From sequence record PQ306573.1: a stretch of 64,000 bases of DNA. One strand, 5' to 3'. Every line of letters begins with the position of its first letter. Within the stretch, counting starts at the first letter, position 1. A model generated the notes under the pieces. It did no database searches. It saw only the letters and a list, made by a program, of their open reading frames with translations, and was not told the DNA's origin. The translations under genes were made by a program, and so were the position numbers. The stretch comes from Escherichia phage vB_EcoM_PTE-Eco05. Shown one piece after another: positions 1 to 64,000 of this stretch.

Positions 1-1
1 T

Positions 2-283
2 ACTCAGGAAGGATGGGATATTTGGTACCACGGGGCTTATTTAGGGACAATTGTAAAGATTAAAGCAGGCCAATATACGGTTATTCGTGAAAATAATGAC
101 GCACCATTTGGCCTTCGTAAAAACTACATGGCAGCGATCAGTTCATTTGTTGATGCAGCTTACGAAATCTATAAAGAAGATTATAAAGAATATCAGCAGT
201 CACAACCGGTTATTCGTTCGATTGGTGTAAATAAACAAGCACAAAAATCTATTTGGCAACGTATTAAAGGATGGTTTAAATGA
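2..283 (+). CDS. hypothetical early protein, 5'-truncated by window edge (C-terminal 93 codons)
   Basis: Open frame from position 2 to TGA at 281-283; stop overlaps ATG of next ORF (ATGA); product not recognised. Confidence 0.45.
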
Positions 284-741
284 AAACTTTTAAAGAACGT
301 TTAGCTCTGTTAGATAAAGCTTTGTCGCGTGAGACTCCGGAAAGTCTGGCTGCTAAATTAGCTTCTTACGGCGGCGAATATACAGAACAAAATGTTTTAG
401 ATGAAGTTCCTGAAATCTGTTGGCAGACTCTGTATTGGGATGAAAACCAAAAGTATCAACGTCGAATTGTCTGTGCAGCCAACCGTTTTAAATTAAAAGA
501 TGGACGAACTCTTATTATTCCAGGTGCTCGTCATTATTCTAAAGATATGGCAGAAGTTTTAGATGTAGTTAAACCTCAATTAGTTACTCAACAAGTTTGT
601 GGTGACGACCAAGGCTTTATCGACCAATATAGTAATTATTGGACACGTGAAGAAGCAATGATTATTGCAACTTACGCTGGACAAGTACGTATTGAACGTG
701 GTGGTAATGAAAAAGAACTTTACTCTGAGGACCTTTACTAA
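280..741 (+). CDS. hypothetical early protein (153 aa)
   Basis: ORF track; ATG start, stop overlaps next ORF start; in the motA-arn-asiA early region by synteny. Confidence 0.55.
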
Positions 742-1022
742 TGAATCTTAAACAACTCCAGATTGATGCTATTGAAGCCCACATTAATCATATCAAACGC
801 CTGAATGCTATGATGGAAGAAAATTATGGTATGTATGCTAATCAGCCTGGTTGGGATGCTTTAGACCATCCTTATTTGGTTAATTTATGTAAAGGTGATA
901 CGTTAGCAATTATTCGTGATGGGTTAAAACCTTTCTTGCGCGACATGTATATTAAAATGAACGAAGAAATTATTAGCTCGTTGCAATATCAATTAAGGAA
1001 ATTAGATGATGAGAATAATTGA
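741..1022 (+). CDS. hypothetical early protein (93 aa)
   Basis: ORF track; tightly packed between neighbouring early ORFs. Confidence 0.5.
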   Translation: MNLKQLQIDAIEAHINHIKRLNAMMEENYGMYANQPGWDALDHPYLVNLCKGDTLAIIRDGLKPFLRDMYIKMNEEIISSLQYQLRKLDDENN

Positions 1023-1224
1023 TTCTAAAGCAGATTATTTTAATTCTGTTAATGATAAGAATAAAGCTTTAATTCGCCACTTTATTACTGAGATGGGATA
1101 TACCGACTCTAAAGATTTGAAAGAGCACATTATCGAATGTTCTGTGGCTAAAAAGTTTTCTTTCACAGACAAATGTTTAAACGAGGTTATAAATCATTAT
1201 GAACAATCTTGTAGCAAAACATGA
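1006..1224 (+). CDS. hypothetical early protein (72 aa)
   Basis: ORF track; overlaps upstream ORF end by 17 nt. Confidence 0.45.
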   Translation: MMRIIDSKADYFNSVNDKNKALIRHFITEMGYTDSKDLKEHIIECSVAKKFSFTDKCLNEVINHYEQSCSKT

Positions 1225-1307
1225 TTTCAATAAGGCTTCTGTTCATAAGGACAAGAAGAAATCGGAACTTCAATCTAAACGCAAACAAAAACATAAGGGT
1301 AAAGACT

Positions 1308-1595
1308 ATGCTTACTAAAATCAAAGAAAATCCTGCCACTGAACTTGTTATTCGATGTGAAGAACTTGCAGAGCTTTATCAGGTTAACCGAGAAGTGTAT
1401 CGTAGTGTTGTTGTAGATATGGCAGACGAAGTATGTTCTCGTATTCCTTTTAGTGTCGATTTCAATCACATGAAGCCTGGTGAAATCACTATCGTCTTTG
1501 GTTCTGACTATACTGAAGAACGGGCTCTTAATGTCCTAGAATATGAAATGTCATTCTTTGACATACAGGACTACATTGATAGTTATAAGGAATGA
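1308..1595 (+). CDS. small acidic protein (95 aa), Arn-like by position and size
   Basis: ORF track 1221-1595 trimmed to internal ATG at 1308 preceded by AAGGGT; acidic composition; sits where arn lies upstream of asiA in T4; sequence identity to Arn not verified. Confidence 0.5.
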   Translation: MLTKIKENPATELVIRCEELAELYQVNREVYRSVVVDMADEVCSRIPFSVDFNHMKPGEITIVFGSDYTEERALNVLEYEMSFFDIQDYIDSYKE

Positions 1596-1596
1596 T

Positions 1597-1758
1597 ATGA
1601 GCCATAATCTTCAGAACGTAGTAGAGGCAGAACGTGAGCGTGAGGCTTTAGTCTATAATGAACTATTAGCCACGTTCTTGGCCTTACACTCGTATGAACA
1701 GGAAGACTACACTGATTACGTTAAAAGTGTAGAAAAAGCTGTTTACAATCAACACTGA
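1597..1758 (+). CDS. hypothetical small protein (53 aa)
   Basis: ORF track 1543-1758 trimmed to ATG at 1597, 1 nt after the upstream stop. Confidence 0.35.
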   Translation: MSHNLQNVVEAEREREALVYNELLATFLALHSYEQEDYTDYVKSVEKAVYNQH

Positions 1759-1770
1759 TAATGGTACTAT
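1741..1770 (+). promoter_or_regulatory. early-type promoter (GTTTAC -35, 18-nt spacer, TACTAT -10) upstream of asiA
   Basis: GTTTAC at 1741-1746 and TACTAT at 1765-1770; same architecture recurs upstream of many plus-strand early genes in this window. Confidence 0.55.
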
Positions 1771-1804
1771 ACTCATATCAACTAAATGGAATGAATAAAA
1801 CGTT

Positions 1805-2077
1805 ATGAATAAAGATATTGAAATTGTACGTGAAATTATTACGGTTGCTTCTATTTTGATTAAATTCTCGAGGGAAGATATTGTTGAAGACCGAGCAAAT
1901 TTCATCGGATTCTTGAATGAGATTGGAATTAAAAAAGATGGTCGGCAGCTAAATCAGAATTCGTTCAGAAAACTAATTACAAATTTAACCGCCGAAGAAA
2001 AGAAAACACTGATTAGTGAATTCAATGAAGGTTTTGAAAATATTTATCGCCATTTGACGATGTATTCTAACAACTAA
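1805..2077 (+). CDS. asiA: anti-sigma70 factor AsiA
   Basis: 90 aa, MNKDIEIVREIITVASILIKFSREDIVE... near-identical to T4 AsiA as recalled; converges on holin t as in T4. Confidence 0.95.
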   Translation: MNKDIEIVREIITVASILIKFSREDIVEDRANFIGFLNEIGIKKDGRQLNQNSFRKLITNLTAEEKKTLISEFNEGFENIYRHLTMYSNN

Positions 2078-2737
2078 TTATTTAGCCCGCCCTAATATCC
2101 TTGCTGCTTGGTTGCATATTGCAGCCAAGCGTTCTTCATTTAACACATCCGACCCCTTATACCAATACATAGAAACAGTTCCAGCATATATGTTATCCAA
2201 ATTGAAGTAAGGACAACTATACATATACGCCAGTTCCGGAGTTTTTGATTTGGTAGGTAAGAAAGCAAAATCTGTTTTAGAAGTAAAGTGAAGTCCACTT
2301 AAATGGACCGAATATTCTGCTGTCGTTTTATCAACAGGAAATCCTCCCATAGATTTTTCAGTTACTGTGCTAGGTAACTTACCTTCATACGCAATAAGGT
2401 CGACGAAATAATTTAGATTTTTAGGTCTGAAAGAATACACCGAACTAAAATCCGCCCTTGATGTGACGTGGACTATTTGTAGTTGTTCTAAAGCCGCAGA
2501 TTCAAATCGTGTATTTCTTTCTTTTTGAATTACTTCTGTGTAAGTATCATATTTCGACCTCACGTAATAATCCATAAAAATATTCCCTTTGTACCATATT
2601 AGTGCCATTAGGAACAAAAGAACTACAACAGCAACTCTTGAAATAAGAATATTTCCGGAGGCGTTATCTTTGAAAATGCGGTCTAGCAACCCAAATAAAA
2701 TATCACTAGGCGAAAATGATACTTTTGGTGCTGCCAT
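2078..2737 (-). CDS. t: holin T (lysis inhibition holin)
   Basis: MAAPKVSFSPSDILFG...ICNQAARILGRAK matches T4 holin T; start set to ATG at 2737 behind GGGAGG; the ORF-track ATG at 2749 adds 4 residues not in T4. Confidence 0.95.
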   Translation of the reverse strand: MAAPKVSFSPSDILFGLLDRIFKDNASGNILISRVAVVVLLFLMALIWYKGNIFMDYYVRSKYDTYTEVIQKERNTRFESAALEQLQIVHVTSRADFSSVYSFRPKNLNYFVDLIAYEGKLPSTVTEKSMGGFPVDKTTAEYSVHLSGLHFTSKTDFAFLPTKSKTPELAYMYSCPYFNLDNIYAGTVSMYWYKGSDVLNEERLAAICNQAARILGRAK

Positions 2738-2756
2738 ATTACCTCCCATTTATCAA

Positions 2757-2764
2757 TATTTATA
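2757..2764 (-). promoter_or_regulatory. late promoter TATAAATA for gene t
   Basis: Reverse complement of plus-strand TATTTATA at 2757-2764, about 20 nt upstream of the t ATG. Confidence 0.7.
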
Positions 2765-2782
2765 ATTGAGAGGTATTATCGT

Positions 2783-3556
2783 TTAAATCCAGGAGCCGTA
2801 GATTGTGCCTGTAGCACCCCATGACGGTGAACTTCCGAATACTGCTCTGCCAGGAGAACCACCGCCGGATCTAGATAAGTGTTTACCCCATCCATCTCCG
2901 CCCCGACCTCCAGCATCACCGCCATTGCCTCCGCCGTATTGGGAAGTGTAACCGGCACTGCCCGGGGCGTCATAACTAGCATTACCGCCAGGCCAATTAA
3001 CGCCACCGCCGCCGAGGCCAAATGGTCTGCCGCCACCGCCACCTGCTGTAGCATTTGGCGCCCAGCTATTCTGTAATGACACTGCACCACCACCACCACC
3101 ACCTGATGCAATAACGCCATAGTTCCAAATACGAAGTCTTCCGCCGATATCATTTTGGATTACATCGCCACCATTTGTGCCTGGGTTTCCGTTTACAGTA
3201 CCGTTACCACCTCGTCCCCACATATGAACTCCACCATGAATATTCAAAGTAACATATTCATTTGGCGTATCGCCATACATAAAGAATAATGGAACATCTT
3301 TACTATATGATACTAAATTTCCAGTGATATTAAACACTATAGGTGCACTACCTGCCTCAAAACATCTATCTCGGAACCATTGACCATTGAAGTTATGGTC
3401 TGCTCCAAGTGTGTGAATTACTTCAACAGATCGACCTATCATATTACTCATCCAAAACGGAATTCCCATTCTCAATCTCTGTGCGGCACCACCCATCCAA
3501 TTTTGTCCTGTATTAACTACTGCAGACGATCCTACCCACGGTCCTGTTACTGCCAT
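2783..3556 (-). CDS. 38: long tail fibre tip adhesin gp38 (T2-type, glycine-rich motifs)
   Basis: About 257 aa with repeated glycine-rich motifs ([40 protein letters not shown]); follows gene 37; ORF-track start 3568 is TTG, ATG at 3556 has a GGAGG RBS. Confidence 0.88.
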
Positions 3557-3568
3557 ATAAACCTCCAA

Positions 3569-3580
3569 GGGCCGAAGCCC
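3569..3580 (-). other. intercistronic RNA hairpin GGGC-UUCG-GCCC (minus-strand sense) between genes 37 and 38
   Basis: Plus-strand GGGCCGAAGCCC; 4-bp GC stem with UUCG tetraloop on the late transcript, immediately upstream of the gene 38 RBS. Confidence 0.5.
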
Positions 3581-3586
3581 CTCTTA

Positions 3587-6500
3587 TTATTTTAACAATG
3601 ATTTAACTAATGCTTTAAGTTCTTCAATTTCTGATTTAAGTTCCGCAATTTCTGTAGTATGTTCATTTATTGCAGCTGTATTTAAACCAATTACACCGTT
3701 ATAGTTCAAACGAAGTAAAGCTTCGCCATCGGGGTCACCTTCAACTAATTCTGGTAAAATAGCTTGAACTTCTTGGGCTATCAAACCGGCGTTAGGTTCC
3801 CATTTCTGATTGCCTTCTTCGTCCGTTCCACGTTTCTGCATATAAGTGTAACCGTTAATTTTAGAAAGCTTCTCAGAAGCATTTTCAAATTTAACAAGGT
3901 CTTTTTTAACACGAATATCAGAACGGACATAAACATCACGGACAAACGTTGAATAACTATCATTTGCCTGAACGAGATGCCCATGAGAAACGATAGCTCT
4001 TCCAACTTCTGTCCAAAAAGCACCGGTTGAATCCCAAAGCCCAGGATGAGATTGATAGCCTGCTCCCCAGTTTGCAATATGTATACCATTGGCAACCATA
4101 TTGATTCGGCCGTCACCACCATGAACTAATCCGGTGTCATTATCACCAATAACAACACATGCGCCTGTCCATGCAGGGTCACCTCCACCAGCTGATATTC
4201 TTACTCCAGCTTTAACCATGTCAGGAACGTACATGTTTCCATTATGGTGGAATTCGAAGATAGCTTGTGGGTCGGAACCGTTTTCCTGATTACCTACACG
4301 AATAATACCTTGTGCCCAGTTATTAGGAATGCGTCGCATACCAAAATCAACACCAGATACGTATCCATCATTCGTAATAACAGATTTTCCTTTGATAATT
4401 GGATAATAACTATCATTACCGACGTAGCCAAAATCCACAAATACGGGAGCTTCCTGGCGCCATTGATTTCCCCAATCGCCGGCCTGGTGTGCGGTCCAGA
4501 CCGACCCATTTATATAAATTCGGTCCCTATTAAAATTAAAAGTGGCAGTCCCTTCCGGGTTTAAAGCAATATCACCACCATTATTAACATATATGCCTGA
4601 TCTATTTTGGAAACTATAAAACGATATGGCATTATCAGCACCACCATTACCTACATACCAGTTATCAACGCCTGCTTTTTGTCCTTTCAAATAGCCAGAT
4701 TCGGTTGCCGTGCTATTAATAACGATGGCATCAGAGTTTGCATTAAGAGTTAAGCGACCTGTCATCGTGTCGCCTTCTTTAGAAACACGGGTAGCTATTG
4801 CATCGCGAATATTTGTAGTGTCTCCTGCTGAAGTAAACGATTTCCAAATATCCGAGAAAATATTACCATTACGAGCAATAGTAGCTTCACCGCCGCCGAC
4901 CTGAACGTTATCTGGGAAGTTAACAGTACCGTCTTGATTAAAACGAGACGTATGGCCTTGTGAACCATCTTCTTTCAGATGATGAATAACGAATGTACCC
5001 GAACTAATTTCAGTACCTAAAGACCAAACAGCTTTACCATTTAAAAACTTCTGTTTAACAATAGGATAATATTTGCTTACAGCATCATCATCAATTTCCT
5101 GGAAAATAGGAGCCGCTTGAGCATATTGAATATCATAACCACCAGCGCCTGCGCCATGACCAGTAAATTTAATATAGCCGTTTGCTGCGAACGTATTGTA
5201 ACTTGATTGTAAATCTGGAATAGTAACTTTACCAGTATCTAAAGCCATACTAAACGGGCGAAGTGGACCGATATCACCATTTTTGCCTTCACCATAAGCA
5301 GTCGGAATAATATGAAGACTACCTTCTGAACGTCTAAAAATGGCTCCATAATCTGCGTTCCAAATACGAAGCGCATTCACTGCTCCAGATGAAATTTCGC
5401 CTGTTGTGTGAACTCCTCTATTTCCAGCAGTAACACCAGATGATTCAAATGAACCGTTAACGTTCATTTCTACTTCACCTGTTGTAAGTCTTTGAATATA
5501 GCTCATCCAACTAGTTGCATCAGAAATTTCCATGACGTTTTTACGATTACCTACACTAGGATTAGTAAACGTATTGCCCCACACAGAAATTGTCATATTA
5601 TCAACTGAACTAGCTCCGGTCGTGTTACCTCTAAACATCAGTGTAGAAGCATTATTTCTACCATCGATATTAACAGAACCACCAATAACGTCAATATTAC
5701 CAGGAGTAACTAACAAACCGCCGTGAGTATTAATGTTTGTGGTACCCTTGCCGCGGAAATAATGATGATAGTTACCGCCTTGATAATATCCTAAAAGAGT
5801 CTGACCATCTCCAAACGCGTTATTATCGTGATATGTCACGACAGTAGCGAGAGCATAGTTTTCAGTTGGAGGAGTAGTTAAATCGGTTCCGTTAGTAGAA
5901 TATCCAGCTACAAATTTTCTTAGGCTAGTTGTTTCGCTGGGACTAAATAAAAATGTTTTCGTTCCATTATTAACGCTAAAATAATATCCATCTTGATGCC
6001 ATTTAAATCCAGTATCATTATCGCCAAGAGAAATTGAAGCAGTCCCTAATTCAGAGTATCCTTTATTGCCACCAGGAGTACCAACAGAAATAGAATGGCC
6101 TGCTTTCAATCCACCTGACCAGGTAAACGACCAAAGATAAGTGTCTAAGCCATCTCCAGTATACCAAGTTATTCCATCATTATCTTTAACTTCATGGAAT
6201 ACACCAGCGCCTACAGCATTGCGCATAACACGGAGATGATTAATAGCAGTAGTGCTTTCAGACAATGGAACGTTGTCTGCCATAGAATAAATGTCATAAT
6301 CGCTCGTAGATTTATTATTAGTAATAACTCTATTTGTCAAAATCTGAGGAGTTGACATAGATTTCCATGCTGATACTTCAGGTGAAGTAAATAGTCCACT
6401 GCCCGAAAATGCATAGGTGCTTTCATCACCAGCGGCGTAGTCTTTAACGCGGATATTAACTACTTGCGTAGTTAATCCATCATTAGCCGGTGCATAAATA

Positions 6501-6898
6501 ATGCCACGTTCACGATCAGCCGAATCATGAAAACGAACATGTGCTGTACCTGAACTTTTTGTAATAAGTTCACCGCCTTCGGTCATAATCTGCCCAGCGG
6601 CAATAATATCACGAGTTACTCGAGCAATACCGGTTAAATTAAAATTACCTGTCTGAGTGAAGGTGCCATTTAAAGTATAATCGCCAGTTTGGTTATAATT
6701 GCCAGTATGAATAACATTCCCGTCAATACTACCACCTTTAGCAAAACCCAGATCAATAATATTTCCTTGGTCATCTTTAGTAAAAAGTACACGGTCTTTT
6801 AAGTTTATAGCCAATTCACCTTCGGCTAATACTGAAGCGGCAGGACGTGCTCCTGCAGTTTTGCTTCTTTTAAATTGTATTTGTTTTAAAGTAGCCAT
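3587..6898 (-). CDS. 37: long tail fibre distal subunit gp37 with C-terminal intramolecular chaperone domain
   Basis: 1103 aa; N-terminus MATLKQIQFKRSKTAGARPAASVLAEGELAINLKD matches T4 gp37; C-terminal ~110 aa (RSDIRVKKD...GLIAQEVQAILPELVEG...coiled coil) resembles endosialidase/S74-type intramolecular chaperone domains. Confidence 0.95.
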   Translation of the reverse strand: MATLKQIQFKRSKTAGARPAASVLAEGELAINLKDRVLFTKDDQGNIIDLGFAKGGSIDGNVIHTGNYNQTGDYTLNGTFTQTGNFNLTGIARVTRDIIAAGQIMTEGGELITKSSGTAHVRFHDSADRERGIIYAPANDGLTTQVVNIRVKDYAAGDESTYAFSGSGLFTSPEVSAWKSMSTPQILTNRVITNNKSTSDYDIYSMADNVPLSESTTAINHLRVMRNAVGAGVFHEVKDNDGITWYTGDGLDTYLWSFTWSGGLKAGHSISVGTPGGNKGYSELGTASISLGDNDTGFKWHQDGYYFSVNNGTKTFLFSPSETTSLRKFVAGYSTNGTDLTTPPTENYALATVVTYHDNNAFGDGQTLLGYYQGGNYHHYFRGKGTTNINTHGGLLVTPGNIDVIGGSVNIDGRNNASTLMFRGNTTGASSVDNMTISVWGNTFTNPSVGNRKNVMEISDATSWMSYIQRLTTGEVEMNVNGSFESSGVTAGNRGVHTTGEISSGAVNALRIWNADYGAIFRRSEGSLHIIPTAYGEGKNGDIGPLRPFSMALDTGKVTIPDLQSSYNTFAANGYIKFTGHGAGAGGYDIQYAQAAPIFQEIDDDAVSKYYPIVKQKFLNGKAVWSLGTEISSGTFVIHHLKEDGSQGHTSRFNQDGTVNFPDNVQVGGGEATIARNGNIFSDIWKSFTSAGDTTNIRDAIATRVSKEGDTMTGRLTLNANSDAIVINSTATESGYLKGQKAGVDNWYVGNGGADNAISFYSFQNRSGIYVNNGGDIALNPEGTATFNFNRDRIYINGSVWTAHQAGDWGNQWRQEAPVFVDFGYVGNDSYYPIIKGKSVITNDGYVSGVDFGMRRIPNNWAQGIIRVGNQENGSDPQAIFEFHHNGNMYVPDMVKAGVRISAGGGDPAWTGACVVIGDNDTGLVHGGDGRINMVANGIHIANWGAGYQSHPGLWDSTGAFWTEVGRAIVSHGHLVQANDSYSTFVRDVYVRSDIRVKKDLVKFENASEKLSKINGYTYMQKRGTDEEGNQKWEPNAGLIAQEVQAILPELVEGDPDGEALLRLNYNGVIGLNTAAINEHTTEIAELKSEIEELKALVKSLLK

Positions 6899-6906
6899 AA
6901 GTCCTC

Positions 6907-7563
6907 TTAATAATAGCCGAAATCTTGAACAGAATCCTTAATAACAATTTGGTCAAATCGTGGAACATGTGAGGGTTGAGATGCAGGATTCTGTGAGAAA
7001 AAGTTTGGGGCAGTTAGCGCGCCGGTCATCGTATCTCCTGAACGGAGTACACGACTGTTTGCATTAGCATTAACTGTATTTATTTGACTATCAACATAAT
7101 CTTTGCGAGTAAGGTCGTAATTATTTAAAGGTGCTAACGTTGTGGCTCTGAATTGAGATGCTTCAATAACGCCTTTAGAACTTATATTACCGGTGCGAGT
7201 ATCAATTACAACAGTTCTTTCACCTGTACCTTGAGATGATTTAAACCCAATACCATACCACGAAACAATATCCATGTTTGTTTGGTCGAATGTCGCGGCG
7301 TCAGCACCACCAGAAAAAATACCATTCGTTTGGTCATCTGCTGTTTTGACTGCAACACCTTCGTTAAAGATTACCTTTTTGAGATATGTCCCACCATTTG
7401 CTTTAGATACGAAATCGTTATCAGCCGCTTTTGGCTTGTTATATTCGGTGTATAATTTAAATGTTTTATATAGGATGTCATCGCCAGCTGGCATTAAAGG
7501 AAAATTGCCTTGATGCCATATGACGGAACCACCAACTGTACTTCCGGCTTTTAAATCGGCCAT
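6907..7563 (-). CDS. 36: long tail fibre proximal connector gp36
   Basis: Start set to ATG giving MADLKAGSTVGGSVIWHQGNFPL (T4 gp36-like, ~219 aa) with AGGAGA RBS; ORF-track start 7614 is a TTG extension. Confidence 0.9.
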   Translation of the reverse strand: MADLKAGSTVGGSVIWHQGNFPLMPAGDDILYKTFKLYTEYNKPKAADNDFVSKANGGTYLKKVIFNEGVAVKTADDQTNGIFSGGADAATFDQTNMDIVSWYGIGFKSSQGTGERTVVIDTRTGNISSKGVIEASQFRATTLAPLNNYDLTRKDYVDSQINTVNANANSRVLRSGDTMTGALTAPNFFSQNPASQPSHVPRFDQIVIKDSVQDFGYY

Positions 7564-7589
7564 TTCGTGTCTCCTTATTAATATTAAAG

Positions 7590-7597
7590 TATTTATA
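7590..7597 (-). promoter_or_regulatory. late promoter TATAAATA for gene 36
   Basis: Plus-strand TATTTATA at 7590-7597, about 27 nt upstream of the gene 36 ATG. Confidence 0.7.
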
Positions 7598-7605
7598 CGC
7601 GAAAA

Positions 7606-7621
7606 GGAGACCAAAGTCTCC
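7606..7621 (-). terminator. stem-loop with U-run after gene 35 (minus-strand terminator)
   Basis: GGAGAC/GTCTCC 6-bp stem with 4-nt loop, followed on the minus transcript by UUUU; lies between the gene 35 stop and the gene 36 late promoter. Confidence 0.55.
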
Positions 7622-7622
7622 T

Positions 7623-8747
7623 TTATTCTGTGTACTCTTTAAATTCCTGCCCAAATACCTTACCTGTGTCGTTAGATAACTGAGTAGGCAAGTCCATTAT
7701 ATCATTACCGGTTAATGATTCATCAATGTAATTAACACGAATACCGTTTATACCAAACTCGGCGGGTTTTGCTATACTTCCGTTACATGATACTTCAGTG
7801 AAAATAACATTTCTTAGTCCACCTTGACCGACTGAGGCCGTACGGTAACAATATACTGTAAAGCCATCAGCTTCAGCTGGTATTTCAACGTATTCTTCAT
7901 ATAGCTTCCACTCCCGGGCAGTTCCATCAAAGTTTATATCTTTAGATGATATAGGAGAGCTAGATGGAGACTTAAAGAAACGAATTGAAAGTCTTGTGGT
8001 TCCTTCCTCTAATAATTCTTCATCAGCCATTAATTGAAATTTCAAATAAAGAAAATCTGTAGGCTTTAATCCATAGTTTGCGATAGGAGTAACAAGGGAT
8101 GATGTAGGCATCCTTTTTATTTCATTGTTAGTTCCTCCAACAGGAGATAAAAACGTTTCTAGAGCTTCATATGTACGTCTAGGATAGCCGGTAGCACCTA
8201 TATCAGCAATAGAGTCATATACAATATCTAATGGAGTTGCGTAATCAGAAATTGTTTTCTTATTACTGTATTTTATGTGTTCTAATGCAATAGTATTTTT
8301 ACCTGAAACATAAAACGCTGAATATGAAATATCAACAAGACTAGCAACTTCAATCGACGGTATAACTGAACTCCCAGCAGCTTTAAACCATTCAATTATT
8401 TCTGGCGGCAAATTAAATTTGTTATTAGAAATAAATGCGAAAATGAAATTATCTGCGTATGTGTTAACAAACGAAATAAATGCAGCTGAAGTTGCATTAT
8501 TTGTAGGCGCAAAATTGTATAATTTACTATCAACTATAGTTCCATTTTCCGGATTTATCACCCTAACATTTAGTCCAATACCAAAAGACTGCAACCCTAA
8601 AGGCTCATTTTGGAATAAAATATACGGATTAGTTGTTGAAAGCGGGCATGAACCCGCTATACTTAGCTTAAATCTAACTGAATTGCTTTCCGATAAAAAC
8701 GGCGTTTGGACGTATCCCTGTCCAAACCTTGCCATAAATTTTTCCAT
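7623..8747 (-). CDS. 35: long tail fibre hinge connector gp35
   Basis: 374 aa; position between 34 and 36 and size match T4 gp35; AAGAGG RBS. Confidence 0.88.
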   Translation of the reverse strand: MEKFMARFGQGYVQTPFLSESNSVRFKLSIAGSCPLSTTNPYILFQNEPLGLQSFGIGLNVRVINPENGTIVDSKLYNFAPTNNATSAAFISFVNTYADNFIFAFISNNKFNLPPEIIEWFKAAGSSVIPSIEVASLVDISYSAFYVSGKNTIALEHIKYSNKKTISDYATPLDIVYDSIADIGATGYPRRTYEALETFLSPVGGTNNEIKRMPTSSLVTPIANYGLKPTDFLYLKFQLMADEELLEEGTTRLSIRFFKSPSSSPISSKDINFDGTAREWKLYEEYVEIPAEADGFTVYCYRTASVGQGGLRNVIFTEVSCNGSIAKPAEFGINGIRVNYIDESLTGNDIMDLPTQLSNDTGKVFGQEFKEYTE

Positions 8748-8755
8748 ATAACCTC

Positions 8756-11700
8756 TTATTCAACCCATATAAATTTAACTGTTTTGTTAACCGGGTCTGG
8801 AACAATTCTCACATTTCCTAATTGTAAGAAGTCTCGAACAGTAAGGTTTCCAATAACAGCATTATCAGATGGGATAGCACCGACATCGCTAGGTGAAGGT
8901 GGGTTGCCACTATCAAATACCATTGCAAATGAAGTCCAAGCATCTTTATTTTTCTGCCAGGTACGAGTATAACGAATACTACCACCATTTGCACCTGTAG
9001 GATAACAAATCCAATCCTGATAAAGCGAATCTAAGCTATTGCCGAATTGAGTCAAAGTACCAGGATATTTAATTTCTTGGTCACGGTTACCTTTGTTATC
9101 ACGCGTCCAGTATCCAGGGAATTGGCTATATACAGCAGAATCGTTAATGTCAATAGACCAAAAACCTACAGTAGAAGCTGTTGGTTTATCGGTATAAACA
9201 GTGGCAGTTTGAACGCCGTTAGAAATAATTCTGTTATTTACAGTTAACCCACCGGTAGTTATTGTTGCACCACTTGTGATTTGAACACCATTGTCAAGAC
9301 GAACTAAGCCTGTGGCGTTGTTAATCGTGATCGGGCGTAAGTTATTAAACGTCCCGGTCTGGTCACCTGAGTTAGTTAATGCAATATAAGAACTGTTACC
9401 AGCGTTATAAAGCATAACACCATAGTTACCGTTAATAGCTCTGAATGCAATAGGAGAACTAGAAACAATTTCGCCTGTAGCACTAATAGGCCCGGTAAAA
9501 GTAGAAACACCTGTAACATTTAATCCATTTGTAGAAACAATACCTGTTGAATAAAGTGTTCCATTAATATTAAATGATACTTTATTATCAGCAGCGCGCT
9601 GAGAATAGAAATGGTATCCGGTTTCGTCACCCGCTTCAAATACTGTATCACGGGCACCATCTGTAGCGCTATTGCCCCATGCTCTAACAACGAAATTCTC
9701 TTTATTACTAAGAGATTGGGTTCCTTTAGTGAAAACTATTTCGGAACCGCTAGAGTCATTAAGAGTTAATCTACGAGTAACAGATGCTTCGGAACCAAAA
9801 GAAGCAGTGCTTGTAGATACTAAAGGAGCACTCAGGTTGGTCTGTTTAGTAAGACTTAAAGAACCATTAACCGTCTGGTCGATGTCTCTACGGATGAACT
9901 GAAGAGAATCTAGACCATCTAACAAATTACTATCAGCTGCTTTAGCTTTCAACGGTAAGTAGTTAGCAAGTACACGGTTTAATTCATATGGAGAAATAGC
10001 ATAACTATTTTTCTCATAAAGATTCAAATCCTGGGTATTACCTTGAGTATCGTCACCGACAAATGTAATAGAACCAGATGAAGTTTTAACGAATCCACGA
10101 ATTGCCGTAGTAGCAGTCCATGATGGTTCTGATTGAACAATCCATTTTAAATTCTTAGGTGATACAGCAGTATTAGCAGAAGTTCCCGTTACAGTTTCAT
10201 CTTGAGTAGCAACCTTAATCACGCCTTCAGACGTTTCAGTGGACTTAGTCCCTAAAAGCTTTTTAGGAGTAATAAGAACATCATCTAAAGTTCCTGCATT
10301 AGATTCTGCCTGGGTCGCTACGCGAAGTGTACCGCGTTGTGTTTCATTTGCTTTAGAAATATCAAGAGTATAATGGTTCCACAAGGTTCCTTCTTCAATA
10401 AGTCCGGAATCAGAATTAACACTGGTACGGTCAGAAGAATCAAAATGAGTTTTAATTTTCAGTGGAGACGAGATACGAGTATCGTCAGTTCCAGTATCAA
10501 ATTCAACTTGCGTAGCAATTTCGGCTATGCCAGATAATCCTTCCGTAGCTTTCCTATCATTTAACGTCTTAGGCGTTACTGCTCTAGTATAATCAGTTCC
10601 AGTGTTAGTTTCTGCTTGCGTAGCAATTTCAATTAAACCAATACGACCATCAGTAGAAGTTTTCTTATGCAGAGTTTCAGGGGTCACTACAGCATTAGCC
10701 CAACCGGCTTGTGATTCGCCAGCGATAACTTCACTTTCAATAGCAAGAATTACTGCACCCTGCTGAGTAGGGGTAGCTTTATACTGGTCAAGAGCCTTTG
10801 GAGAAATAGTTAAATTATCTACGGCTTTGTTATAAACGTTAGTCCCAGCATTACCGCGAATAGTAGCAGCTGTAGTACCAGTCGTAGATGTGTATTTTAC
10901 AATACCAGATAAAACTTCAGAACCTTGACGGGCATCCAATTTCTTAGGAGTAATAATAGTGGTATCATCTGTGCCAGCATTAGTTTCAGCCTGAGTTGCA
11001 ACTTCAGCAACACCTCTACGGGTTTCAGTTGCTGTACGTTCATTCAATTTCTTAGGAGAAATAATCAAATCATCCTGGAATGCAAAATCGGTATTCTGGT
11101 TAACTTGTGCAGTTGTTGCAATACGAGCAATACCACGACGAGTTTCAGTTGCTGTACGATTTGCTAATGTTTCTGGAGTAATAGCCAGTTCTTTACCAGG
11201 AGCATTTTCTAAATCAACATTTGCTTGCGCTTGAGAAGCAAGAGCAATAACACCTAAACGAGCTCGAGTTGTATTGCTCGATGCATCGACTCGTTCGACG
11301 GTTACAGTGTTTTGTTGAACTACCCAATATTTTGTTTCAGATGAATAATCTTCTATATAAGCTAACTCAAGTACAGGTACATACGAAGTATCACCATTAA
11401 ATTCCAGCTCACTAACAGAAACCCATTGTGCATCAGGTGGATACTCCGAACGTTTTGGGAACTGTAATAAAGAAATACTGCTAGCAATTGTATCGCCTTC
11501 AGCAGCTTTAATTTTTACAGTTTGCCCTTTACGCATGTAATTCAACGATATTTTAACAGTATCGCCAGACAAAATATCTGTAGGCAAAGTAAGATTTACC
11601 GTCGAGATTGTATTATTATCAGTTCCAAAAACAAGAACTTCTTCATTAGGGTGTAAATCAGTATCATTACGAACTATACGTAAACGAGATTTCTGGTCAC

Positions 11701-12589
11701 CTTCCCAAACTCTCCACAAACTAGATGCTGCATCAAAAATAAAAAGAGCATCAGCAAAATTACGTCCTTCTGCTACATGAACACCGGCTTCTCGTATAGA
11801 AGTTGTATCATCGTAAGTTTTGACAATTGTGTGATATAATGGGTTTAATTTGTCTAAATCCACTAAATTAATAATATCGCCATTATTAGCATTACGAGGC
11901 AATGTAATATTAATAGGAGCGGCTGATGTAAAACGTCGAATGATAAAATCATTAGGTTGCGCTTGATATGGCGTAGCAGGAGTTACTGTGACTGCATTAC
12001 GTTCGTAATCAGAAACATACATTTGCCATAGGCGGTTGCTAAAAATGAAGACCATTTTAGATTTTGGGTGCGTCATTAAAACTGAACGAACCTGTTGTCC
12101 TCTAAAGTTTACAATACTTTGAGCCGCTGCAGTAATTTGAACTTTTACATAGCCTACTCTACCGCCAATATCAGACAAAATAACTGTATCGCCATCTAAA
12201 GGATTTTGAGGCAAAGTGAAATTAATATCAGTGCCAGCTGAAGTATCAACCGCAATAGAGTTACCTACTGATAATTGGAAATCTCCGCCTTGAACTGTAA
12301 TCCATTCTGCATCAGCACGAGTTGCCTTCCATTTAGCCAAAGAGAAAGGGCCTGCCGGAGCTGGAATATCGCTTAAAGCTTGATAAAAACGATTATTATA
12401 AAGAACAATAAAATCTTTTGTATACGCGCGCGTCTCGTCATAATTCTGTACGGTGTTTTCTTGCACCAAAAAGTCAACGTTCACGCCATCGGTGCCAACT
12501 GTGCGGTCGGCAAGCGCAACGTTAACTATCTTATCACCGCCTGCGTCAAGACCATCTTCGGCCCTGAACTTACGTTTGATGTCAACCAT
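8756..12589 (-). CDS. 34: long tail fibre proximal subunit gp34
   Basis: 1277 aa; long stretches identical to T4 gp34 as recalled (FRAEDGLDAGGDKI...TVKFIWVE), internal ATETRRG repeats. Confidence 0.97.
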   Translation of the reverse strand: MVDIKRKFRAEDGLDAGGDKIVNVALADRTVGTDGVNVDFLVQENTVQNYDETRAYTKDFIVLYNNRFYQALSDIPAPAGPFSLAKWKATRADAEWITVQGGDFQLSVGNSIAVDTSAGTDINFTLPQNPLDGDTVILSDIGGRVGYVKVQITAAAQSIVNFRGQQVRSVLMTHPKSKMVFIFSNRLWQMYVSDYERNAVTVTPATPYQAQPNDFIIRRFTSAAPINITLPRNANNGDIINLVDLDKLNPLYHTIVKTYDDTTSIREAGVHVAEGRNFADALFIFDAASSLWRVWEGDQKSRLRIVRNDTDLHPNEEVLVFGTDNNTISTVNLTLPTDILSGDTVKISLNYMRKGQTVKIKAAEGDTIASSISLLQFPKRSEYPPDAQWVSVSELEFNGDTSYVPVLELAYIEDYSSETKYWVVQQNTVTVERVDASSNTTRARLGVIALASQAQANVDLENAPGKELAITPETLANRTATETRRGIARIATTAQVNQNTDFAFQDDLIISPKKLNERTATETRRGVAEVATQAETNAGTDDTTIITPKKLDARQGSEVLSGIVKYTSTTGTTAATIRGNAGTNVYNKAVDNLTISPKALDQYKATPTQQGAVILAIESEVIAGESQAGWANAVVTPETLHKKTSTDGRIGLIEIATQAETNTGTDYTRAVTPKTLNDRKATEGLSGIAEIATQVEFDTGTDDTRISSPLKIKTHFDSSDRTSVNSDSGLIEEGTLWNHYTLDISKANETQRGTLRVATQAESNAGTLDDVLITPKKLLGTKSTETSEGVIKVATQDETVTGTSANTAVSPKNLKWIVQSEPSWTATTAIRGFVKTSSGSITFVGDDTQGNTQDLNLYEKNSYAISPYELNRVLANYLPLKAKAADSNLLDGLDSLQFIRRDIDQTVNGSLSLTKQTNLSAPLVSTSTASFGSEASVTRRLTLNDSSGSEIVFTKGTQSLSNKENFVVRAWGNSATDGARDTVFEAGDETGYHFYSQRAADNKVSFNINGTLYSTGIVSTNGLNVTGVSTFTGPISATGEIVSSSPIAFRAINGNYGVMLYNAGNSSYIALTNSGDQTGTFNNLRPITINNATGLVRLDNGVQITSGATITTGGLTVNNRIISNGVQTATVYTDKPTASTVGFWSIDINDSAVYSQFPGYWTRDNKGNRDQEIKYPGTLTQFGNSLDSLYQDWICYPTGANGGSIRYTRTWQKNKDAWTSFAMVFDSGNPPSPSDVGAIPSDNAVIGNLTVRDFLQLGNVRIVPDPVNKTVKFIWVE

Positions 12590-12623
12590 GGTAGTCCTCT
12601 TATCATTATGTGTTCTATTTTAC

Positions 12624-12631
12624 TATTTATA
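12624..12631 (-). promoter_or_regulatory. late promoter TATAAATA for gene 34
   Basis: Plus-strand TATTTATA at 12624-12631, about 35 nt upstream of the gene 34 ATG. Confidence 0.7.
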
Positions 12632-12646
12632 AATGAGTAAAAGACT

Positions 12647-12676
12647 ATTTACGCTTTCGAACTAGTATGTTACTAT
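12647..12676 (+). promoter_or_regulatory. early-type promoter upstream of rnh (ATTTAC -35, TACTAT -10)
   Basis: ATTTAC 12647-12652, 18-nt spacer, TGTTACTAT ending 12676; divergent from the gene 34 late promoter. Confidence 0.45.
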
Positions 12677-12709
12677 GGTCTAAGTTGACTAACTGAACAA
12701 GAGGTTCAT

Positions 12710-13627
12710 ATGGATTTAGAAATGATGTTGGATGAAGATTACAAAGAAGGTATTGCGCTTGCAGACTTTAGTAACATTGCATTGGCAGCTGCATTAAACA
12801 ACTTTGAAGACGGCGATAAAATTACTGTTCCGATGGTTCGCCATGTAATCTTGAATTCAATTCGTAAAAACGTAGTGATGTTCCGTAAGCAAGGCTATAC
12901 AAAATTTGTATTGTGTATGGATAATGCTACTTCAGGTTATTGGCGTCGTGACTTTGCTTACTATTACAAGAAAAATCGTAAAACCGATCGTGAAGCTTCA
13001 AAGTGGGATTGGGAAGGATATTTTACTGCACTCCATCAAGTTGTTGATGAGATTAAGAAATACATGCCATACGTTGTAATGGATATTGACAAGTATGAAG
13101 CGGATGACCATATCGGTGTATTAACTAAATATTTGTCATTAGCCGGTCATAAGGTATGTATTGTTGCATCAGACGGTGACTTTACACAATTACACAAATA
13201 TCCTAACGTTAAACAGTGGTCGCCACCACAGAAAAAATGGGTTAAAATTAAGAATGGTTCTGCTGAAATTGATTGCATGACTAAAATTCTTAAAGGTGAC
13301 CGTAAAGACGGCGTTGCATCTGTTCGAGTTCGTGGCGACTTCTGGTTTACCAGAGTTGATGGTGAACGAACTCCGAGCATGAAAACAACGATTATTGAAG
13401 CAATTGCCAATGACCGTTCTCAATCTGAAGTATTATTAAGTGCAGAAGAATATAAACGGTATCAAGAAAATTTGGTTCTCATTGATTTTGATTATATCCC
13501 TGATAATATTGCTTCAACCATTATAGAGTATTATAACTCATATAAACCACAACCTAAAGGCAAGATTTATTCATACTTTGTAAAATCCGGTCTTTCTAAA
13601 TTAACAAGTGTAATTAATGAATTCTGA
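12710..13627 (+). CDS. rnh: RNase H (5'-3' exonuclease / flap endonuclease)
   Basis: 305 aa, MDLEMMLDEDYKEGI...IYSYFVKSGLSKLTSVINEF, near-identical to T4 RNase H as recalled. Confidence 0.97.
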   Translation: MDLEMMLDEDYKEGIALADFSNIALAAALNNFEDGDKITVPMVRHVILNSIRKNVVMFRKQGYTKFVLCMDNATSGYWRRDFAYYYKKNRKTDREASKWDWEGYFTALHQVVDEIKKYMPYVVMDIDKYEADDHIGVLTKYLSLAGHKVCIVASDGDFTQLHKYPNVKQWSPPQKKWVKIKNGSAEIDCMTKILKGDRKDGVASVRVRGDFWFTRVDGERTPSMKTTIIEAIANDRSQSEVLLSAEEYKRYQENLVLIDFDYIPDNIASTIIEYYNSYKPQPKGKIYSYFVKSGLSKLTSVINEF

Positions 13628-13634
13628 GGTAAAC

Positions 13635-13904
13635 ATGGCTAAGAAAGAAGCAGTTGAATTTAATCAAGATGTGCATGGTGAAGAACTGGCTAAACTAGTC
13701 AAGGAAGCTTCCGATAACAAACTTAAAATTTCTGGTTATAATGAACTGATTAAAGACATTCGTACTCGTGCTAAAGAAGAGCTTGGTGTCGATGGAAAAA
13801 TGTTTAATCGTTTGTTAGCTCTTTATCATAAAGACGCTCGTGACCAATTTGAAGCTGAAAACGAAGAGGTAGTCGAGCTTTATGACACAGTTTTCACTAA
13901 GTGA
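13635..13904 (+). CDS. dsbA: dsDNA-binding protein DsbA (late transcription enhancer)
   Basis: Start moved to MAKKEAVEF...; 89 aa matching T4 DsbA. Confidence 0.9.
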   Translation: MAKKEAVEFNQDVHGEELAKLVKEASDNKLKISGYNELIKDIRTRAKEELGVDGKMFNRLLALYHKDARDQFEAENEEVVELYDTVFTK

Positions 13905-14220
13905 TATTAAACCGGTTGATGAGGCCGGTTTATCTGAACAAGAATTAGCAGTAAAACACGATAAAGATGATATCGCTAAATTGCTTGATCGGCAAGAAAA
14001 CGGATTTATTATCGAATCCATGGTTGAACAATTTGGTATGTCTTATTTAGAAGCAACAACTGCTTTCTTGGAAGAAAATTCTATTCCAGAAACACAATTT
14101 GCTAAATTTATTCCTACAGGAATTGTTGAAAAAATTACAAGCGAAGCAATTGACGAAAACATGCTTCGCCCATCAGTTGCTCGTGGTGAAAAAACTAATA
14201 CGTTAGATTTCTTATTATGA
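13882..14220 (+). CDS. 33: late transcription co-activator gp33
   Basis: 112 aa, MTQFSLSDIKPVDEAGLSEQEL...KTNTLDFLL matches T4 gp33. Confidence 0.95.
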   Translation: MTQFSLSDIKPVDEAGLSEQELAVKHDKDDIAKLLDRQENGFIIESMVEQFGMSYLEATTAFLEENSIPETQFAKFIPTGIVEKITSEAIDENMLRPSVARGEKTNTLDFLL

Positions 14221-14870
14221 TTAAAATACGCATGCCTCCTGATGGAGAACGTTATATTAACGGAAAATCGGTATACAAACTATACTTGATGTGCAAACAA
14301 CATTTTAATGGTCGGTATGACGTAATCAAATATAACTGGTGCATGCGTGTTTCGGATAATGCGTACCAAAAACGCCGAGATAAATATTTCTTTGAAAAAC
14401 TAGCAGAGAAATATAAATTGAAGGAACTCACCTTGATATTCATAAGCAACTTAGTTGCTAACCAAGACGCATGGATTGGTGAGATATCAGACGCTGATGC
14501 ATTAGTTTTCTATAGGGAATATATTGGACGTCTCAAACAAGCCAAGGAGACGTTTGCTGAAGATGTACGTAACATCTACTATTTCAGTAAGAAAGTTGAA
14601 GTTAGTGCGCTTCAAGAGATATTTGATTATAATAACAACGTTCAGTCGAGCTACATATTCAAATTGCTACAAAGCAATATAATTTCATTTGAGACTTTCT
14701 TATTGTTGGACTCATTTTTGAATATTATAGATAAGCACGACGAACTCACCGATAACTTAGTCTGGCAAAATTATTCTACCAAATTAAAGGCATATCGAAA
14801 AATACTTCAAATCGATGGAAATGCTGCTAAGAAATTGTTCATAGAAACAATCAAATCATGTAAGTATTAA
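14217..14870 (+). CDS. 59: helicase loader gp59
   Basis: 217 aa, MIKIRMPPDGERYINGKSVYKLYLM... matches T4 gp59. Confidence 0.95.
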   Translation: MIKIRMPPDGERYINGKSVYKLYLMCKQHFNGRYDVIKYNWCMRVSDNAYQKRRDKYFFEKLAEKYKLKELTLIFISNLVANQDAWIGEISDADALVFYREYIGRLKQAKETFAEDVRNIYYFSKKVEVSALQEIFDYNNNVQSSYIFKLLQSNIISFETFLLLDSFLNIIDKHDELTDNLVWQNYSTKLKAYRKILQIDGNAAKKLFIETIKSCKY

Positions 14871-14899
14871 GCTTTATTTCTTGTGTGTTAAAATTACTT

Positions 14900-14907
14900 T
14901 ATAAATA
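14900..14907 (+). promoter_or_regulatory. late-promoter consensus TATAAATA upstream of gene 32
   Basis: Exact TATAAATA on the plus strand in the 59-32 intergenic region. Confidence 0.5.
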
Positions 14908-14914
14908 AATCATA

Positions 14915-14987
14915 CCAGCTACGAGGTATAAGTGTCGTAGCAACCAACTGTAAAATTTAATTAATAATCTAAATAAAGGCAAATAAA
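14915..14987 (+). promoter_or_regulatory. gene 32 mRNA leader (autogenous translational operator region)
   Basis: Long AT-rich unstructured leader (TAAAATTTAATTAATAATCTAAATAAAGGCAAATAAA ATG) before gene 32; T4 gp32 is known to repress its own translation through such a leader; exact pseudoknot not mapped here. Confidence 0.5.
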
Positions 14988-15887
14988 ATGTTTAAACGTA
15001 AAAGTACCGCAGACCTCGCAGCTCAGATGGCTAAACTGAATGGTAACAAAGGTTTCTCTTCAGAAGATAAAGGTGAATGGAAGCTGAAACTCGACGCATC
15101 CGGTAATGGCCAAGCGGTAATTCGTTTCCTGCCGGCAAAAACAGATGACGCACTTCCGTTTGCAATTCTTGTTAACCACGGGTTCAAGAAAAATGGCAAA
15201 TGGTATATTGAAACCTGTTCATCTACACACGGCGATTATGACTCTTGTCCTGTATGTCAGTACATTAGTAAAAATGACCTGTACAATACCAACAAAACTG
15301 AATATTCTCAACTGAAACGTAAAACTTCTTATTGGGCTAATATCCTGGTTGTTAAAGACCCTCAAGCTCCAGATAATGAAGGTAAAGTATTCAAATATCG
15401 TTTCGGTAAAAAGATTTGGGACAAAATCAATGCAATGATTGCAGTCGATACTGAAATGGGTGAAACTCCTGTTGATGTAACTTGCCCGTGGGAAGGTGCT
15501 AACTTTGTGCTGAAAGTTAAACAGGTTTCTGGTTTCAGTAACTACGACGAATCTAAATTCCTGAATCAATCTGCGATTCCAAACATTGATGATGAATCTT
15601 TCCAGAAAGAATTGTTCGAACAAATGGTTGACCTTTCTGAAATGACTTCTAAAGATAAGTTCAAATCGTTTGAAGAATTGAATACTAAATTTAATCAAGT
15701 TCTTGGTACTGCCGCTCTGGGCGGTGCAGCAGCTGCCGCAGCTTCTGTTGCAGATAAAGTTGCTTCTGACCTTGACGATTTTGATAAAGACATGGAAGCC
15801 TTTAGTTCTGCAAAAACTGAAGATGACTTCATGAGTTCCTCGTCTTCTGACGATGGCGACCTCGATGACCTGTTAGCTGGTCTATAA
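14988..15887 (+). CDS. 32: ssDNA-binding protein gp32
   Basis: 299 aa, [36 protein letters not shown]... near-identical to T4 gp32; acidic C-terminus. Confidence 0.97.
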
Positions 15888-15893
15888 TAAATT

Positions 15894-15911
15894 GGGAGAC
15901 TTCGGTCTCCC
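15894..15911 (+). terminator. rho-independent terminator after gene 32 (GGGAGAC-UUCG-GUCUCCC plus U-run)
   Basis: 7-bp GC-rich stem, UUCG tetraloop, then TTTT. Confidence 0.7.
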
Positions 15912-15942
15912 TTTTGAGTATCTGTAAATTGCCGAAAAAGTT

Positions 15943-15971
15943 GTTTACTTCTTCCCTGGATGTGTTAGTAT
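15943..15971 (+). promoter_or_regulatory. early-type promoter (GTTTAC ... TGTGTTAGTAT) upstream of frd.3-like ORF
   Basis: GTTTAC 15943-15948 and extended -10 ending 15971. Confidence 0.55.
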
Positions 15972-16000
15972 AGACCTATCAACAACATGAGGAAATCAAA

Positions 16001-16393
16001 ATGGAAATCGGAAAATCTTATATCATTAACCCTTTATTTAAAGATGACTTTGTTCAAGAAGCACCACACAATAACGCTAAGATGTTAAAATTGATTGAAC
16101 TCCACGGGCCTAGTTTTGTTGTAAACGGAATGAAACCTGATTATGATAGCGATACGTCAAACGTAGTAAGTGTAACTATGGAAGATGGTACTGTATGTTC
16201 TGCCGGTGGTGAAATTGAAACTTATTTTGAGATTTATTATGATGAGTTCAAATACTTTACTGAGGTAGATTTAGTAAAGCCTCAACCTACTAACGAAGGT
16301 ATAACTTTAGGTATAACAAAAATCCATTGTATCGTAGATGAAACTAACGTCGACGAAATCATCAAACTTTTGCAAAAAACTTTTAAAAAGTAG
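16001..16393 (+). CDS. hypothetical protein (frd.3 position)
   Basis: 130 aa ORF with RBS GAGGAAAT; between 32 and frd as in T4. Confidence 0.6.
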   Translation: MEIGKSYIINPLFKDDFVQEAPHNNAKMLKLIELHGPSFVVNGMKPDYDSDTSNVVSVTMEDGTVCSAGGEIETYFEIYYDEFKYFTEVDLVKPQPTNEGITLGITKIHCIVDETNVDEIIKLLQKTFKK

Positions 16394-16422
16394 TTTATAA
16401 CAAGATAGGGCTATGTTATAGT
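16393..16422 (+). promoter_or_regulatory. possible early-type promoter (GTTTAT ... TATAGT)
   Basis: -35-like GTTTAT and -10-like TATAGT with 18-nt spacer; weaker match than the other sites. Confidence 0.35.
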
Positions 16423-16455
16423 AGTCCTATCAAATCAAAAGTGAAGGAGAATAAA

Positions 16456-16704
16456 ATGAGATTGCAACGCCAGAGCATCAAAGATTCTGAAGTTAGAGGT
16501 AAATGGTACTTCAACATCGTTGGTAAAGATTCTGAACTTGTTGAAAAAGCTGAACATCTTTTACGCGATATGGGATGGGAAGATGAATGCGATGGATGTC
16601 CTCTTTATGAAGACGGAGAAAGCGCAGGATTCTGGATTTACCATTCTGACGTCGAGCAGTTTAAAGCTGATTGGAAAGTTGTTAAGAAAAATCTGAGGAA
16701 ATAA
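16456..16704 (+). CDS. hypothetical protein (frd.2 position)
   Basis: ORF-track GTG start trimmed to ATG at 16456 behind AAGGAG; 82 aa. Confidence 0.55.
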   Translation: MRLQRQSIKDSEVRGKWYFNIVGKDSELVEKAEHLLRDMGWEDECDGCPLYEDGESAGFWIYHSDVEQFKADWKVVKKNLRK

Positions 16705-16706
16705 AA

Positions 16707-17294
16707 ATGCTTAAATTAGTATTCGCATGTGCTCCGACTAAAACAGTTGATGATAAACTGGAATATGCTTTTGGATTAGGTGATGGACTTCCATGGAAGC
16801 ATATCAAACAAGATATGAGTAACTTTGTTGCTCGCACTAAAAACACTGTAATGGTTATGGGTGCTAAGACATTTGCATCATTACCTCGTCTACTCCCAGA
16901 TCGTACTCATGTGGTTGTCACTGATATGGCCAGAGAACTGCCTAGGACCAAAACCAACGAACTTGCGCGTTTCTATATCACCCAATCTGAATTTATTACC
17001 TTGGTAATGGGTGGTGAAATTAACCTGTTTAGCACTGCAACTGACGTACCATTTAAACTTTCTACTGAACATGTTGATGTATCTGTTATTGGTGGCCCTG
17101 CTTTATTGAAACAAGCATTGCCTTATGCTGATGAAATCGTGATGACTAAAATCATTAAGAAATGTCGTGTTAATTCCGATGTTCAACTTGATAAAGATTT
17201 CGTCCAAGATATTATGCTTCAACGTTCTATGGTAGAATCTCATTACTACAGAATCGATGAACTCACCGAAATTACTGAGAGCGTTTATAAATGA
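16707..17294 (+). CDS. frd: dihydrofolate reductase
   Basis: 195 aa; GLGDGLPW, VMGAKTF, VIGGPALL motifs; strong similarity to T4 Frd. Confidence 0.92.
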   Translation: MLKLVFACAPTKTVDDKLEYAFGLGDGLPWKHIKQDMSNFVARTKNTVMVMGAKTFASLPRLLPDRTHVVVTDMARELPRTKTNELARFYITQSEFITLVMGGEINLFSTATDVPFKLSTEHVDVSVIGGPALLKQALPYADEIVMTKIIKKCRVNSDVQLDKDFVQDIMLQRSMVESHYYRIDELTEITESVYK

Positions 17295-19167
17295 AACAAT
17301 ACCAATACCTGATTAAAGATATCTTAGAAAATGGCTACGAAACAGACGACCGTACAGGTACAGGCACTATTGCCCTGTTCGGAACTAAATTGCGATGGGA
17401 TCTGACTAAAGGATTCCCTGCGGTAACAACTAAGAAATTAGCATGGAAAGCTTGTATTGCCGAGTTACTGTGGTTCATGTCTGGCTCTACCAATGTTAAT
17501 GATTTGCGTATTCGTACTCATGGTAGTCTTATTCAAGGTAAAACTATTTGGGACGACAACTATGAAAATCAGGCAAAAGACCTTGGATATCATAGCGGCG
17601 AACTTGGTCCTATTTATGGTAAGCAATGGCGTGATTTTGGTGGTGTAGACCAATTGGTCAAAACTATCGACCGTATTAAAGCTCTTCCTAATGATCGTCG
17701 TCAAATAGTTTCTGCATGGAACCCGGCTGAAATTGACCAAATGGCTCTTCCTCCTTGTCATATGTTCTATCAATTTAATGTGCGTAATGGACATCTTGAT
17801 TTACAATGGTACCAACGCAGTGTTGATGTTTTCTTAGGTTAATTTAGGCCTAGGTATAAGGTGACTTATACTTGTAATCTATCTAAACGGGGGACCTCTC
17901 TAGTAGACAATCCCGTGCTAAATTGTAGGACTACCCTTTAATAAATACTTCTATATAAAAAGAGGTGTTTATGAAAAGCGGAATTTATCAGATTAAAAAC
18001 ACTTTAAACGGTAAAGTGTATGTTGGAAGTGCTAAAGATTTTGAGAAAAGATGGAAGAGGCGTTTTAAAGACCTTGAAAACGGTGTTCACTCTTCTATAA
18101 AATTTCAAAGGTCTTTTAATAAACATGGTAATGTTTTTGAATGCTCTGTACTGGAAGAAATTCCATATGAGAAAGATTTGATTATTGAACGAGAAAATTT
18201 TTTGATTAAAGAGCTAAATTCTAAAATTAATGGATATAATATTGCTGATGCGTCTTTTGGCGATGTGCTTTCAAATCATCCATTAAAAGAAGAAATTGCT
18301 AAGAAACGAGCTGAAACTGTTAAAGCTAAGATGCTTAAGCTTGGTCCTGACGGTCGGAAAGCTCTTTATGGTAAACACGGAAGTAAAAATGGCCGATGGA
18401 ATCCAGAAAACCACAAGTTTTGTAAATGCGGTGTTCGCATACCATCTTCGGCCGATACTTGTGGAAAGTGCCGAAAACGTTCAGGTGAAAATAACCCGTT
18501 CTTTAATCACAAACATTCAGAAAAAACTAAAACTAAACTATCTGAAAAGATGAAAGGCAAAAAGCCAGCTAACATCAAAAAGATTTCATGCGATGGGATT
18601 ATTTTTGAATGTGCAGCCGATGCGGCTAGACATTTTGAAATTTCATCAGGATTAGTTACTTACCGTGTAAAATCTGATAAGTGGAATTGGTTCTACATAA
18701 ATGCCTAACGACTATCCCTTTAGGGAGTAGGGTCAAGTGACTCGAAACGATAGACAACTTGCTTTAACAAGTTGGAGATATAGTCTGCTCTGCATGGTGA
18801 CATGCAGCTGGATATAATTCCGGGATAAGATTAACGACCTTATCTGAACATAATGCTACCGTTCAACATTGCCTCGTACGCTGCCTTGACGCATATTGTA
18901 GCGAAGATGTGTAACCTTATCCCAGGTGATTTAGTGTTCTCAGGCGGCAACACGCATATCTACAGCAATCATGTAGAACAATGCAAAGAAGTTCTTCGTC
19001 GTGAACCTAAAGAGTTGTGTTCTCTTGAAATTAATTGGCCTAGTAATTTTGAGAATTGGCCTACAAAAATCCAAATGGACTGGGTTACTGGAACGATGAC
19101 ACATTCTGATTTCGTTCTTAAAAATTACGAATCTCATCCAACTATCAAAGCTAAAATGGCGGTATAA
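17291..19167 (+). CDS. td: thymidylate synthase, interrupted by a group I intron; CDS = join(17291..17839, 18856..19167)
   Basis: Exon 1 ends ...QRSVDVFLG, exon 2 continues LPFNIASYAALTHIVAKMCNLIPGD...; joined product 286 aa as in T4 Td. Confidence 0.93.
17840..18855 (+). mobile_element. self-splicing group I intron in td (1016 nt) carrying I-TevI
   Basis: Intron 5' end TAATTTAGGCCTAGGTATAAGGTGACTTATACTTGTAATCTATCTAAACGGGG... matches the T4 td intron as recalled; exon 1 ends with T, intron ends with G; length equals the T4 td intron. Confidence 0.9.
17971..18708 (+). CDS. I-TevI: GIY-YIG homing endonuclease I-TevI (intron-encoded)
   Basis: 245 aa from MKSGIYQIKNTLNGKVYVGSAKDFEKRWKRR...; GIY...YVG motif; near-identical to T4 I-TevI as recalled. 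Confidence 0.95.
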   Translation: MKSGIYQIKNTLNGKVYVGSAKDFEKRWKRRFKDLENGVHSSIKFQRSFNKHGNVFECSVLEEIPYEKDLIIERENFLIKELNSKINGYNIADASFGDVLSNHPLKEEIAKKRAETVKAKMLKLGPDGRKALYGKHGSKNGRWNPENHKFCKCGVRIPSSADTCGKCRKRSGENNPFFNHKHSEKTKTKLSEKMKGKKPANIKKISCDGIIFECAADAARHFEISSGLVTYRVKSDKWNWFYINA

Positions 19168-19422
19168 ATGATTTTACGTTTTATTAATTCATATGGCACC
19201 ACAATTTTTGAAATGAAAAATCCAAGTGAACTGGATATCCCTTCACCGAATAGTGAAATCACAGTTAAAGGTGAACGATTCATTTGTTATTCACATGAAC
19301 GAATTTATGAATATCGTGAATTTTGTGGTGGTTACGGTATGGAAAAAGAACCATTGGTTTATTTCGATATCACGGTCTTGACACCTAAAGAATACGAAGA
19401 AATTATTGCTGAGGATAATTAA
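19168..19422 (+). CDS. hypothetical protein (nrdA.1 position)
   Basis: 84 aa ORF starting 1 nt after the td stop. Confidence 0.55.
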   Translation: MILRFINSYGTTIFEMKNPSELDIPSPNSEITVKGERFICYSHERIYEYREFCGGYGMEKEPLVYFDITVLTPKEYEEIIAEDN

Positions 19423-19446
19423 CGCTTCAGTTTAAAAGTGTATAAT
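19423..19446 (+). promoter_or_regulatory. possible middle-type promoter upstream of nrdA (imperfect MotA box CGCTTCA plus TGTATAAT)
   Basis: GCTTCA at 19424-19429 and TATAAT at 19441-19446; first box position is C not T; a 7-bp stem-loop follows at about 19452-19474. Confidence 0.35.
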
Positions 19447-19509
19447 AAATTAACGGGATAAATACTATCCCGTTTGGAGTAATGTCTATCAACCTATACT
19501 GAGGAATAT

Positions 19510-20934
19510 ATGCAAGTAACTAAGAGCAGTGGTGTATCCCAAAATTTTGATGCACAGAAAATTATTCAAGTCTTAACTTGGCAATGTGAAGGAACACAAA
19601 TTGACCCATATGAATTGTACGAAGAAATTAAGACCCATCTTGTCGACGGGATGAGCACCAAAGATATCCAGAAGATTTGTATTAAAGTTGCAGCTAACTC
19701 GATTTCTGTCGAAGAACCTGATTATCAGTATGTCGCCGCCAAAGGGCTAATGTTTGCACTTCGTAAAGATGTATATGGGCAGTTTGAACCGCCTGCTTTT
19801 ATCGACCATATTTCTTATTGTGTTAATGAAGGCAAATATGACCCTGAGCTGTTGTCTAGATATTCTGCAGAAGAAATCATTTATCTTGATTCTCGGATTA
19901 AACATGAGCGAGATTTTGACCTGACTTATGCTGGTGCTATGCAGCTTAAAGAAAAATACCTGGTTAAAGATAAAACAACTGGGAAGATTTATGAAACTCC
20001 ACAGTTTGCTATCATGGCTATCGGTATGGCCTTACACCAAGACGAAACTCATGACCGTTTGAAACATATTATTCGTTTTTATGATGCCGTTTCTACTCAT
20101 CAAGTTTCATTGCCAACCCCAATTATGGCAGGTGCTCGTACTCCAACTCGCCAGTTCTCTAGTTGTGTAGTTATTGAAGCCGGTGATTCGTTAAAATCTA
20201 TTAACAAAACTTCAGCATCAATTATTGAATATATTTCTAAACGAGCTGGTATTGGTATCAACGTTGGTATGCTTCGTGCAGAAGGTTCTAAGATTGGTAT
20301 GGGTGAAGTTCGACATACAGGTGTTATTCCATTTTGGAAACATTTCCAAACTGCAGTAAAATCTTGTTCTCAAGGTGGTATTCGTGGTGGTGCTGCTACA
20401 GCGTATTATCCGATGTGGCACTTAGAAGTAGAGAACCTATTAGTTCTGAAAAATAACAAAGGCGTGGATGAAAACCGTATTCGACATATGGACTACGGAA
20501 TTCAGATTAATGACCTCATGATGGAACGCCTTGGTAAAAATGATTATATTACTTTATTTAGCCCTCACGAAATGTCAGGCGAACTATACTACTCGTTCTT
20601 TGAAGATCAAGATAAATTCCGTGAGCTTTATGAGAAAGCTGAAAAAGACCCAACAATCAGAAAGAAAAGAATCAAAGCACTAGAACTCTTTGAATTGTTC
20701 ATGACTGAACGTTCTGGTACTGCTCGAATTTATCCACAGTTTGTTGATAACACGAATAACTACACTCCGTTTATTCGTGAAAAAGCTCCAATTCGTCAGA
20801 GTAACTTATGTTGTGAAATCGCTATTCCAACTAATGATGTGAATAGCCAACAAACCCGTTTAATCAAAATTAAGAAGTCGGATGTAGCTAAGTTTTATGA
20901 AGCTAATCCTGGCGGTATAATTCAAAGCAAATAA
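19510..20934 (+). CDS. nrdA: ribonucleotide reductase alpha subunit, N-terminal piece (NrdA-a)
   Basis: 474 aa; ends ...SNLCCEIAIPTNDV (class Ia active-site Cys/Glu motif) followed by a 30-aa non-homologous tail and stop. Confidence 0.9.
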   Translation: MQVTKSSGVSQNFDAQKIIQVLTWQCEGTQIDPYELYEEIKTHLVDGMSTKDIQKICIKVAANSISVEEPDYQYVAAKGLMFALRKDVYGQFEPPAFIDHISYCVNEGKYDPELLSRYSAEEIIYLDSRIKHERDFDLTYAGAMQLKEKYLVKDKTTGKIYETPQFAIMAIGMALHQDETHDRLKHIIRFYDAVSTHQVSLPTPIMAGARTPTRQFSSCVVIEAGDSLKSINKTSASIIEYISKRAGIGINVGMLRAEGSKIGMGEVRHTGVIPFWKHFQTAVKSCSQGGIRGGAATAYYPMWHLEVENLLVLKNNKGVDENRIRHMDYGIQINDLMMERLGKNDYITLFSPHEMSGELYYSFFEDQDKFRELYEKAEKDPTIRKKRIKALELFELFMTERSGTARIYPQFVDNTNNYTPFIREKAPIRQSNLCCEIAIPTNDVNSQQTRLIKIKKSDVAKFYEANPGGIIQSK

Positions 20935-20979
20935 AGTACACAGACCGTTAATAAATAATCCATAACAAGAGGAAAAGTT

Positions 20980-21690
20980 ATGGATTATTCTAAAATTTAC
21001 AATAACCTTATTTCTAAAGCTAAGAATAGAAAATTAGATTGCTATACCGAATCACACCATATTATACCTCTGTGTATTGGTGGTTCTGATACAAAGGAAA
21101 ACCTGGTAGATTTGACACCAGAAGAGCATTACATAGCTCATCAATTATTAGTAAAGATATATCCAGATAATCATAAATTGATATTTGCCGCTAATATGAT
21201 GTGTGTTTATTCTAAAGATAATATTGAACGAAAGAACACCAATAAACGCCATGGGTGGCTTAGAAGAAAATTGGCTATTTCTGTATCTGAAAATAATAAA
21301 GGCAAACCAGCTTGGAACAAAGGTATTCCTATGTCTCCAGAAGTTAAATCTCGACTTCAAACATCTTGGGTGTTTACATTTCCGGATGGTCATGAGGAAA
21401 TTCATCGAGGTCTTAACGAATTTTGTAAAGAGCATAATTTAAATCCATCTGCAATGTCAGCCGTTTGTAAAGGTAAACGGGCGCATCACAAAGGATTTAA
21501 GTGTAAGAAATTGGATAAGATTTCAGAGCTTGATAATTTAGTTTTCGTCAGTAAACCTCATCCAAAGGGATTAAAACCCCATAACTTAATTGCTGTAAAA
21601 ATAAACGGTATAGAATATCAATCAATACATCGAGCATCTAAAGCTTTAGGAATTACTAGAAAAAAGGTAGAAGAATTAAATGAATATTGA
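20980..21690 (+). CDS. HNH homing endonuclease (MobE-like) inserted within nrdA
   Basis: 236 aa; HNH motif ESHHIIPLCIGGSDTKENLVDLTPEEHYIAH; own RBS GAGGAAAAG; stop overlaps the start of the downstream nrdA piece. Confidence 0.8.
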   Translation: MDYSKIYNNLISKAKNRKLDCYTESHHIIPLCIGGSDTKENLVDLTPEEHYIAHQLLVKIYPDNHKLIFAANMMCVYSKDNIERKNTNKRHGWLRRKLAISVSENNKGKPAWNKGIPMSPEVKSRLQTSWVFTFPDGHEEIHRGLNEFCKEHNLNPSAMSAVCKGKRAHHKGFKCKKLDKISELDNLVFVSKPHPKGLKPHNLIAVKINGIEYQSIHRASKALGITRKKVEELNEY

Positions 21691-22669
21691 TTATGAATTT
21701 GTAGATGAATTTTACGAAGATGATGAGTATACTACAATAAAAGTTATTGAAAACAAGGGAGAAGTGGGGCTTTGTACTCTCTCTGCATTCGTATTAGATA
21801 AATTTGATTGGCAAGACCAAGATAAAATTAATGAACTTGCTGAAGTACAAGTACGTGCACTTGATAACCTGTTAGACTATCAAGATTATCCGGTTCCAGA
21901 AGCTTTAAAAGCTAAAAAGCGTCGTAATCTTGGTGTTGGTGTTACGAACTATGCTGCATGGTTAGCTTCTAACTTTGCTTCATATGAAGACGCTAACGAT
22001 TTGACTCATGAATTGTTTGAGAGATTGCAATATGGCCTTATCAAAGCATCAATCAAACTCGCCAAAGAAAAAGGATGTTGCGAGTATTATTCAGACACTA
22101 AATGGTCTAGAGGCGAATTACCTATCGACTGGTACAATAAAAAGATTGACCAAATCGCAGCCCCGAACTACGTCTGTGACTGGGAAGAACTTCGAGCTGA
22201 ACTCAAAGAACATGGAATTCGTAACTCAACGTTGTCTGCACTCATGCCTTGTGAGTCAAGCAGTCAAGTATCGAACTCTACAAACGGGATTGAGCCCCCA
22301 CGTGGTCCAGTAAGTATTAAAGAATCTAAAGAAGGCAACTTCCGACAGGTTGTTCCTAATATCGAACATAACATGAGTCTTTACGACTACGCGTGGAAAC
22401 TTGCTAAGAAAGGTAATAAACCTTATTTGACCCAAGTTGCTATCATGTTGAAATGGGTGTGCCAATCTGCTTCTGCTAATACTTACTACGACCCTGCAGT
22501 ATTTGAGAAAGGTAAAGTGCCAATGTCAGTAATGCTTGACGATCTGCTTTACTTCTGGTACTTTGGCGGAAAAAACCTCTACTATCATAACACCCGTGAT
22601 GGGTCAGGTACAGATGACTATGAATTAGAAACACCTAAAGCTGAAGATTGCTCTGCTTGTAAGCTTTAA
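21680..22669 (+). CDS. nrdA: ribonucleotide reductase alpha subunit, C-terminal piece (NrdA-b)
   Basis: 329 aa; after a ~29-aa leader continues GEVGLCTLSAFVLD...; ends with C-terminal CSACKL cysteine pair typical of NrdA. Confidence 0.9.
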   Translation: MNIDYEFVDEFYEDDEYTTIKVIENKGEVGLCTLSAFVLDKFDWQDQDKINELAEVQVRALDNLLDYQDYPVPEALKAKKRRNLGVGVTNYAAWLASNFASYEDANDLTHELFERLQYGLIKASIKLAKEKGCCEYYSDTKWSRGELPIDWYNKKIDQIAAPNYVCDWEELRAELKEHGIRNSTLSALMPCESSSQVSNSTNGIEPPRGPVSIKESKEGNFRQVVPNIEHNMSLYDYAWKLAKKGNKPYLTQVAIMLKWVCQSASANTYYDPAVFEKGKVPMSVMLDDLLYFWYFGGKNLYYHNTRDGSGTDDYELETPKAEDCSACKL

Positions 22670-22724
22670 GACTTTTGATTATAATTTACTCATGGATGAG
22701 TTAATAACTAAGTGAGAAAATATA

Positions 22725-24994
22725 ATGAGTACAGTTTTTAATACACAACAAGTCGATGTTTTGAACGAACCGATGTTCTTTGGTTCTGGTCTTGGTCTTG
22801 CACGGTATGATATTCAGCGTCATAAAGTTTTTGAAGAACTTATAGAAAAATCCTTGTCATTTTTCTGGCGCCCCGAAGAGGTAAACTTAATGTTGGACTC
22901 TGCACAGTTCAATAAGCTTCCTCAGTTCCAACAGGACATCTTTACAAACAATCTTAAGTATCAATCATTATTGGATTCTATCCAAGGCAGGGCCCCATCT
23001 GCGGTACTTATGGCACTGCTTTCCGACCCTTCATTAGATACGTGGGTTGCAACATGGACATTCAGTGAAACTATTCACTCTCGTTCATATACTCATATTA
23101 TGCGAAATCTTTATACCGATCCATCCAAAGTATTTGATGAGATTGTATTAGACGAAGCAATCATGAAACGAGCTGAATCAATAGGTAAATATTACGATGA
23201 TGTTCTAGTCAAGACTCGTAATTGGGAAAATGCTAAAGAATTTGTAGAACTAGCTAAAGAATCTCCTGATGCCGACTTTCGTTTAAACCGAGCTATTAAA
23301 CAAGAAGCCGAAGCTAAACGTGCTTTAATGAAATCTCTTTACCTCTGTTTGCACGTTATTAATGCCTTAGAAGCTATTCGTTTTTATGTATCTTTTGCGT
23401 AAAATGCGCCTTTAAACGGTAACGTTTATCGAAAACTCCTTTAATTGCTGGAAAGTCCTTTATAGGAAAACTAGCAGCCAAGGTTTTGCTTGCACCTTTA
23501 ATTAGTATAATATAAATATGATTATACTTTTAAGAGGATGCACAATTGAACTATAGAAAAATTTGGATAGATGCTAACGGACCTATACCTAAAGATTCTG
23601 ATGGAAGAACATACGAAATCCATCATAAAGACGGTAACCGTGAAAATAATGATTTAGATAATTTGATGTGCCTTTCTATACAGGAACATTATGATATACA
23701 TTTAGCTCAAAAAGATTACCAGGCTTGTCATGCTATAAAGCTTAGAATGAAATATTCTCCTGAAGAAATTTCTGAATTAGCTTCTAAAGCCGCAAAATCT
23801 AGAGAAATCCAGATTTTTAATATCCCTGAAGTACGAGCTAAAAATATTGCCTCTATTAAATCTAAGATAGAAAATGGTACATTTCATCTTTTAGACGGTG
23901 AAATACAGCGTAAATCTAATTTAAATAGAGTTGCATTAGGTATACATAATTTTCAACAAGCTGAGCATATTGCAAAAGTTAAAGAACGCAATATTGCAGC
24001 TATAAAAGAAGGTACTCATGTATTTTGCGGTGGTAAAATGCAGTCAGAAACTCAATCAAAACGGGTAAATGACGGTTCACATCATTTCTTGTCAGAAGAC
24101 CATAAGAAAAGAACATCAGCAAAAACATTAGAAATGGTTAAGAACGGAACCCATCCTGCACAAAAAGAAATCACATGTGATTTCTGCGGTCACATTGGTA
24201 AAGGTCCTGGATTTTATCTAAAACATAATGACAGATGTAAATTAAATCCAAATAGAATTCAATTGAATTGTCCATATTGTGATAAGAAAGATTTATCACC
24301 ATCAACATATAAACGATGGCACGGCGACAATTGCAAAGCAAGGTTCAACGACTAGTCTTCGGACGTAGGGTCAAGCGACTCGAAATGGGGAGAATCCCTC
24401 TGGGATTGTGATATAGTCTGGTCTGCATAGTAATATGTAGCAGTTCATAAGAGAACGGGTTGAGAATTAGCGAGCTCAATCGAACATAACGGTACCTTTA
24501 ACTTCCATAAGAACATGGAAATTATGGAAGGTAATGCAAAGATTATGAAGTTCATTGCTCGTGACGAACAACTCCATCTCAAGGGTACTCAGTACATTAT
24601 CCGTCAACTTCAATCTGGTACTGATGGCGATGAGTGGGTTCAAATTGCTAAAGAATGTGAACAAGAAGCAGTTGACATTTTTATGGAAGTAAATCGTCAA
24701 GAGAAGGAATGGGCTGCACACCTCTTTAAAGACGGTACATGTCCAGGTATCAATACGCAGAGTATGTGTGCTTTTGTTGATTACTTGACTGTGTCTCGTA
24801 TGAAACAGTGTGGTTTGCCATGCCCAATCACTGATGCTCCGACCAAGCATCCGTATCCTTGGATTCGTGAATATCTTAACTCTGATTTAGTTCAAGCAGC
24901 TCCTCAGGAAGTTGAAATCAGTTCTTATCTTGTTGCACAAATTGATAATGATGTGGACCAAAATGTAATCAATTCATACAAAAAATATTTCTAA
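22725..24994 (+). CDS. nrdB: ribonucleotide reductase beta subunit, interrupted by a group I intron; CDS = join(22725..23400, 24492..24994)
   Basis: Exon 1 ...LEAIRFYVSFA plus T of a Cys codon; exon 2 resumes GT ACC TTT AAC... giving CTFNFHKNMEIMEGNAK...; joined product about 392 aa. Confidence 0.85.
23401..24491 (+). mobile_element. group I intron in nrdB (about 1091 nt) carrying I-TevIII
   Basis: Exon 1 ends with T (23400), intron ends with G (24491); frame is restored only by this join; boundaries inferred, not matched to a reference. Confidence 0.75.
23546..24355 (+). CDS. I-TevIII: HNH homing endonuclease I-TevIII (full-length, intron-encoded)
   Basis: 269 aa; HNH motif YEIHHKDGNRENNDLDNLMCLSIQEHYDIH and C-terminal Cys-rich zinc finger (CDFCGH...CPYC); length matches the intact RB3-type I-TevIII as recalled. 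Confidence 0.85.
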   Translation: MNYRKIWIDANGPIPKDSDGRTYEIHHKDGNRENNDLDNLMCLSIQEHYDIHLAQKDYQACHAIKLRMKYSPEEISELASKAAKSREIQIFNIPEVRAKNIASIKSKIENGTFHLLDGEIQRKSNLNRVALGIHNFQQAEHIAKVKERNIAAIKEGTHVFCGGKMQSETQSKRVNDGSHHFLSEDHKKRTSAKTLEMVKNGTHPAQKEITCDFCGHIGKGPGFYLKHNDRCKLNPNRIQLNCPYCDKKDLSPSTYKRWHGDNCKARFND

Positions 24995-24998
24995 GGAC

Positions 24999-25012
24999 GG
25001 GACTTCGGTCCC
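24999..25012 (+). terminator. UUCG-loop hairpin after nrdB
   Basis: GGGAC-TTCG-GTCCC directly after the nrdB stop, followed by a T-rich tract. Confidence 0.55.
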
Positions 25013-25020
25013 ACTTTATT

Positions 25021-25431
25021 ATGAAAGATATTGCCGCCGAATATTCCTTTATTAAATATATAGAATTGGAGCTATTAGAAGATGCAACAATTAAAACAGT
25101 TGATGTCCCTAATAAGAAAAATGTCATATATGCTATTGCTATAGATGACGAACTTGTGTATATTGGTAAAACCAAGAATTTAAAGAAACGCATTAACTAT
25201 TATCGAACAGCCATAAATCGAAAAGACCAGACTTCAGATTCAAGAAAATCACTTATGATTTTGGATGCCTTAATGCAAGGCAAAAAGGTTGAATTCTGGG
25301 CCCGCCAATGTTTTGACCTTTCAGTCACCAACGAACTTGGTTCAATGACCATCGCAACAATGGACCTTGAAGAACCACTTTTTATCAAAAAGTTCAACCC
25401 GCCTTGGAATATCCAACATAAGAAAAAGTAG
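25021..25431 (+). CDS. denA: endonuclease II (GIY-YIG family)
   Basis: 136 aa, MKDIAAEYSFIKYIELE...VYIGKTKNLKKRINYYRTAINRKD...NPPWNIQHKKK matches T4 DenA. Confidence 0.95.
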   Translation: MKDIAAEYSFIKYIELELLEDATIKTVDVPNKKNVIYAIAIDDELVYIGKTKNLKKRINYYRTAINRKDQTSDSRKSLMILDALMQGKKVEFWARQCFDLSVTNELGSMTIATMDLEEPLFIKKFNPPWNIQHKKK

Positions 25432-25460
25432 TTTACATACCACAAGGATTGTGGTACAAT
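25431..25460 (+). promoter_or_regulatory. early-type promoter upstream of rnlA (GTTTAC ... TACAAT)
   Basis: GTTTAC 25431-25436 overlapping the denA stop, 18-nt spacer, TGGTACAAT. Confidence 0.55.
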
Positions 25461-25477
25461 TTAAAAAAACTAACTGA

Positions 25478-26611
<1,134 letters not shown>

Positions 26612-26613
26612 TG

Positions 26614-26643
26614 GTTTACAAACACCAAGGAAGGTGTTACTAT
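26614..26643 (+). promoter_or_regulatory. early-type promoter (GTTTAC ... TGTTACTAT)
   Basis: GTTTAC 26614-26619 and TACTAT 26638-26643, upstream of the ATG at 26674. Confidence 0.55.
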
Positions 26644-26673
26644 GGCTTTTATCAACAACATGAGGAGAAAATT

Positions 26674-27174
26674 ATGAATATGCAATTGATTACTAATGAT
26701 ATGGTCGTAACCACTTTTGGAGACACAACTGACGGAATCCGGGTCTTTAAGAAAGGACGTCCAGTTGGTTATCTTACTGACCTCCGTGTTACACTGGCCA
26801 AAAATCTTAAAAAGAAAGTAAAACAAAAAGAGTATTCCACCCGATACGCTGAAGAGAAACGCGAAGCGATGCCGGAAGCAGTTAATGCCATGGTAGAATT
26901 TCTTCAAAACAATTTGACTAAATACGACGCTAATGTGTTTATTAATATTAGTCAACCAAACGTACATATCGCAGGTATAAAATTCTACATTATTTGCGAC
27001 CCTCTTACCGACAAATTCAACCGCCTCGGAATTTCAAGCCCGTATCATACAGCAGAAGAGTTGTGTGTATTGTTTGAATCGTACAAAATCCAGTGTGATG
27101 GTTTGAAAACCGTTCTTATCAATGGATTATCCCGAGATGAAATCATTGAGATTATTAAAACATGCTTAAAGTAA
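26674..27174 (+). CDS. hypothetical early protein, Alc-like by position and size (166 aa)
   Basis: ORF-track entry trimmed to the ATG at 26674 behind GAGGAG, downstream of the early promoter; T4 has alc (167 aa) between rnlA and the pseT.3/.2 spanins; identity not verified. Confidence 0.5.
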   Translation: MNMQLITNDMVVTTFGDTTDGIRVFKKGRPVGYLTDLRVTLAKNLKKKVKQKEYSTRYAEEKREAMPEAVNAMVEFLQNNLTKYDANVFINISQPNVHIAGIKFYIICDPLTDKFNRLGISSPYHTAEELCVLFESYKIQCDGLKTVLINGLSRDEIIEIIKTCLK

Positions 27175-27518
27175 ATCCTATTTACGCTATAGTAGCAGCT
27201 TTTGCTCTAGTTTCTACGGTAACAATAGTTGTCTTAAACAACAAAGTTGATTCGTTGAATACTGAATTAGCTTCTGTCAAAGAGACTGCTAAAAACAATG
27301 CTAAAGTATTAGATGACTTCAAGGTTCAATATCAGTCAATCGAAGAAATGACTTATAAGAACCGTGTTTTAGTTGACCAACTTAAGGCTGAAAATGAAAA
27401 GCTCCGTAAGGATTCGAAGAAGAAGAACGTGGTGGCAAGTAAACCAGGATTGGTCGAAAAACAAATCAACAGGTCCTTCGATTCCTTTGCAGAAGACCTC
27501 AGGAAGCTCTCAGAATGA
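27162..27518 (+). CDS. i-spanin (inner-membrane spanin, PseT.3-like)
   Basis: 118 aa; N-terminal transmembrane segment PIYAIVAAFALVSTVTIVVL followed by charged coiled-coil region; overlaps the o-spanin start. Confidence 0.8.
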   Translation: MLKVNPIYAIVAAFALVSTVTIVVLNNKVDSLNTELASVKETAKNNAKVLDDFKVQYQSIEEMTYKNRVLVDQLKAENEKLRKDSKKKNVVASKPGLVEKQINRSFDSFAEDLRKLSE

Positions 27519-27805
27519 TTAAATTAACCGCAGTTGTATTATCTATTGGCATTTTGGCTGGATGTGCCCAGGATGTGCTCTTAAGCCCTAAAGAAACTTT
27601 ACATCCGCCATGGCCTGAATCTATTGTTGAATATAACCAGAAATGGCAAGTAAAGGTTATTGATGGTAATCCGTGGGTTGGAATGCCATTTGAAGACTCT
27701 CAAGAATTTCGTATCTGGTTAAACGACGTAAAAAGATATGTACATGACCAGAAGACTATGTTATGTTATTATCGTAGTGGTTTAAAAGAGGAAAAATGCC
27801 AATGA
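27515..27805 (+). CDS. o-spanin (outer-membrane lipoprotein spanin, PseT.2-like)
   Basis: 96 aa; lipoprotein signal with lipobox LAGC (MIKLTAVVLSIGILAGCAQ). Confidence 0.8.
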   Translation: MIKLTAVVLSIGILAGCAQDVLLSPKETLHPPWPESIVEYNQKWQVKVIDGNPWVGMPFEDSQEFRIWLNDVKRYVHDQKTMLCYYRSGLKEEKCQ

Positions 27806-28020
27806 CTAAAGAACAGCATGAATACATTAAAGGGCTTATCTATGAATCTGAAATGGCGGCTATGATTTATGGACGCCAGATTCAACGATTAGAATCTTTG
27901 CCTCCGACTAATGACCGCTTGTTAGTTCAGTCTCGTGCTAATCTGAAAAATGAATATCAGAATAAGTGGGCAGTAGCGACTAAAGCTCTTCATGAGTATA
28001 TTGAATCTTTAGTAAAATAG
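27796..28020 (+). CDS. hypothetical protein (pseT.1 position)
   Basis: 74 aa ORF overlapping the o-spanin stop. Confidence 0.5.
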   Translation: MPMTKEQHEYIKGLIYESEMAAMIYGRQIQRLESLPPTNDRLLVQSRANLKNEYQNKWAVATKALHEYIESLVK

Positions 28021-28049
28021 TTTACAAACTCTCGGGAGCAGAGTATAAT
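28020..28049 (+). promoter_or_regulatory. early-type promoter (GTTTAC ... TATAAT)
   Basis: GTTTAC 28020-28025, 18-nt spacer, TATAAT 28044-28049, then RBS GAGGAAAT and ATG at 28078. Confidence 0.55.
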
Positions 28050-28077
28050 GCTCCTATGGATAATTGAGGAAATCTAA

Positions 28078-28376
28078 ATGAAAACATTACTAGAGAATTA
28101 CATCAAACGGTCTGATGAGTATATTGATATCTGCCGTGGAATGTCACTTGTAGATTATGGCAAAGATGCAGCAAAGGCACTAGATGAAGCAGGTAAAGCT
28201 CTTCGTAAAGCTGCTAAAGAAAAAGGGTTGGATTTGCAACAACTCAAAAGTCATATGATTAAATTTATTTCTTCAAACGTTAGAAGTACGTCAATTAATA
28301 AAAACGTTGCTGAAATTAATAAAGACCGGCGCGAGCATAACATTCGTATTCTTGAAACTTTCTTAGGAATAAAATA

Positions 28377-28377
<1 letters not shown>
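28078..28377 (+). CDS. hypothetical early protein (99 aa)
   Basis: ORF track; own promoter and RBS. Confidence 0.55.
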
Positions 28378-29464
<1,087 letters not shown>

Positions 29465-29656
29465 ATGAAACGATTATATGAAGTGATTGAGGCCATCGAA
29501 CATCATAAAGAATATTTGTTTGTAGCCTGGCCTTTAGTAAATGGACAGTTCGGTATTGATGTGCTGGACTATGAGCATGAAGAACGTTTGGACGGCGGTA
29601 TATTTGATAACGTCGACCAGGCAATTGAATGGTTAAATGAAAACTATGTACGATAA
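29465..29656 (+). CDS. hypothetical protein (63 aa)
   Basis: ORF track; starts 1 nt after the pseT stop. Confidence 0.5.
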   Translation: MKRLYEVIEAIEHHKEYLFVAWPLVNGQFGIDVLDYEHEERLDGGIFDNVDQAIEWLNENYVR

Positions 29657-29861
29657 ACATCATGAAATAGAAGATGAAGCATACAAAATGCTTCGTAAAC
29701 TAGTGGGACTTAATATGAGTCCTACATTAATCAACAAACTCGCAGGAATTCGTAATGATCTGAATACTCGTTACAAAGGTGAATATCATGTAGAGTTTGT
29801 TCCTGTAGGTGAACCAACCGAGCGATTTGTTGTTCGAGTTAAAGTAAATACTGTGCACTGA
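29637..29861 (+). CDS. hypothetical protein (74 aa; start uncertain)
   Basis: ORF track; alternative ATG a few codons in. Confidence 0.45.
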   Translation: MKTMYDKHHEIEDEAYKMLRKLVGLNMSPTLINKLAGIRNDLNTRYKGEYHVEFVPVGEPTERFVVRVKVNTVH

Positions 29862-29868
29862 GGTAATT

Positions 29869-30144
29869 ATGTTCCCTAAATATTCTGAAATTGTAAAGGT
29901 AGTCTTCAGTCAGATTATTGCTAATAATATGTTTGAAGTGCTTGATAATGCAGCCGAACTCAGAGTTCATGCTCAACTAACTCATGTACTCAATGCTTTG
30001 CTCCCAGACCAAGTAGATTCTATTGCTATTACTCTTCTCCCTGGGTCTGCACACGTCATAGTGGTATTTGATCTTGACGGCGATTTAGTTATCCAATGTG
30101 ATATCAATTTCGGTACACAAAAAATTGAATGCAAAGCAATTTAA
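29869..30144 (+). CDS. hypothetical protein (91 aa)
   Basis: ORF track. Confidence 0.5.
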   Translation: MFPKYSEIVKVVFSQIIANNMFEVLDNAAELRVHAQLTHVLNALLPDQVDSIAITLLPGSAHVIVVFDLDGDLVIQCDINFGTQKIECKAI

Positions 30145-30146
30145 TG

Positions 30147-30176
30147 GTTTACAACATGGTGGAGTTGTGATACTAT
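30147..30176 (+). promoter_or_regulatory. early-type promoter (GTTTAC ... TGTGATACTAT)
   Basis: GTTTAC 30147-30152 and TACTAT 30171-30176. Confidence 0.55.
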
Positions 30177-30204
30177 AACTCTACCAACAAATGAGGAAAT
30201 AGAA

Positions 30205-30441
30205 ATGCTAAGTGAAAACCCAATTACAGTACACGAATTTCAGATTAAAGTAAAAGAATTTGCTCAAGCACTCATCAATAAAGTGTCTGAACGTTTCCAA
30301 GATGCAACATTACGAGTTATTCAAGAATCTCCACGTTCTTTTCTCATAATCGTTAATCCTAAAGATGGTGACCAAATTACTAATCTTAAATTAGGCAGTG
30401 ATGGTCTTGTTGAAGCAACTCGAGTATATGGAACACTATAA
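30205..30441 (+). CDS. hypothetical protein (78 aa)
   Basis: ORF track; RBS GAGGAAAT. Confidence 0.5.
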   Translation: MLSENPITVHEFQIKVKEFAQALINKVSERFQDATLRVIQESPRSFLIIVNPKDGDQITNLKLGSDGLVEATRVYGTL

Positions 30442-30561
30442 TGAGAGCTATCTCATTACTATCGAGAATGGTCATAAATCTGAGCACTACCAACTTAGCC
30501 TGTCTAATCCGGTTAAAGGTATTGTTGAATCAGAATCTGTTTATATCTCCTAAGGATTGTT

Positions 30562-31554
30562 ATGTTACCTGTCGTCAGAAAACTTATTTCTCCAAAAGAA
30601 CTGGCTGAGATTATTCCTTTGTCGGAAGCTTACGCATCACAAGTGGCTTCTCATCGCGAACAAGTTAATTCGATTATGAACGGTGAAGACCCACGCAAAC
30701 TTATTGTTGTAGGTCCTTGTTCAATTCATGACCCTATTGCTGCTGTTGAATACGGCAAACGTCTGGCTGAACTTCAAACTCGTCTTCCTAATGTTCTGTT
30801 AGTGATGCGCGTTTATTTTGAAAAGCCTCGAACTACCGTAGGTTGGAAAGGTCTTGTAAATGATCCATATCTTGACGGAAGTTTTGATATGAACCACGGT
30901 CTTATAGTTGCACGAACATTGTGTCGTAAACTTCTACGTATGGGACTTCCATTAGCAACTGAAGTATTAGACCCATTCACGATTAAGTATCTTTCTGGTA
31001 TTTTCTCATGGGTTGCTATTGGCGCCCGTACGACTGAAAGTCAGACACATCGTGAAATTGCTTCAGGTCTACCGATGTGCGTAGGCTTCAAGAACGCAAC
31101 CAATGGTTCTATTAAAGTAGCTACAGACGCGATGTATAGTGCCGCGCGGCCTCATCGGTATATGGGTATGGACGTCGATGGTACTGTAGGCATTGTTGAA
31201 GCTGAAGGTAATCAGAATACGCATATCGTATTGCGTGGCGGGACTAACGGCCCGAACTATCATTCTTCTGATATTCAAGAAGCTTCTAACAAAGCAAGTG
31301 CAGTAGGTCTGAATCATTATGTAATGGTTGACTGTAGCCATGCAAACGCTGCTGGGCATTATAGCAATCAAATTGGTATTGGTAAAAATTTAGCAGCTAA
31401 TGATTTGGTCAAAGGAATTATGATAGAATCATTCCTACATGAAGGAAATCAAAAAATTTCTGATAATATGTCCTATGGCGTTTCCGTTACTGATGCGTGC
31501 ATCAGTTGGGAACAAACTAAAGAGCTGTTAACTTATATTAATAAGGTTCAATAA
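30562..31554 (+). CDS. 3-deoxy-D-arabino-heptulosonate-7-phosphate (DAHP) synthase, class I (AroG/AroF/AroH type)
   Basis: 330 aa; motifs GPCSIHDP, YFEKPRTTVGWKGL, IGARTTESQTHREIASGL, VGFKN, LRGG, DCSHANA align along the full length of E. coli AroG as recalled; RBS TAAGGA; stop overlaps the cd ATG by 1 nt. Confidence 0.88.
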   Translation: MLPVVRKLISPKELAEIIPLSEAYASQVASHREQVNSIMNGEDPRKLIVVGPCSIHDPIAAVEYGKRLAELQTRLPNVLLVMRVYFEKPRTTVGWKGLVNDPYLDGSFDMNHGLIVARTLCRKLLRMGLPLATEVLDPFTIKYLSGIFSWVAIGARTTESQTHREIASGLPMCVGFKNATNGSIKVATDAMYSAARPHRYMGMDVDGTVGIVEAEGNQNTHIVLRGGTNGPNYHSSDIQEASNKASAVGLNHYVMVDCSHANAAGHYSNQIGIGKNLAANDLVKGIMIESFLHEGNQKISDNMSYGVSVTDACISWEQTKELLTYINKVQ

Positions 31555-32135
31555 TGAAAGCTAGCACATACCTTCAGATTGCATATCTGATTTCTCAAGA
31601 ATCAAAATGTTGTTCATGGAAAGTTGGTGCCGTCATTGAAAAAGATGGACGCATTATTTCTACAGGTTATAATGGCTCTCCTTCAGGTGGTACAAACTGT
31701 TGCGAACATGCATCCGAAAACGGCTGGTTGAAGAATAAACCAAGCCCGGTCATCGTTGCTGGACATAAAGAAGGCACTACAGCATTTGGACGGGCAGATA
31801 ATTTTGTTTTGGCTAAAGAACATCGGGCCGCTCATAGTGCATGGTCTGCTAATAACGAAATCCATGCTGAATTGAATGCCATTTTGTTTGCAGCTCGTAA
31901 AGGTAATTCTATTGAAGGTGCTACGTTATATACGACACTTTCTCCATGTCCTGATTGCACTAAAGCTATCACACAGTCAGGCATTAAAAAGGTTGTATAT
32001 GCAGAATTATATGACCGGTCTCCTGAAAATTGGGCAGACATTCTAAAACAAGCCGGTATTGAAGTAATTCAGTACTCTCGTAATAATCTTCGTTCTCTGA
32101 ATTGGGAACAAATTCGAAACTTTTGTGGTGAATAA
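31554..32135 (+). CDS. cd: dCMP deaminase
   Basis: 193 aa, MKASTYLQIAYLISQESKCCSWKVGAVIEKDGRIISTGYNG...HAELNAI...SPCPDC matches T4 Cd. Confidence 0.95.
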   Translation: MKASTYLQIAYLISQESKCCSWKVGAVIEKDGRIISTGYNGSPSGGTNCCEHASENGWLKNKPSPVIVAGHKEGTTAFGRADNFVLAKEHRAAHSAWSANNEIHAELNAILFAARKGNSIEGATLYTTLSPCPDCTKAITQSGIKKVVYAELYDRSPENWADILKQAGIEVIQYSRNNLRSLNWEQIRNFCGE

Positions 32136-32136
32136 T

Positions 32137-32433
32137 ATGATTTTAACTGAACAAGAAACTATGGTTCTTCGTGAACGTATTAAAACTATTCTGTCTGTAG
32201 GTGTTCATTGTGTTGTATTTGAAAAGGCTAATGGTGATGTTCGTACGATGTTTGCCTCCCGTGATGAACTTGAAGTCAAATATGAAAATAGTAACCCATC
32301 AACAGAAGTTCGTTCTGAACCTCGTGAATCAGTTCGAGCATTCGATACCAAGTTAGGTCAGTGGCGTTCTTTCCGCCTTGATAAAGTAATTTCGGTTGAT
32401 GGTACTCCGGTAGAACGTTTGCTTCTTATGTAA
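32137..32433 (+). CDS. hypothetical protein (98 aa)
   Basis: ORF-track GTG start trimmed to ATG at 32137, directly after the cd stop. Confidence 0.5.
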   Translation: MILTEQETMVLRERIKTILSVGVHCVVFEKANGDVRTMFASRDELEVKYENSNPSTEVRSEPRESVRAFDTKLGQWRSFRLDKVISVDGTPVERLLLM

Positions 32434-32490
32434 TATGCTTTACGAATAGTATGGTATTATTAATCTATCGTCAAACAACAAGGAAATAAG

Positions 32491-32823
32491 ATGTCTGAAG
32501 TACAACTCCCAATTCGTGCTGTTGGTGAATATGTCATTCTGGTTTCTGAACCCGCTCAAGCAGGTGATGAAGAAGTTACCGAATCAGGACTTGTGATTGG
32601 TAAACGTGTTCAAGGTGAAGTTCCTGAACTATGTGTAGTTCATTCTGTAGGTCCTGATGTTCCTGAAGGTTTTGTTGAAGTCGGTGATTTGACTCCACTA
32701 CCAGTTGGACAAATTCGAAATGTTCCACATCCATTTGTGGCTTTGGGACTTAAACAACCTAAAGAAATTAAACAGAAATTCGTAACATGTCACTATAAAG
32801 CTATTCCGTGTCTTTATAAGTGA
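32491..32823 (+). CDS. 31: co-chaperonin gp31 (GroES-like)
   Basis: 110 aa, [34 protein letters not shown]...KAIPCLYK, near-identical to T4 gp31. Confidence 0.95.
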
Positions 32824-32947
32824 TATAAATAACTATATGAAGAGAACACTCTTCTAAGCGGTAGCCTACAACTGAGAGACTTGTCGAAAGAAGGTGAAAT
32901 TCAGACGAACGTGGCTACTAAATATTATCTCGAATTGAGAATTTAAA

Positions 32948-33196
32948 ATGATTAAACAATTACAACACGCTCTTGAACTGCAACGAAACGCATGGAATAA
33001 CGGTCACGAAAACTACGGCGCGTCAATTGATGTTGAAGCCGAAGCACTGGAAATCCTGCGTTATTTCAAACATCTGAACCCGGTACAGGCAGCTTTGGCC
33101 TCTGAACTGGAAGCAAAAGATGAACTGAAATATGCTAAGCCTTTGGCTTCTGCAGCTCGTAAAGCAGTACGTCATTTTGTTATTACCCTTAAATAA
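32948..33196 (+). CDS. rIII: lysis inhibition accessory protein RIII
   Basis: 82 aa, MIKQLQHALELQRNAWNNGHENYG...RKAVRHFVITLK, near-identical to T4 RIII. Confidence 0.95.
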   Translation: MIKQLQHALELQRNAWNNGHENYGASIDVEAEALEILRYFKHLNPVQAALASELEAKDELKYAKPLASAARKAVRHFVITLK

Positions 33197-33490
33197 GTTT
33201 TAGGTGATTCGCTACCTTAGTGCGGCTAGAAAATCGAGGAGCCGTCGAACTGTCTGATTAATGATTTGCGAATCATTATAGTTTTAAGACCCCGACAGTT
33301 TTACGGTGTACCTCTTGAATGTATTTTGTACTATCACGCGTCAGAAAAAGGTTATCTGTCTAAGTCGTGGTTGGTATGATGACGGGTTTATGGTTATCCT
33401 GTCGTTAAATATCCAAAACCTATGTTCCCCTTGAGGGCTTGCGCAGGCAATGTCAATAAGTCCTGCATTTTCATTTAAAGAGAATTTATA

Positions 33491-33670
33491 ATGGCAAAAC
33501 AAGCTAAAGCAAAGAAAGCAGTCGAAAAGAAAGTTGATGGTACCTCTAAACGCGCTGGATACAAGCGTGGGTCGAACTCTCGTATTAATCAAACAGTTGA
33601 GAAGATCATGCGCAGAGCACGTGCAGTTCTTCGAGATGATGCTTCTCGTTTTGGAAAGGTTGTTGCATAA
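33491..33670 (+). CDS. hypothetical small basic protein (59 aa), absent from the ORF track
   Basis: ATG at 33491 to TAA at 33668-33670; Lys/Arg-rich (MAKQAKAKKAVEKKVDGTSKRAGYKRGSNSR...); followed at once by a UUCG terminator hairpin. Confidence 0.45.
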   Translation: MAKQAKAKKAVEKKVDGTSKRAGYKRGSNSRINQTVEKIMRRARAVLRDDASRFGKVVA

Positions 33671-33675
33671 TTTTA

Positions 33676-33693
33676 GGGAGACTTCGGTCTCCC
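33676..33693 (+). terminator. rho-independent terminator (GGGAGAC-UUCG-GUCUCCC plus U-run)
   Basis: Same 18-nt hairpin as after gene 32, followed by TTTT. Confidence 0.7.
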
Positions 33694-33730
33694 TTTTGTG
33701 AGTTTAGGGCAGAAAAAGTTTAAAAAAGAT

Positions 33731-33759
33731 GTTTACTCTCCTGTAGGATGTGTTACTAT
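33731..33759 (+). promoter_or_regulatory. early-type promoter (GTTTAC ... TGTGTTACTAT)
   Basis: GTTTAC 33731-33736, 17-nt spacer, TACTAT 33754-33759; precedes the block of ORFs upstream of ligase. Confidence 0.55.
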
Positions 33760-33800
33760 AGACTTGTACCACCTAATCAATAAAACAACCGGAGAATAAA

Positions 33801-34166
33801 ATGAACTACATCAACTTCGAACGCAAATATGTTTCTAACGGTATCGCTGGTTCTATCGATATGGTTTGCTTGTGGAAGCATAAAAATGGTTCAGTATGTG
33901 AAATTGAGCAGTATATGACTCCTAATTACGTTTATATGCGCTTTGAAAATGGTATCACGGTTTCAATCACGATGGAAGGTTCCAACTTCAAAATTGCATT
34001 AGATGACGATTTCCGTCAACGTGATTTAGGTACTCATCCTTGCTGGAACGGTGTTAATCGTAAACTTCTGGTTAAAACTTGGATTCGTCATATCCTGAGT
34101 AACCGAGCTAAACCTGAACATCTCGAAGCAATCTTTGATGTAGTTCTTAACGAATTCGATATCTAA
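33801..34166 (+). CDS. hypothetical protein (121 aa)
   Basis: ORF track; RBS GGAGAATAAA. Confidence 0.55.
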   Translation: MNYINFERKYVSNGIAGSIDMVCLWKHKNGSVCEIEQYMTPNYVYMRFENGITVSITMEGSNFKIALDDDFRQRDLGTHPCWNGVNRKLLVKTWIRHILSNRAKPEHLEAIFDVVLNEFDI

Positions 34167-34173
34167 TTTAACT

Positions 34174-34189
34174 GGGAGCCGAAGCTCCC
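34174..34189 (+). other. GC-rich hairpin (GGGAGC-CGAA-GCTCCC)
   Basis: 6-bp stem with 4-nt loop between two ORFs; no U-run on the plus strand; reads as a UUCG loop on the minus strand. Confidence 0.4.
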
Positions 34190-34205
34190 TATTGAGGAAA
34201 ATATT

Positions 34206-34493
34206 ATGTTTATGACCACTTATTTCGATACTCGTAAAAATTTCTGTGAAGTTGTTTTCTCTAAAGCAGGTAAAGATGTTCCTGCCGACAAACAGCCCAC
34301 TCGTGAATCCATTAAGGCTTATGCTGATGTGGTTTGTCCAGTAGAATTCCGTACAGTCAATGGTCGTGACACCCTAGCAATCACTAAGCTCAACTATGAT
34401 ATTAACATCGACCCTAGCGCCGCAAGTGAAGTCAATACCTCTGACATCTATGGCGGTAATGTTAAATCACACGGATTTCAGATGAGGTTCTAA
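34206..34493 (+). CDS. hypothetical protein (95 aa)
   Basis: ORF track; RBS GAGGAAAAT. Confidence 0.5.
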   Translation: MFMTTYFDTRKNFCEVVFSKAGKDVPADKQPTRESIKAYADVVCPVEFRTVNGRDTLAITKLNYDINIDPSAASEVNTSDIYGGNVKSHGFQMRF

Positions 34494-34687
34494 TGCAACT
34501 ATTCTTATCACAAACTGTCCAGTTAAAAGGTATAGGTATCCCCGGAATGATTTCAAAGGTTTTACATGCTTTTAAAATTAACGGTAATGTAATTAAAGAA
34601 GCCTATGCAGTCCTGTGGGTTGATGGAACTGAAGACGTCCGCATGAGCCAAGAACTGTCTGTAATCAAATGTTTAAAGCGAGGATAA
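34493..34687 (+). CDS. hypothetical protein (64 aa)
   Basis: ORF track; overlapping start/stop with neighbours. Confidence 0.45.
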   Translation: MQLFLSQTVQLKGIGIPGMISKVLHAFKINGNVIKEAYAVLWVDGTEDVRMSQELSVIKCLKRG

Positions 34688-34688
34688 T

Positions 34689-34907
34689 ATGTTTAAGAAA
34701 CTGATGCAGAAATTGTTTGGTACGGAAATGATCGAAGTTACTTATCGTGTAACAGACGTTTTTCCATATTATGCAGAAAACCGTTTAGAACCATACGTTA
34801 CGTCAATTAAAATGCCTAAAAACGATGGAAATTTATCTATCGAAGACCGTATACCTGGATACGGTCATTGGGCTGATGTTGAAATTATAAGTGTTAAAGA
34901 TGTCTGA
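34689..34907 (+). CDS. hypothetical protein (72 aa)
   Basis: ORF track. Confidence 0.45.
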   Translation: MFKKLMQKLFGTEMIEVTYRVTDVFPYYAENRLEPYVTSIKMPKNDGNLSIEDRIPGYGHWADVEIISVKDV

Positions 34908-35358
34908 ATTAGAAATAAGAAGTAATTTCAAGTGGCCGTCATGTGCATTAAGTAACTTTGCTCAATGGTCTTTTGTTATGGATGGTATTCAATTCGGAGG
35001 TCTTGAAGGATTTCTCCAAGGATGTAAGGTGAAAAATGTTGAACAACAAAGACGTATATTTGGGCTGTCTGGATTGGCTGCACAGCAAGCTGGAAGGTCT
35101 TATGCAAGAGCTCAGGACCGTGGGACTCTCTTCTGGTTAGGAGTTCCATTTTCAAGATACTCCGAAGCATGGAAAGAATTATACACAAATGCATATTTTG
35201 AAGCCGCGATCCAAAACAAAGGGTTTCGTGATGCGTTACAAGCCTCTAAAGGAAAAATTTTGAAGCACAGCATGGCCAGCCACCTAACAAAAGATGATAC
35301 AATACTAACTGAAGCTGAATTTATTGATGTGTTAAACCTATTAAGAGACTCTTTATGA
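34891..35358 (+). CDS. NADAR-like (YbiA/DUF1768-like) domain protein
   Basis: 155 aa; SNFAQW...DG...LEGFLQGCKV and ...AAQQAGRSYARA...EAWKELYTNAYFEAAIQNKGFRDAL resemble the SNFA.W / E.YFQ..KF / AARMGR motifs of E. coli YbiA as recalled; start may be the internal ATG at about 34900. Confidence 0.55.
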   Translation: MLKMSELEIRSNFKWPSCALSNFAQWSFVMDGIQFGGLEGFLQGCKVKNVEQQRRIFGLSGLAAQQAGRSYARAQDRGTLFWLGVPFSRYSEAWKELYTNAYFEAAIQNKGFRDALQASKGKILKHSMASHLTKDDTILTEAEFIDVLNLLRDSL

Positions 35359-36179
35359 AGCCTACTATTTTGACTGATATTGATGGTGTATGTTTAAGCT
35401 GGCAATCTGGACTTCCTTATTTTGCCCAAAAATATAATCTCCCATTAGAACATATTTTAAAAATGATTCAGGACGAAAAATTTATTTCTCCTGGTAAACT
35501 ATTCAATACCGACGATAACCTTGGTAAACAATTAATAGAAAAATATAATAGCTCTGATTTTATTCGTTACTTAGCGCCTTATTCGGATGCTCTTCGAGTT
35601 ATCAATAAACTAAAAGAAGACTATAATTTTGTAGCCGTGACGGCGCTAGGTGATTCAATTGATGCTCGATTGAATAGACAATTTAATTTGAATGCTTTGT
35701 TCCCAGGCGCTTTCTCTGAAGTAATGATGTGTGGTCATGATTCTTCAAAGGAACAATTATTTGAACTAGCTAAAACAAAATATAACGTGATTTGTTACGT
35801 TGACGATTTAGCTCATCACTGTGACCATGCAGCAGAAATTCTTAATGTACCGATTTATTGGTTGGCTCGTGGTGAACGTGATGCCATTCCTCGTACTGCA
35901 CAACGTGTACACACGTGGGATGATATTGAATCTCATTTGGTTCCACCTGAGCATAATTCAGATTCAGATCGTGAAGACCTTTTAAAACGATTGGCGGATT
36001 TGCTTAAAGAATCTGGTGCAACAAGTCCAGGTGCATGGCCTAATCAAATTGGTGGCCCCTCGACAACACGTACTCCATATACCTGGCGAACCCCAGGACC
36101 AACTGATATGCAGCCGTGGTGGACGATTCAAAACTTTCCTTTAGATTCGTCTAAATGGACTTGGTCTATAAATTGTTAA
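35355..36179 (+). CDS. HAD-superfamily hydrolase-like protein (putative nucleotidase/phosphatase)
   Basis: 274 aa; N-terminal HAD motif I ILTDIDGV; C-terminal ~50 aa has unusual Pro/Trp/Thr-rich composition. Confidence 0.6.
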   Translation: MKPTILTDIDGVCLSWQSGLPYFAQKYNLPLEHILKMIQDEKFISPGKLFNTDDNLGKQLIEKYNSSDFIRYLAPYSDALRVINKLKEDYNFVAVTALGDSIDARLNRQFNLNALFPGAFSEVMMCGHDSSKEQLFELAKTKYNVICYVDDLAHHCDHAAEILNVPIYWLARGERDAIPRTAQRVHTWDDIESHLVPPEHNSDSDREDLLKRLADLLKESGATSPGAWPNQIGGPSTTRTPYTWRTPGPTDMQPWWTIQNFPLDSSKWTWSINC

Positions 36180-36188
36180 GGGTTAATT

Positions 36189-36458
36189 ATGTTTGTAGTT
36201 CATGATATTACAGATGGCAAAAATACCACACGTGACTACGGTCACGTTAACATGTTCTTTCGAGACTGGCCATTGTTTCGTTCAGTAAAAGACGCAGAAA
36301 TATTTAAAGAGTGTGTTGAACAAGGGTTCATCTACATTTCAGAATACTATGTTGAAGGACTCGGTAAATGGATTACCACTTATCAGAAAACGCTGAAATC
36401 GCTTCTAGATGAAGTGGCTTATAATAGAACCGTAACCAAAATCGAGGACATCAAATGA
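36189..36458 (+). CDS. hypothetical protein (89 aa)
   Basis: ORF track; stop overlaps the ligase start. Confidence 0.5.
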   Translation: MFVVHDITDGKNTTRDYGHVNMFFRDWPLFRSVKDAEIFKECVEQGFIYISEYYVEGLGKWITTYQKTLKSLLDEVAYNRTVTKIEDIK

Positions 36459-37948
36459 TTTTAGATATTTTAAACCAAATAGCTGCGATCGGTTCTACTA
36501 AAACAAAACAAGAAATCCTTAAGAAAAATAAGGACAACAAATTACTTGAACGTGTGTATCGTTTAACATATGCACGTGGTATCCAGTATTATATTAAGAA
36601 ATGGCCAGGACCAGGTGAAAGGTCTCAAGCGTATGGTCTTCTCGAATTAGATGACATGTTGGATTTTATTGAGTTCACATTAGCCACTCGTAAACTCACT
36701 GGTAATGCTGCAATTAAAGAGCTCATGGGTTATATCGCTGACGGTAAACCTGATGATGTAGAAGTCCTTCGTCGTGTAATGATGCGCGACCTTGAAGTAG
36801 GTGCTTCAGTGTCTATCGCGAATAAGGTGTGGCCTGGACTTATTCAATTGCAACCACAGATGTTAGCATCTGCATATGATGAGAAATTGATTACTAAAAA
36901 TATTAAATGGCCTGCATTTGCTCAATTAAAAGCCGATGGTGCTCGTTGTTTCGCTGAAGTTCTCGATGATGGTGTTCAATTCTTTTCTCGTGCCGGTAAC
37001 GAATACCATGGTCTTACTCTATTAGCGGATGAACTAATGGAAATGACTAAAGAAGCTCGTGAAAGACACCCTAATGGGGTTTTAATCGACGGCGAATTAG
37101 TTTATCATTCATTTGATATTAAAAAGGCTGTGAGCTCAGGAAATGACCTGTCGTTCTTATTTGGTGATAATGAAGAATCCGAAGAAGTACAGGTTGCAGA
37201 CCGTAGCACTTCAAATGGTTTAGCAAATAAATCTCTTCAAGGGACTATTTCTCCTAAAGAAGCGGAAGGTATGGTTCTTCAAGCCTGGGACTATGTTCCT
37301 TTAGATGAAGTCTATTCTGATGGCAAAATTAAAGGTCAGAAATACGATGTTCGTTTTGCTGCTCTTGAAAATATGGCTGAAGGCTTTAAGCGAATTGAGC
37401 CGATTGAAAATCAGTTAGTTCGTAATCTTGATGAAGCTAAATTGGTTTATAAAAAATATGTTGACCAAGGTCTTGAAGGTATTATCCTTAAAAACCGTGA
37501 TTCATATTGGGAAAACAAACGCTCTAAGAACCTAATTAAATTTAAAGAAGTTATTGATATCGCTTTAGAAGTTGTAGGATATTATGAACACTCTAAAGAC
37601 CCTAACAAATTAGGTGGTGTCGAACTCGTATCACGTTGTCGTCGTATTACAACCGATTGTGGTTCAGGGTTTAAAGATACAACTCATAAAACAGTTGATG
37701 GTGTAAAGGTTCTTATTCCTTTAGATGAGCGTCATGATTTAGACCGTGAACGATTAATGTCCGAAGCTCGTGAAGGTAAATTGATTGGACGTATTGCTGA
37801 TTGTGAATGCAATGGTTGGGTTCATTCTAAAGGACGTGAAGGCACTGTAGGTATTTTCCTTCCAATTATTAAAGGGTTCCGTTTTGATAAAACAGAAGCG
37901 GATTCATTTGAAGACGTATTTGGACCGTGGTCCCAGACAGGTTTATAA
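36455..37948 (+). CDS. 30: ATP-dependent DNA ligase
   Basis: 497 aa, MILDILNQIAAIGSTKTKQEILKKNKDNKLLERVYRLTY...KADGARCFAEV (adenylation lysine motif KADG), near-identical to T4 ligase in conserved blocks. Confidence 0.96.
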   Translation: MILDILNQIAAIGSTKTKQEILKKNKDNKLLERVYRLTYARGIQYYIKKWPGPGERSQAYGLLELDDMLDFIEFTLATRKLTGNAAIKELMGYIADGKPDDVEVLRRVMMRDLEVGASVSIANKVWPGLIQLQPQMLASAYDEKLITKNIKWPAFAQLKADGARCFAEVLDDGVQFFSRAGNEYHGLTLLADELMEMTKEARERHPNGVLIDGELVYHSFDIKKAVSSGNDLSFLFGDNEESEEVQVADRSTSNGLANKSLQGTISPKEAEGMVLQAWDYVPLDEVYSDGKIKGQKYDVRFAALENMAEGFKRIEPIENQLVRNLDEAKLVYKKYVDQGLEGIILKNRDSYWENKRSKNLIKFKEVIDIALEVVGYYEHSKDPNKLGGVELVSRCRRITTDCGSGFKDTTHKTVDGVKVLIPLDERHDLDRERLMSEAREGKLIGRIADCECNGWVHSKGREGTVGIFLPIIKGFRFDKTEADSFEDVFGPWSQTGL

Positions 37949-38136
37949 TGAAAGCTTATTTAGAAACAGTTATTGTAGCTAAGAAGGATGGTGGAGATGT
38001 TTCCACCTCTTGCTCTCAGATTATATTAGATTTTCCTAATGAAAATTCGTATCGGGTTTTCGTAGATAACGTTAATGGGTACGAAAAAGGCCCCAATTTT
38101 GAAGTTTATCGTACTTTGCTCCCGATTGTGGATTAA
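37948..38136 (+). CDS. hypothetical small protein (62 aa)
   Basis: ORF-track entry trimmed to ATG overlapping the ligase stop (TAATG). Confidence 0.45.
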   Translation: MKAYLETVIVAKKDGGDVSTSCSQIILDFPNENSYRVFVDNVNGYEKGPNFEVYRTLLPIVD

Positions 38137-38150
38137 GAGCCTTCGGGCTC
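38137..38150 (+). terminator. rho-independent terminator (GAGCC-UUCG-GGCUC plus UUUUU)
   Basis: 5-bp stem, UUCG loop, five T residues, immediately after the ORF stop. Confidence 0.65.
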
Positions 38151-38191
38151 TTTTTGGCATAAATATAAATTATTACTAAAAGGAAAACACT

Positions 38192-40279
38192 ATGTCTGAA
38201 CAATTAAATGAAGTGTTTGAATCTGAAGGCAGTCTTCCTGTCGTCAATTTGAACCCTAAAGCTAAAGTTCCACAAGTCTGGAAAATTGGTGATATCGATA
38301 CAAACATCGTAGTTCGCTTATTCTCTTACCTTTCTGAAGGCGATGCTGTAAAACAAGTTAAACTTGGCGACAAATACGCTCATGTTGTTATTATGAGTCT
38401 GTCTGAAAAGGGTAATCTCGCTGAATTGAAAAATGGCCTTGGTCCTACTCCTATTGATGCAATCAACACCATTTTCAATACAGTATATGAACAGGTTAAA
38501 GCTCTTCGTATGGATGCAGTTCTGTTCCGATTCCCTACCAAGAAATTGAAAGGACGTGGACAGCAGCTTCAAACTCTTCTTGCTCGTTTAGTTTCTACTA
38601 AAACCGGTGGTCGTTTTAAAGTATTGTCGGCAATGTATCAATTCACAGGTAAACACACCTATGTGATGATGGTTCGTAAAAATGCCAACATTGAAGATAT
38701 TAAAGGCATCCCTAACATTAACACAGAGTTGTACACGAAAGTAGATTCTGATGTTGGCGAAGTTTATGTGAGTAAAAAGACTGGCGAAAAGGTCACCAAA
38801 GAAACGGCTATCGCTGGTTCTATTGCTGCTGTAGAAGAAAAACGTAAAGATAAGCCTGTTATTGCTCGTACTAAAATTTCTCGTCGCGCTATTGCCGCAA
38901 GCCAATCTTTAGAAGCTGACCGCCAAGAAGGTGAGTTATTCCAGAAATATGAAAATTCTGCTAAAGAAGTTAGTGGCCCGGCTACAGCCGAATTACTTCC
39001 TGAAGCATATGAAATCGTACTAGCCCAAGCATCGTCCACAGCAAAAGGCACTTTAGTTGCTGATATCGAAAATAAGATTTATAATCGTATTGATGAATCC
39101 TTTAGATTTGCTGATGAAGTTTCTTATGGTAGTGTTATTAAGCCAACTTTAGAAAAGTTTGCTAAAAAAATTAAAACTGAAAAAACAACATCTGTTAAAG
39201 CATTAGCTGCTTTTGTTGAAGCTGCAAATGAAATTGCAGACTCTATTAAAGACGAATGGTTTGAAGATTTTAGACGTGATAATTTCCAACTGGCCGACGA
39301 TGTTTTAGCTGAAGTATCTGAAAAAACTTGGAAACAACGTAAATCAGCGTTCTTGTCTAATGTGATGTATACTTATGCACGAGAATCGGCTAGAGGCACC
39401 TTTAATATAACAATGAATCGGGACCCTAAACAATACTCTGTTGCTGAAAAACGAGCTATTCGTGAATATGCCTCTTCTGCGTATACCGATATCAATAATA
39501 TGTTGTTAGGTCGTTATAAACCAGATTTTTACGATGTTGCGGATGAAGATGAAGTTAAACGCGCTATTGATGGTCTTGATTCGGCGTTTTTAAATGGAGA
39601 CCGTTTACCTGAAGGACTAACGTTATATAGAGCTCAGTCTATCAGAATGCCTATTTACGAAGCAATGGTTAAAAATAAGGTATTCTACTTCAGAAACTAT
39701 GTTTCCACTTCACTAGCTCCTATTATTTTTGGTGGGTTTAAAGAGAACGTTGCCCTTGGACTTGCTCCTGAAGAAGTTCGCAAAGAGCTTAACATTGACA
39801 ATAATGACGAAGGTGTTACTATTTCTCCTAGTCAAGTAAGAACAGCTATGCATGCTCCAGAACAAATCCGTGTTAACGTTGGATGGGCTATTGATGGCGC
39901 CCATAAAGTTAACGTGATTTATCCAGGACAGTTGAGTAATCACCCTAATGAGCAAGAAATTATTTTGCCTAGAGGCATTCTCTTGCAGATAAATAAAATT
40001 ACAGATGCGTCATCTGACACCGGTGCAGGTTTAGAATCCAACCTTAAATTTATTCAAGCTGAAGTCATGTCCTCAGACCAGTTGGATGAAGCCGTCATTT
40101 ATGATGGTGATGTTCTCATGGAAACAGGCGAGGTGGTTGCTATGACGGGTGAAATCGAATCGGATGAGCCGGTATCGTTCTCCTCATTTGTAGAAAAAAC
40201 TAGTGCACCTAAAGGTTTGAAATTGTTAGCATCTTTAATGGATTTAGAATCAGTTCCGTTTAAATTTGTCCAAGGATAG
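38192..40279 (+). CDS. alt: ADP-ribosyltransferase Alt (capsid-packaged, modifies host RNA polymerase)
   Basis: 695 aa; N-terminus ...LPVVNLNPKAKVPQVW... and length similar to T4 Alt; R-S-E type ART motifs (YRAQS, YVSTSLAP, HPNEQEIILP); located between ligase 30 and baseplate gene 54 as in T4. Confidence 0.82.
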   Translation: MSEQLNEVFESEGSLPVVNLNPKAKVPQVWKIGDIDTNIVVRLFSYLSEGDAVKQVKLGDKYAHVVIMSLSEKGNLAELKNGLGPTPIDAINTIFNTVYEQVKALRMDAVLFRFPTKKLKGRGQQLQTLLARLVSTKTGGRFKVLSAMYQFTGKHTYVMMVRKNANIEDIKGIPNINTELYTKVDSDVGEVYVSKKTGEKVTKETAIAGSIAAVEEKRKDKPVIARTKISRRAIAASQSLEADRQEGELFQKYENSAKEVSGPATAELLPEAYEIVLAQASSTAKGTLVADIENKIYNRIDESFRFADEVSYGSVIKPTLEKFAKKIKTEKTTSVKALAAFVEAANEIADSIKDEWFEDFRRDNFQLADDVLAEVSEKTWKQRKSAFLSNVMYTYARESARGTFNITMNRDPKQYSVAEKRAIREYASSAYTDINNMLLGRYKPDFYDVADEDEVKRAIDGLDSAFLNGDRLPEGLTLYRAQSIRMPIYEAMVKNKVFYFRNYVSTSLAPIIFGGFKENVALGLAPEEVRKELNIDNNDEGVTISPSQVRTAMHAPEQIRVNVGWAIDGAHKVNVIYPGQLSNHPNEQEIILPRGILLQINKITDASSDTGAGLESNLKFIQAEVMSSDQLDEAVIYDGDVLMETGEVVAMTGEIESDEPVSFSSFVEKTSAPKGLKLLASLMDLESVPFKFVQG

Positions 40280-40308
40280 TTTACAAACACACAGATGTGT
40301 GATACTAT
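40279..40308 (+). promoter_or_regulatory. early-type promoter (GTTTAC ... TGTGATACTAT)
   Basis: GTTTAC 40279-40284 overlapping the alt stop, TACTAT 40303-40308. Confidence 0.55.
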
Positions 40309-40337
40309 CATCCCATCAACAACATGAGGAAAACGTT

Positions 40338-40631
40338 ATGAAATCTATGCTTCGCTTTAATGGTCAAGAACTAGTAGTTGAAGATGCTATCCCAGCGGAT
40401 GATGCTTTTAACGAAGCTGTGATTGACGAATTGAATCGAGTATTCCCAGGTGCATTCCATATTGCTATGGAACCTCTTAAAAACTTTCGTGACCCTGAGC
40501 ACACTGATCAAATTTTTATCGGTGTAGTGACAGGTCATTTAGAAACAGAGGTACCAATGGTCGTATTAGTTAAATACTCTAAAGATGATACTCCATTTCG
40601 AGCACCAGCATTCCTTTCATTCCGTAAATAA
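40338..40631 (+). CDS. hypothetical protein (97 aa)
   Basis: ORF-track entry trimmed to the ATG behind GAGGAAAAC, downstream of the promoter. Confidence 0.5.
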   Translation: MKSMLRFNGQELVVEDAIPADDAFNEAVIDELNRVFPGAFHIAMEPLKNFRDPEHTDQIFIGVVTGHLETEVPMVVLVKYSKDDTPFRAPAFLSFRK

Positions 40632-40640
40632 ACCCCTAAA

Positions 40641-40657
40641 GGGAGACAACGTCTCCC
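40641..40657. terminator. bidirectional terminator hairpin between convergent early (+) and late (-) units
   Basis: GGGAGAC-AAC-GTCTCCC 7-bp stem, TTTTT on the plus side and T-rich on the minus side; lies between the plus ORF stop (40631) and the gene 54 stop (40664). Confidence 0.65.
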
Positions 40658-40663
40658 TTTTTC

Positions 40664-41626
40664 TTATAGTCCTAAAACTCTTGACGCAGAATTCACCACA
40701 CCTGTCAATGTGTTTATATTAGACACACCACCGGCAGTCCCACCTAATCTAGAAAGTCTTGATACTGCACTTCCTAGTCCAGAATCATTCTGATTATTTC
40801 CAAACATTCCTGAAACACTACTAATAAGTCCTGATTCCAGCCATTCTAAAGCAGCCTGTCTATTTACAGCACCTGATTGCATAACGCGATAAGCAAATGT
40901 TACGTCAAAAACTGTTATCTGATTATCACCATCATACGTTAACTCAGGAGAAGAGACACTAACAGGAATACATCCGGTGAACATGACAGCGGTATGTGGT
41001 AAACCATTTCTCGCATGTAAATTAACCTGAATATCTGCTTCGACGTCTTGTGGTAAAGCGCGAAGACCTGTTACAGGGTCTTGGACTGAGTTTACCCAGT
41101 CCTGCATTGCTCTAAAGTTAGATGCTTCGGAATCCATTCTAAAGCTTATTACTAACGGATCCATTTCTCGACCGGTAATTCGGATGTTCGGGGAGTTATA
41201 GTTGAAATCCGTTTCATAAGATAATCGGTTCTCAGGCATTTTTACAGAATAAATCATTAAACCTGTATTATTATATGCCATATTGAAGAAGTCTATCAGA
41301 TAAGCTCCTACTGTGAACTCACCTAACAAGCTTTGTACCGTACGTTGACTCATTGCTCCAATCAGATATTTACTTACACCTGATTTTCGAATTAATTTCT
41401 GTGTTCCTGCTGTAATCAGGGTTGTTACGCCCTGATTGATATCACCTTGAGTCAATCCTAGCCAATCTGAATCCAACCCTAAGTTATTATAAGCAAAACT
41501 ACCAATTGACGAAATTAGTGAAGACGATTTGGTCGATGGCGTAGTAGCAAATACACAACTAAACATATTGTTTCGTTGGAAATCTGCATTTATAGCTTGG
41601 TTATTAAATTCTTCTAAAGAGTACAT
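40664..41626 (-). CDS. 54: baseplate tail tube initiator gp54
   Basis: 320 aa; size and position (after 48) match T4 gp54. Confidence 0.9.
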   Translation of the reverse strand: MYSLEEFNNQAINADFQRNNMFSCVFATTPSTKSSSLISSIGSFAYNNLGLDSDWLGLTQGDINQGVTTLITAGTQKLIRKSGVSKYLIGAMSQRTVQSLLGEFTVGAYLIDFFNMAYNNTGLMIYSVKMPENRLSYETDFNYNSPNIRITGREMDPLVISFRMDSEASNFRAMQDWVNSVQDPVTGLRALPQDVEADIQVNLHARNGLPHTAVMFTGCIPVSVSSPELTYDGDNQITVFDVTFAYRVMQSGAVNRQAALEWLESGLISSVSGMFGNNQNDSGLGSAVSRLSRLGGTAGGVSNINTLTGVVNSASRVLGL

Positions 41627-42735
41627 TAGAAAGTCCCCGCATAAAGTGAAGAACGGTTTAATGTAATAATTTCTCGCATTGTTATCTCTAACGTAAATGT
41701 TGACGGTAAGTTAGGAGCAACAGCGAGACCATTAAATTGTCCATTTGGAGTTTTATCAAAACGTACGCTTTGAATTTGACACGGGCCAAATACATCAGTT
41801 AACCCGTCAAATTTAGATGTGTGTCCAAAGTTTTTAACCATCCAAATTGTAGGGTTGCTTACAACTAATACATTTGTTAATGACGCAGTAATCTTTTCAA
41901 ACAATGTCTTATTTTTTACTGCATCGTCTGGTGTCATAGGCTCAATAAACGTTGAACGGTACCATTCGTCTAAATAACTTTTAATCTCTTGGGCGTACTG
42001 CGATTTACCAGTCTCACCATATGAGAAATAGTTAAAATACTGGTAAATGTTTATAATAGCCATAAGGTCTTCAGTTGAACGTGGAGTTAAATCCCATGTA
42101 AAGACTTTAGTACGGTTCTCAGCACCGCCATACATACTACGAGAAGTCGTATAAATCTGTTCGTTATTATCAGCCATAAGCCCTTGAGTAATAGAATCTA
42201 ATGCACCAAAAACTGCAGTAGAAGCAATGTTACTTAAAACACCCGTAGCAGTACCTCCACCTTTAGTAATAAGGCTATCACCGATATCATTAAAACGATG
42301 TGAAGTTGTATCAACGTCAGATTTGGAACGTGGCAAAAGGATATTGGCAACAGGAGTTTTATTTATAGTAGATTTATTAGCTCCAGCAGGAAGCAATCCA
42401 TTTGAGAATTTAGTCACTGCATCTTTCACATTATCAGTTAAATCTGATATGATACCATTAGATGAAGTCCCGGCATACGCCGGACGTAAATTCCTGAGGG
42501 ATCCTGAATCGCGTGCAGACATATTGTACGCGGTAAATAATAATCCATTCTTATAAAGGTCTGTTACCTGGAAGTCTCCTGTGGAGTCATTTCCGGCTGC
42601 TCTTCCTGTAGGAAATTGAGCAACATAAGTTTTAGTAGTTGTTTCGGTTTTAGTGCTTTGCCCAGCACTTTCTGAGACTGGGATTGCTTTATTTAAATCC
42701 TTTGCATCTACTACTATTTCTTTTACACTAATCAT
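41626..42735 (-). CDS. 48: baseplate tail tube cap gp48
   Basis: 369 aa; follows gene 29; stop overlaps the gene 54 start. Confidence 0.9.
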   Translation of the reverse strand: MISVKEIVVDAKDLNKAIPVSESAGQSTKTETTTKTYVAQFPTGRAAGNDSTGDFQVTDLYKNGLLFTAYNMSARDSGSLRNLRPAYAGTSSNGIISDLTDNVKDAVTKFSNGLLPAGANKSTINKTPVANILLPRSKSDVDTTSHRFNDIGDSLITKGGGTATGVLSNIASTAVFGALDSITQGLMADNNEQIYTTSRSMYGGAENRTKVFTWDLTPRSTEDLMAIINIYQYFNYFSYGETGKSQYAQEIKSYLDEWYRSTFIEPMTPDDAVKNKTLFEKITASLTNVLVVSNPTIWMVKNFGHTSKFDGLTDVFGPCQIQSVRFDKTPNGQFNGLAVAPNLPSTFTLEITMREIITLNRSSLYAGTF

Positions 42736-42743
42736 AATAATCC

Positions 42744-44516
42744 TTAATTAACACCGGTGGCATGGAAAATTCCAGGAGCCGTTGTACTTGTTACAGGGGT
42801 CATATTCTGGACTACGGTATTCTTTTTGACGACATTATTTGTGTTACTAATCGCCGCTACCGGTTGCTGTTGTTTAGATTCAGAAGCACGTCCTTTCTCT
42901 ATTGACTGAACTTGTTTTGCTTCCGGAGATTTAGACGAAGATTCAGGCTTAACTGTTGTCTGAGCCTTTTTGGCTTCAGCCATTTTATTATTTAGCTTTT
43001 CAAATCTAGCATCTAGTTCCTTTTTAACAACAGGAGTTTTATTAAGTTCAGGGTCTTTAATAAGTTTACTTAAATCAGCATAAGACTTCTCGACGTTTTT
43101 AGCATTTTCCGGATTAGTCATATCGATTTTATCGATATAATCCTCAAATCTAACTAGTGCCGCACGAGTTTCATTAGCTTTTATATACGCCTCTTTACGC
43201 TCCTCTTCAGGTAACTCTTTTAATTTTGCTGATTCCGCAGCACGCTCATCGCTTGTACTAAACTCTTCTTTATTGTCATTACCACGAACCCAGTTAGTAA
43301 CGAATGTTTTGCCGCGTTGTAACATATCAAGACCTTTAGAAACGGTTCCTAATTCCCCATCGTCACGTTTCATTTGATATTTAGCGACTTTCTCTTGGTC
43401 TTCTTTCTTTAATTTGTTCCCAGTAGTTTCTTGGAATCCTTCTAAAGCACGTCCTTCTATTTCGTCCGCGGTATCGCCAAAACCTATAGCACGCAATATA
43501 GACGCAGAGAGTTTAGCCATTCCTAATTGAATTAGTTCACCTAAGTTCATTAATGCTGTTCTTACACCTTTGACAATAGCAACGGTTAAACCACCCCAGT
43601 CTCCAGCTTCCCACAATTGTTTTATAGAGTCAATAGAAGTGAATATATCACTTAAGAATTTACCCCACTCTTTAGCTTCATCGGAGAATTTAGTAAAGTT
43701 TTCATCAAATAAATCCCAGGCAGAAGTGAACTTGTCTGTCCAATATTTGAAATGGACTATCAATAAATCAATACCGATAACAATACCAAGAATAAGTGCG
43801 GCCATTTTTGCTGCTTCAATAGCAGCCGTTATAGTGTATTTGAAAAGCATTCCAGCAATTCTGTCTGAAATTGATATTGATTTATTAAACCCGGTTTGAA
43901 CTGTTTTGGTGAGCATTGCAATTTTATCGCTCAATTTAAAGCTAATTCCGCCTTTAGAATCGGAAGTAGAATTAGCACTTTCTTGAACCGGTGTTGGGAA
44001 GAAATCTTCGTCTGGCTTATTATCAATCTTTTCAGGTGTAGGGAATGCTTTAAACAACTCATCAGAAGTTTCATTCTCAACCACTTTAACAGGTATTGCG
44101 TTCTCAATTACTTCAAGAGAGGTGCCTCCTGTATTTTGAATAGCGGTAGATGTTTGTAATTTTTGCTCTAATAATGTAGCTAATCGGTCTAACTTAGAGC
44201 TTATTGCACTAGAAACTTCGTTTATACTTTTAGTGACTTCAGTTTGTTTTTCAATAACTTCTGCGATAAGCTCTGTGCCTTCAGCAGTATTATCTGTCGA
44301 ATTCTTTAAGTCTCCAATTGATTCAATAATTCCATTGCCTTTATCTTCTACACTTTGTGATGTGAGTTCAGACGCGGCTTGGACATCGTCTAGTTTTGAT
44401 GAAATGTTATTCAATGCTTCTAATGAATCGGTAGCTGCATCAGCAGCTACTTTTTGTGGTTTATTATCGGCAATGACCTTATTTCTACGCATGGATTTCA
44501 TTTCTTCAGGTTTCAT
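42744..44516 (-). CDS. 29: baseplate hub subunit / tail length determinator (tape measure) gp29
   Basis: 590 aa, same length as T4 gp29; extended helical/coiled-coil composition. Confidence 0.92.
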   Translation of the reverse strand: MKPEEMKSMRRNKVIADNKPQKVAADAATDSLEALNNISSKLDDVQAASELTSQSVEDKGNGIIESIGDLKNSTDNTAEGTELIAEVIEKQTEVTKSINEVSSAISSKLDRLATLLEQKLQTSTAIQNTGGTSLEVIENAIPVKVVENETSDELFKAFPTPEKIDNKPDEDFFPTPVQESANSTSDSKGGISFKLSDKIAMLTKTVQTGFNKSISISDRIAGMLFKYTITAAIEAAKMAALILGIVIGIDLLIVHFKYWTDKFTSAWDLFDENFTKFSDEAKEWGKFLSDIFTSIDSIKQLWEAGDWGGLTVAIVKGVRTALMNLGELIQLGMAKLSASILRAIGFGDTADEIEGRALEGFQETTGNKLKKEDQEKVAKYQMKRDDGELGTVSKGLDMLQRGKTFVTNWVRGNDNKEEFSTSDERAAESAKLKELPEEERKEAYIKANETRAALVRFEDYIDKIDMTNPENAKNVEKSYADLSKLIKDPELNKTPVVKKELDARFEKLNNKMAEAKKAQTTVKPESSSKSPEAKQVQSIEKGRASESKQQQPVAAISNTNNVVKKNTVVQNMTPVTSTTAPGIFHATGVN

Positions 44517-45046
44517 TCAAGCAATCCAATAATTTCTGCTATACCCTTAATAGGACCATTAGGGCCGGGAATAGCAATAGTTGTCGAAAGGTCTTCTGCC
44601 CATTTGATTACAAAAGCAGGCATCTCAAGGAAAGAAATTTCTTTCTCTTCGTCATTAACTTTTATTAAGCAATTTGATAGCATTTCACTGATTGTAGCGA
44701 ATTGTTCAAATTTGCCTGGGGGTCTAAAATAAAAAGTATTACCTTGAAATTGGAATTCTGTTCGTTGGCATACATAGACGTCATCTAGTCTATAAGTGAA
44801 TCCATCTTTTTCAACTTCAGACTTAAGTTTGTTATTAAATTCCAATATGTGTAGACATGCAAAATCAAAATCTGCGGGACTCATATTTTTACAAATAGAA
44901 TCGGCTAAGATTTTCATGTTTTCGTCAGGACCTTTAACGTCCTTTAAAAGATTATAATGTTTGAGTCCAAATTTGGGAATCATTACTTTTTTATTAGACT
45001 GTGGTAGAATTATTTTCTTTAGAGGTAGAATCAGATTTAAGTTCAT
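44513..45046 (-). CDS. 28: baseplate hub distal subunit gp28
   Basis: 177 aa, same length and position as T4 gp28; ATGA overlap with gene 29. Confidence 0.9.
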
Positions 45047-46166
45047 TTTTAACCTTAACTGGGTTAACAGGTTCTAACACCATTGAGTTGGTAAACATGT
45101 ACAGATGAGTTTGTGAGTTGTTATTTGATAACTCATGAATAACTTCATCTACGTAAAATTCGGATTTGAATTGGTTCTTTTGGTCGACAAATATAATTTT
45201 AGTAGCAGGCGTTATGTTAAAATTACCTGTAGTAGTGCATTTAGCATATCCATCATATTGAGCCATTGTCTGAAGACGACTTGCTTCTTCAAATCCATTA
45301 CGATAGGTCATTTCAGAATATCCACCGGATCTTGACACAAGAATAGCATTATCACCATCGCCTGTAACAATAACCGGAATAGATGTATCTAAAAATGAAT
45401 GAGCGAATATCGTGGCGTTTTTAATAGGGTCTCGTGTAAATTGGTTAGCTTTAGTCATCCAGGTGAAATCCCATACTAATGGATACTCAAGCTCTTGAAT
45501 ATACTGACCTACGGTATTTGGCTCGCCTACAACCATCTTAATGCCTTCCTGACCAATAAGAGTATCGTAGTCAATCATGTTTACGCCTAAAATATCTTGC
45601 CATACGAATACGAACTTATCACTCGCTGTAGCAAGTCCTAATTCTCTGACATATGCCAAATAATCATCAAATGTGCTTGTCCAAGGAATATCAGGAACAT
45701 AAGCATTAATAGTGTTTATTGGCGGAGTAATTAACGTACGGTCTTTATATATGACACCTAACATTTCACGTATAGATTCTCCTGCGTCTGGGAAGAATGG
45801 TCGCCCAAATTTAAGGTTCTCTATAGAATGTATTGTTCCAAGCTCAATTGCAATAATATTGTCGCCTTTTGAGTCCACAGACACAGAATAATGTCTACAT
45901 CCGTAAATTCGAGTTCTAACTTGGAGAGGTGTGTTTGAATTTGAAACAGAGATTTGGACTATCTGTCTACCATCCATTTTAGTGTGGATGTTTTTAGTGT
46001 CATAAAATTGAAGAATCCCTTCATTTCTTCCATATAACGAATCTCGCATGGTTAAAGTTGTTATTGTTGCCGCGAGTTCAACGTATCTATTTTCTTGCCA
46101 AGCCGAATAATCTTGATATAATTTAACGCTTAAGTTAGGATATCCTGGACGTTGGAATACTGTCAT
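44994..46166 (-). CDS. 27: baseplate hub subunit gp27
   Basis: 390 aa; size and position match T4 gp27; 3' end overlaps the gene 28 start by about 50 nt. Confidence 0.92.
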
Positions 46167-46915
46167 TTTTTATGGTCCTTTTCTACTAATGTTAAAGCAA
46201 TACCACGTTCAACAGGAATCATTTGCATAATAGAATCCAATGTGTATTGACTCTTTACTAGTGAATGGTTTATCTGATAGAATGTAAAAATCTCATCAGG
46301 GTTAACTAACAATTTAAAAACCTCTAAGATATCAGTATATGTTTTAACATGACGTTCACAACAACCTAATCTAAGGGTCAAATTAATAGGATTCATAGAA
46401 GCAATAACCTTCTCGAGCGAGTCAATGTCTATTGCTTCTATTACTTGGATTTGGTTCTCTTCAGTCAAATCATTCCATGGGTACCATTCATCATTATAAT
46501 ATATTTCTTTTATGTTTTCACTTATCATTAATGCCTTGTTGTCATAAAACTTTTCAGGGAAAGAAAAACGTATTTTTATACCAGCAACATCAAGTTCAGG
46601 TTCGACTAGTTCTTTTTGATATATCTCAAATGGTGCAGTTTTTTCTTTAGAGCATTTAGGGCAAGTGAAAATAACGGGAACTTTTGTTTTGCCTATAGAG
46701 CCTGCAAAAACTTGCAGGAATATAAATGGTTGCCATGTTTTAGGGTATTCGTTAAAATAATCATCAATCAGATCGGCAATTATTTCTTTTTGTTCTTGTG
46801 GCGAACGATGTTCGATATCATTTCTAACTAGTAAAAAGTCTCTATAATCCGCTACGGTGAACGGCTTGAAACGATGAACACCATCCGGTAATTTACAACG
46901 AATTATATTAGCCAT
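46163..46915 (-). CDS. 51: baseplate hub assembly protein gp51
   Basis: 250 aa; position upstream of 27 and size match T4 gp51. Confidence 0.88.
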
Positions 46916-46932
46916 AATTACTCCTTTTCTAT

Positions 46933-46944
46933 TATTTATAAATA
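46933..46944. promoter_or_regulatory. overlapping divergent late promoters (TATTTATAAATA) for gene 51 (-) and gene 26 (+)
   Basis: Plus strand reads TATAAATA at 46937-46944 (19 nt before the gene 26 ATG); minus strand reads TATAAATA from 46940 to 46933 (18 nt before the gene 51 ATG); the two octamers share 4 bp. Confidence 0.65.
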
Positions 46945-46962
46945 CACAATAAAGGAGTTAAC

Positions 46963-47589
46963 ATGTACAAATATACGTTTACCGTACGTTTAGGCGATAA
47001 AGAAGTGAATTGTAGAGCCTTTACTTTAAAAGAATATTTAGGACTCATAGGTGCGCGGGCTACCGGTACTATTGAATCAGCAGTGAACAATATTATCACT
47101 AATTGCTCTAACGCTAAAAACTTGACTAAACAAGAAGCCGAGTTATTGTTGGTAAATCTGTGGGCACATTCATTAGGTGAAGTGAATCAAGAACACACCT
47201 GGAATTGTTCCTGTGGGCATTCATTTCAAGTCTATATGAATTTATTGCACACTCAATTAGATGAACAGGCCGATCCCTGGTATTCGTTTAGTGGTATTAA
47301 AATTAAGTTCCGTCAACCTAAATTATTTGACGATAAAAATATCGCATTAATGATTGCTTCATGTATTGAGGCCGTTTTTGTCAATGGAGAGTCCATCCCT
47401 GTTGAAGATTTAACTGAAGCAGAAATAAACGACCTTTATGGCCTTATAACGGAAGATGACATGATCAATATTAAAAATCTTTTAGTATCACCATCAATTT
47501 ATCTAGCAACCCCTATTAAATGTCCCAAATGTGGGGCGTCACACGTTCACACAATACGAGGCCTCAAAGAATTCTTTGAGTTACTATAA
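46963..47589 (+). CDS. 26: baseplate hub subunit gp26
   Basis: 208 aa, same length as T4 gp26; C-terminal CPKCG zinc-ribbon-like motif; divergent from gene 51. Confidence 0.88.
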   Translation: MYKYTFTVRLGDKEVNCRAFTLKEYLGLIGARATGTIESAVNNIITNCSNAKNLTKQEAELLLVNLWAHSLGEVNQEHTWNCSCGHSFQVYMNLLHTQLDEQADPWYSFSGIKIKFRQPKLFDDKNIALMIASCIEAVFVNGESIPVEDLTEAEINDLYGLITEDDMINIKNLLVSPSIYLATPIKCPKCGASHVHTIRGLKEFFELL

Positions 47590-47987
47590 TGTCTAATATC
47601 AATAAACTTTATTCAGATATCGACCCAGAAATGCGTATGGATTGGAACAAGGACGTTGCTCGTTCTGTAGGACTTCGTTCTATTAAAAATAGTCTTCTTG
47701 GCATAGTGACAACTAGAAAAGGCTCACGCCCCTTCGACCCTGAATTTGGATGCGATTTGGTTGATGAACTTTTCGAGAATATGACACCACTTACAGCCGA
47801 TACGATTGAGCGTAATATCCAGGCAGCTGTTCGTAACTACGAGCCACGCATCGACAAACTTTCTGTAAGTGTAACGCCAGTATATGATGACTATACGGTT
47901 ATAGTAGAGATTAGATTTTCGGTCGTAGACAACCCTGACGATATTGAACAAATTAAACTTCAGTTAGCGTCAAGCAATAGAGTGTAA
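47589..47987 (+). CDS. 25: baseplate wedge subunit gp25
   Basis: 132 aa, MSNINKLYSDIDPEMRMDWNKDVARS...IKLQLASSNRV, near-identical to T4 gp25. Confidence 0.95.
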   Translation: MSNINKLYSDIDPEMRMDWNKDVARSVGLRSIKNSLLGIVTTRKGSRPFDPEFGCDLVDELFENMTPLTADTIERNIQAAVRNYEPRIDKLSVSVTPVYDDYTVIVEIRFSVVDNPDDIEQIKLQLASSNRV

Positions 47988-48012
47988 TGCTTCAAGGCAA
48001 CCTATGTATAAT
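47986..48012 (+). promoter_or_regulatory. MotA-dependent middle promoter for uvsY (MotA box AATGCTTCA plus TATAAT)
   Basis: TGCTTCA at 47988-47994 and TATAAT at 48007-48012 with middle-promoter spacing. Confidence 0.6.
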
Positions 48013-48067
48013 GGTTTTAGGTCCTTCCGATACAGCCGGGAGATTATTAGTTAAAAGAGAGAATATT

Positions 48068-48481
48068 ATGAAGCTGGAAGATTTACAGGAAGAGTTAGAC
48101 GCAGACTTAGCTATTGATACGACAAAGTTGCAATATGAGACGGCGAATAATGTTAAGTTATACAGCAAATGGCTACGTAAGCACTCATTTATTCGTAAAG
48201 AAATGTTGCGTATAGAGACTCAGAAGAAAACTGCTCTAAAAGCAAGATTAGACTACTACTCGGGACGAGGTGACGGTGATGAATTCAGTATGGACCGATA
48301 CGAGAAATCTGAAATGAAAACTGTCCTGGCTGCAGATAAAGATGTGCTTAAAATAGAGACTACTTTACAATACTGGGGAATTTTACTTGAGTTCTGTAGT
48401 GGTGCACTTGACGCAGTTAAATCTCGTAGTTTTGCACTTAAACATATCCAGGATATGCGAGAATTTGAAGCGGGGCAATAA
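48068..48481 (+). CDS. uvsY: recombination mediator UvsY
   Basis: Start trimmed to MKLEDLQEEL...; 137 aa, near-identical to T4 UvsY. Confidence 0.95.
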   Translation: MKLEDLQEELDADLAIDTTKLQYETANNVKLYSKWLRKHSFIRKEMLRIETQKKTALKARLDYYSGRGDGDEFSMDRYEKSEMKTVLAADKDVLKIETTLQYWGILLEFCSGALDAVKSRSFALKHIQDMREFEAGQ

Positions 48482-48705
48482 TGCGTTATTCAATTGAAGA
48501 TGCCTTTAATAATGATGAAGAATTTGAAACTGAAATTAAATTCTTAATGGAAAAGTATCGTCTACGTCGTCAGGATATTCGTATCCTGGCAGACCACCCT
48601 TGTGGCGAAGACGTCCTTTATATTAAAGGAAAATTTGCCGGATATCTTGATGAATATTTTTATTCTAAAGATATGGGCATTGATATGCATATGAGAGTTG
48701 TATAA
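48481..48705 (+). CDS. hypothetical protein (74 aa, uvsY-distal)
   Basis: ORF track; start overlaps the uvsY stop. Confidence 0.5.
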   Translation: MRYSIEDAFNNDEEFETEIKFLMEKYRLRRQDIRILADHPCGEDVLYIKGKFAGYLDEYFYSKDMGIDMHMRVV

Positions 48706-48737
48706 ATAGATATGTAATTTCAACTTAGGAGGCAATC

Positions 48738-48905
48738 ATGTCAGATAAGATTTGTGTTGTCTGTAAAACTCCAATCGATTCTGCATTGGTTGTTGAAACA
48801 GACAAAGGTCCAGCACATCCTGGTCCTTGTTATAATTATGTCCAACAATTGCCGGTTTCAGAAAGTTCAGAAGAGCAATTGAACGAAACCCAACTTTTAC
48901 TATAG
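48738..48905 (+). CDS. hypothetical small Cys-containing protein (55 aa), absent from the ORF track
   Basis: ATG at 48738 behind TTAGGAGG; MSDKICVVCKTPIDS...; followed by a terminator region. Confidence 0.4.
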   Translation: MSDKICVVCKTPIDSALVVETDKGPAHPGPCYNYVQQLPVSESSEEQLNETQLLL

Positions 48906-48926
48906 TGTTACCTTTTTTGCCTATGG

Positions 48927-48960
48927 TTTTTGGCCCTTCCAAAAAGGTCGGGCCTTTTTT
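48927..48960. terminator. terminator region between convergent transcripts (alternative hairpins plus T6 run)
   Basis: TTTTTGG-CCCTT-CCAAAAA hairpin or GGCCC...GGGCC stem followed by TTTTTT; between the plus ORF stop (48905) and the minus ORF stop (48964). Confidence 0.5.
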
Positions 48961-48963
48961 TAA

Positions 48964-49194
48964 TTAGAAGTCTTCTTCCGCATCCTCATCATCGCCTTCA
49001 AGTTCGGCACGCTTACCTGCTAAGGCATCCCTGACAGAAATATCATCTGTATCTTTTAATTCCGTTTCTTTTATACGTTTCTTATAATAAGCTTCCAATT
49101 CTTCAAGCCCTTCTAGGGTATGACAACTAGCAATTTTACTCATGAATTCGTCAATAGATGCTTCGTATAAAAATTGTTTAAATTCAAGTACCAT
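48964..49194 (-). CDS. UvsW.1-like small acidic protein
   Basis: 76 aa directly downstream of uvsW on the same strand; acidic C-terminus. Confidence 0.7.
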   Translation of the reverse strand: MVLEFKQFLYEASIDEFMSKIASCHTLEGLEELEAYYKKRIKETELKDTDDISVRDALAGKRAELEGDDEDAEEDF

Positions 49195-49207
49195 TTTTAT
49201 CTCCTAA

Positions 49208-49219
49208 GGGCCGAAGCCC
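49208..49219 (-). other. intercistronic RNA hairpin GGGC-UUCG-GCCC between uvsW and uvsW.1
   Basis: Plus-strand GGGCCGAAGCCC identical to the element between genes 37 and 38; again immediately upstream of an AGGAGA RBS on the minus transcript. Confidence 0.5.
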
Positions 49220-50734
49220 TTATAAATTAATTGTTTTCATTACATAGTTAAATTTCTCATCAGCGTATCGTTGGATACGATCAATACCGTGTTTTAACAA
49301 GTAATTAAGATGAGTATACTTCTTTTTAGTATTTAATGATTTAGGTTTTACACCTGCATCGTCGATGAGATCCCAAACTGTAGCAACAGATTTAGAACCA
49401 TGCTTACGAAGCACGCGACCTACGGTTTGAAGTACGATAATTTTTGATTTAACACCATGGGCAAAAATAACATGATGAAGATTCTTGACTGAAATACCAG
49501 TAGAGAATACTCCATATGATGCAACAATAATAATGCCTTTACCATTTTCTGCCATGACTTTAAGCGCGTTACGTGTTTCAGTATCAACTTCACCTGATAC
49601 GTAATAAACTTTTTCGTATCCAAGCTCTTTAATAGCTTCAAATATTTCTTTACCGTGTGTAACGTGTTTAAACATTACAAAGGCGTTCTCGTCTTTCTTA
49701 GCCAATTTGACCGAAAGTTGAGCAATCCACTTTGTACGTCGTTTTAGTCCGGTAATAATTTTAACTTCTTCTTGGTATGTTTTACCTTTTAATTTAATGG
49801 TGAATTCGTCCGGATAACGAAGGAAAATACTATTAATCTTAAGCTCAGTTACCTGTCCGTCTTCCATTAATTTAGACGTGCTAACAGGACGGAAGATTTC
49901 GCCGAACATACCTACGTACTGCATTACATTGGCTTTTCCGTCTCTTAATGAGCCAGATAAACCGAATTTAAACATGCAATTATTTAATCCCGAGATGATT
50001 GAAGAAATACTTTTGCCTGTTGCTAAGTGGCATTCATCGTTCATCATCATACCGAACTGAGAGAACCATTCTTTAGGCTGCTTAACTACTGTTTGCCATG
50101 TGCCAACAATAATTGGAGCGTCGTTTTTAGATTTGTCTGCTTTATCAGCACCACCGCCAATTTTCTTAATCATCGAATGACTAAACAAGCGATAATCAAC
50201 AAAATCATTAGCCATCTGGGTTGTCAATGCTGTTGTAGGGACGATAATGAGAATTTTACCTTCATAATTCTCTAGATAATATCGAGCTAAAAGTGCTTGG
50301 ATTAGTGATTTACCTGCTGATGTCGGAAGGTTTAAAATTCGACGACGATTAACCAGACCTTCATATACTGCATCTTTTTGATACCAATGTGGTTCGATTT
50401 TGGCGTTGCCTGAATAAATTTCTTGTTTAGAAAGCCACGCGTCAAAATCTTCCCTGGTAAGGTCTTCGGTCTCAAAGATTTTAGGGTCAATCCATACAGA
50501 ATAACTCATATTGCTACAGAACTTTTTTATTTGTCCTACAAGTCCATATGGTAACAAACGGTTGTAATCTAAAAGTCGAATTCTACCATCCCAGTTCCCA
50601 TAGCGATATTTTGGGTTAAATTTATACCCGTCAGCTTCAAAGCTAAAAAAGTCACGAAGTTCGTAAAACGTACTTTCGTCGCATTCAATGCGCACGTGAC
50701 TAAAATCATAAAAATGTACTTTAATGTCAGTCAT
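49220..50734 (-). CDS. uvsW: UvsW ATP-dependent DNA/RNA helicase
   Basis: 504 aa; SF2 helicase motifs (LPTSAGKS Walker A, DECH box); strong similarity to T4 UvsW. Confidence 0.93.
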   Translation of the reverse strand: MTDIKVHFYDFSHVRIECDESTFYELRDFFSFEADGYKFNPKYRYGNWDGRIRLLDYNRLLPYGLVGQIKKFCSNMSYSVWIDPKIFETEDLTREDFDAWLSKQEIYSGNAKIEPHWYQKDAVYEGLVNRRRILNLPTSAGKSLIQALLARYYLENYEGKILIIVPTTALTTQMANDFVDYRLFSHSMIKKIGGGADKADKSKNDAPIIVGTWQTVVKQPKEWFSQFGMMMNDECHLATGKSISSIISGLNNCMFKFGLSGSLRDGKANVMQYVGMFGEIFRPVSTSKLMEDGQVTELKINSIFLRYPDEFTIKLKGKTYQEEVKIITGLKRRTKWIAQLSVKLAKKDENAFVMFKHVTHGKEIFEAIKELGYEKVYYVSGEVDTETRNALKVMAENGKGIIIVASYGVFSTGISVKNLHHVIFAHGVKSKIIVLQTVGRVLRKHGSKSVATVWDLIDDAGVKPKSLNTKKKYTHLNYLLKHGIDRIQRYADEKFNYVMKTINL

Positions 50735-50763
50735 GTCAAATTACCATGTAATAAATATAGTTA

Positions 50764-50771
50764 TATTTATA
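50764..50771 (-). promoter_or_regulatory. late promoter TATAAATA for uvsW
   Basis: Plus-strand TATTTATA at 50764-50771, 30 nt upstream of the uvsW ATG. Confidence 0.6.
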
Positions 50772-50784
50772 ATGAGGAAATACC

Positions 50785-51453
50785 ATGATCGATAAAGACT
50801 ATATTGAAGAGTTACGTGCTCTTTCTGATAAAAAGGAAGCCAAAGCTAAACTGTTCGAATATGCGAAACAATTTGGCATTAGCGTTAAGAAAACAAAATC
50901 ATTCGATAATATTGTTATTGATATCGAAGAAGCTCTTAACGCACTGGCTGATGAACCATTACCTGAAACCGATGGATTATCTATCACTGATTTAATTACT
51001 GCCGCAGATGATGTGGACGGTGTTAATTTCACCAACGAAGAAGTTAAAGAAGAAGCTATTCTGTTGTTTGATTCTCCAACAGAACAAGTTGAAGTATTAG
51101 AAGTTGTCGAACAAGAAAAAGAATTCGACCATGATAAATTCGAAGACGCAATTACTCAGGTTGTTGAATCTGAAAAAGAGCCTGAGACAGAGGTAAATAA
51201 AGAAGTAAAATTTGTTCTGCCTGAAAATTTTAGTCCTACACTCATTAAATTAGGCAAAGGCCCAGGATATGTTACTGTTCCTTGGTGGATTTATCAATGG
51301 ATAGCCGAAACCCCAGATTGGAAATCTCGTCCAACCAGTTTTGTGCACGCTTCTGCTCACCAAACATTATTTAGCTTAATTTATTATATTAATCGCGATG
51401 GATCAGTTCTAATTCGTGAAACTCGTAATTCTTCTTTCGTAACATTAAAATAA
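50785..51453 (+). CDS. inh: Inh-like protein (inhibitor of prohead protease gp21), assignment by position
   Basis: 222 aa acidic protein immediately upstream of hoc, as inh is in T4; sequence identity not verified from memory. Confidence 0.6.
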   Translation: MIDKDYIEELRALSDKKEAKAKLFEYAKQFGISVKKTKSFDNIVIDIEEALNALADEPLPETDGLSITDLITAADDVDGVNFTNEEVKEEAILLFDSPTEQVEVLEVVEQEKEFDHDKFEDAITQVVESEKEPETEVNKEVKFVLPENFSPTLIKLGKGPGYVTVPWWIYQWIAETPDWKSRPTSFVHASAHQTLFSLIYYINRDGSVLIRETRNSSFVTLK

Positions 51454-51462
51454 GGATAACTT

Positions 51463-52593
51463 ATGGCTTTTACAGTTGATATAACTCCTAAAACACCTAC
51501 TGGAGTTATAGATGAGACTAAGCAGTTTACTGCTACTCCCGGTGGTGAAACTGGAGGTGGAACTATTACCTATGCATGGAGTGTAGACGATGCTCCTCAA
51601 GTAGGATCGGCCGAAACTTTTGATTACGTGTTAAAAGGACCTGCTGGAACAAAAACAATTAAAGTTGTTGCAACAAATACTATTCCTGATACTGATGCTG
51701 AAACAGCAGAAATTACTACGACTATCACGGTTAAAAATAAAACTCAGTCAACTACGTTGGCAGTAACTCCAAATAGTCCTTCAGCTGGAGTAATTGGAAC
51801 CCCAGTTCAATTTACTGCTGCCTTAGCTTCTCAACCGGCTGGAGCGTCTGCTACGTATCAGTGGTATGTAGATGATTCACAGGTTGGTGGAGAAACTAAC
51901 TCTACATTTAGCTATACTCCAACTACAAGTGGAGTAAAAAGAATTAAATGTGTAGCCCAAGTAACTGCGACAGATTATGATGCAAAGGAAGTTATTTCGA
52001 ATGAAGTATCATTAACGGTTAATAAGAAGTCAATGAATCCACAGGTTACATTGACTCCTCCTTCTATTAACGTTCAGCAAGATGCTTCGGCTACATTTAC
52101 GGCTAATGTTACGGATGCTCCAGAAGAAGCGCAAATTGCGTATTCATGGAAGAAAGATTCTTCTCCTGTAGAAGGGTCAACTAATGTATATACCGTTGAT
52201 ACCTCGTCTATTGGAAGTCAAACTATTGAAGTTACTGCAACTATTATTGCAACTGATTACGATAGCAAAACTATTACAGCAGAAGGTCAAGTTCAGGTAA
52301 CTGATAAAGTTGCTCCGGAACCAGAAGGTGAACTACCTTATGTTCATCCTCTTCCACATCGTACTTCAGCTTACATCTGGTGCGGTTGGTGGGTTATGGA
52401 TGAAATCCAAAAAATGACTGAAGAAGGTAAAGATTGGAAAACTGAAGATCCAGATAGTAAATACTACCTACATCGTTACACTCTTCAGAAGATGATGAAA
52501 GACTATCCAGAAGTTGATGTTCAAGAATCACGTAATGGATACATCATCCATAAAACTGCTTTGGAAACTGGTATCATCTATACATATCCATAA
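51463..52593 (+). CDS. hoc: highly immunogenic outer capsid protein Hoc
   Basis: 376 aa, same length as T4 Hoc; tandem Ig-like Thr/Val-rich repeats and conserved C-terminal capsid-binding region. Confidence 0.9.
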   Translation: MAFTVDITPKTPTGVIDETKQFTATPGGETGGGTITYAWSVDDAPQVGSAETFDYVLKGPAGTKTIKVVATNTIPDTDAETAEITTTITVKNKTQSTTLAVTPNSPSAGVIGTPVQFTAALASQPAGASATYQWYVDDSQVGGETNSTFSYTPTTSGVKRIKCVAQVTATDYDAKEVISNEVSLTVNKKSMNPQVTLTPPSINVQQDASATFTANVTDAPEEAQIAYSWKKDSSPVEGSTNVYTVDTSSIGSQTIEVTATIIATDYDSKTITAEGQVQVTDKVAPEPEGELPYVHPLPHRTSAYIWCGWWVMDEIQKMTEEGKDWKTEDPDSKYYLHRYTLQKMMKDYPEVDVQESRNGYIIHKTALETGIIYTYP

Positions 52594-52599
52594 TCGTAA

Positions 52600-52613
52600 G
52601 GGGCTTCGGCCCC
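52600..52613 (+). terminator. rho-independent terminator after hoc (GGGGC-UUCG-GCCCC plus U-rich)
   Basis: 5-bp GC stem, UUCG loop, TTTCTTCGTTTTT tail. Confidence 0.65.
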
Positions 52614-52694
52614 TTTCTTCGTTTTTAAAGCATACAAAACACAACTTGAGATTGATGTATATAATGGCACAAACCAAATAATACGGGATTGATT

Positions 52695-52889
52695 ATGAGA
52701 GCTGAAGTTGAAGTTTATACATTACATGAGGCGGGATTTTCATTCGTAGAAATTGCTCAAAAAATTGGTTTACAACCTAAAGAAGTTGGATTACTATGGA
52801 CTAAAGCCGAGACAGCTCGGTCAAAGTTTAAAGCAAAAGAAAAAGTTGTATACCGTAAACGTTTGATTAACAAAAAGGTGAAGAAATGA
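52695..52889 (+). CDS. hypothetical small protein with possible helix-turn-helix (64 aa)
   Basis: ORF-track TTG start trimmed to ATG at 52695; segment FSFVEIAQKIGLQPKEVGLLW is HTH-like. Confidence 0.45.
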   Translation: MRAEVEVYTLHEAGFSFVEIAQKIGLQPKEVGLLWTKAETARSKFKAKEKVVYRKRLINKKVKK

Positions 52890-53137
52890 GTTTTGCACAG
52901 GAATTAAGAGAAAGGGCTCTGGCCACTAAAGCTAATTTGTTGAGTGATTTTATTACTAACTTCTCTGCGATGGCAGAGAAAGCCGCTGACAAAGGTCAGA
53001 CACAATTCACGTACTACCCGTCAAAGAACGATTTAACTATAACTGAACAAGTCGGTCAATGGCTTCGTGATAACGGCTTTCAGTACAAAATTAATCACGA
53101 CCAGCGTGATGGTCATTGGATAGAAATCAAGTTCTAA
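52886..53137 (+). CDS. hypothetical protein (83 aa)
   Basis: ORF track; ATGA overlap with the upstream ORF. Confidence 0.5.
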   Translation: MSFAQELRERALATKANLLSDFITNFSAMAEKAADKGQTQFTYYPSKNDLTITEQVGQWLRDNGFQYKINHDQRDGHWIEIKF

Positions 53138-53139
53138 TA

Positions 53140-53165
53140 TGCTTTACATTTTTTGATGGTATAAT
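53140..53165 (+). promoter_or_regulatory. MotA-box middle promoter candidate upstream of rnlB (ATTGCTTTA plus TATAAT)
   Basis: TGCTTTA at 53140-53146 and TATAAT at 53160-53165, 15-nt gap. Confidence 0.5.
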
Positions 53166-53256
53166 GAATCTAGGTTCTATCCATTCAAATTAAACATTGG
53201 GCCGAAGATAGAGTCTCTGCTAATTATTTTGATATTATTATTTATAATGGTGATTT

Positions 53257-54255
53257 ATGTTTAAGAAATACAGCAGTCTTGAAAACCACTACAACTCTAA
53301 GTTTATTGAAAAACTCTACACTAATGGTTTGACTACTGGTGTTTGGGTAGCACGTGAGAAAATCCATGGGACCAACTTCTCGTTAATAATTGAACGTGAC
53401 AACGTCACATGCGCCAAGCGCACAGGCCCTATTCTTCCAGCAGAAGATTTTTATGGTTATGAAATCGTACTCAAGAAGTATGATAAAGCTATTAAAGCCG
53501 TTCAGAAATTCATGTACACAGCTCGAGCCGTATCATATCAAGTATTCGGTGAATTCGCTGGTGGTGGAATCCAGAAAGGTGTTGACTATGGTGAAAAAGA
53601 TTTTTATGTGTTCGATATCCTTATCAATACAGAAAGTGGTGATAATACGTATTTGACTGATTACGAAATGCAAGATTTCTGTAATGAATTCGGTTTTAAA
53701 ATGGCACCAATGCTTGGTCGTGGCACATTTGATGCTCTTATCATGATTCCAAACGACCTTGATTCTGTCTTAGCCGTTTATAATGCTACAGCGTCAGAAG
53801 ACCTTGTCGAAGCAAATAATTGCGTATTTGATGCTAATGTTATTGGTGATAATACTGCGGAAGGTTATGTTCTGAAGCCTTGTTTCCCTAAATGGCTGCC
53901 AAACGGTACTCGTGTAGCTATTAAGTGCAAGAACTCTAAATTCAGTGAAAAGAAAAAGTCTGATAAGCCTATTAAAACTCAGGTTCAATTAACCGAAATT
54001 GACAAAAACTTGCTTGATGTTCTAGCTTGTTATGTTACATTAAATCGTGTTAATAATGTTATTTCTAAGATTGGGACTGTAACGCCAAAAGATTTTGGCA
54101 AAGTGATGGGATTGACTGTTCAAGATATTCTGGAAGAAACTTCTCGTGAAGGTATTGTATTAACATCATCTGATAATCCGAATCTTGTTAAGAAAGAATT
54201 AGTCCGAATGGTGCAAGATGTTCTGCGTCCTGCATGGATTGAATTAGTATCATAA
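53257..54255 (+). CDS. rnlB: RNA ligase 2
   Basis: 332 aa, [21 protein letters not shown]...[16 protein letters not shown]...RPAWIELVS, near-identical to T4 Rnl2 (ligase lysine in KIHGTN). Confidence 0.95.
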
Positions 54256-54262
54256 CGAAAAA

Positions 54263-54278
54263 GGGACCGTAAGGTCCC
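54263..54278. terminator. bidirectional terminator hairpin (GGGACC-GUAA-GGUCCC) between rnlB (+) and gene 24 (-)
   Basis: 6-bp stem with GNRA-type loop, flanked by AAAAA upstream and TTTTT downstream. Confidence 0.7.
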
Positions 54279-54286
54279 TTTTTCGT

Positions 54287-55570
54287 TTATTCATCTATAA
54301 TAATTTTAGGCAATTTAACACCGAGTAAAACAGACAAGTCTGAACGTCCCGCCATTTTATCCATGTCCCCGCCATCAATTATTCTCGCTTCTTTTTCATC
54401 TTTTGCTACTGTGTAAGGATTTGCTGATAAAGCGTATCTAACCAATAAACCAATAGACGGTTGCAAGCTTTCTGGATCAACTACAACTTTAAAAGCACCG
54501 ACATGTTCCGGGTCATCTAAATCTACTCCTTCAGTGTATGGAGCATAAAAGATGGACCCTACAATTTCTTTTTCGCCGATATTTTCTACAACACCCACAA
54601 TAACATAATCTAACGGACTGTTGGTATCGCAGTAAAGAGGTAATCCATTTGCCAAGAATCCATAAGCATTTTGTGAAAGATACTTGTCATCTTCGGGCTT
54701 ATGTTTTAACCAACCAGAAGCAGCAAGAATAGCAGCTGCACGAGCTGAGGCTACACAAAACGTCGCAGTATAAGTTGACTCTTTTTGAATGTGTGATACC
54801 ATTTCACACACCATTCGATATAATGAACGACCTGCTTCTGGAGCTGATGCATAGCTCAAGTCAATAAATCCAGTGTCAGTAATTCCAGTAACTTTATAAC
54901 GTTTCGATACAGTAATTAAAGACTGAAGAATATCTTTATTAATTTCATCTGCCATTTCAGTAGCAAGCAAATCTTCTAAGAAGTTAGGGGCATCAAATCC
55001 ATTCGCTTCCAAATCTTGCGCTAATTCAACCGTGAGACCAGTTTTAAGTTTACGAGATTTGACTGAAGTTTGCCATTTATTAATCTGGAATCTTGCATCA
55101 GAAATTTCGCTACCAGAGCTTTCAAATTTGCTTGTTACCGCTGCATCTGAAAATAACCGTACCTTTAAATGAACGACTGCAATCTGAAGAGCTAATTCTA
55201 GATCACTTTCTTGAATATCTGCAAATGGTGTATCTTCTAACACTTTATAGACGATATTATTATATTTGAAAAAATCGCCTTTATTTAGTGTGACTTTTGA
55301 TTCTTCTGTGAGCTCAGTAATTTTTTCTCGGTCTACATATCCAACTTCACCCGCATAAGTAGCGCCAGTTTTAAATGTGAATTCGTTATCTGGGTTAAGA
55401 TATTTGATACCATAAAAAGCAGCAACAGGTTGATTAGTTCTTTGTGTTGCTACAATGTCAGAATATATTAATTTAGTCGTAGCGCGAGTCAAAGCAACGA
55501 GATTTGGGCGACCAATTGAGTTGCTAGTAGACGTTGTAGATTCACGCAATAATTTTTGGATTTTACTCAT
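54287..55570 (-). CDS. 24: capsid vertex protein gp24
   Basis: 427 aa, same length as T4 gp24 and paralogous to gp23. Confidence 0.95.
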   Translation of the reverse strand: MSKIQKLLRESTTSTSNSIGRPNLVALTRATTKLIYSDIVATQRTNQPVAAFYGIKYLNPDNEFTFKTGATYAGEVGYVDREKITELTEESKVTLNKGDFFKYNNIVYKVLEDTPFADIQESDLELALQIAVVHLKVRLFSDAAVTSKFESSGSEISDARFQINKWQTSVKSRKLKTGLTVELAQDLEANGFDAPNFLEDLLATEMADEINKDILQSLITVSKRYKVTGITDTGFIDLSYASAPEAGRSLYRMVCEMVSHIQKESTYTATFCVASARAAAILAASGWLKHKPEDDKYLSQNAYGFLANGLPLYCDTNSPLDYVIVGVVENIGEKEIVGSIFYAPYTEGVDLDDPEHVGAFKVVVDPESLQPSIGLLVRYALSANPYTVAKDEKEARIIDGGDMDKMAGRSDLSVLLGVKLPKIIIDE

Positions 55571-55597
55571 TGCATTTTTTCCTTATGTGATATAGAT

Positions 55598-55605
55598 TAT
55601 TTATA
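55598..55605 (-). promoter_or_regulatory. late promoter TATAAATA for gene 24
   Basis: Plus-strand TATTTATA at 55598-55605, about 28 nt upstream of the gene 24 ATG. Confidence 0.7.
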
Positions 55606-55611
55606 AAGATT

Positions 55612-55641
55612 GTTTACAACGTATTTGGTATGTGATACTAT
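55612..55641 (+). promoter_or_regulatory. early-type promoter (GTTTAC ... TGTGATACTAT) for the ORF between genes 24 and 23
   Basis: GTTTAC 55612-55617 and TACTAT 55636-55641, back-to-back with the gene 24 late promoter. Confidence 0.55.
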
Positions 55642-55671
55642 AGACTTATCAACTACAGAGGAGTAAACAAA

Positions 55672-55941
55672 ATGACTAAAGCACGTTTCTTACGAGATAC
55701 TTTAAAAGTTCTGGAAGCTGAAGCAGTTAAGTTAGTAGAAAAATATGGTGCAAAAGTTAATGGTAATGCCTTCAACAAAGTATGGATGAAAGTTGACTCT
55801 GAAGCTCGAGCTAAAGGTTATTGGGCCACTGATAAACTTGCATCATTCAAAAACAAAGACGGTTCTCCGGCATATGTCCAAGAAGGTATGCCTAATTGGC
55901 AAAATATTTTGAAAACTTACATCGAAATTGCACAGAAATAA
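55672..55941 (+). CDS. hypothetical early protein (89 aa) embedded between late genes 24 and 23
   Basis: ORF track; own early-type promoter, RBS GAGGAGTAAACAAA and downstream hairpin; occupies the slot where T4 carries segD (as recalled) but has no GIY-YIG motif. Confidence 0.55.
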   Translation: MTKARFLRDTLKVLEAEAVKLVEKYGAKVNGNAFNKVWMKVDSEARAKGYWATDKLASFKNKDGSPAYVQEGMPNWQNILKTYIEIAQK

Positions 55942-55951
55942 AACCAAAAAT

Positions 55952-55969
55952 GGGAGACCGAAGTCTCCC
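55952..55969 (-). terminator. terminator hairpin downstream of gene 23 (GGGAGAC-UUCG-GUCUCCC on the minus transcript, then U-run)
   Basis: Plus strand GGGAGACCGAAGTCTCCC, the reverse complement of the element at 15894 and 33676; minus transcript continues AUUUUUGG. Confidence 0.65.
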
Positions 55970-55993
55970 AAAATAAGATTTAATCAATTAAGA

Positions 55994-57562
55994 TTAGATG
56001 CCTTTTACATATACACGGCGGAAGTAAGCGTTCTTACCAAGGCTGTTCAGGATAGACGGCATACCTGACTGGATGCGAGCACCTGGAGCCTGCAGGGAAC
56101 TTTCAGCAAACGGGTTAACACCGATACCGTAACGAGTTTTAAAGCCCATTACCGGCTGGAAGTTCTTAGGATCGGAACCACGCAGTGGGGTAAGTGCAAC
56201 GTAAGGAGCATAGTAAATACCTGCATCCATTTCGTTAGCGCCTTTGTAACCAACGGTGAAGTAATCCTGTTTAGCATACTGGTCGATGTATACGCGGTAT
56301 TTACCACCAAGTACACCGGCAAATACAGACTTAGTAGTGTCGGTATTAAAACCAGAAGCTAGACCCTGTGCAGCGTAAGAAATACCAGTATCAACTGAAG
56401 CCAGTACGTTAACTACGTTACGGGAAGCGATAATGAAGTTACCTTCACCACGACCGGTTTGACGAGCAATTTCAACTGCTTCTTTATCAATCTGGAACAA
56501 CAGAGATTTAAAGCTTTCACCGGCCCAACGAGCACCACGGATATCAATCGGGTCCTGGAAGTCAAATACACCAGCTTTAGAACCCGGAGTCAGGGTCATA
56601 CCAGATTTACCAACCTGTGCTGAGTAGTTAATCCAATCAACAACTTCACGGTTGATTTCTAGCATAATTTCTGTAGCCAGAATACCGCTCAGTTCAGCAT
56701 CAGCATCCATACCGTGTACTGCACGGAGGTCTTGTGCTAATTCGATAGAGTAAGCAGCTTTCAGCTGGCGAGATTTAGCTTCGATAACTTGTTTATCGAT
56801 ACGGAAGCCCATTTCATTCCATGGGTTATCGGTAGAACCGTTGAAACCTTCCTGGAGTTCAGCGATAGAAGTAGCCATACCTTCAGCGATTTCTACCAGT
56901 GCACCAGCTTCCATTTGTTTCTTAACTTCTGCATCTAATTTAGCTGCATCAGTTGCACCAGAATCAAGTGTTACGACAGCAGAAGCTTGCAGATATACAG
57001 TACCAGTTTCTTGGAAGAAGTGAGTATAGATATCACCTACAACAGTAGTAGTGTCAGCAGCCAGAGCTGGGAATTTCTTAGCAGCACCCTGACCAGAGAA
57101 CATCGCGTCTGGGGCATACATCGGATGGAAAGCTTCTTTAGCGCCGGCAGCGATAGGGTCTTTACCATATACCGCACGGAGAGCAAATACCTGACCGGTC
57201 GGGCTGTTCATAGGCTGAACACCACAAATATCAAAAGCGATCAGATTAGGAATAGCACGACGAACCATACCCATAACTGCCGGCCCAATTTGGGTTACTG
57301 CACCAGAGGTTTGACCCGCTGCGATGTTCTGAGCATTATAACCATGGTCACCACCAATTTCAGCTTCGGTCAAGAAAGAACCAAATGCCTGAGCGATTTT
57401 CTCGTCTTTATATTCAGGGGATACTTCGAAATCTTTTTCCTGGTTTTCGAAGATTTTAGCGATAATAGCCTGCTTGCTATTAGCGATTTCCGGCAGGCCT
57501 TCACCTTCCAGCAGTTCTTTCCATTTGTCTACGAGCTGAGCTTTAGTTTTGATAGTAGTCAT
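55994..57562 (-). CDS. 23: major capsid protein gp23 (precursor)
   Basis: 522 aa, MTTIKTKAQLVDKWKELLEGEGLPEIANSKQAIIAKIFENQEKDF..., near-identical to T4 gp23. Confidence 0.98.
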   Translation of the reverse strand: MTTIKTKAQLVDKWKELLEGEGLPEIANSKQAIIAKIFENQEKDFEVSPEYKDEKIAQAFGSFLTEAEIGGDHGYNAQNIAAGQTSGAVTQIGPAVMGMVRRAIPNLIAFDICGVQPMNSPTGQVFALRAVYGKDPIAAGAKEAFHPMYAPDAMFSGQGAAKKFPALAADTTTVVGDIYTHFFQETGTVYLQASAVVTLDSGATDAAKLDAEVKKQMEAGALVEIAEGMATSIAELQEGFNGSTDNPWNEMGFRIDKQVIEAKSRQLKAAYSIELAQDLRAVHGMDADAELSGILATEIMLEINREVVDWINYSAQVGKSGMTLTPGSKAGVFDFQDPIDIRGARWAGESFKSLLFQIDKEAVEIARQTGRGEGNFIIASRNVVNVLASVDTGISYAAQGLASGFNTDTTKSVFAGVLGGKYRVYIDQYAKQDYFTVGYKGANEMDAGIYYAPYVALTPLRGSDPKNFQPVMGFKTRYGIGVNPFAESSLQAPGARIQSGMPSILNSLGKNAYFRRVYVKGI

Positions 57563-57579
57563 TTGTGTTAACCTTTAAA

Positions 57580-58392
57580 TTAGAAACGAGATGCGACTTT
57601 CGCATATAAACTTACATTAGAATTCTGTTCTACCTGAGTTGTGGTAGTGTCAACTGCTTCGGCAACAAAATTAAGACCGGCAGCGTCATTGTCAACTGTA
57701 TTTATACTTTCGGTAATAGCGGCTTCTTCTTTAGTAGAACCTTTAACCATTTCTACAATAGCAGTTAACTTAGTACCAAATGCGTCAGAATAATCCATAC
57801 CTTCAACCAGGCCAATAACTTTTTCTTTCTGAGATTCAGTCAGGTCTTTTACGCTTTCATTAATAGCGGTTTCACGCTGAACGTAATTGATATATGCATC
57901 ACGTTTGGTAACTTCTTCGAACAAACGAGCGGTTTCTTCTTTATGTTCGGCCAGCTCTTCTTCCATTTCTGCTACAACATCTACAGATTCTTCTGGAACA
58001 ACAACGTTATGTTCAACAAACAGTTCTTTCAGACCACCAAGCATGGATTCGAACAAATCAGCTTTAATGCCTTTATCAACTGCGATTTGGTTTTCTGCGA
58101 GCCATTCTTTTGCAAGATGGTCTAGGAATTTAGAAGCTTGTTCAGCCAATTTTTTATCAGCTTTCTCTTCAGCATCTTCTTTGGCCTTTTCAACTTCTTC
58201 TTCAGCCTTTTCGGCGATGGCTTTGATATGAGATTCAGCCAGTTTGACTGCTTCCTGCTTAACGGTGGCTTCGAATACAGTGCTGAAATTAGCTTTAACG
58301 TCCGGAGACAGTTCTACTGATTCGAAAACACTATTAAGAGCAACTGAAGTCTCGATGTTCTGAGCTTCTTTCAAAAGTTGTTCTTTGATCAT
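57580..58392 (-). CDS. 22: prohead core scaffold protein gp22
   Basis: 270 aa, highly acidic/helical; matches T4 gp22. Confidence 0.93.
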   Translation of the reverse strand: MIKEQLLKEAQNIETSVALNSVFESVELSPDVKANFSTVFEATVKQEAVKLAESHIKAIAEKAEEEVEKAKEDAEEKADKKLAEQASKFLDHLAKEWLAENQIAVDKGIKADLFESMLGGLKELFVEHNVVVPEESVDVVAEMEEELAEHKEETARLFEEVTKRDAYINYVQRETAINESVKDLTESQKEKVIGLVEGMDYSDAFGTKLTAIVEMVKGSTKEEAAITESINTVDNDAAGLNFVAEAVDTTTTQVEQNSNVSLYAKVASRF

Positions 58393-58422
58393 TTTAGTGT
58401 CCTGTGGTTTAGATTACATTAT

Positions 58423-58430
58423 TATTTATA
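58423..58430 (-). promoter_or_regulatory. late promoter TATAAATA for gene 22 (overlaps the gene 21 stop codon)
   Basis: Plus-strand TATTTATA at 58423-58430, about 31 nt upstream of the gene 22 ATG. Confidence 0.6.
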
Positions 58431-59067
58431 ATGCTTTTAAACTCTCTGCGAGAGCTTTAAATGCTTCATCAGCACTGTTTTTGGTGGTTTCCACCGAATT
58501 TTCTGATTCTGATATTTGTTTAGGAGTAACCCAAGCATCTGGAGCAGAAGGTCCCCATACGGCATCTACGCCGACGGTTAATTTAAATCCTTCGTTCACG
58601 ATACGGTACCCTTTATTGGTGTCGGTTAAAGAACCAAGACCACGAGAGGAAACACCTGGAATCCAACCAGCTCGTATATTAGCAGCTAATTTATCACCGG
58701 GACCATGGTCGCCTTCAATAATTCTAGCACGTCCATATACATCGTTTCCTTTCCACCACATATCTTCAATAATGATAGCGGCTTGCATAGGGTCAACATT
58801 TGCACGAGGTGGATGGTTTAATTCTCCAAGGGCTTGTTTGGTTGCGACTTGTTCTTTAATATAGTCACTTACTGCTTTTTCCAAAACGCGTTTAGGATAT
58901 AAACGTTTATTTCGGTTAACAACCTCTGCCTGAAGAAAAATACCTTCTATATAAAGCCCTGGTTTTAAGCCAGAATCTTTTCCATCATGAGATTCCAACA
59001 TTGGAACGCCATCAATAATCTCACCGGGTTGACCCCAAGTTTCAATAAGTAACTCGGGTTTATTCAT
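58426..59067 (-). CDS. 21: prohead core protease gp21
   Basis: 213 aa, [31 protein letters not shown]..., near-identical to T4 gp21. Confidence 0.95.
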   Translation of the reverse strand: MNKPELLIETWGQPGEIIDGVPMLESHDGKDSGLKPGLYIEGIFLQAEVVNRNKRLYPKRVLEKAVSDYIKEQVATKQALGELNHPPRANVDPMQAAIIIEDMWWKGNDVYGRARIIEGDHGPGDKLAANIRAGWIPGVSSRGLGSLTDTNKGYRIVNEGFKLTVGVDAVWGPSAPDAWVTPKQISESENSVETTKNSADEAFKALAESLKAL

Positions 59068-59492
59068 TAGCTTAATCCTAATGCTTTACGACGTTTAAGA
59101 GCCTTTTTACGCTTACGCAAGCCTTTAACTTGGCCTGAAGGGTTAGCTTTTTTAGCTTTAACGACCTTACGAGCGATTTGTCTACGTTTTGCTTTAGAAA
59201 GACCAGTGGTTTGGAACGCGTTACGTTCACGAGTTTTACGGTCTTTAGTGCGGGTGACTTCACCACGAGAAGAAACATGTTTAACGATAAACTCATTTAA
59301 CTGTTCTTCATTAATAATGGAAGCCATTGCAACAGCTAAATCCGTTTCAGTTTCAAGCATGTTCTCGATAATAGTATTTATATCGTCAATATCGAGAGCA
59401 GAAGACAATGCATCGATTCGGCCCTGTGCTTCAGGAATAAGTGCTTCGACATTTTCGAGTACCAATTCATAAGATTCAGGGATAAGATACAT
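59067..59492 (-). CDS. 68: prohead core protein gp68
   Basis: 141 aa, same length and position as T4 gp68. Confidence 0.85.
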
Positions 59493-59728
59493 TATTCATC
59501 GTCCTCATCATCTTCGTCTTCGTCGTCATCGCCTTCATCAGCGTCGTCTTCCGAAGCTTTCTTTTCTTCTTCTTCTTCAGGTTCTTCGCCTTCAATCAAA
59601 AATTGAGAAGCGATTTCTGCTTTGCGTGCTTCAATCAAACGAACCGTTTTTTCTGCCATTGCACTTTCAAAAAACTTTCGAGTAGCAACGAGGTCGTTTG
59701 ATTTAATAGCTTGAATTAAATCGTCCAT
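59492..59728 (-). CDS. 67: prohead core protein gp67
   Basis: 78 aa with poly-acidic C-terminus ([28 protein letters not shown]); position as T4 gp67. Confidence 0.85.
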
Positions 59729-61299
59729 TAAAAATCCTCTTGTTCTTGGTCGGGGTCTTGGAAACGAGCCTCTTTCGACTCTTCTTCAATTTGCTTAGCC
59801 TCTTGTTCAATTTCCTCGTCAGACATCTGAAGAATATCTTTCATAGCTGTTCTGTGAGAAATATATTTACCAATAAATGGTTCGGCCATCTGAAGCATAT
59901 TAATGCGACGCTCCAGAATCTCAGCATCCTTTAATTCCGAGAAATAACTATCCCGATGAAATTTTATCTTAATATTATTTATTTCATCATTCCACTCATC
60001 TTCTGTAATAATTCCTTTAAGAATTAAATTAGTTTTAAGCGGGTCTAGGAATATCTCTTCAAATTTATGTTGCAGCTCACGAATAAATTTACCAAATGAT
60101 AATTCATCTCGTGTAATAGAAGTACCAGCATCAAACTGTATACCACCTTGGTCACTTGGAATACGGGTAATAGGAATACGTAAAGCCATATAAAGCGCAT
60201 TACGGAACCAACGTACATCTTCCATATTTCCAGTATTATCTGCACCCGGTAATGTGTCAACTTCTGTTACTGCTTTACCATCACGTCGTTGTAACCAATA
60301 ATCCTCGGTCATCGACATAATATGCTGCTGGTTTTTAATCTTGCCTGTAGTAGCATCATATGCAATACGGTTTTTCATCGTATTCATAACATGTTGCATA
60401 TGTTCTGCTGCTTTTCTTGAAGGCATATTACCTGTATCAACGTACCATACACGACGATCGGGAGCACGAGTAATACGATAAATTACGACGGCATCTTCAA
60501 GAAGTTTTAATTGGTTCGCCGGCTTAATAGCCCGATGCAAATAACCAATGATATTTTTACCACAACAATCAACTAAACCAGAATGGGCATAAACAATCGC
60601 GGCTTTAGGGATTTTTATTTTTGTGCCAGCTTCATATATGCGACCATCACAAGCATAAGATTCGTGTGATGTGTCATAAATGAAATATTCTTTATAACCC
60701 TTGACTATTTTAACACCGGCTTCAGTGGTTGTAATAACTTCACGGACATATTGAACTTGACGTGGGTCTAAACGACGAAGCTCTTTAATACCTTCTTTAG
60801 GGCGTTTAGGGTCAATAATTTTATGGAAGAAAATTCGAGAATCCACATACCAACGTCTAAAATGATCTGAACCTTTACGTTGGAAAGATAAATGATTCAA
60901 CACTTCGTTAAATTCATCCAACATCATTGATTTTATATTTGGACTAAATTTTGTGTTGTCTAAATTTATAGAAACGACTTCTGTATCATCTTCATATACG
61001 ATAGCATCAGAAACTATTTCAGAGACTGCATTATCCACTTCATAGTTCGTCATCAAATTTCGATACGTATCGATTAATTCACGGGTTGATTTGAGCCCTG
61101 GTTCTTGACTACCAAACATTCTCTGAAACATAGCATTATATGTTTGCTGTGCTTCATTTTCAGATACTTCGTATTCTTTAGCACCATCGTCTAATTTTGG
61201 TGTGGTGATAGATTCTAAATTTTCTTTTTCTTGGTCTTTGTAATCACGTTCGTCCATTTTTGCCCATGGAGCAAACAAACTTAAGATATTAAATTTCAT
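59728..61299 (-). CDS. 20: portal vertex protein gp20
   Basis: 523 aa; size and position match T4 gp20. Confidence 0.96.
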
Positions 61300-61327
61300 T
61301 GTATTCTCCGAATGGGAATTATAGTTA

Positions 61328-61335
61328 TATTTATA
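61328..61335 (-). promoter_or_regulatory. late promoter TATAAATA for gene 20
   Basis: Plus-strand TATTTATA at 61328-61335, about 29 nt upstream of the gene 20 ATG. Confidence 0.7.
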
Positions 61336-61383
61336 TGGACTTCTCCGTCATCACGGGAAGCTGGGGATTTCTCCCCAACAAGA

Positions 61384-61875
61384 TTATTCCCACCAATCAA
61401 GAGCAAGAGTTACTTCGAACGTTTCAATCTCGTTATTGCTGTCCCAGTCAAGAGATACTTCGCCAACGTTAGTAGGCCACAAGCCAACAATTTCAACTTC
61501 TTTAGTGACAGTTTTAGCATCACGAGCAAATTGACGAACGATAGCAGACTTTTTATATTCAGCAGGTTTACCACCGGTAATTTCATTACCTTGTCCTGCT
61601 GCAATACCTTGCCAATCAACGAATTTCTGACGAATACTATGAGCATCGTCGTTCATTACTGTAATAGTCCAATCATCGAATGTACGGTCACCGGCCACGT
61701 TAATTTTACGGTTCATATAAGAAACAGGAACCTTTTCAACGATCGCAGCAGGAAGAGCAGTAGCACGACACTGGAAGCTAAAGTTTTGCCCAAGATAAGA
61801 GATTTCTACTTCGAACAGGTTAGGGCGAGCGAAATCACCAGATTCGAAGGCACGAGTTACGTCATCTACAAACAT
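61384..61875 (-). CDS. 19: tail tube protein gp19
   Basis: 163 aa, MFVDDVTRAFESGDFARPNLFEVEISYLGQNF..., near-identical to T4 gp19. Confidence 0.96.
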   Translation of the reverse strand: MFVDDVTRAFESGDFARPNLFEVEISYLGQNFSFQCRATALPAAIVEKVPVSYMNRKINVAGDRTFDDWTITVMNDDAHSIRQKFVDWQGIAAGQGNEITGGKPAEYKKSAIVRQFARDAKTVTKEVEIVGLWPTNVGEVSLDWDSNNEIETFEVTLALDWWE

Positions 61876-61947
61876 ATTAGCCTCTGTAGTAATATGGGCT
61901 TAGGATTAACCGGATGCCCATAGAATTAATTTTTAAACGATATAGTA

Positions 61948-61955
61948 TATTTATA
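61948..61955 (-). promoter_or_regulatory. late promoter TATAAATA for gene 19
   Basis: Plus-strand TATTTATA at 61948-61955, between the gene 18 terminator hairpin and gene 19. Confidence 0.6.
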
Positions 61956-61956
61956 T

Positions 61957-61974
61957 GGGCTACCGAAATAGCCC
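61957..61974 (-). terminator. hairpin downstream of gene 18 (GGGCUA-UUUCGG-UAGCCC on the minus transcript)
   Basis: 6-bp stem directly after the gene 18 stop; no clear U-run, so it may act as a partial terminator or stability element. Confidence 0.45.
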
Positions 61975-61987
61975 ATCAGGCGTCTTA

Positions 61988-63970
61988 TTAGCCACCTACA
62001 GCACCAATTAGTTCGTCGAAATCGGCACCCGTTGCTGTTGCTACAAAGTTCAACGTAATATAATTTATCGATCTTGCAGGTTGTAAGTAGAAAGTAGCTA
62101 CAAATTCATTACGGTCGATAACTGCTGGGGTGTTATTGGTAGTATCACAAACAACTTTAAAGTTATATACACCACCAAGAGCTTTAATACCCTGTAGATA
62201 TTGAGAAGTCTCTGTACGGAAAGAAGAACGGGTAAACGCGTTGTTCAATTCAAATAGGCGATATTTGGATGCTGAACCAATGTTCATTTTAACCATGTTA
62301 AACAAACGACGTACGTTAATACGGTCAAATGGCGAAGGAACAGAAGTGGCAGTTTTATCACCGTACAGAACATATCCATCACCACCGGTACCAGTAACAG
62401 GGTTAATAGCTTCCTGATACAAACGATCTCGTTGTGCTTGACGAGTTTCAATTGCAAGCTTAATAACGTTAAGAATTTGACCGCGGTTATAACCGGCTGG
62501 AGACATCCAAGGCTGAGAAATATTGTCTGTTCGAGCACAAAGACCGGCGATATCAGCAGCTAATGGAACCCAACGATTCACATCGTTATATTTGTCATAT
62601 TGATATTTATAGTTACCATCAATAGCAGCATAAGTAGAACTTATATTAAAGTTATTATCAGTGTAAGTTCCTGACGCTGTACGCCAATCAACCAGATTAT
62701 CAACTGCACGATTAACAGGAATACCGACTATAGTTGCACGTGGCGGTGAGCAAAGAACCAAGCAATCTTGACGAGAATCACCAATTGCTACAACATGTTT
62801 CTGAACTGTAGAAGCAACTTCTAAAGATTCACCAGCACAAGAACCAGCAATAAACAACTGTGCATTAACCGATTCACGGTCAGCAAACAAATCCCAAGCT
62901 TCCATTAAATCACCGGCTTCAACCGTTTCATTAGATGATAAGCCACCATTCAGTTTGATTACGCCAGAGAAACCTTTTGGCCAACCTTGTGCCGTAGCGA
63001 AAATATAATTGCTTGCGCCTTTAGCAAAGAAATCATCAATGAAGATATTGCTACCATAAATATCGCGTTCACCACGTTTAGTAGAAAGAACTACGCTCTG
63101 GACTACCGCGTCGTTGCGACGAACGATAATTGCATATTGGTCATCAGTCTGTGGGCCATACCCAAAGATTGCTTTAGCAGTAGATGCACGAGTACCACCA
63201 TCAGGATAAATTTTTAACTGGGCCGAAGCACCTTTGTCATAGTCTGCTTTAGATACGATTTCAATTTCGAGCTGGTCGCCAAGTTCGCCAGGATAAAGAG
63301 CAACTACGCCTGGGACGCCATATTTTTTAATAGATTCTTGGAAAGTTAGAGAAGTAATAGCTTCTTCTGAAGTTTCAACTTCAGTCAACAGAATACCAGA
63401 ATCCATTACAACAGAATCAATAGTAATTACTGCAGACAGACCAGAAGAAGACCCAGACATTTCGGCAGTCCAGTTTGAACCTAATTCAGGATATTCGCCG
63501 ATTTCTTTCGCTTTAGCGATAATTTTACCTGAAGGAATAAAGATATTCAAAATTTTACCGTCAGAATCGACTGAAGTAACTTCACCGTCCGGTTCGATAA
63601 TATCTGTAGAATATTTAACTACAACTTTATCACCGACTCTGTAGTTGGTGCCAGCCGAAGAAATAGTAAAATTAATGTTTCCTGCCACAGGAGATGAGTT
63701 CTTAGCAGTATCACGATCAACAGCGCGTACAACACGAAGGTCGTTACCATATTGAAGGAAGTTCATAGCAGACATGAAATAATCTGCTGTATCCGTATTA
63801 GGAGTACCAAACATATCAACTAATGCAACTTCATCAGTGATTTGTTTAATCTGGAATGCCGGTCCCCATTGGAATTTTCCAGCCAGGGCAGCAGTACCAG
63901 TGGAGTTATTAACTACAGTACTCTGTACGGTAGTTTCTTTGAGCTCAACGCCCGGAGAGAGAAGTGCCAT
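61988..63970 (-). CDS. 18: contractile tail sheath protein gp18
   Basis: 660 aa, MALLSPGVELKETTVQSTVVNNSTGTAALAGKFQWGPAFQIKQ..., near-identical to T4 gp18. Confidence 0.97.
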   Translation of the reverse strand: MALLSPGVELKETTVQSTVVNNSTGTAALAGKFQWGPAFQIKQITDEVALVDMFGTPNTDTADYFMSAMNFLQYGNDLRVVRAVDRDTAKNSSPVAGNINFTISSAGTNYRVGDKVVVKYSTDIIEPDGEVTSVDSDGKILNIFIPSGKIIAKAKEIGEYPELGSNWTAEMSGSSSGLSAVITIDSVVMDSGILLTEVETSEEAITSLTFQESIKKYGVPGVVALYPGELGDQLEIEIVSKADYDKGASAQLKIYPDGGTRASTAKAIFGYGPQTDDQYAIIVRRNDAVVQSVVLSTKRGERDIYGSNIFIDDFFAKGASNYIFATAQGWPKGFSGVIKLNGGLSSNETVEAGDLMEAWDLFADRESVNAQLFIAGSCAGESLEVASTVQKHVVAIGDSRQDCLVLCSPPRATIVGIPVNRAVDNLVDWRTASGTYTDNNFNISSTYAAIDGNYKYQYDKYNDVNRWVPLAADIAGLCARTDNISQPWMSPAGYNRGQILNVIKLAIETRQAQRDRLYQEAINPVTGTGGDGYVLYGDKTATSVPSPFDRINVRRLFNMVKMNIGSASKYRLFELNNAFTRSSFRTETSQYLQGIKALGGVYNFKVVCDTTNNTPAVIDRNEFVATFYLQPARSINYITLNFVATATGADFDELIGAVGG

Positions 63971-64000
63971 TTTAATTCCTCTTAATTTGCTTTATTTTAT

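Follow-up and report, generated by a model that had tools for sequence, protein, structure and literature searches.

The 18-nt element GGGAGACTTCGGTCTCCC occurs three times in a 64,000-nucleotide stretch of Escherichia phage vB_EcoM_PTE-Eco05 (record PQ306573.1; the whole stretch is called the window below), and its copies are very probably, at about 0.85, intrinsic terminators that close the gene 30.9, gene 32 and gene 23 transcription units of an RB69-like T-even phage. We infer this function from terminator prediction and from conservation. In the sense RNA, each copy would fold into a G+C-rich stem of 7–8 bp with a hyperstable C(UUCG)G cap, followed by a U-tract; the cap would let so short a stem fold fast and stably. 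The observations that we report are the sequence of these hairpins, their enrichment, sense orientation, intergenic location and positional conservation, and the covariation of their stems at orthologous sites.

The stability of the UUCG tetraloop was first discovered in intercistronic hairpins of T4. PMC4371310 and PMC8948821, citing Tuerk et al. (1988), describe hairpins of the CUUCGG type in T4 mRNA and in large numbers between T4 genes, and varied functions, mRNA stability included, have been ascribed to them (PMC8948821). The window elements resemble the T4 hairpins as these sources portray them: C(UUCG)G on a short G+C-rich stem, intergenic, present in the sense RNA, strongly over-represented, and tied to termination and mRNA stability.

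The window and its gene map

Over 4 kb around the 18-mer copy at 33676–33693, which lies in the focal hairpin of this study, the DNA is 94–97% identical to the Mosigvirus phages RB69, PhAPEC2, ChristianSchoenbein and JM10; judged by sequence similarity, the window comes from an RB69-like Mosigvirus of the T-even type. Genes were placed by combining a greedy ORF map with the RB69 annotation. The + strand is the early-gene strand, and 7% of the window is non-coding. The small basic ORF behind which an initial annotation of this DNA had located the focal copy is gene 30.9 (33491–33670, + strand), and the hairpin indeed lies 5 nt past its stop codon. Gene 30.8, present in RB69, is absent here, and the ORF 3' of the focal hairpin is gene 30.7 (33801–34166; it shares 115 of 121 residues with RB69 gp30.7). 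The loss of 30.8 (window 33695–33800 against 21643–22218 of RB69 locus L003) appears to fuse two similar early-promoter/ribosome-binding-site cassettes. On the other side of 30.9, the gap of about 290 nt that separates it from rIII (33197–33490) holds no ORF of at least 35 aa and no strong hairpin; RB69 and T4 have the same gap. Downstream of gene 32, RB69 (L003 7774–8126) has an extra ORF, RB69ORF245c, between the terminator–promoter cassette and frd.2, and T4 has frd.3 there. In the window the RB69ORF245c slot (15912–16000) seems empty, and the next ORF (16001–16393) is as long as frd.2.

Three genes in the window appear to be interrupted. At 17843–18852, td apparently contains a group I intron with an I-TevI homologue inside (ORF 17971–18708, with GIY-YIG, I-TevI zinc-finger and DNA-binding domains). 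The corresponding Rfam Intron_gpI match at 18577–18807 is below threshold (36 bits, E=1.5e-6), and a GUGA hairpin at 18790–18807 forms its 3' end; the td gene of RB69 has no interruption. nrdB is divided into ORFs 22725–23402 and 24515–24994, with a 229-aa ORF in between (window 23403–24514) and a further sub-threshold Intron_gpI match at 24200–24440 (34 bits, E=7e-6); the interruption is probably a T4-like nrdB intron, missing from RB69. nrdA (19510–22669) lies in two ORFs of 474 aa and 329 aa, which a 236-aa ORF (20980–21690) carrying an I-HmuI NUMOD-like endonuclease domain both separates and overlaps. The nrdA region gave no intron match, and the gene may have been split by a free-standing homing endonuclease, encoded by the 236-aa ORF.

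UUCG hairpins are over-represented, intergenic and sense-oriented

The three exact copies of the 18-mer lie at 15894–15911 (+), 33676–33693 (+) and 55952–55969 (−), with coordinates and strands as the initial annotation had given them. The same annotation had described a second, 12-nt element, GGGCCGAAGCCC, which is present at 3569 and 49208 and as its reverse complement at 52601, and a set of related hairpins, all of which (7603–7624, 40638–40660, 34174–34189, 38135–38152, 24999–25012 and 52598–52615) proved to be perfect hairpins. It had named a lack of enrichment over shuffled sequence as one finding that would speak against it. Enrichment was strong: the 18-mer, with three copies in the window, had no match in 100 dinucleotide shuffles even at two mismatches, an expectation of 0, and the window has nine perfect C(UUCG)G-loop hairpins whose stem is 4 bp or longer, where 200 dinucleotide shuffles gave a mean of 0.28 and at most 2. 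With stems of at least 6 bp the count was seven against 0.03, and the 12-mer at up to one mismatch gave four matches against 0.02 expected. All nine CUUCGG hairpins fall in the non-coding 7% of the window, and half (9/18) of its perfect G+C-rich tetraloop hairpins have a UUCG or CGAA loop.

The claim that the loops are UUCG on coding-strand transcripts held for nine of the ten UUCG/CGAA-loop hairpins, in which UUCG falls on the same strand as the neighbouring genes (binomial P=0.011), and failed for the hairpin at 34174, which reads CCGAAG and so presents CGAA on the sense strand. This bias argues for a role at the RNA level. A loose generic terminator pattern, scanned over 60 kb, returned 45 sites against about 39.5 in shuffles and thus no excess; that scan is uninformative, and the signal is confined to strong tetraloop hairpins. 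Rfam covariance models gave no match at the gathering threshold in the whole window; to our knowledge, simple terminators are not represented as Rfam families.

Predicted terminators after genes 30.9, 32 and 23

The elements at the three 18-mer sites are as follows.

33675–33694, + strand: focal hairpin AGGGAGAC-UUCG-GUCUCCCU, 8-bp stem with C(UUCG)G tetraloop; predicted terminator stem-loop after gene 30.9
33695–33706, + strand: focal U-tract UUUGUGAGUUUA (UUUUGUG if the final U of the stem is counted); a T-run is found in 25 of 25 orthologues
33731–33759, + strand: T4-type early promoter (GTTTAC, 17 nt, TACTAT, with TGn upstream), leading into gene 30.7
15894–15911, + strand: 18-mer 6 nt past the gene 32 stop, followed by UUUUGAG; early promoter at 15943–15971
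55951–55970, − strand: 18-mer 23 nt past the gene 23 stop, 8 bp with flanking bases, followed by UUUUUGGUUUU

The copies at 15894, 33675 and 55951 share a 7–8 bp stem with five G-C pairs and a 4-nt loop. At the focal site the RNA reads UAA-UUUU-AGGGAGAC-UUCG-GUCUCCCU-UUUGUGAGUUU, and the region folds with a minimum free energy of −15.6 kcal/mol (z = −2.7); the U-tract behind the gene 23 copy is AUUUUUGGUUUU. The early promoter lies 37 nt downstream of the focal hairpin. A strict early-promoter pattern finds only two sites in the window, one after gene 32 and one after gene 30.9, and these are near-identical.

Two sets of published predictions cover the same elements. In the GenBank record of PhAPEC2 the 30.9 hairpin is marked as a terminator predicted by ARNold, and the RB69 genome paper (Nolan et al., 2006; PMC1524935, Additional file 6) lists TransTerm Rho-independent terminators at the sites equivalent to those of the window, with a score of 100 for 30.9, 32, 23, 35/36, alt.1, alt.-3/54, hoc and rnlB/24. 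The RB69 counterpart of the focal element is the terminator '30.8<--30.9' (132140–132157), that of the gene 32 copy 'RB69ORF245c<--32', and that of the gene 23 copy '23-><-RB69ORF188c'. Early promoters were predicted just downstream of the RB69 30.9 (Pe:132117) and 32 (Pe:146013) terminators, and several RB69 terminators were noted as conserved in 5–6 T4-like genomes (PMC1524935).

We propose that the focal hairpin would end or attenuate the early transcript arriving from rIII/30.9, and that the early promoter about 40 nt downstream would restart transcription into gene 30.7. Termination may be only partial, because the focal U-tract is short (four U, then G). The copies after genes 32 and 23, and a further copy after gene 8 of RB69, would do the same job for their own transcription units.

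Other predicted terminators and a hairpin after gene 19

Further predicted terminators and, listed last, a hairpin after gene 19 are found elsewhere in the window.

7603–7624, − strand: AAAGGAGAC-UUUG-GUCUCCUUU, predicted terminator between genes 35 and 36, with late promoter TATAAATA next
40638–40660, no single strand: predicted bidirectional terminator AAAGGGAGAC-AAC-GUCUCCCUUU between convergent genes alt.-3 and 54
38135–38152, + strand: AAGAGCC-UUCG-GGCUCUU, then UUUGG; overlaps the alt.1 stop, upstream of alt
52598–52615, + strand: AAGGGGC-UUCG-GCCCCUU after hoc, then UCUUCGUUUUU
54254–54287, no single strand: predicted terminator for both directions, with a 15-bp stem and a GUAA (GNRA) loop, between the converging rnlB and gene 24
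61362–61377, − strand: UGGGGA-GAAA-UCCCCA with a GNRA loop, between gene 19 and the late promoter of gene 20; T4 has the same hairpin

In RB69, the first five of these sites carry, in the order given, the predicted terminators '35-->36' (said to be conserved in 6 genomes), '54-><-alt.-3', 'alt<--alt.1', '24.3<--hoc' and '24-><-rnlB' (PMC1524935). A hairpin followed by a U-tract on one strand is thus found after genes 32, 30.9, 23, 35, alt.1 and hoc. The members after 35, alt.1 and hoc would act as unidirectional terminators, and those at alt.-3/54 and rnlB/24 would serve both converging genes. The initial annotation had held that the members followed by U-runs are terminators, and this agrees with their gene context, strand and U-tracts, with the RB69 TransTerm and PhAPEC2 ARNold predictions, and with the conservation of position, with covarying stems, described next.

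Positions are conserved while stems covary

RB69 has the very same elements, with the identical 18-mer after 30.9 (132140–132157), 32 (146032–146049) and 23 (109234–109251). Its fourth copy (AY303349 89887–89904; locus L283) lies after gene 8, outside the part of the genome that the window covers, and is followed by the late promoter TATAAATA. In RB69, UUCG or UCCG loops are also found on different stems at the terminators that follow soc, a-gt.2 and e.6. The window phage differs from RB69, to which it is 94–97% identical, by the absence of gene 30.8, by two flipped hairpin loops and by the probable td and nrdB introns.

In T4, UUCG hairpins occupy the orthologous sites after 30.9, 23, hoc and alt.1. 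The hoc hairpin is identical to that of the window phage; stem sequences at the other three differ, with GAGGACUCC-UUCG and a T-run after gene 30.9, GGGAACC-UUCG and a T-run after gene 23, and AAAGGCC-UUCG-GGCCUUU at the alt.1 site. The T4 gene 32 terminator has a GGGGACC stem with a CUAGA loop and a T-run, and the T4 hairpin at rnlB/24 has a GAAA loop. The window lineage, unlike T4, reuses the GGGAGAC stem at 3–4 sites.

The same pattern holds more widely. All 25 regions downstream of gene 30.9 retrieved from IMG/VR have a hairpin and a T-run 6–14 nt past the stop, built on five stem types. When 11 distinct tetraloop hairpins from this site were aligned on their loops, 96% of cells paired, although this figure is partly circular because the best hairpin at each locus was chosen before pairs were counted; 5 of 9 pairs carried compensatory changes, and sliding the partner arm lowered pairing to at most 62%. 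The conservation of position is firmer evidence than the pairing percentage. In IMG/VR a hairpin also follows gene 32 in all 57 distinct regions and gene 23 in all 64, almost always with a T-run; most of the loops are UUCG, and the remainder are mainly UNCG or GNRA. Across T4-like phages, stems at orthologous sites covary while position stays fixed.

This turnover of stems bears on whether the reused stem might be a sequence-specific site for a phage protein, either the target GGAG of RegB or the site of another DNA- or RNA-binding factor, which would account for its reuse. GGAG does lie inside the 5' arm GGGAGAC, and the authors of PMC2839356 speculated that conserved stem-loops might be protein targets. 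Yet orthologous sites in other phages carry many unrelated stems, the other UUCG hairpins of the window have different stems as well, GGAG would be buried in a very stable helix, and UUCG loops are described as not binding proteins (PMC4371310). We give this explanation scarcely any credence, and note the RegB (GGAG) and BsaI (GGTCTC) motifs within the 18-mer as coincidences.

Hairpins without a U-tract and inverted loops

Three hairpins lie between genes and lack a U-tract.

3569–3580, − strand: GGGC-UUCG-GCCC, flanked by the gene 37 stop and the gene 38 Shine–Dalgarno sequence GGAGG
49205–49222, − strand: UAAGGGC-UUCG-GCCCUUA with the uvsW stop codon inside the stem and the uvsW.1 Shine–Dalgarno sequence GGAG directly after; identical in RB69
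34174–34189, + strand: GGGAGC-CGAA-GCUCCC between genes 30.7 and 30.6, a UUCG hairpin with inverted loop

The first two contain the identical 12-mers, which do stand directly upstream of ribosome-binding sites, as had been proposed. Since the U-tract is missing at 3569, 49205 and 34174, and doubtful at 24999 (between nrdB and denA; see below), these hairpins are not classed as terminators. They probably act after transcription, and those at 37/38, uvsW/uvsW.1 and 30.7/30.6 would do so as intercistronic hairpins beside ribosome-binding sites. The initial annotation had favoured a role for such members in mRNA stability or processing; their intercistronic location and lack of a U-tract fit this, but the nrdB/denA member is better described as part of a split ribosome-binding site.

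Such a role could be extended to the family as a whole. The hairpins would then be mainly RNA stability or processing elements, which polymerase reads through and which act either as a barrier to 3' exonucleases after endonucleolytic cleavage or as an insulator that keeps neighbouring ribosome-binding sites unpaired. The four members at 3569, 49205, 34174 and 24999 have no U-tract and cannot be classical terminators, and they adjoin Shine–Dalgarno sequences; T-runs, however, follow all three 18-mer copies and most other members, and are almost always kept in orthologues. The focal U-tract is just UUUUGUG, and mRNA stability is among the roles given for T4 CUUCGG hairpins in PMC8948821. Against these points, the hairpins stand at the boundaries of transcription units, just ahead of promoters or between convergent genes, and two independent predictors (TransTerm in RB69, ARNold in PhAPEC2) call terminators. 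We therefore consider a mainly stabilizing role possible but rather unlikely. The two roles can coexist: from general knowledge, a hairpin at the 3' end of an RNA, left there by termination or by processing, would slow 3'→5' exonucleases, and we retain termination as the primary role of the U-tract members.

The loop at 30.7/30.6 is CGAA in the window phage, UUCG in RB69 and PhAPEC2, and UUCA in T4; the window version of the hairpin was found at ≥99% identity in 6 of 167 phage records. The alt.-3/54 loop (40648–40650) is likewise inverted, being GTT in RB69 but AAC in the window phage. A sense-strand CGAA loop is also seen in one IMG/VR terminator behind gene 30.9 (locus L308). Loop inversions within perfect palindromes are consistent with flipping of hairpin loops by template switching.

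A candidate split ribosome-binding site at nrdB/denA

The remaining member without a clear U-tract has a different setting.

24999–25012, + strand: GGGAC-UUCG-GUCCC, preceded by a Shine–Dalgarno-like UAAGGA that overlaps the nrdB stop and followed, 8 nt downstream, by the denA AUG

The region 24993–25023 has the layout UAAGGAC-[14-nt hairpin]-ACUUUAUU-AUG. No Shine–Dalgarno sequence lies 3' of the hairpin, and the sole sequence resembling one precedes it. The order Shine–Dalgarno, hairpin, 6–9 nt and AUG, with no later Shine–Dalgarno, recurs in T4 and, among 18 distinct T-even-type sequences from IMG/VR, in nearly all, on differing stems and with UUCG, GCAA or GUAA loops; T4 itself has AAGGAG and then a UGGGCC-GCAA hairpin. 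The hairpin would bring the Shine–Dalgarno sequence and the denA AUG within working distance.

A comparison can be made with the split initiation regions of T4 genes 38 and 25, as treated in the review PMC3014915. About 23 nt separate the denA Shine–Dalgarno sequence from the AUG, with a stable hairpin inside this interval, an arrangement conserved across T-even phages, and folding would reduce the effective spacing to about 8–9 nt. Section 29 of that review does not name denA among its cases, and we found no paper naming a split denA ribosome-binding site in the literature covered, which was an incomplete selection. By its layout and its conservation, the nrdB/denA hairpin is probably part of a conserved split ribosome-binding site, which would be the third after T4 genes 38 and 25. 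The hairpin between genes 37 and 38 of the window is unlike the T4 gene 38 type, as it sits upstream of a normally spaced Shine–Dalgarno sequence.

The 18-mer is a generic hairpin, and evidence for recombination is limited

The exact 18-mer was found in at least 120 IMG/VR stretches. Among the matches listed there were 122 occurrences in 104 distinct contexts, at loci ranging from 30 to 63% G+C, and in 107 of the 122 (88%) at least five of the next 8 nt were T. A permuted control stem of the same composition, GGAGGAC-UUCG, was found in 108 IMG/VR stretches and is about as common, which rules out that the GGGAGAC stem is special. The 18-mer is a generic terminator hairpin, one of many interchangeable ones that unrelated phages have reached repeatedly, and it is not mobile. 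A longer mobile repeat was also rejected when the five GGGAGAC-type copies were aligned with their flanks, identity being limited to the hairpin and T-run; the extra similarity shared by the cassettes after 32 and 30.9 is the early-promoter consensus.

Sharing of stems within genomes was measured at the terminators after 32, 30.9 and 23 in 41 genomes, collapsed to 16 lineages (IMG/VR loci L125–L309). Non-orthologous terminators of one genome had a 6-nt loop-proximal stem arm in common in 8 of the 16 lineages, against 3.7 expected from label shuffling (P about 0.007). With the loop counted as well, the numbers were 3 and 2.2 expected, which is not significant. At the 30.9 site, the RB69 lineage has exchanged the common GGGACTCC stem wholesale for the stem used after 32 and 23. 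The sharing hints at homogenization within genomes or at a lineage-specific preference for certain stems.

The suggestion in the initial annotation that identical repeats could support recombination can be taken further. Identical hairpins might act at the level of DNA, copied or kept alike by short-patch gene conversion or template switching, and modular recombination could then use them as linker homologies, as with the PeSL (promoter-early stem-loop) cassettes, which mediate modular shuffling in RB49/phi1 (Arbiol et al., 2010; PMC2839356). In a more specific version, terminator stem 'alleles' such as GGGAGAC-UUCG would spread between non-orthologous sites by short-patch gene conversion or template switching and evolve in concert within a genome, the copies then becoming micro-homology linkers for gene shuffling. 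We regard the general proposal as improbable and the specific one as no less so. Three identical copies in the window and a fourth in RB69 are in its favour, but identity between copies ends at the hairpin, with only promoter consensus beyond, and 18 bp falls short of the ~50 bp of homology quoted for T4 recombination in PMC2839356. The excess of shared stem arms and the wholesale replacement at 30.9 speak for it; the excess loses significance once the loop is included, and the 18-mer stands in more than 100 unrelated viral contexts (among the matches listed), with the control stem in 108 stretches. Given this recurrence and the similarly common control stem, convergence on a few good stems is sufficient. 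Differences in gene content do adjoin terminator–promoter cassettes, as with the missing 30.8, and recombination at PeSL cassettes has been documented for RB49/phi1 (PMC2839356). The endpoints of the 30.8 deletion, however, appear in the promoter/ribosome-binding-site repeats and not in the hairpin. Support for the recombination claim is thus weak and indirect.

In PeSL, a stem-loop terminator and a strong early promoter form one intergenic cassette that recurs across the genome. The sites after 32 and 30.9 may resemble it in layout, with an early promoter 31–37 nt beyond the hairpin. According to PMC2839356, the stem-loop of RB49/phi1 PeSLs sits inside or beside a sigma-70 consensus promoter, on a polyG/polyC stem, whereas the window hairpin lies ~30–40 nt upstream of a T4-type early promoter. 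Also unlike PeSL, no promoter accompanies the gene 23 copy, and a late one follows the gene 8 copy of RB69. The PeSL authors themselves call the T-even elements analogues, not homologues.

Significance

The family of UUCG hairpins in the window is real but already known, being a long-known feature of T-even phages. Of modest value to specialists are the possible split site at denA, the loop inversions and the hint of stem sharing within genomes. Identification of the 18-mer as a probable terminator explains its repetition without invoking a new element, and its main use lies in correct annotation: as predicted terminators, these hairpins would show where the early and late transcription units of an RB69-like phage end.

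Follow-up and report, generated by a model that had tools for sequence, protein, structure and literature searches.

A T4-type AdfN (NADAR) allele predicted to counter DarTG1, and a neighbouring HAD-type enzyme, in Escherichia phage vB_EcoM_PTE-Eco05

The stretch of 64,000 nucleotides analysed here (the window; sequence record PQ306573.1) comes from Escherichia phage vB_EcoM_PTE-Eco05, a T4-like phage (Tequatrovirus), and carries upstream of its DNA ligase gene two overlapping reading frames, ORF 1 and ORF 2 (Table 1). Very probably, ORF 1 encodes AdfN, a NADAR enzyme that counters the DarTG1 defence, and ORF 2 encodes gp30.2, a separate HAD phosphomonoesterase which acts outside that counter-defence. 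The anti-DarT role of the T4 equivalent of ORF 1, gene 30.3, is published, with deletion, in vitro and transposon results available for T4. The guess of a first-pass annotation that this gene counters DarT-like toxins was right and the result is already known; T4 work from 2023 to 2025 had established the biology, so the locus adds only another allele.

Table 1. Features discussed in the text, with their positions in the window
Feature	Positions	Strand	Basis or remark
Terminator-like hairpin after 30.9	33676-33697	+	GGGAGAC-TTCG-GTCTCCC then TTTT; read from the sequence
Early-type promoter-like site upstream of 30.7	33731-33759	+	Read from the sequence; putative function
T4 gene 30.4 orthologue, 72 aa	34689-34907	+	phrog_2042, E=6e-35
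adfN (ORF 1), T4 gene 30.3 orthologue, 152 aa	34900-35358	+	PF08010, identity to T4 gp30.3, fold
Catalytic motif of AdfN, E36-G-F-L-Q-G-C-K43	35005-35028	+	E36 codon 35005-35007, K43 codon 35026-35028
H123 codon of AdfN	35266-35268	+	Invariant in alignment of 63 homologues; adjoins predicted last beta-strand, 120-122
C-terminal alpha-helix of AdfN, aa 138-152	35311-35355	+	Modelled as helix over 138-151; intact
gp30.2 (ORF 2) catalytic core, aa 1-195	35355-35939	+	HAD-superfamily phosphatase-type fold, helical C1 cap
gp30.2 C-terminal extension, aa 196-274 and stop codon	35940-36179	+	Model, alignment
ATP-dependent DNA ligase (gene 30)	36455-37948	+	PF01068, phrog_114
Alt ADP-ribosyltransferase	38192-40279	+	PF03496, phrog_802

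Both reading frames are present at the coordinates first proposed and contain the motifs quoted for them, and their Pfam or phrog matches and homologues exclude an origin as chance ORFs. A GTG at 34891 opens the frame of ORF 1, and the start equivalent to that of T4 is the ATG at 34900. Numbered from this ATG, the motif SNFAQW occupies residues 18-23, LEGFLQGCK residues 35-43 and the third motif, AAQQAGRSYARA, residues 60-71. The product matches Pfam PF08010 (Phage_30_3) at 231.2 bits, with a cut-off of 36 (E=4e-69, profile positions 1-138 of 138), and is 96% identical to T4 gp30.3 across all 152 residues. The two proteins share E36, K43, H123 and the C-terminal helix, and their genes have the same neighbours, with 30.4 upstream (8-nt overlap) and 30.2 downstream (4-nt overlap). 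Six substitutions separate them (window residue, position, T4 residue: K11R, S24P, E89P, I120V, M125I and H128G), all of which leave the conserved positions untouched; E36, G37, F38, Q40 and K43, which include the catalytic Glu and Lys of the E-x3-Q-x2-K motif, are invariant in an alignment of 63 family members. Residues 129-152 are identical to those of T4 and the ORF is full length, whereas the helix is absent from the defective RB69 allele. The internal ORF 30.3' annotated in T4 is interrupted by a stop codon in the window allele.

The AlphaFold2 model of the protein has a pLDDT of 92.8, and its only Foldseek matches in the PDB with a probability of at least 0.99 are NADARs, namely YbiA (2b3w), the ADP-ribose-bound enzyme of P. 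nicotianae (8bau) and that of G. lovleyi (8bat). A single-sequence search of the PDB with the ORF gave no matches; YbiA was reached only with the family profile, as its sole match (2b3w, E=0.009, over the SNF...E..Q..K core); an NCBIfam search gave nothing useful for either AdfN or gp30.2. A histidine in the last strand marks the phage (gp30.3-type) NADARs, whereas the YbiA type has glutamate and the BC4488/DarG1 type aspartate (PMC11125620, PMC11543638). H123, immediately after the predicted strand, gives the window protein the phage-type residue. The NADAR-like character first proposed for ORF 1 is thereby upheld by the profile match, the NADAR-only fold matches and the identity to T4 AdfN, and neither the profile searches nor the structure prediction placed the protein in an unrelated fold.

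T4 gp30.3 was given the name AdfN (anti-DarT factor NADAR) in 2025. In vitro, phage NADAR cleaves ADP-ribose from guanine in DNA (PMC11125620, PMC11825919), and purified T4 AdfN strips ADP-ribose from DNA (PMC11825919). Deletion of adfN in T4 or T2 results in loss of plating on DarTG1, while ectopic AdfN rescues RB69, in which a frameshift cuts the last 15 AdfN residues and lowers activity (PMC11825919). The substitutions E36A and K43A also impair the T4 enzyme (PMC11825919). The two experiments envisaged for ORF 1, in vitro removal of ADP-ribose and plating of a deletion mutant, have in this way already been published for T4, with the predicted outcome. In a T4 transposon screen, insertions in 30.3 were lost on DarTG1 hosts (log2FC -7.25), and this phenotype was, in the portion of the data examined, specific to DarTG1 (10.1101/2025.11.20.689424). 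In published NADAR assays the substrates were limited to DNA with ADP-ribose linked to guanine or to thymidine, and hydrolysis was confined to the guanine adduct. With all key residues conserved at 96% identity, the window allele would be expected to have the same activity on guanine-ADP-ribose and the same role against DarTG1 as shown for T4. AdfN is among the clearest cases of phage capture of an antitoxin-like enzyme that erases a host-inflicted DNA modification, and an intact adfN allele predicts resistance to DarTG1-type defence, which is useful in the choice of phages for DarTG-positive hosts.

The mechanism proposed for the window phage would begin with the host toxin DarT1, which would ADP-ribosylate guanines in the phage DNA and block replication. 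AdfN, a stand-alone phage-type NADAR presumably made early in infection, would then hydrolyse the N-glycosidic guanine-ADP-ribose bond, yielding free ADP-ribose and a replicable template and allowing the phage to plate on DarTG1 hosts. E36 and K43 would contact the ADP-ribose, joined in catalysis by the phage-specific H123, and the C-terminal helix would be required for full activity. Thymidine-ADP-ribose, the product of DarT2, would not be a substrate.

The expectation that the NADAR alone would rescue cells from a DarT-type toxin is opposed by the published behaviour of T4 AdfN, which, expressed alone, leaves uninfected cells unprotected against DarT1 and gives T5 and Bas25 hardly any help, suggesting that the in vivo mechanism has a T-even-specific requirement. 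There is a slight chance that the factor concerned is encoded by a neighbouring gene, either gp30.4 or gp30.2, and that gp30.2 acts against a different ADP-ribosylating or nucleotide-based defence; if true, counter-defence at the locus would depend on a small unit of several parts and not on a single enzyme. Among T-even-like loci which carry gp30.4, its gene always and only occurs immediately before the NADAR gene. In the part of the transposon table examined, T4 30.4 insertions were moderately depleted on DarTG1 (log2FC -1.79, adjusted p 0.014) and, apart from 30.3, 30.4 was the only gene significantly depleted (10.1101/2025.11.20.689424), although this depletion is probably a polar effect. 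Only T-even-like phages show its pairing with the NADAR gene. In distant phages the ORFs immediately preceding the NADAR gene bear no relation to gp30.4, which was for this reason rejected as a conserved partner of NADAR.

ORF 2 (35355-36179, 274 aa) is the orthologue of T4 30.2 and starts in an ATGA overlap with the adfN stop codon. It matches phrog_420 (E=2e-78) and has 99 database homologues; T4 gp30.2, of the same PHROG 420, a HAD-like family of T4-like phages, is about 87% identical over residues 1-195 and shares the position between 30.3 and 30.1. The motif ILTDIDGV, from which a HAD hydrolase had been suggested, is present (D8, D10), and the model has a Rossmannoid HAD core of high confidence with all four phosphatase motifs (DxD, Thr/Ser, Lys and DD), encoded at 35376-35384 (D8/D10), 35640-35642 (T96), 35748-35750 (K132) and 35802-35807 (D150/D151). 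D8, D10, K132, D150 and D151 never vary across 66 homologues, and T96 is kept in at least 90% of them. The score with Pfam HAD_2 is 16 bits, below the cut-off of 23.8, so membership of the HAD superfamily is assigned from fold and motifs, which bear the suggestion out.

Most likely, gp30.2 would be a Mg-dependent HAD phosphomonoesterase in which, by analogy with other HAD phosphatases, D8 acts as the nucleophile, D10 as the acid/base, T96 and K132 in phosphate binding and D150/D151 in metal binding. Its likeliest substrate would be a (deoxy)nucleotide or similar small phosphoester, because of the small-molecule-type helical cap and the closeness to 5'(3')-deoxyribonucleotidases. These enzymes (cdN/mdN 2jao, 2i7d and 6g2n; 3bwv) are among the top fold matches and have, like gp30.2, a HAD core, a small helical cap and a DxDGV motif I, but the identity is 16-19% and gp30.2 is extended by a helix and a disordered tail, together about 80 residues. 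NT5C (PF06941) is the commonest Pfam match among gp30.2 relatives, found in 9 of 65 close and 34 of 90 distant ones, with best E-values of 0.002 and 4e-10, respectively, and with one relative (P0340) exceeding the cut-off; gp30.2 itself has no match to this family. Searches of PDB sequences with gp30.2, both as a single sequence and as a profile, gave non-significant matches only, the best being cytosolic deoxyribonucleotidase (E 0.12-0.33), and a literature search for 'gp30.2' found no papers. Fusion proteins with a gp30.2-like HAD (P0208, P0252, P0264 and P0296) were considered as a functional clue and set aside, their extra regions being without Pfam domains.

The gene most consistently linked to 30.2 is the ligase gene. 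In a redundant sample of 70 related loci, covered for 6 kb on either side, 65 carry ligase after the 30.2 homologue, directly or via the small 30.1 gene; gp30.2 is a HAD enzyme conserved beside ligase across very diverse T4-like phages. This linkage raises the alternative that gp30.2 is a PNKP-like 3'-phosphatase readying nicks for ligase, with the disordered tail as a tether to a protein of replication or repair. Polynucleotide kinase-phosphatase enzymes do have a HAD-type phosphatase domain (Pfam PF25109, HAD_PNKP), and one of the 90 distant relatives has a weak HAD_PNKP match (E=0.003). However, PNKP structures are absent from the top fold matches of gp30.2, and the modelled active site is covered by a helical C1 cap typical of small-molecule HADs, macromolecule-directed HADs being capless in the established structural classification of the superfamily. 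Moreover, T4-like phages have PseT for the end-phosphatase job, and the linkage to ligase may equally be synteny of the core region, in which gene 31, rIII, 30 and alt are all co-linear. A DNA-end phosphatase is for these reasons considered unlikely, and the phosphomonoesterase acting on small molecules is preferred.

The odd Pro/Trp-rich C-terminal tail ascribed to the HAD ORF agrees with both its composition and its predicted disorder. Beyond the core, a single amphipathic helix (aa 202-220) leads into a tail rich in Pro, Trp and Thr that is predicted to be disordered; residues 221-274 have a pLDDT of 45-53, and the last 54 residues contain 15% Pro, 11% Trp and 17% Thr. Among 65 family members the tail is at least 40 aa long in 40 and at most 20 aa in 22, and across the family Pro content is 11% in the tails compared with 4% in the core. 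Save for TWRTPG, the tail of the window allele largely differs from that of T4 and carries a 12-residue insertion, and the GIEY...NRPT motif of T4 and many relatives is missing. A frameshift was considered as the cause and rejected: the motif is absent from the other two frames, so the absence of GIEY is a genuine sequence difference. The gp30.2 tail is accordingly predicted by the model to be disordered and appears to be fast-evolving.

AdfN itself is most readily compared with two kinds of cellular NADAR. DarG1, the NADAR antitoxin associated with DarT1 (G. lovleyi 8bat, E. coli C7), has the same fold and hydrolyses guanine-N-ADP-ribose on DNA, and in a published phylogeny DarG1-type NADARs are the closest relatives of the T4-type clade. 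However, AdfN and DarG1 are only about 16% identical, the third catalytic residue is His in AdfN and Asp in DarG1, and adfN, unlike DarG1, is an orphan gene without a DarT partner; nor can T4 AdfN stand in for DarG1 in uninfected cells. E. coli YbiA (2b3w) is the top structural match to AdfN (TM 0.69, E=7.6e-5, 17% identity) but has Glu where AdfN has H123. The roles described for YbiA are those of a riboflavin-intermediate N-glycosidase and in swarming motility.

With YbiA as the closest solved structure, another reading is that AdfN, like E. coli YbiA, has as its physiological substrate a soluble compound, either a derivative of ADP-ribose or an intermediate of the riboflavin pathway, instead of ADP-ribosylated DNA. 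The failure of AdfN to detoxify DarT1 in uninfected cells would fit such a substrate, and phage NADARs have been argued to target mainly low-molecular-weight ADP-ribose derivatives (Iyer et al. 2022, PMC9503650). However, purified T4 AdfN acts on DNA ADP-ribose, deletion specifically sensitises T4 and T2 to DarTG1, and the transposon phenotype, in the data portion examined, is DarTG1-specific. A soluble compound is contradicted as the sole substrate and this reading is very improbable, although an additional soluble substrate is possible. Removal of ADP-ribose from DNA is retained as the function of AdfN.

Equally improbable is the broader proposal that NADAR (30.3), HAD (30.2) and Alt form a single ADP-ribosylation-handling or anti-defence module, in which the freed ADP-ribose, or a phosphorylated form of it, would be the substrate of the HAD enzyme and Alt would belong to the same pathway. 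Consistent with a module, 30.3 and 30.2 overlap within one early transcription unit, the pair is adjacent in 20 of the 70 related loci and AdfN needs a T-even factor in vivo. However, start-stop overlaps are usual among T4 early genes, so that this one says little about function. Of the 70 loci, 34 have a NADAR gene within 6 kb, leaving 36 with the HAD gene beside ligase and no NADAR gene within that distance, and the NADAR gene of Klebsiella phage Marfa belongs to the tRNA cluster, some 50 kb away from 30.2 and ligase. Alt modifies host proteins, whereas the NADAR assays used nucleic-acid substrates only and found activity on guanine adducts alone. Furthermore, in the transposon data, which cover one DarTG1 system in one host, T4 insertions in 30.2 (log2FC -0.12) and alt (-0.01) had no fitness defect on DarTG1 while those in 30.3 were lost, and the values for modA and modB were +0.11 and +0.13 (10.1101/2025.11.20.689424). 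Neither a shared phenotype on this DarTG1 system nor a conserved co-location of NADAR and HAD was found, and the single module is largely refuted for DarTG1. By the transposon data, alt is no part of the DarTG1 counter-defence, and gp30.2 would be a separate enzyme outside it.

The interval from rIII to ligase contains eight ORFs (30.9, 30.7, 30.6, 30.5, 30.4, 30.3, 30.2 and 30.1), T4's 30.8 being missing. The early-type promoter proposed at 33731 was thought to drive all eight, which does not hold for 30.9: since the site lies downstream of 30.9 and of the terminator-like hairpin, it could drive the other seven small ORFs plus ligase. It consists of GTTTAC (33731-33736), a 17-nt spacer and TACTAT (33754-33759) with an A-rich stretch upstream. 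In the alignment with T4 it corresponds to a similar element (GTTTAC...TATTAT) ahead of 30.7, and a comparable hairpin is found at the equivalent place in T4. In a generic scan for sigma-70 promoters and terminators, the overall counts of which were no higher than in shuffled sequence, the site fell below threshold and the hairpin at 33676 was unlisted. As neither was recovered in this way, the case for a promoter is the homology to T4, from which the site may be active. An Rfam scan of 33000-38500 returned no RNA families. Elsewhere in the window, a GC-rich bump at 56-58 kb corresponds to the major capsid gene.

The first of two adjacent ORFs upstream of DNA ligase, which the first-pass annotation had read from three motifs as NADAR-like, is adfN (anti-DarT factor NADAR), the orthologue of T4 gene 30.3. 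The ORF exists, all three motifs quoted for it are present, and its end-to-start overlap of 8 nt with 30.4 is exactly as in T4. Its product is 96% identical to T4 gp30.3 over the full length and scores 231 bits (cut-off 36) against the Pfam family PF08010 'Bacteriophage protein GP30.3'. In an alignment of 63 homologues, with identity down to about 35%, the invariant residues include S18, N19, F20, E36, G37, F38, Q40, K43 and H123, and the profile of this alignment matches E. coli YbiA (2b3w) in the PDB over the SNF...E..Q..K core (E=0.009). The only credible PDB neighbours of the AlphaFold2 model (pLDDT 92.8, pTM 0.88) are three NADAR structures, namely YbiA (2b3w; E=7.6e-5, TM 0.69), the P. 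nicotianae NADAR with ADP-ribose (8bau) and the DarT1-associated NADAR of G. lovleyi (8bat), all others having a probability of 0.03 or less. The six differences between the window allele and T4 all fall at variable positions. T4 also has an annotated internal out-of-frame ORF of 75 aa, 30.3'; in this phage a stop after 34 codons breaks it (window 35036-35263), which argues against 30.3' as a conserved gene.

Features of the adfN locus in the window (nucleotide positions)
Feature	Position	Strand	Remark
Terminator-like hairpin	33676-33697	+	5' of the promoter-like site
Promoter-like site	GTTTAC 33731-33736, 17 nt, TACTAT 33754-33759	+	seen in sequence
gp30.4	34689-34907	+	end overlaps adfN start
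ORF 1 (adfN)	34900-35358	+	open from GTG 34891; ATG 34900 is the T4 annotated start; 152 aa
ORF 2 (30.2)	35355-36179	+	274 aa; start in ATGA overlap with ORF 1 stop
Alt ADP-ribosyltransferase	38192-40279	+	confirmed by domain/family matches

Guanine-ADP-ribose made by the toxin DarT1 is reported to be hydrolysed by NADARs (Schuller et al. 2023). In the gp30.3 branch of the superfamily a histidine replaces the Glu of YbiA or the Asp of BC4488 (de Souza and Aravind, as quoted in PMC11125620 and PMC11543638), and H123 of ORF 1 is the histidine defining this phage branch. An E. coli phage gp30.3 NADAR removed guanine-ADP-ribose but not thymidine-ADP-ribose in vitro, and did not rescue cells from DarT1 (PMC11125620). 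Resistance of T-even phages to DarTG1 was subsequently mapped to gene 30.3, renamed adfN (Johannesman et al. 2025, PMC11825919). In the same study, adfN deletions of T4 and T2 did not plate on DarTG1 hosts, RB69, with a native allele shortened by 15 residues through a frameshift, was fully rescued by ectopic AdfN, and purified AdfN stripped ADP-ribose from DNA. AdfN function was impaired by E36A, K43A and C-terminal truncation, and full function was restricted to T-even infections. The phenotype has been confirmed by transposon sequencing (HIDEN-SEQ preprint, 10.1101/2025.11.20.689424). The anti-DarT reading of ORF 1 is thus already published, and the experiments proposed in the first-pass annotation have been done directly on the T4 orthologue. 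With E36, K43 and H123 retained and the C-terminal helix complete in the window allele, that central reading is, by analogy with T4, correct.

The further proposal that the NADAR ORF, the HAD-like ORF 2 and Alt form one module is not supported, with fitness data, gene neighbourhoods and independent movement of the NADAR gene all standing against it. Start codons that overlap the preceding stop are commonplace in T4 early clusters; as a sign of functional coupling they count for little. In the T4 transposon table of the HIDEN-SEQ supplement, which compares control with DarTG1, insertions in 30.3 are strongly depleted (log2FC -7.25, adjusted p 0), whereas values lie close to zero for 30.2 (-0.12, p 0.61, 71 insertion sites), 30.1 (-0.01), alt (-0.01), modA (+0.11) and modB (+0.13). 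These data concern one DarTG1 system in one host, so that 30.2 may yet have a role against another defence. Neighbourhoods were drawn from 77 profile-annotated IMG/VR loci around 30.2 homologues, 70 of which had full flanks and were counted. In this redundant and phylogenetically related set, ligase lies downstream of the 30.2 homologue in 65 of the 70 loci, while a NADAR gene is found within 6 kb in 34 and adjacent in 20. In Klebsiella phage Marfa (NC_048798.1) the NADAR homologue lies at 67.5 kb inside the tRNA cluster (locus L079, 3501-3953). The 30.2-ligase locus is some 50 kb away, at about 125 kb on the IMG/VR contig L061 (168,532 bp; taken to be Marfa), so the NADAR gene has moved independently of its T4 neighbours. 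The gp30.3-family NADAR of Klebsiella phage Roth17 (PQ657791.1; locus L080, 3001-3450) is labelled 'anti-CBASS protein acb1' in GenBank, which looks like a mis-annotation.

Besides 30.3, the only gene significantly depleted on DarTG1 among the rows considered of the HIDEN-SEQ table is 30.4, with moderate depletion (log2FC -1.79, adjusted p 0.014); the value for 30.5 (-3.0) is not significant. Read most simply, the 30.4 insertions probably affect adfN through polarity or translational coupling. Nothing else in these data hints at the T-even factor on which AdfN depends, and gp30.4 is a possible, if improbable, candidate for it. Among the IMG/VR loci, gp30.4 homologues are confined to T-even-like loci and there sit immediately upstream of the NADAR gene; where that gene is missing but 30.5, 30.6 and 30.7 are kept, gp30.4 is missing as well. 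Distant phages carry an ORF unrelated to gp30.4 at this position.

ORF 2, the orthologue of T4 30.2, was rightly placed at superfamily level as HAD-like, and the motif I quoted for it (ILTDIDGV) is present. Identity to T4 gp30.2 is 70% over the whole protein and about 87% over residues 1-195. The protein matches phrog_420, a family of unknown function (E=2e-78); Pfam HAD_2 reaches 16 bits, under its cut-off of 23.8. Across 66 homologues D8, D10, K132, D150 and D151 never vary and T96 is kept in at least 90%; between them they make up the four HAD phosphatase motifs, the DxD pair among them. Residues 1-195 are modelled at a pLDDT above 90, and motif I is followed by an inserted helical cap. When 1.84 billion representative proteins were searched with a profile, 1,082 relatives emerged; most of those listed stand alone as proteins of 190-220 aa. 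Pfam NT5C was matched by 34 of 90 distant relatives (best E 4e-10), above any other family. From sequence and model we infer that gp30.2 is a Mg-dependent phosphomonoesterase whose substrate would be a small molecule, with a (deoxy)nucleotide the most plausible. In a few relatives (P0264, 591 aa; P0296, 660 aa; P0208, 430 aa; P0252, 365 aa) the protein extends into a large N- or C-terminal fusion without a Pfam match, whose context could hint at function.

The odd Pro/Trp-rich tail remarked on in the first-pass annotation is borne out by the last 54 residues (15% Pro, 11% Trp, 17% Thr). In the model a helix at 202-220 is followed by residues 221-274 at a pLDDT of 45-53, which are probably disordered. 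Tails of at least 40 aa occur in 40 of 65 relatives and almost none in 22. Pro makes up 11% of tail residues and 4% of core residues, Trp 3.5% and 1.4%. The tail diverges from T4 save for TWRTPG. T4 and other relatives carry GIEY...N(R/Q)PT near the C-terminus, GIEY being found in 10 of the 65 sampled and usually followed by an N-x-x-PT-like motif, whereas the window allele (36060-36179) has neither, nor do the other frames of this end of 30.2. The window allele is a common one, with 238 members at 97% identity in cluster P0108. As judged from these comparisons, the tail is real and evolutionarily labile.

The region 33700-36500 matched 737 phage records by megablast, the best being Escherichia Tequatrovirus genomes at 95-97% identity, and gene order is as in T4 (gene 31, rIII, 30.9, 30.7, 30.6, 30.5, 30.4, 30.3, 30.2, 30.1, ligase (gene 30), alt), with T4 gene 30.8 absent from the window. 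Here 30.9, the hairpin, the promoter-like site and 30.7 follow directly in succession (33671-33800). T4 has two GTTTAC-type sites, before 30.8 and before 30.7, and the window has one, which aligns with the GTTTAC...TATTAT element upstream of T4 30.7. A generic sigma-70 scan did not reach this site, which by homology with T4 would act as a promoter. The early promoter postulated for eight ORFs is present as a site; as it lies downstream of 30.9 and the hairpin, its reach would take in seven of the eight small ORFs. Alt was correctly located. Further along the window, GC content rises to 44% at 56-58 kb, compared with about 37-38% elsewhere; this bump coincides with the major capsid protein gene (55994-57562, minus strand) and is ordinary.

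What the first reader, a model, noticed from the sequence alone, without database searches (positions are those of the whole stretch)
46933..46944. Overlapping back-to-back late promoters sharing a 12-bp palindromic core (TATTTATAAATA)
In the 47-bp gap between the divergent baseplate genes 51 (-) and 26 (+), the late-promoter octamer TATAAATA occurs on both strands with a 4-bp overlap. Each copy sits 18-19 nt upstream of its ATG, with a Shine-Dalgarno sequence in between. The two promoters therefore occupy almost the same DNA and should compete for, or alternately bind, the gp55/gp33/clamp-loaded RNA polymerase.
Basis: seen in the sequence. Interest (0 to 1): 0.45.

Follow-up and report, generated by a model that had tools for sequence, protein, structure and literature searches.

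The report
Back-to-back late promoters, genes 51/26
Two T4-type late promoters sit back to back in one 12-base palindrome between baseplate genes 51 and 26; the arrangement is real and strongly conserved, but the same site was already listed as a promoter pair for phage RB69.

Summary
TATTTATAAATA lies at 46933-46944, in the 47-bp gap between gene 51 (-, ATG 46915) and gene 26 (+, ATG 46963). It holds TATAAATA on both strands with a 4-bp overlap, and an AAGGAG Shine-Dalgarno on each side.

The window is a Mosigvirus, and its gap is identical to that of RB69. Nolan et al. 2006 already listed two overlapping, opposed late promoters at exactly this RB69 gap. T4 carries the same 12-mer in its 51/26 gap.

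Of 26 loci found through gp51 homology (100% down to 44% identity), 22 keep the exact 12-mer. These cover Tequatro-, Mosig-, Karam-, Gelderland-, Gapriver-, Kagamiyama-, Jiaoda- and Muldoonvirus and one or more Acinetobacter phages. The bases right beside the 12-mer vary freely, so both octamers are under selection. Four bases is also the largest overlap that keeps both octamers perfect.

The expected RNA starts are 23 bp apart. Published footprints of the activated complex reach about -40, so the two promoters should exclude each other. That step is inferred, not shown.

New here: gp51 and gp26 are paralogs (both PF12322), so the locus is nearly mirror-symmetric. Leaders are only about 12-13 nt.

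Verdict: a real feature, already known in kind. Interest is low to moderate.

The parts
46933..46944 (.). 12-bp palindrome TATTTATAAATA, the union of the two late-promoter octamers. The dyad axis lies between 46938 and 46939.
   Evidence: Exact in 22 of 26 homology-ascertained loci.
46937..46944 (+). Late-promoter box TATAAATA for gene 26 (P26), taken as positions -13 to -6.
   Evidence: Positions -13 to -6 as stated in Nolan 2006. The RB69 equivalent is Pl:118672.
46933..46940 (-). Late-promoter box TATAAATA for gene 51 (P51), taken as positions -13 to -6.
   Evidence: The RB69 equivalent is Pl:118620.
46949..46951 (+). Predicted start of the 26-25 late transcript. Position +1 by rule is 46950. 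The leader is about 13 nt.
   Evidence: Inferred from the -13 to -6 rule applied to the sequence. Not mapped.
46927..46927 (-). Predicted start (an A) of the late transcript that begins with genes 51 and 27. The leader is about 12 nt.
   Evidence: Inferred in the same way. Not mapped.
46952..46957 (+). Shine-Dalgarno AAGGAG of gene 26, beginning at about +3 of the predicted mRNA.
   Evidence: One arm of the inverted repeat reported.
46921..46926 (-). Shine-Dalgarno AAGGAG of gene 51, beginning at about +2 of the predicted mRNA.
   Evidence: The other arm of the inverted repeat.
46163..46915 (-). Gene 51, baseplate hub assembly protein, 250 aa, Pfam PF12322.
   Evidence: 69% identical to T4 gp51.
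46963..47589 (+). Gene 26, baseplate hub protein, 208 aa, Pfam PF12322. A paralog of gp51.
   Evidence: 62% identical to T4 gp26.
47589..47987 (+). Gene 25, baseplate wedge protein. It lies downstream of gene 26 and is probably in the same late transcript.
   Evidence: PF04965.
44994..46166 (-). Gene 27, baseplate hub protein. It lies downstream of gene 51, overlaps it by 4 nt, and is probably in the same late transcript.
   Evidence: PF09097 and PF09096.
13882..14217 (+). Gene 33, the late-transcription co-activator. It is part of the machinery that would read these promoters.
   Evidence: 99% identical to RB69 gp33, annotated.

Best explanation
The 12-mer is a pair of genuine T4-type late promoters, each an 8-bp TATAAATA box read by RNA polymerase carrying gp55 and gp33 and activated by the gp45 sliding clamp. 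The two boxes are placed back to back with the largest overlap (4 bp, TATA) that leaves both at perfect consensus. One promoter drives genes 26 and 25 rightward. The other drives gene 51, gene 27 and the hub genes beyond them leftward. Transcripts should begin near 46950 (+) and 46927 (-), 23 bp apart. That gives leaders of only 12-13 nt that start almost at the Shine-Dalgarno sequence. An activated late complex extends upstream to roughly -40, so a polymerase at either promoter would cover the other promoter, its start site and its ribosome-binding site. Only one promoter can then be occupied at a time on a given DNA molecule. Clamp activation is directional, so the two promoters are probably fired by clamps of opposite orientation. 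What is shown: the sequence, the gene identities, the conservation, and the earlier listing of this pair in RB69. What is inferred: promoter activity in vivo, the start sites, mutual exclusion, and the role of clamp orientation.
For: The sequence and spacing are as described. The window's gap is identical to that of RB69. Nolan et al. 2006 list Pl:118620(+) and Pl:118672(-) in RB69, and both fall in the 118623-118669 gap. T4 has the same 12-mer in its 50-bp 51/26 gap, and so does phage fPS-2, where one of the two octamers is annotated 'predicted late promoter'. The exact 12-mer is present in 22 of 26 loci found through gp51 homology, in 16 different flanking contexts. In those contexts the four bases on either side show only 31-56% majority-base frequency. 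Variants keep the design: Aeromonas phages have the 10-bp palindrome TATTTAAATA, and a Krischvirus has TATTTAGT-ATTT-TATAAATA. Both genes are first in their direction and are orthologs of T4 late genes. Gene 33 is in the window. Footprint and clamp polarity come from the review PMC2988020.
Against: No transcript 5' ends for these genes could be retrieved, in this phage or in T4. The T4 dRNA-seq preprint's table of start sites is not held. The review itself warns that not all 50 listed T4 late promoters have been shown to be active in vivo. The leaders here are shorter than at other TATAAATA sites in the window: 17-18 nt from box to ATG, against mostly 22-34 nt elsewhere. Genes 55 and 45 lie outside the window.
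Confidence: 0.85

Rival explanations
1. Only one of the two octamers is a working promoter. The other is a by-product of an AT-rich, partly self-complementary consensus, and its gene is transcribed from elsewhere.
For: TATAAATA begins with the self-complementary TATA, so partial palindromes arise easily. Two 11-of-12 copies occur in the window at 12624 and 55598, where the second strand faces genes preceded by what look by eye like sigma-70-type early or middle promoters. The fPS-2 record annotates only the gene 26 promoter.
Against: T4 late promoters have no conserved sequence upstream of -13. A single promoter would therefore leave the outer four bases of the other octamer free to drift, yet all 12 bases are invariant in 16 different flank contexts. 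The variants change symmetrically (TATTTAAATA). Each gene is the first in its direction, and no other TATAAATA lies in the gap.
Confidence: 0.07
2. The palindrome is mainly a binding site for a dimeric DNA-binding protein, for example DsbA or an unknown regulator, which controls hub-gene expression. The promoter reading would then be secondary.
For: It is a perfect 12-bp dyad. DsbA is reported to bind A/T-rich sites that overlap two late promoters, and dsbA is present in the window at 13617-13901.
Against: The conserved block is exactly the union of the two octamers and nothing more. The palindromy is fully explained by packing two consensus boxes. The reported DsbA affinity is in the micromolar range and the gene is non-essential. 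In phage Aeh1, whose late-promoter consensus is CTAAATA, the palindrome at another divergent late junction changes to TATTTAGCTAAATA. It tracks the promoter consensus and not a fixed operator sequence.
Confidence: 0.05
3. The second octamer is there by chance in AT-rich intergenic DNA.
For: The gap is AT-rich, and 4 of 100 shuffles of the window produced one exact 12-mer somewhere.
Against: The 12-mer sits in the same gap in phages whose gp51 is only 44-72% identical to the window's.
Confidence: 0.01

Closest known systems
RB69 predicted late promoters Pl:118620(+) and Pl:118672(-) (Nolan et al. 2006, PMC1524935, Additional File 5)
   Same: The intergenic sequence is identical to the window's. 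The genes are the same, and both octamers were already called as late promoters in overlapping 43-bp windows.
   Different: Nothing differs in sequence. That paper gives coordinates only. I found no comment in it on the palindrome, the 4-bp overlap or mutual exclusion.
T4 genes 51 and 26, intergenic region 116429-116478 of NC_000866.4
   Same: The same 12-mer sits at 116450-116461, with the same divergent genes and a Shine-Dalgarno on both sides. The review says 50 late-promoter sites are listed for T4. From memory, not checked here, the T4 genome review of Miller et al. 2003 lists late promoters for both genes.
   Different: The T4 gap is 50 bp, with a 21-nt spacer on the gene 26 side against 18 nt here. 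The flanking bases differ.
Aeh1 gene 4 / gene 48 junction (Pl:122785 and Pl:122835)
   Same: Two late promoters lie back to back and form a palindrome between divergent late genes, with a Shine-Dalgarno on both sides.
   Different: The gene pair is different and so is the consensus (CTAAATA). The palindrome is the 14-mer TATTTAGCTAAATA, so the boxes abut instead of sharing four bases.
RB69 gene 4 / gene 53 junction (Pl:80613 and Pl:80684)
   Same: Two consensus late promoters lie on opposite strands within one 61-bp gap between divergent late genes.
   Different: The arrangement is crossed, not back to back. Each box lies inside the other gene's leader, so the predicted transcripts overlap by about 5 nt.
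Bacterial back-to-back divergent promoters in general (own knowledge; not tested here)
   Same: Two promoters on opposite strands share upstream DNA, so occupancy of one can hinder the other.
   Different: Here recognition is confined to one 8-bp box per promoter, which lets the recognition elements themselves overlap. The activator is a sliding clamp that has an orientation but no binding site.

Membership tests
T4-type late promoter (gp55/gp33/gp45-dependent) | An 8-bp box TATAAATA about one helical turn upstream of the start (-13 to -6), with no -35 element needed | tested here: met
   Perfect octamers at 46937-46944 (+) and 46940-46933 (-). Definition taken.
T4-type late promoter (gp55/gp33/gp45-dependent) | Lies directly 5' of an ortholog of a T4 late gene | tested here: met
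   The gp51 and gp26 orthologs are 69% and 62% identical to the T4 proteins, both match PF12322, and genes 27 and 25 lie downstream.
T4-type late promoter (gp55/gp33/gp45-dependent) | The phage encodes the co-activator gp33 | tested here: met
   Window 13882-14217 is 99% identical to RB69 gp33.
T4-type late promoter (gp55/gp33/gp45-dependent) | The phage encodes the late sigma factor gp55 and the sliding clamp gp45 | not testable with these tools
   These genes are expected outside the 64-kb window. The window is about 98-99% identical in this region to complete Mosigvirus genomes. Their gene 55 and gene 45 were not inspected.
T4-type late promoter (gp55/gp33/gp45-dependent) | Primary RNA 5' ends about 6 nt downstream, appearing late and dependent on gene 55 | not testable with these tools
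   No start-site table could be retrieved. This needs dRNA-seq or primer extension.
T4-type late promoter (gp55/gp33/gp45-dependent) | The box is conserved at the orthologous position in related phages | tested here: met
   22 of 26 loci keep both boxes exactly. The other four have variant or shifted boxes.
Back-to-back overlapping divergent promoter pair | Two promoters on opposite strands fire away from each other and their recognition elements share bases | tested here: met
   The octamers share 46937-46940. The predicted starts are 23 bp apart and point outward.
Back-to-back overlapping divergent promoter pair | Occupancy is mutually exclusive, or the two outputs are coupled | not testable with these tools
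   Inferred only, from published footprint data: gp33 near -39 and -36/-35, plus a 13-bp clamp extension.
Palindromic operator for a dimeric regulator | Dyad conservation beyond what the promoter consensus alone requires | tested here: not met
   Invariance stops exactly at the edges of the 12-mer. The neighbouring four positions on each side show 31-56% majority-base frequency. In Aeh1 the palindrome changes along with the promoter consensus.

The most novel reading that the evidence does not exclude
The locus may be the relic of an inverted duplication of a single cassette of promoter, Shine-Dalgarno sequence and PF12322 gene, with its mirror axis in the middle of the TATA. On this reading the palindrome works as a direction switch. 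gp45 clamps have an orientation set by the strand on which they were loaded, so clamps arriving from one side or strand fire only the 26-25 unit and clamps of the other orientation fire only the unit beginning with gene 51. The balance between the two hub-gene transcripts would then depend on how replication forks and nicks are distributed around the site.
Probability: 0.12. Interest if true: 0.5.

Novelty: already known. Interest (0 to 1): 0.2.

Why it matters
It shows how far a phage can compress transcription signals. The late promoter is a single 8-bp box, so two of them can share four bases and serve two operons from 12 bp. The site would be a clean natural test bed for two questions: how a sliding-clamp activator that has an orientation but no binding site chooses between two opposed promoters, and whether two promoters that cannot be occupied together set the ratio of baseplate-hub proteins. 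For genome annotation it is routine. The pair was already listed for RB69, and T4 has the same sequence.

Tried and rejected
1. I looked for promoter annotation in T4 records (NC_000866, AF158101 and T4T HM137666). None is annotated at this site.
2. I tried to read the T4 genome review (PMC150520). It is not held.
3. I looked for T4 start-site tables in the NAD-cap dRNA-seq preprint and in the DksA RNA-seq paper. The start-site table is not held and there were no relevant hits.
4. Seven full-text searches returned results; two more failed on a too-short term. None of them turned up a discussion of overlapping, palindromic or divergent late promoters at genes 26 and 51.
5. A hairpin or cruciform role was tested. 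The 53-nt gap folds weakly as single-stranded DNA (-4.6 kcal/mol, z = -1.84), and the pairing comes from the two opposed Shine-Dalgarno sequences. I rejected it as a functional structure.
6. The sigma-70-type scan found only weak matches near the gap (10 of 12 at 46931-46902), and the total for the region was no more than shuffles gave. It was not pursued.
7. The near-copies of the 12-mer at 12624 and 55598 are a late promoter facing genes preceded by what look by eye like sigma-70-type promoters, not a second late-late pair.

Full report
**What is in the sequence**

Positions 46933-46944 read TATTTATAAATA, a perfect 12-bp palindrome. It contains TATAAATA at 46937-46944 on the + strand and at 46940-46933 on the - strand, and the two copies share the four bases TATA.

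The flanking reading frames are 46163-46915 (-, 250 aa) and 46963-47589 (+, 208 aa). The gap between them is 47 bp. An AAGGAG Shine-Dalgarno lies on each side, at 46952-46957 (+) and 46926-46921 (-). From the end of each octamer to the A of its ATG is 19 nt for gene 26 and 18 nt for gene 51.

The exact 12-mer is expected 0.04 times per window by shuffling. The octamer occurs 19 times against 8.2 expected.

**What the genes are and where the window comes from**

The two proteins are 69% and 62% identical to T4 gp51 and gp26. Downstream lie gene 27 on the - strand and gene 25 on the + strand.

The region is about 98-99% identical to many Mosigvirus genomes, the RB69 group. The 47-bp gap is identical to that of RB69. 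Gene 33, the late-transcription co-activator, and dsbA are present in the window at 13882-14217 and 13617-13901.

**Already described**

Nolan et al. 2006 (PMC1524935) list 31 predicted RB69 late promoters in their Additional File 5. Two of them are Pl:118620 (+) and Pl:118672 (-). The RB69 26/51 gap is 118623-118669. With the octamer at offset 25-32 of each 43-bp window, those two entries are exactly the two octamers of this palindrome.

T4 has the same 12-mer at 116450-116461, in its 50-bp 51/26 gap. The Tequatrovirus fPS-2 has it too, and its record annotates one of the two octamers as 'predicted late promoter'. The T4 GenBank and RefSeq records carry no promoter features here.

I could not open the T4 genome review. 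In seven full-text searches I found no discussion of the overlap or the palindrome itself.

**Conservation**

I collected loci by gp51 homology, not by the motif. Fourteen came from IMG/VR and ten from GenBank phages of different genera. The window and T4 bring the total to 26.

Of these 26 loci with divergent 51/26 genes, 22 have the exact 12-mer. They fall into 16 distinct flanking contexts. In those contexts the four positions on either side of the 12-mer show only 31-56% majority-base frequency.

The genera with the exact 12-mer include Tequatrovirus, Mosigvirus, Karamvirus, Gelderlandvirus, Gaprivervirus, Kagamiyamavirus, Jiaodavirus and Muldoonvirus. One IMG/VR contig (L014) has the exact length of Acinetobacter phage Acj61, and its gp51 is 50% identical to the window's.

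T4 late promoters have no conserved sequence upstream of -13. Invariance of all 12 bases therefore means that both octamers are under selection.

The four exceptions keep the idea but change the details:

| Locus | Group | Arrangement in the gap |
|---|---|---|
| L026, L028 | two Aeromonas phages | 10-bp palindrome TATTTAAATA (TTTAAATA on both strands, 6-bp overlap) |
| L025 | a Krischvirus | TATTTAGT-ATTT-TATAAATA, back to back without overlap |
| L016 | unnamed contig | one box weakened to TATAAATG, with a second consensus box 6 bp away |

RB43-like phages have genes 51 and 26 in tandem on one strand, so they have no such gap.

**Why 12 bp**

Laying TATTTATA and TATAAATA end to end, the only overlaps that leave both perfect are 2 bp and 4 bp. 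This follows directly from the sequences. The 12-mer is therefore the tightest possible packing of two consensus boxes.

**How it most likely works**

With the box at -13 to -6, the starts fall at about 46950 (+) and 46927 (-), 23 bp apart and pointing outward. The leaders are 13 and 12 nt, and each begins 2-3 nt before its Shine-Dalgarno. These are among the shortest box-to-ATG spacings in the window: 17-18 nt, against mostly 22-34 nt at the other TATAAATA sites that sit before genes.

The review of T4 late transcription (PMC2988020) states three relevant things:
- Open late complexes are stable and site-specific.
- gp33 lies near -39 and -36/-35.
- The clamp adds 13 bp at the upstream end of the footprint.

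A complex at either promoter would therefore cover the other promoter, its start site, its Shine-Dalgarno and its start codon. Mutual exclusion follows by inference.

The same review states that activation is polar. [quoted passage not shown] So the two promoters are probably served by clamps of opposite orientation. None of this could be tested here.

**Rivals**

- A single working promoter with a by-product partner is contradicted by the invariance of the outer four bases on both sides.
- A protein operator, for example for DsbA, is not needed. The conserved block equals the union of the two boxes. In Aeh1, whose consensus is CTAAATA, the palindrome at another divergent late junction becomes TATTTAGCTAAATA, so it follows the promoter consensus.
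- A DNA hairpin is weak and is explained by the two opposed Shine-Dalgarno sequences.

**Things found along the way**

- gp51 and gp26 are paralogs. Both match Pfam PF12322 over the full model, and they align at 25% identity with E = 4e-11. The two ATGs lie 23.5 and 24.5 bp from the dyad axis. The whole unit of promoter, Shine-Dalgarno, ATG and gene is thus nearly mirror-symmetric, which suggests an inverted duplication or a later inversion of a tandem pair.
- A scan of IMG/VR for CTCC-(3-16)-TATTTATAAATA-(3-16)-GGAG found 96 stretches, of which 80 were returned. Twenty-three of these are the 51/26 junction. Thirty-nine others lie between divergent reading frames. Several of those encode structural proteins: tail tube, tail-tube cap, portal, gp25-like wedge and PAAR. 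Two are contigs of 58-62% G+C. The same palindrome therefore seems to recur at other divergent late-gene junctions in other myovirus-like phages. The search pattern required a Shine-Dalgarno on both sides, and no chance expectation was computed.
- RB69 genes 4 and 53 use a different, crossed layout of two late promoters.

**Verdict**

The feature is real and strongly conserved, and it is almost certainly a pair of functional late promoters. As an annotation it is already known, both from the RB69 list and from the identical 12-mer in T4. The mechanistic idea of mutual exclusion or switching is plausible and, as far as I could find, untested. Interest is low to moderate.

Noticed in passing
window 46163-46915 (-) and 46963-47589 (+): gp51 and gp26 are paralogs. 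Both match Pfam PF12322 over the full model, and they align at 25% identity with E = 4e-11. Their ATGs lie 23.5 and 24.5 bp from the palindrome's axis, so the locus is a near-mirror-image gene pair.
   Followed up: partly
L033-L110 (IMG/VR loci): The same 12-mer, with a Shine-Dalgarno on each side, lies between divergent reading frames in 39 loci that lack gp51 and gp26. Flanking proteins include tail tube, tail-tube cap, portal, gp25-like wedge and PAAR. Two of the contigs have 58-62% G+C (L078 and L080). No chance expectation was computed.
   Followed up: partly
L026 and L028 (Aeromonas phages), gene 26/51 gap: The palindrome is shortened to the 10-mer TATTTAAATA. This gives TTTAAATA on both strands with a 6-bp overlap, a different register of the same back-to-back design.
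   Followed up: no
L128 487-538 (Aeh1, gene 4 / gene 48 gap): The 14-bp palindrome TATTTAGCTAAATA lies here. It consists of two Aeh1-type CTAAATA late boxes back to back, at a different divergent late junction.
   Followed up: partly
L130 428-488 (RB69, gene 4 / gene 53 gap): Two consensus late boxes lie in a crossed layout, each inside the other gene's leader. The predicted transcripts overlap by about 5 nt at their 5' ends.
   Followed up: no
L029 and L030 (RB43-like Klebsiella and Pectobacterium phages): Genes 51 and 26 lie in tandem on the same strand, after a tail-tube or baseplate-tail-tube-initiator gene. The divergent layout is therefore not universal among T4-like phages.
   Followed up: no
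L016 about 1440-1500: The box on the gene 26 strand is weakened to TATAAATG. A second perfect TATAAATA on that strand sits 6 bp nearer to gene 51, which would give crossed promoters instead of back-to-back ones.
   Followed up: no
window 12624-12635 and 55598-55609: Two 11-of-12 copies of the palindrome (TATTTATAAATG and TATTTATAAAGA). Each is a - strand late box. The first precedes the 1277-aa tail-fibre gene, and the second precedes a 427-aa gene. Each faces a + strand gene preceded by what looks, by eye, like a sigma-70-type promoter.
   Followed up: partly
window 47987-48481 (+): The longest uvsY reading frame is 164 aa, the same length as RB69's annotated 495-bp CDS but longer than the 414-bp T4 CDS. 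The true start codon may lie downstream of 47987.
   Followed up: no

Follow-up and report, generated by a model that had tools for sequence, protein, structure and literature searches.

What is an early-type gene doing on the opposite strand of a capsid module, between the gene for the major capsid protein and that for the capsid vertex protein of a T4-like phage, and is it a gene in its own right or what is left of a homing endonuclease? We addressed this question in Escherichia phage vB_EcoM_PTE-Eco05, a Mosigvirus (RB69-like), of which a stretch of 64,000 nucleotides (hereafter the window) was analyzed. The slot in question is bounded on the left by gene 24 (capsid vertex protein; 54287–55570, minus strand), assigned from the ORF list and from the gp24 homolog in the PhAPEC2 annotation, and on the right by gene 23 (major capsid protein; 55994–57562, minus strand), assigned from the ORF list and by comparison with PhAPEC2. 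A 751-bp stretch covering the slot is 99.6% identical to PhAPEC2, APCEc01, SF and many other Mosigvirus genomes. To the left of the slot, the plus strand carries rnlB, 24.2, 24.3 and hoc. A preliminary description of the locus, made from the sequence alone, had listed an 89-aa ORF, an early-type promoter back-to-back with the gene 24 late promoter, and a UUCG hairpin; reading the sequence again, we recovered every one of these elements, at the positions detailed below.

An early-type promoter stands back-to-back with the gene 24 late promoter

The islet is headed by a T4-type early (σ70) promoter (55612–55641, plus strand) that reads GTTTACA-N14-TGaTACTAT, with the −35 element GTTTACA at 55612–55618, the −10 element TACTAT at 55636–55641, a 17-nt spacer between TTTACA and TACTAT, and an extended −10 TG at 55633–55634. 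It displays the GTTTAC(A) −35 element, the spacer of about 17 nt and the TGn-extended TAnnnT −10 element of an early promoter, and the assignment draws on a σ70 scan, on a composite motif and on the prediction for the orthologous site in RB69. The generic σ70 scan detected the promoter together with its TG extension. In this AT-rich region, a loose scan of this kind operates on its own at chance level (2 sites found against 2.3 expected) and is therefore uninformative alone, so we replaced it with a phage-specific composite motif, GTTTAC-N15-TGNTAYWAT. Over the 64 kb, this motif occurs 8 times where chance would give 0.19, and none of 100 shuffles reached that number; 7 of the 8 occurrences are plus-strand ones. 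An exact fit to the motif at 55612, together with the enrichment, places the site in the phage’s own early-promoter class and bears out the early-type assignment of the preliminary description. The class agrees with the T4/PST-type early-promoter consensus TTTACW-N17-TAYWAT (Comeau 2014, PMC4122927).

The promoter runs into a promoter-leader cassette (55631–55676, plus strand) made up of the −10 box, the leader TATCAACTACAGAGGAG and the ATG. It belongs to the D2/D4 family of repeats, which heads several early ORFs in the genome and is present at 15961, 26650, 40298 and 55631. A strong Shine-Dalgarno sequence, GAGGAG (55658–55663, plus strand), is read directly from the sequence, 8 nt ahead of the ATG. 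On the other strand, gene 24 is preceded by an exact match to the T4-type late promoter box, TATAAATA (55605–55598, minus strand), which precedes the gene 24 ATG by 27 nt and is 7 nt away from the early −35 element, confirming the back-to-back arrangement. The late box is kept at all related loci examined, namely in VR20, VR5, T4 and the phages with an empty site described below, and the position of the early promoter is kept in VR20, VR5 and T4.

The hairpin at the far end is a canonical terminator for gene 23

At its other end, the islet is delimited by a C(UUCG)G stem-loop (55951–55970, minus strand), identified by terminator scan and folding as the intrinsic terminator of gene 23. Read on the minus strand, the hairpin TGGGAGAC-UUCG-GUCUCCCA (55970–55951) has an 8-bp stem and a UUCG loop and is followed by a UUUUUGGUUU tail, as is typical of a Rho-independent terminator. 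It begins 10 nt past the stop codon of the 89-aa ORF and is stable on both strands, with z-scores of −4.2 on the minus strand and −4.9 on the other. The plus-strand version has a CGAA loop, then AAAAUAAGA, without a U tract; the sequence after the hairpin on this strand is AAAAUAAGAUUU, and the terminator scan scores the minus strand only. No canonical plus-strand terminator occurs for about 2.5 kb downstream of the ORF. The earlier statement that the islet has a terminator of its own is thus half right: the hairpin is present, but it is a canonical terminator only for gene 23, on the minus strand. A predicted terminator is placed at the hairpin in the PhAPEC2 annotation, and the counterpart in VR20 is a bidirectional terminator.

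Coding status and predicted fold of the 89-aa ORF

Between promoter and hairpin, the ORF list contains the 89-aa ORF at 55672–55941 (plus strand), just as the preliminary description had it; homology and predicted fold characterize it as a member of phrog_6003 and an intact homolog of RB69ORF188c/189c. Its product, of 10.1 kDa and pI 9.6, is hydrophilic and devoid of cysteine. The match to the phrog_6003 profile is full-length (E 2.1e-45; residues 1–89 against profile positions 1–90 of 90), the family itself having no assigned function, and in PhAPEC2 the ORF is called a hypothetical protein ‘similar to RB69ORF188c’. A tblastn search returned 239 phage records with the ORF, split between 119 close copies (90% identity or more), mogra (81%) and 119 divergent ones (below 60%). 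About 120 Mosigvirus records hold it at an identity of at least 95%, and the product is 100% identical to proteins annotated in dozens of GenBank Mosigvirus records. Divergent copies in VR20 (Gaprivervirus), in VR5 and 04086 (Dhakavirus) and in two metagenomic T-even contigs also occupy the gp23/gp24 slot on the opposite strand, a position that holds wherever copies below 60% identity were checked.

The ORF evolves under purifying selection, with Nei-Gojobori dN/dS values of about 0.03–0.14, including 0.10 for VR5 against 04086 (dS 0.59), 0.03 for 04086 against mobillu, and 0.13 for the window ORF against a 62%-identical relative. An AlphaFold2 model computed from a 14-sequence alignment is confident (pLDDT 89, pTM 0.76) and comprises a helix (residues 3–25), a second helix (31–48), a β hairpin (56–60/66–70) and a third helix (76–88). 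Residues M1, K3, F6, G31, N32, N35 and Q70 are invariant across divergent members, and the family alignment reveals an (N/H)GN motif in the loop joining helices 1 and 2. Judged by these comparisons, the 89-aa ORF is a genuine gene that encodes a protein. In RB69, mogra and 310Ecol104PP, the copy is frameshifted or truncated.

Searches for function and for distant family members

The preliminary description had noted that the ORF carries neither a GIY-YIG nor an HNH motif, and a Pfam scan agrees: GIY-YIG, HNH or any other nuclease domain was absent at E up to 10 from the ORF and from 14 family members. Scans of the protein against Pfam, NCBIfam and PADLOC returned nothing significant, PHROGs gave no significant family other than phrog_6003, and a sequence profile search of the PDB returned nothing below E 0.02. 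In a Foldseek search against the BFVD viral models, the sole match was another family member, and an Rfam scan of the slot yielded nothing near any gathering score. Literature searches found no papers under the names of the ORF and nothing under ‘anti-late RNA’. The Pfam family DUF4859 was rejected as a candidate, its match being sub-threshold (17.9 bits against a gathering cut-off of 22.6) and shared by 2 of 14 members.

An exhaustive HMM search of 1.8 billion representatives produced 9 proteins. Two HMM matches to giant Ig-repeat proteins (P0022 and P0024) proved to be repeat-summed artefacts, with 9–11 repeats contributing 2–12 bits each; the repeats of P0022 have i-Evalues between 1e4 and 1e7 per domain and the model fold is helical, so that kinship with Big_2 Ig-like domains fails. 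A 160-aa match was dropped as a chimeric read. The distant members are all found in non-T4 phages: an uncharacterized 35-kb phage contig, contigs of 141 kb and 63 kb, a siphovirus remotely like 42-kb Serratia phages, and the Vequintavirinae phage ABPH49. Most of these non-T4 copies lie within arrays of small same-strand ORFs without Pfam domains. On the siphovirus contig, the family gene directly follows the tail-tip gene. The family is small and confined to virulent enterobacterial phages.

Slot occupancy across T4-like phages

In most other T4-like genera sampled, the gap between genes 23 and 24 is empty: it measures 80–95 bp in RB14 and AR1 (Tequatrovirus), R3_1 (Marfavirus), Melville (Gelderlandvirus) and Miller (Pseudotevenvirus). 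In these phages, the late box abuts the terminator hairpin almost directly, a layout which implies that the antisense cassette is placed exactly between the gene 24 late box and the gene 23 hairpin. The cargo of occupied slots varies. Mosig-, Dhaka- and Gaprivervirus have the ORF, some of them together with a SegD-like homing endonuclease, and T4 has only segD; the back-to-back pair of late and early promoters is present in each of these occupied slots. T6 and RB18 also have segD without the small ORF, and in Krischvirus AV108 the slot holds two tiny same-strand ORFs. Comparison of these genomes shows the slot to be a shared landing pad, at which either insertion or loss may underlie the differences between genera.

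The most informative occupants are those that hold two genes. In mobillu, JM10 and 04086, an intact GIY-YIG endonuclease of 219–223 aa, 59% identical to T4 SegD, lies on the same strand, with 3 nt separating the ORF stop codon from its ATG. About 38 records contain a SegD-like endonuclease at 80% identity or more by tblastn, and it adjoins the small ORF wherever coordinates were checked. Because the small ORF occurs alongside intact SegD orthologs, the two are separate genes able to share the slot. The cassettes of mobillu, JM10, 04086, ATK47 and the LF82-series agree with the window in slot and promoter and carry a homologous small ORF (about 31% amino acid identity), but mobillu-type cassettes have an endonuclease after the ORF, whereas the window has none.

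Exchange of the whole cassette in mobillu

In mobillu, gp24 and gp23 are 98–100% identical to those of the window, whereas the stretch from leader to hairpin carries a Dhakavirus-type ORF (98% identical to that of 04086) plus the endonuclease. The promoter is identical up to the leader, where the left junction is seen as a change from TATCAACTACAGAGGAG in the window to TATCAAAACATGAGGAG in mobillu. Identity between the two phages switches in the leader and in the hairpin, at about positions 2465 and 3480 of the mobillu stretch, respectively. The phage thereby offers a clean natural example of whole-cassette replacement within an otherwise rigid capsid module, the small ORF having given way to a divergent ORF and a homing endonuclease with both junctions in shared regulatory sequence. 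The comparison shows a cassette exchanged as a module via recombination in the conserved promoter-leader and terminator, and ordinary homologous recombination, without endonuclease action, could accomplish such a swap.

T4 segD occupies the same slot with different cargo

Examination of the T4 locus substantiated the statement in the preliminary description that segD sits in the gene 23/24 slot, and it does so on the antisense strand. T4 and the window have in common the slot, the antisense orientation and a C(UUCG)G-type gene 23 terminator. They differ in cargo: SegD shows no homology to the window ORF, and T4 has no counterpart of the small ORF. A BLASTP comparison with T4 SegD, which included the C-terminal DNA-binding region for which the preliminary description had proposed a search, gave as its best match 17 aa in the middle of SegD, at an E-value of 0.022 that applies to a single comparison; the C-terminal region itself yielded no similarity. 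Upstream of T4 segD we found TATTTATAAAGTTATTTACA, then 17 nt, then TGATATTAT, again a late box and an early promoter back-to-back. The putative segD promoter, which reads TTTACA-17-TGaTATTAT and lies at 107254–107282 of T4, matches σ70 at 10 of 12 positions, has the TG extension and is positioned as in the window. The promoter pairs of VR20 and VR5 are arranged in the same manner, with different spacer sequences.

Among T4 endonuclease genes, segD is the only one antisense to its neighbors; its promoter was not found, and its transcript levels were judged to be probably vanishingly low (Edgell et al. 2010, PMC2988022). It has since been classed as ‘early-RNA, middle-protein’, with accumulation of the SegD protein (Wolfram-Schauerte et al. 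2022, PMC9697503). The early segD RNA of T4 fits a conserved promoter that fires early; of the experimental data at hand, it comes closest to standing in for the window promoter. From the promoter class and by analogy with T4 segD, we infer that the 89-aa ORF is transcribed early in this phage as well. [quoted passage not shown]

Discussion

On these observations, the islet is probably a self-contained, non-essential early accessory cassette that has been inserted on the opposite strand, with the gene 23 hairpin on one side of it and the gene 24 late promoter on the other. On the basis of the promoter class and the orthologous T4 data, the host σ70 RNA polymerase would fire from the promoter-leader (55612–55671) in the first minutes of infection, giving rise to a short leadered mRNA and, from it, a basic soluble protein of 10 kDa. 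This transcript would meet only a hairpin that lacks a U tract on the plus strand, so that its 3′ end would probably arise in one of three ways: stabilization by the hairpin, Rho action, or read-through into sequence antisense to gene 23. Three features, namely the early promoter, the patchy occurrence and the existence of viable isolates with a broken copy, together argue for a dispensable early accessory gene that is shared horizontally. As to what the protein does, the genomic context hints at a host or defense target, in host takeover or anti-defense, and not at capsid assembly, a suggestion that we make with low confidence.

The preliminary description had left a choice between a different cargo gene and the C-terminal remnant of a degraded endonuclease. 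The former is upheld by the data, which show a conserved accessory gene behind an early-type promoter in the slot where T4 has segD. The latter supposes that the ORF is the decayed C-terminal, DNA-binding end of a SegD-like GIY-YIG homing endonuclease that formerly occupied the slot. Decay of homing endonuclease genes is common in phages, and both the slot and the orientation agree with T4 segD. However, similarity to T4 SegD is not significant; GIY-YIG, HNH, other nuclease or DNA-binding Pfam domains are missing; strong purifying selection extends over the full length of an ORF that has a confident fold of its own; family members are found in unrelated phages without a homing endonuclease gene nearby; and the ORF lies upstream of intact SegD orthologs, with both present together. 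This co-occurrence, combined with the missing homology, refutes the remnant idea and leaves it with next to no probability. The same gene pairs prompt a different thought, namely that the protein is the partner of a SegD-like endonuclease, with a role in specificity, immunity or regulation, and that the islet represents one half of a mobile element of two genes, the half without the endonuclease. In about 38 records, the two genes are 3 nt apart on one strand behind one promoter, and the pair has moved as a unit into a Mosigvirus backbone. Such a dependence is quite improbable given how often each gene is found alone: most carriers (about 120 Mosigvirus records, VR5 and VR20) have the ORF without the endonuclease gene, T4, T6 and RB18 have segD without the ORF, and family members in other phages have no adjacent homing endonuclease gene.

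An RNA-level role would make the peptide secondary: an early plus-strand transcript, antisense to gene 23 or to read-through from gene 23 into gene 24, would tune the capsid genes. The cassette fills precisely the interval that separates a late terminator from a late promoter, and the missing plus-strand U-tract terminator makes read-through antisense to gene 23 plausible; some such read-through may indeed take place. We nevertheless consider this role unlikely, since dN/dS values of 0.03–0.14, and a fold conserved at 31% amino acid identity, indicate that the protein, and not the RNA sequence, is what selection maintains. Family members also reside in non-T4 contexts without capsid genes opposite, most T4-like genera have no cassette in the slot, the slot matches no Rfam family, and early promoters in T4 are normally shut down ahead of the late-gene peak. 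The location between gp23 and gp24 could equally suggest a capsid-related factor, such as an assembly chaperone, a decoration protein or an internal protein, and the PHROG search did give a very weak hit to a family called ‘internal virion protein’ (E 0.09). We regard a capsid function as very improbable: the promoter is of the early and not the late type and faces the opposite way, most T4-like genera that share this capsid do not have the ORF, the ORF is broken in RB69 and other viable isolates, and its homologs in other phages lie within early ORFan arrays.

A wider reading builds on the accessory cassette and is put forward tentatively, as a possibility that we hold to be less likely to be right than wrong. 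The ORF would found a family of early anti-defense or host-takeover effectors that passes horizontally between virulent phages of enterobacteria which are not related to one another (Straboviridae, Vequintavirinae-like and siphovirus), and the 23/24 promoter-leader would be an ancestral ‘socket’, a pre-existing early cassette that was invaded by the SegD lineage, with displacement of the small ORF in T4. If true, the ‘socket’ would account for two long-standing peculiarities of T4 segD: that it alone runs antisense, and that its promoter seemed to be missing.

Comparison with RB69 and with PeSL cassettes

The signals of the islet are not new to T-even genomics. For RB69, an HMM-predicted early promoter on the ORF strand (Pe:109605, score 29.9), a predicted late promoter (Pl:109573) and a TransTerm terminator labelled ‘23-><-RB69ORF188c’ have been reported (Nolan et al. 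2006, PMC1524935), and these three predicted signals correspond exactly to the three in the window. RB69 has the same gene in the same slot, with promoter, ribosome-binding site and hairpin identical to those of the window; in the reference sequence, two indels (+1 and −1) and a short divergent patch break its copy up into ORF188c and ORF189c, whereas the window copy is intact. The islet is therefore an already-annotated, genuine but ordinary accessory cassette of T-even genomes, with signals predicted for RB69 in 2006. The comparison tidies the annotation, in that the RB69 reference breaks one real gene into two ORFs. The value added here is modest: the remnant idea is rejected, the slot is linked to the promoter and orientation of T4 segD, and a whole-cassette swap is documented. 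The ORF protein is one of many uncharacterized early phage proteins, and it becomes interesting only if a host or defense target is found.

Modular shuffling has been described for PeSL regulatory cassettes (Arbiol 2010, PMC2839356; Comeau 2014, PMC4122927), which, when located inside the conserved core, go with plastic, non-essential genes (PMC2839356; PMC4122927). The window cassette differs from them in that its promoter is preceded by the gene 24 late box and not by a stem-loop, its only stem-loop being the gene 23 terminator downstream of the ORF, and in that it lies in a conserved capsid module and not in a hyperplastic region. Because no stem-loop is fused upstream of the promoter, the cassette resembles a PeSL functionally but not formally. 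The functional likeness lies in a strong σ70-like early promoter that is repeated at the starts of ORFans in the window, in a stem-loop that bounds the small ORFan, and in the mobillu replacement, the junctions of which fall within the promoter-leader and the hairpin.

Cassette replacement and disrupted copies of the small ORF

The region between gp24 and gp23 in mobillu (L013, 2465-3480) carries a Dhakavirus-type small ORF and a SegD-like endonuclease on a Mosigvirus backbone, and JM10 and the LF82-series phages show the same arrangement. The mobillu segment is a clean inter-genus replacement of the cassette: virtually none of the adjoining gp23 or gp24 sequence was co-converted. Disrupted copies of the small ORF were also found. 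Alignment of the RB69 copy (NC_004928, locus L006, 9292-9532) with window positions 55672-55941 revealed two indels, one of +1 and one of -1, together with a patch of ~20 nt in which divergent positions cluster, because of which the RB69 small ORF is annotated as two ORFs (188c and 189c). This disruption reflects either decay in the laboratory stock or 2003-era sequencing errors. The copies in mogra and 310Ecol104PP are truncated.

A family member with 61% identity to a metagenomic homolog occurs in a Vequintavirinae genome, MH533020 ('Acinetobacter phage ABPH49'; L015, 3995-4261), which shows that the small-ORF family crosses phage families. Its host is given as Acinetobacter, which seems surprising in view of the Vequintavirinae classification of the genome. 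P0006, a 90-aa family member (L009, 4001-4273), is evidently mis-annotated in one source (JGI), which calls it 'NADPH-dependent curcumin reductase CurA'. In the GenBank record of phage 04086 (L004), the ORF of a 223-aa GIY-YIG endonuclease (3271-3942) lacks annotation, and gp23 (4002-5561) appears as a truncated CDS, accompanied by spurious ORFs on the opposite strand.

Promoters and terminators

The window contains a second back-to-back promoter pair (12624-12676), in which a minus-strand late-type box (TATAAATA, 12624-12631) lies 15 nt from a plus-strand early-type promoter (12647-12676; one mismatch, ATTTAC). Several early ORFs in the window, moreover, are headed by a repeated promoter-leader cassette, TGTGATACTAT ... 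TATCAACAACATGAGGA ... ATG (15961-16006, 26650-26681, 40298-40343 and 55631-55676), and these repeats could provide PeSL-like homology for recombination. Downstream of gene 24, a bidirectional terminator common to the converging rnlB and gene 24 appears to lie at 54256-54290, as placed by homology with PhAPEC2 (L001, 1851-1892), whose annotation has it on both strands; a prediction also exists for RB69.

Comparison with T4 and other T-even phages

Immediately 5' of T4 segD (NC_000866, locus L005), we found an unannotated early-type promoter, TTTACA-17-TGaTATTAT, on the minus strand (7254-7282, corresponding to 107254-107282 of the record), which forms a back-to-back pair with the gene 24 late box. 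According to a 2010 review, a segD promoter was not found (PMC2988022); segD RNA was classed as early in 2022 omics data (PMC9697503). As for the flanking capsid gene, gp24 is single in the window and in T4, whereas Gaprivervirus, Dhakavirus and related metagenomic T-even phages carry two tandem paralogs, vertex proteins I and II (L002, 330-2894; L003, 338-2899; L009, 1337-3901; L011, 1338-3897).
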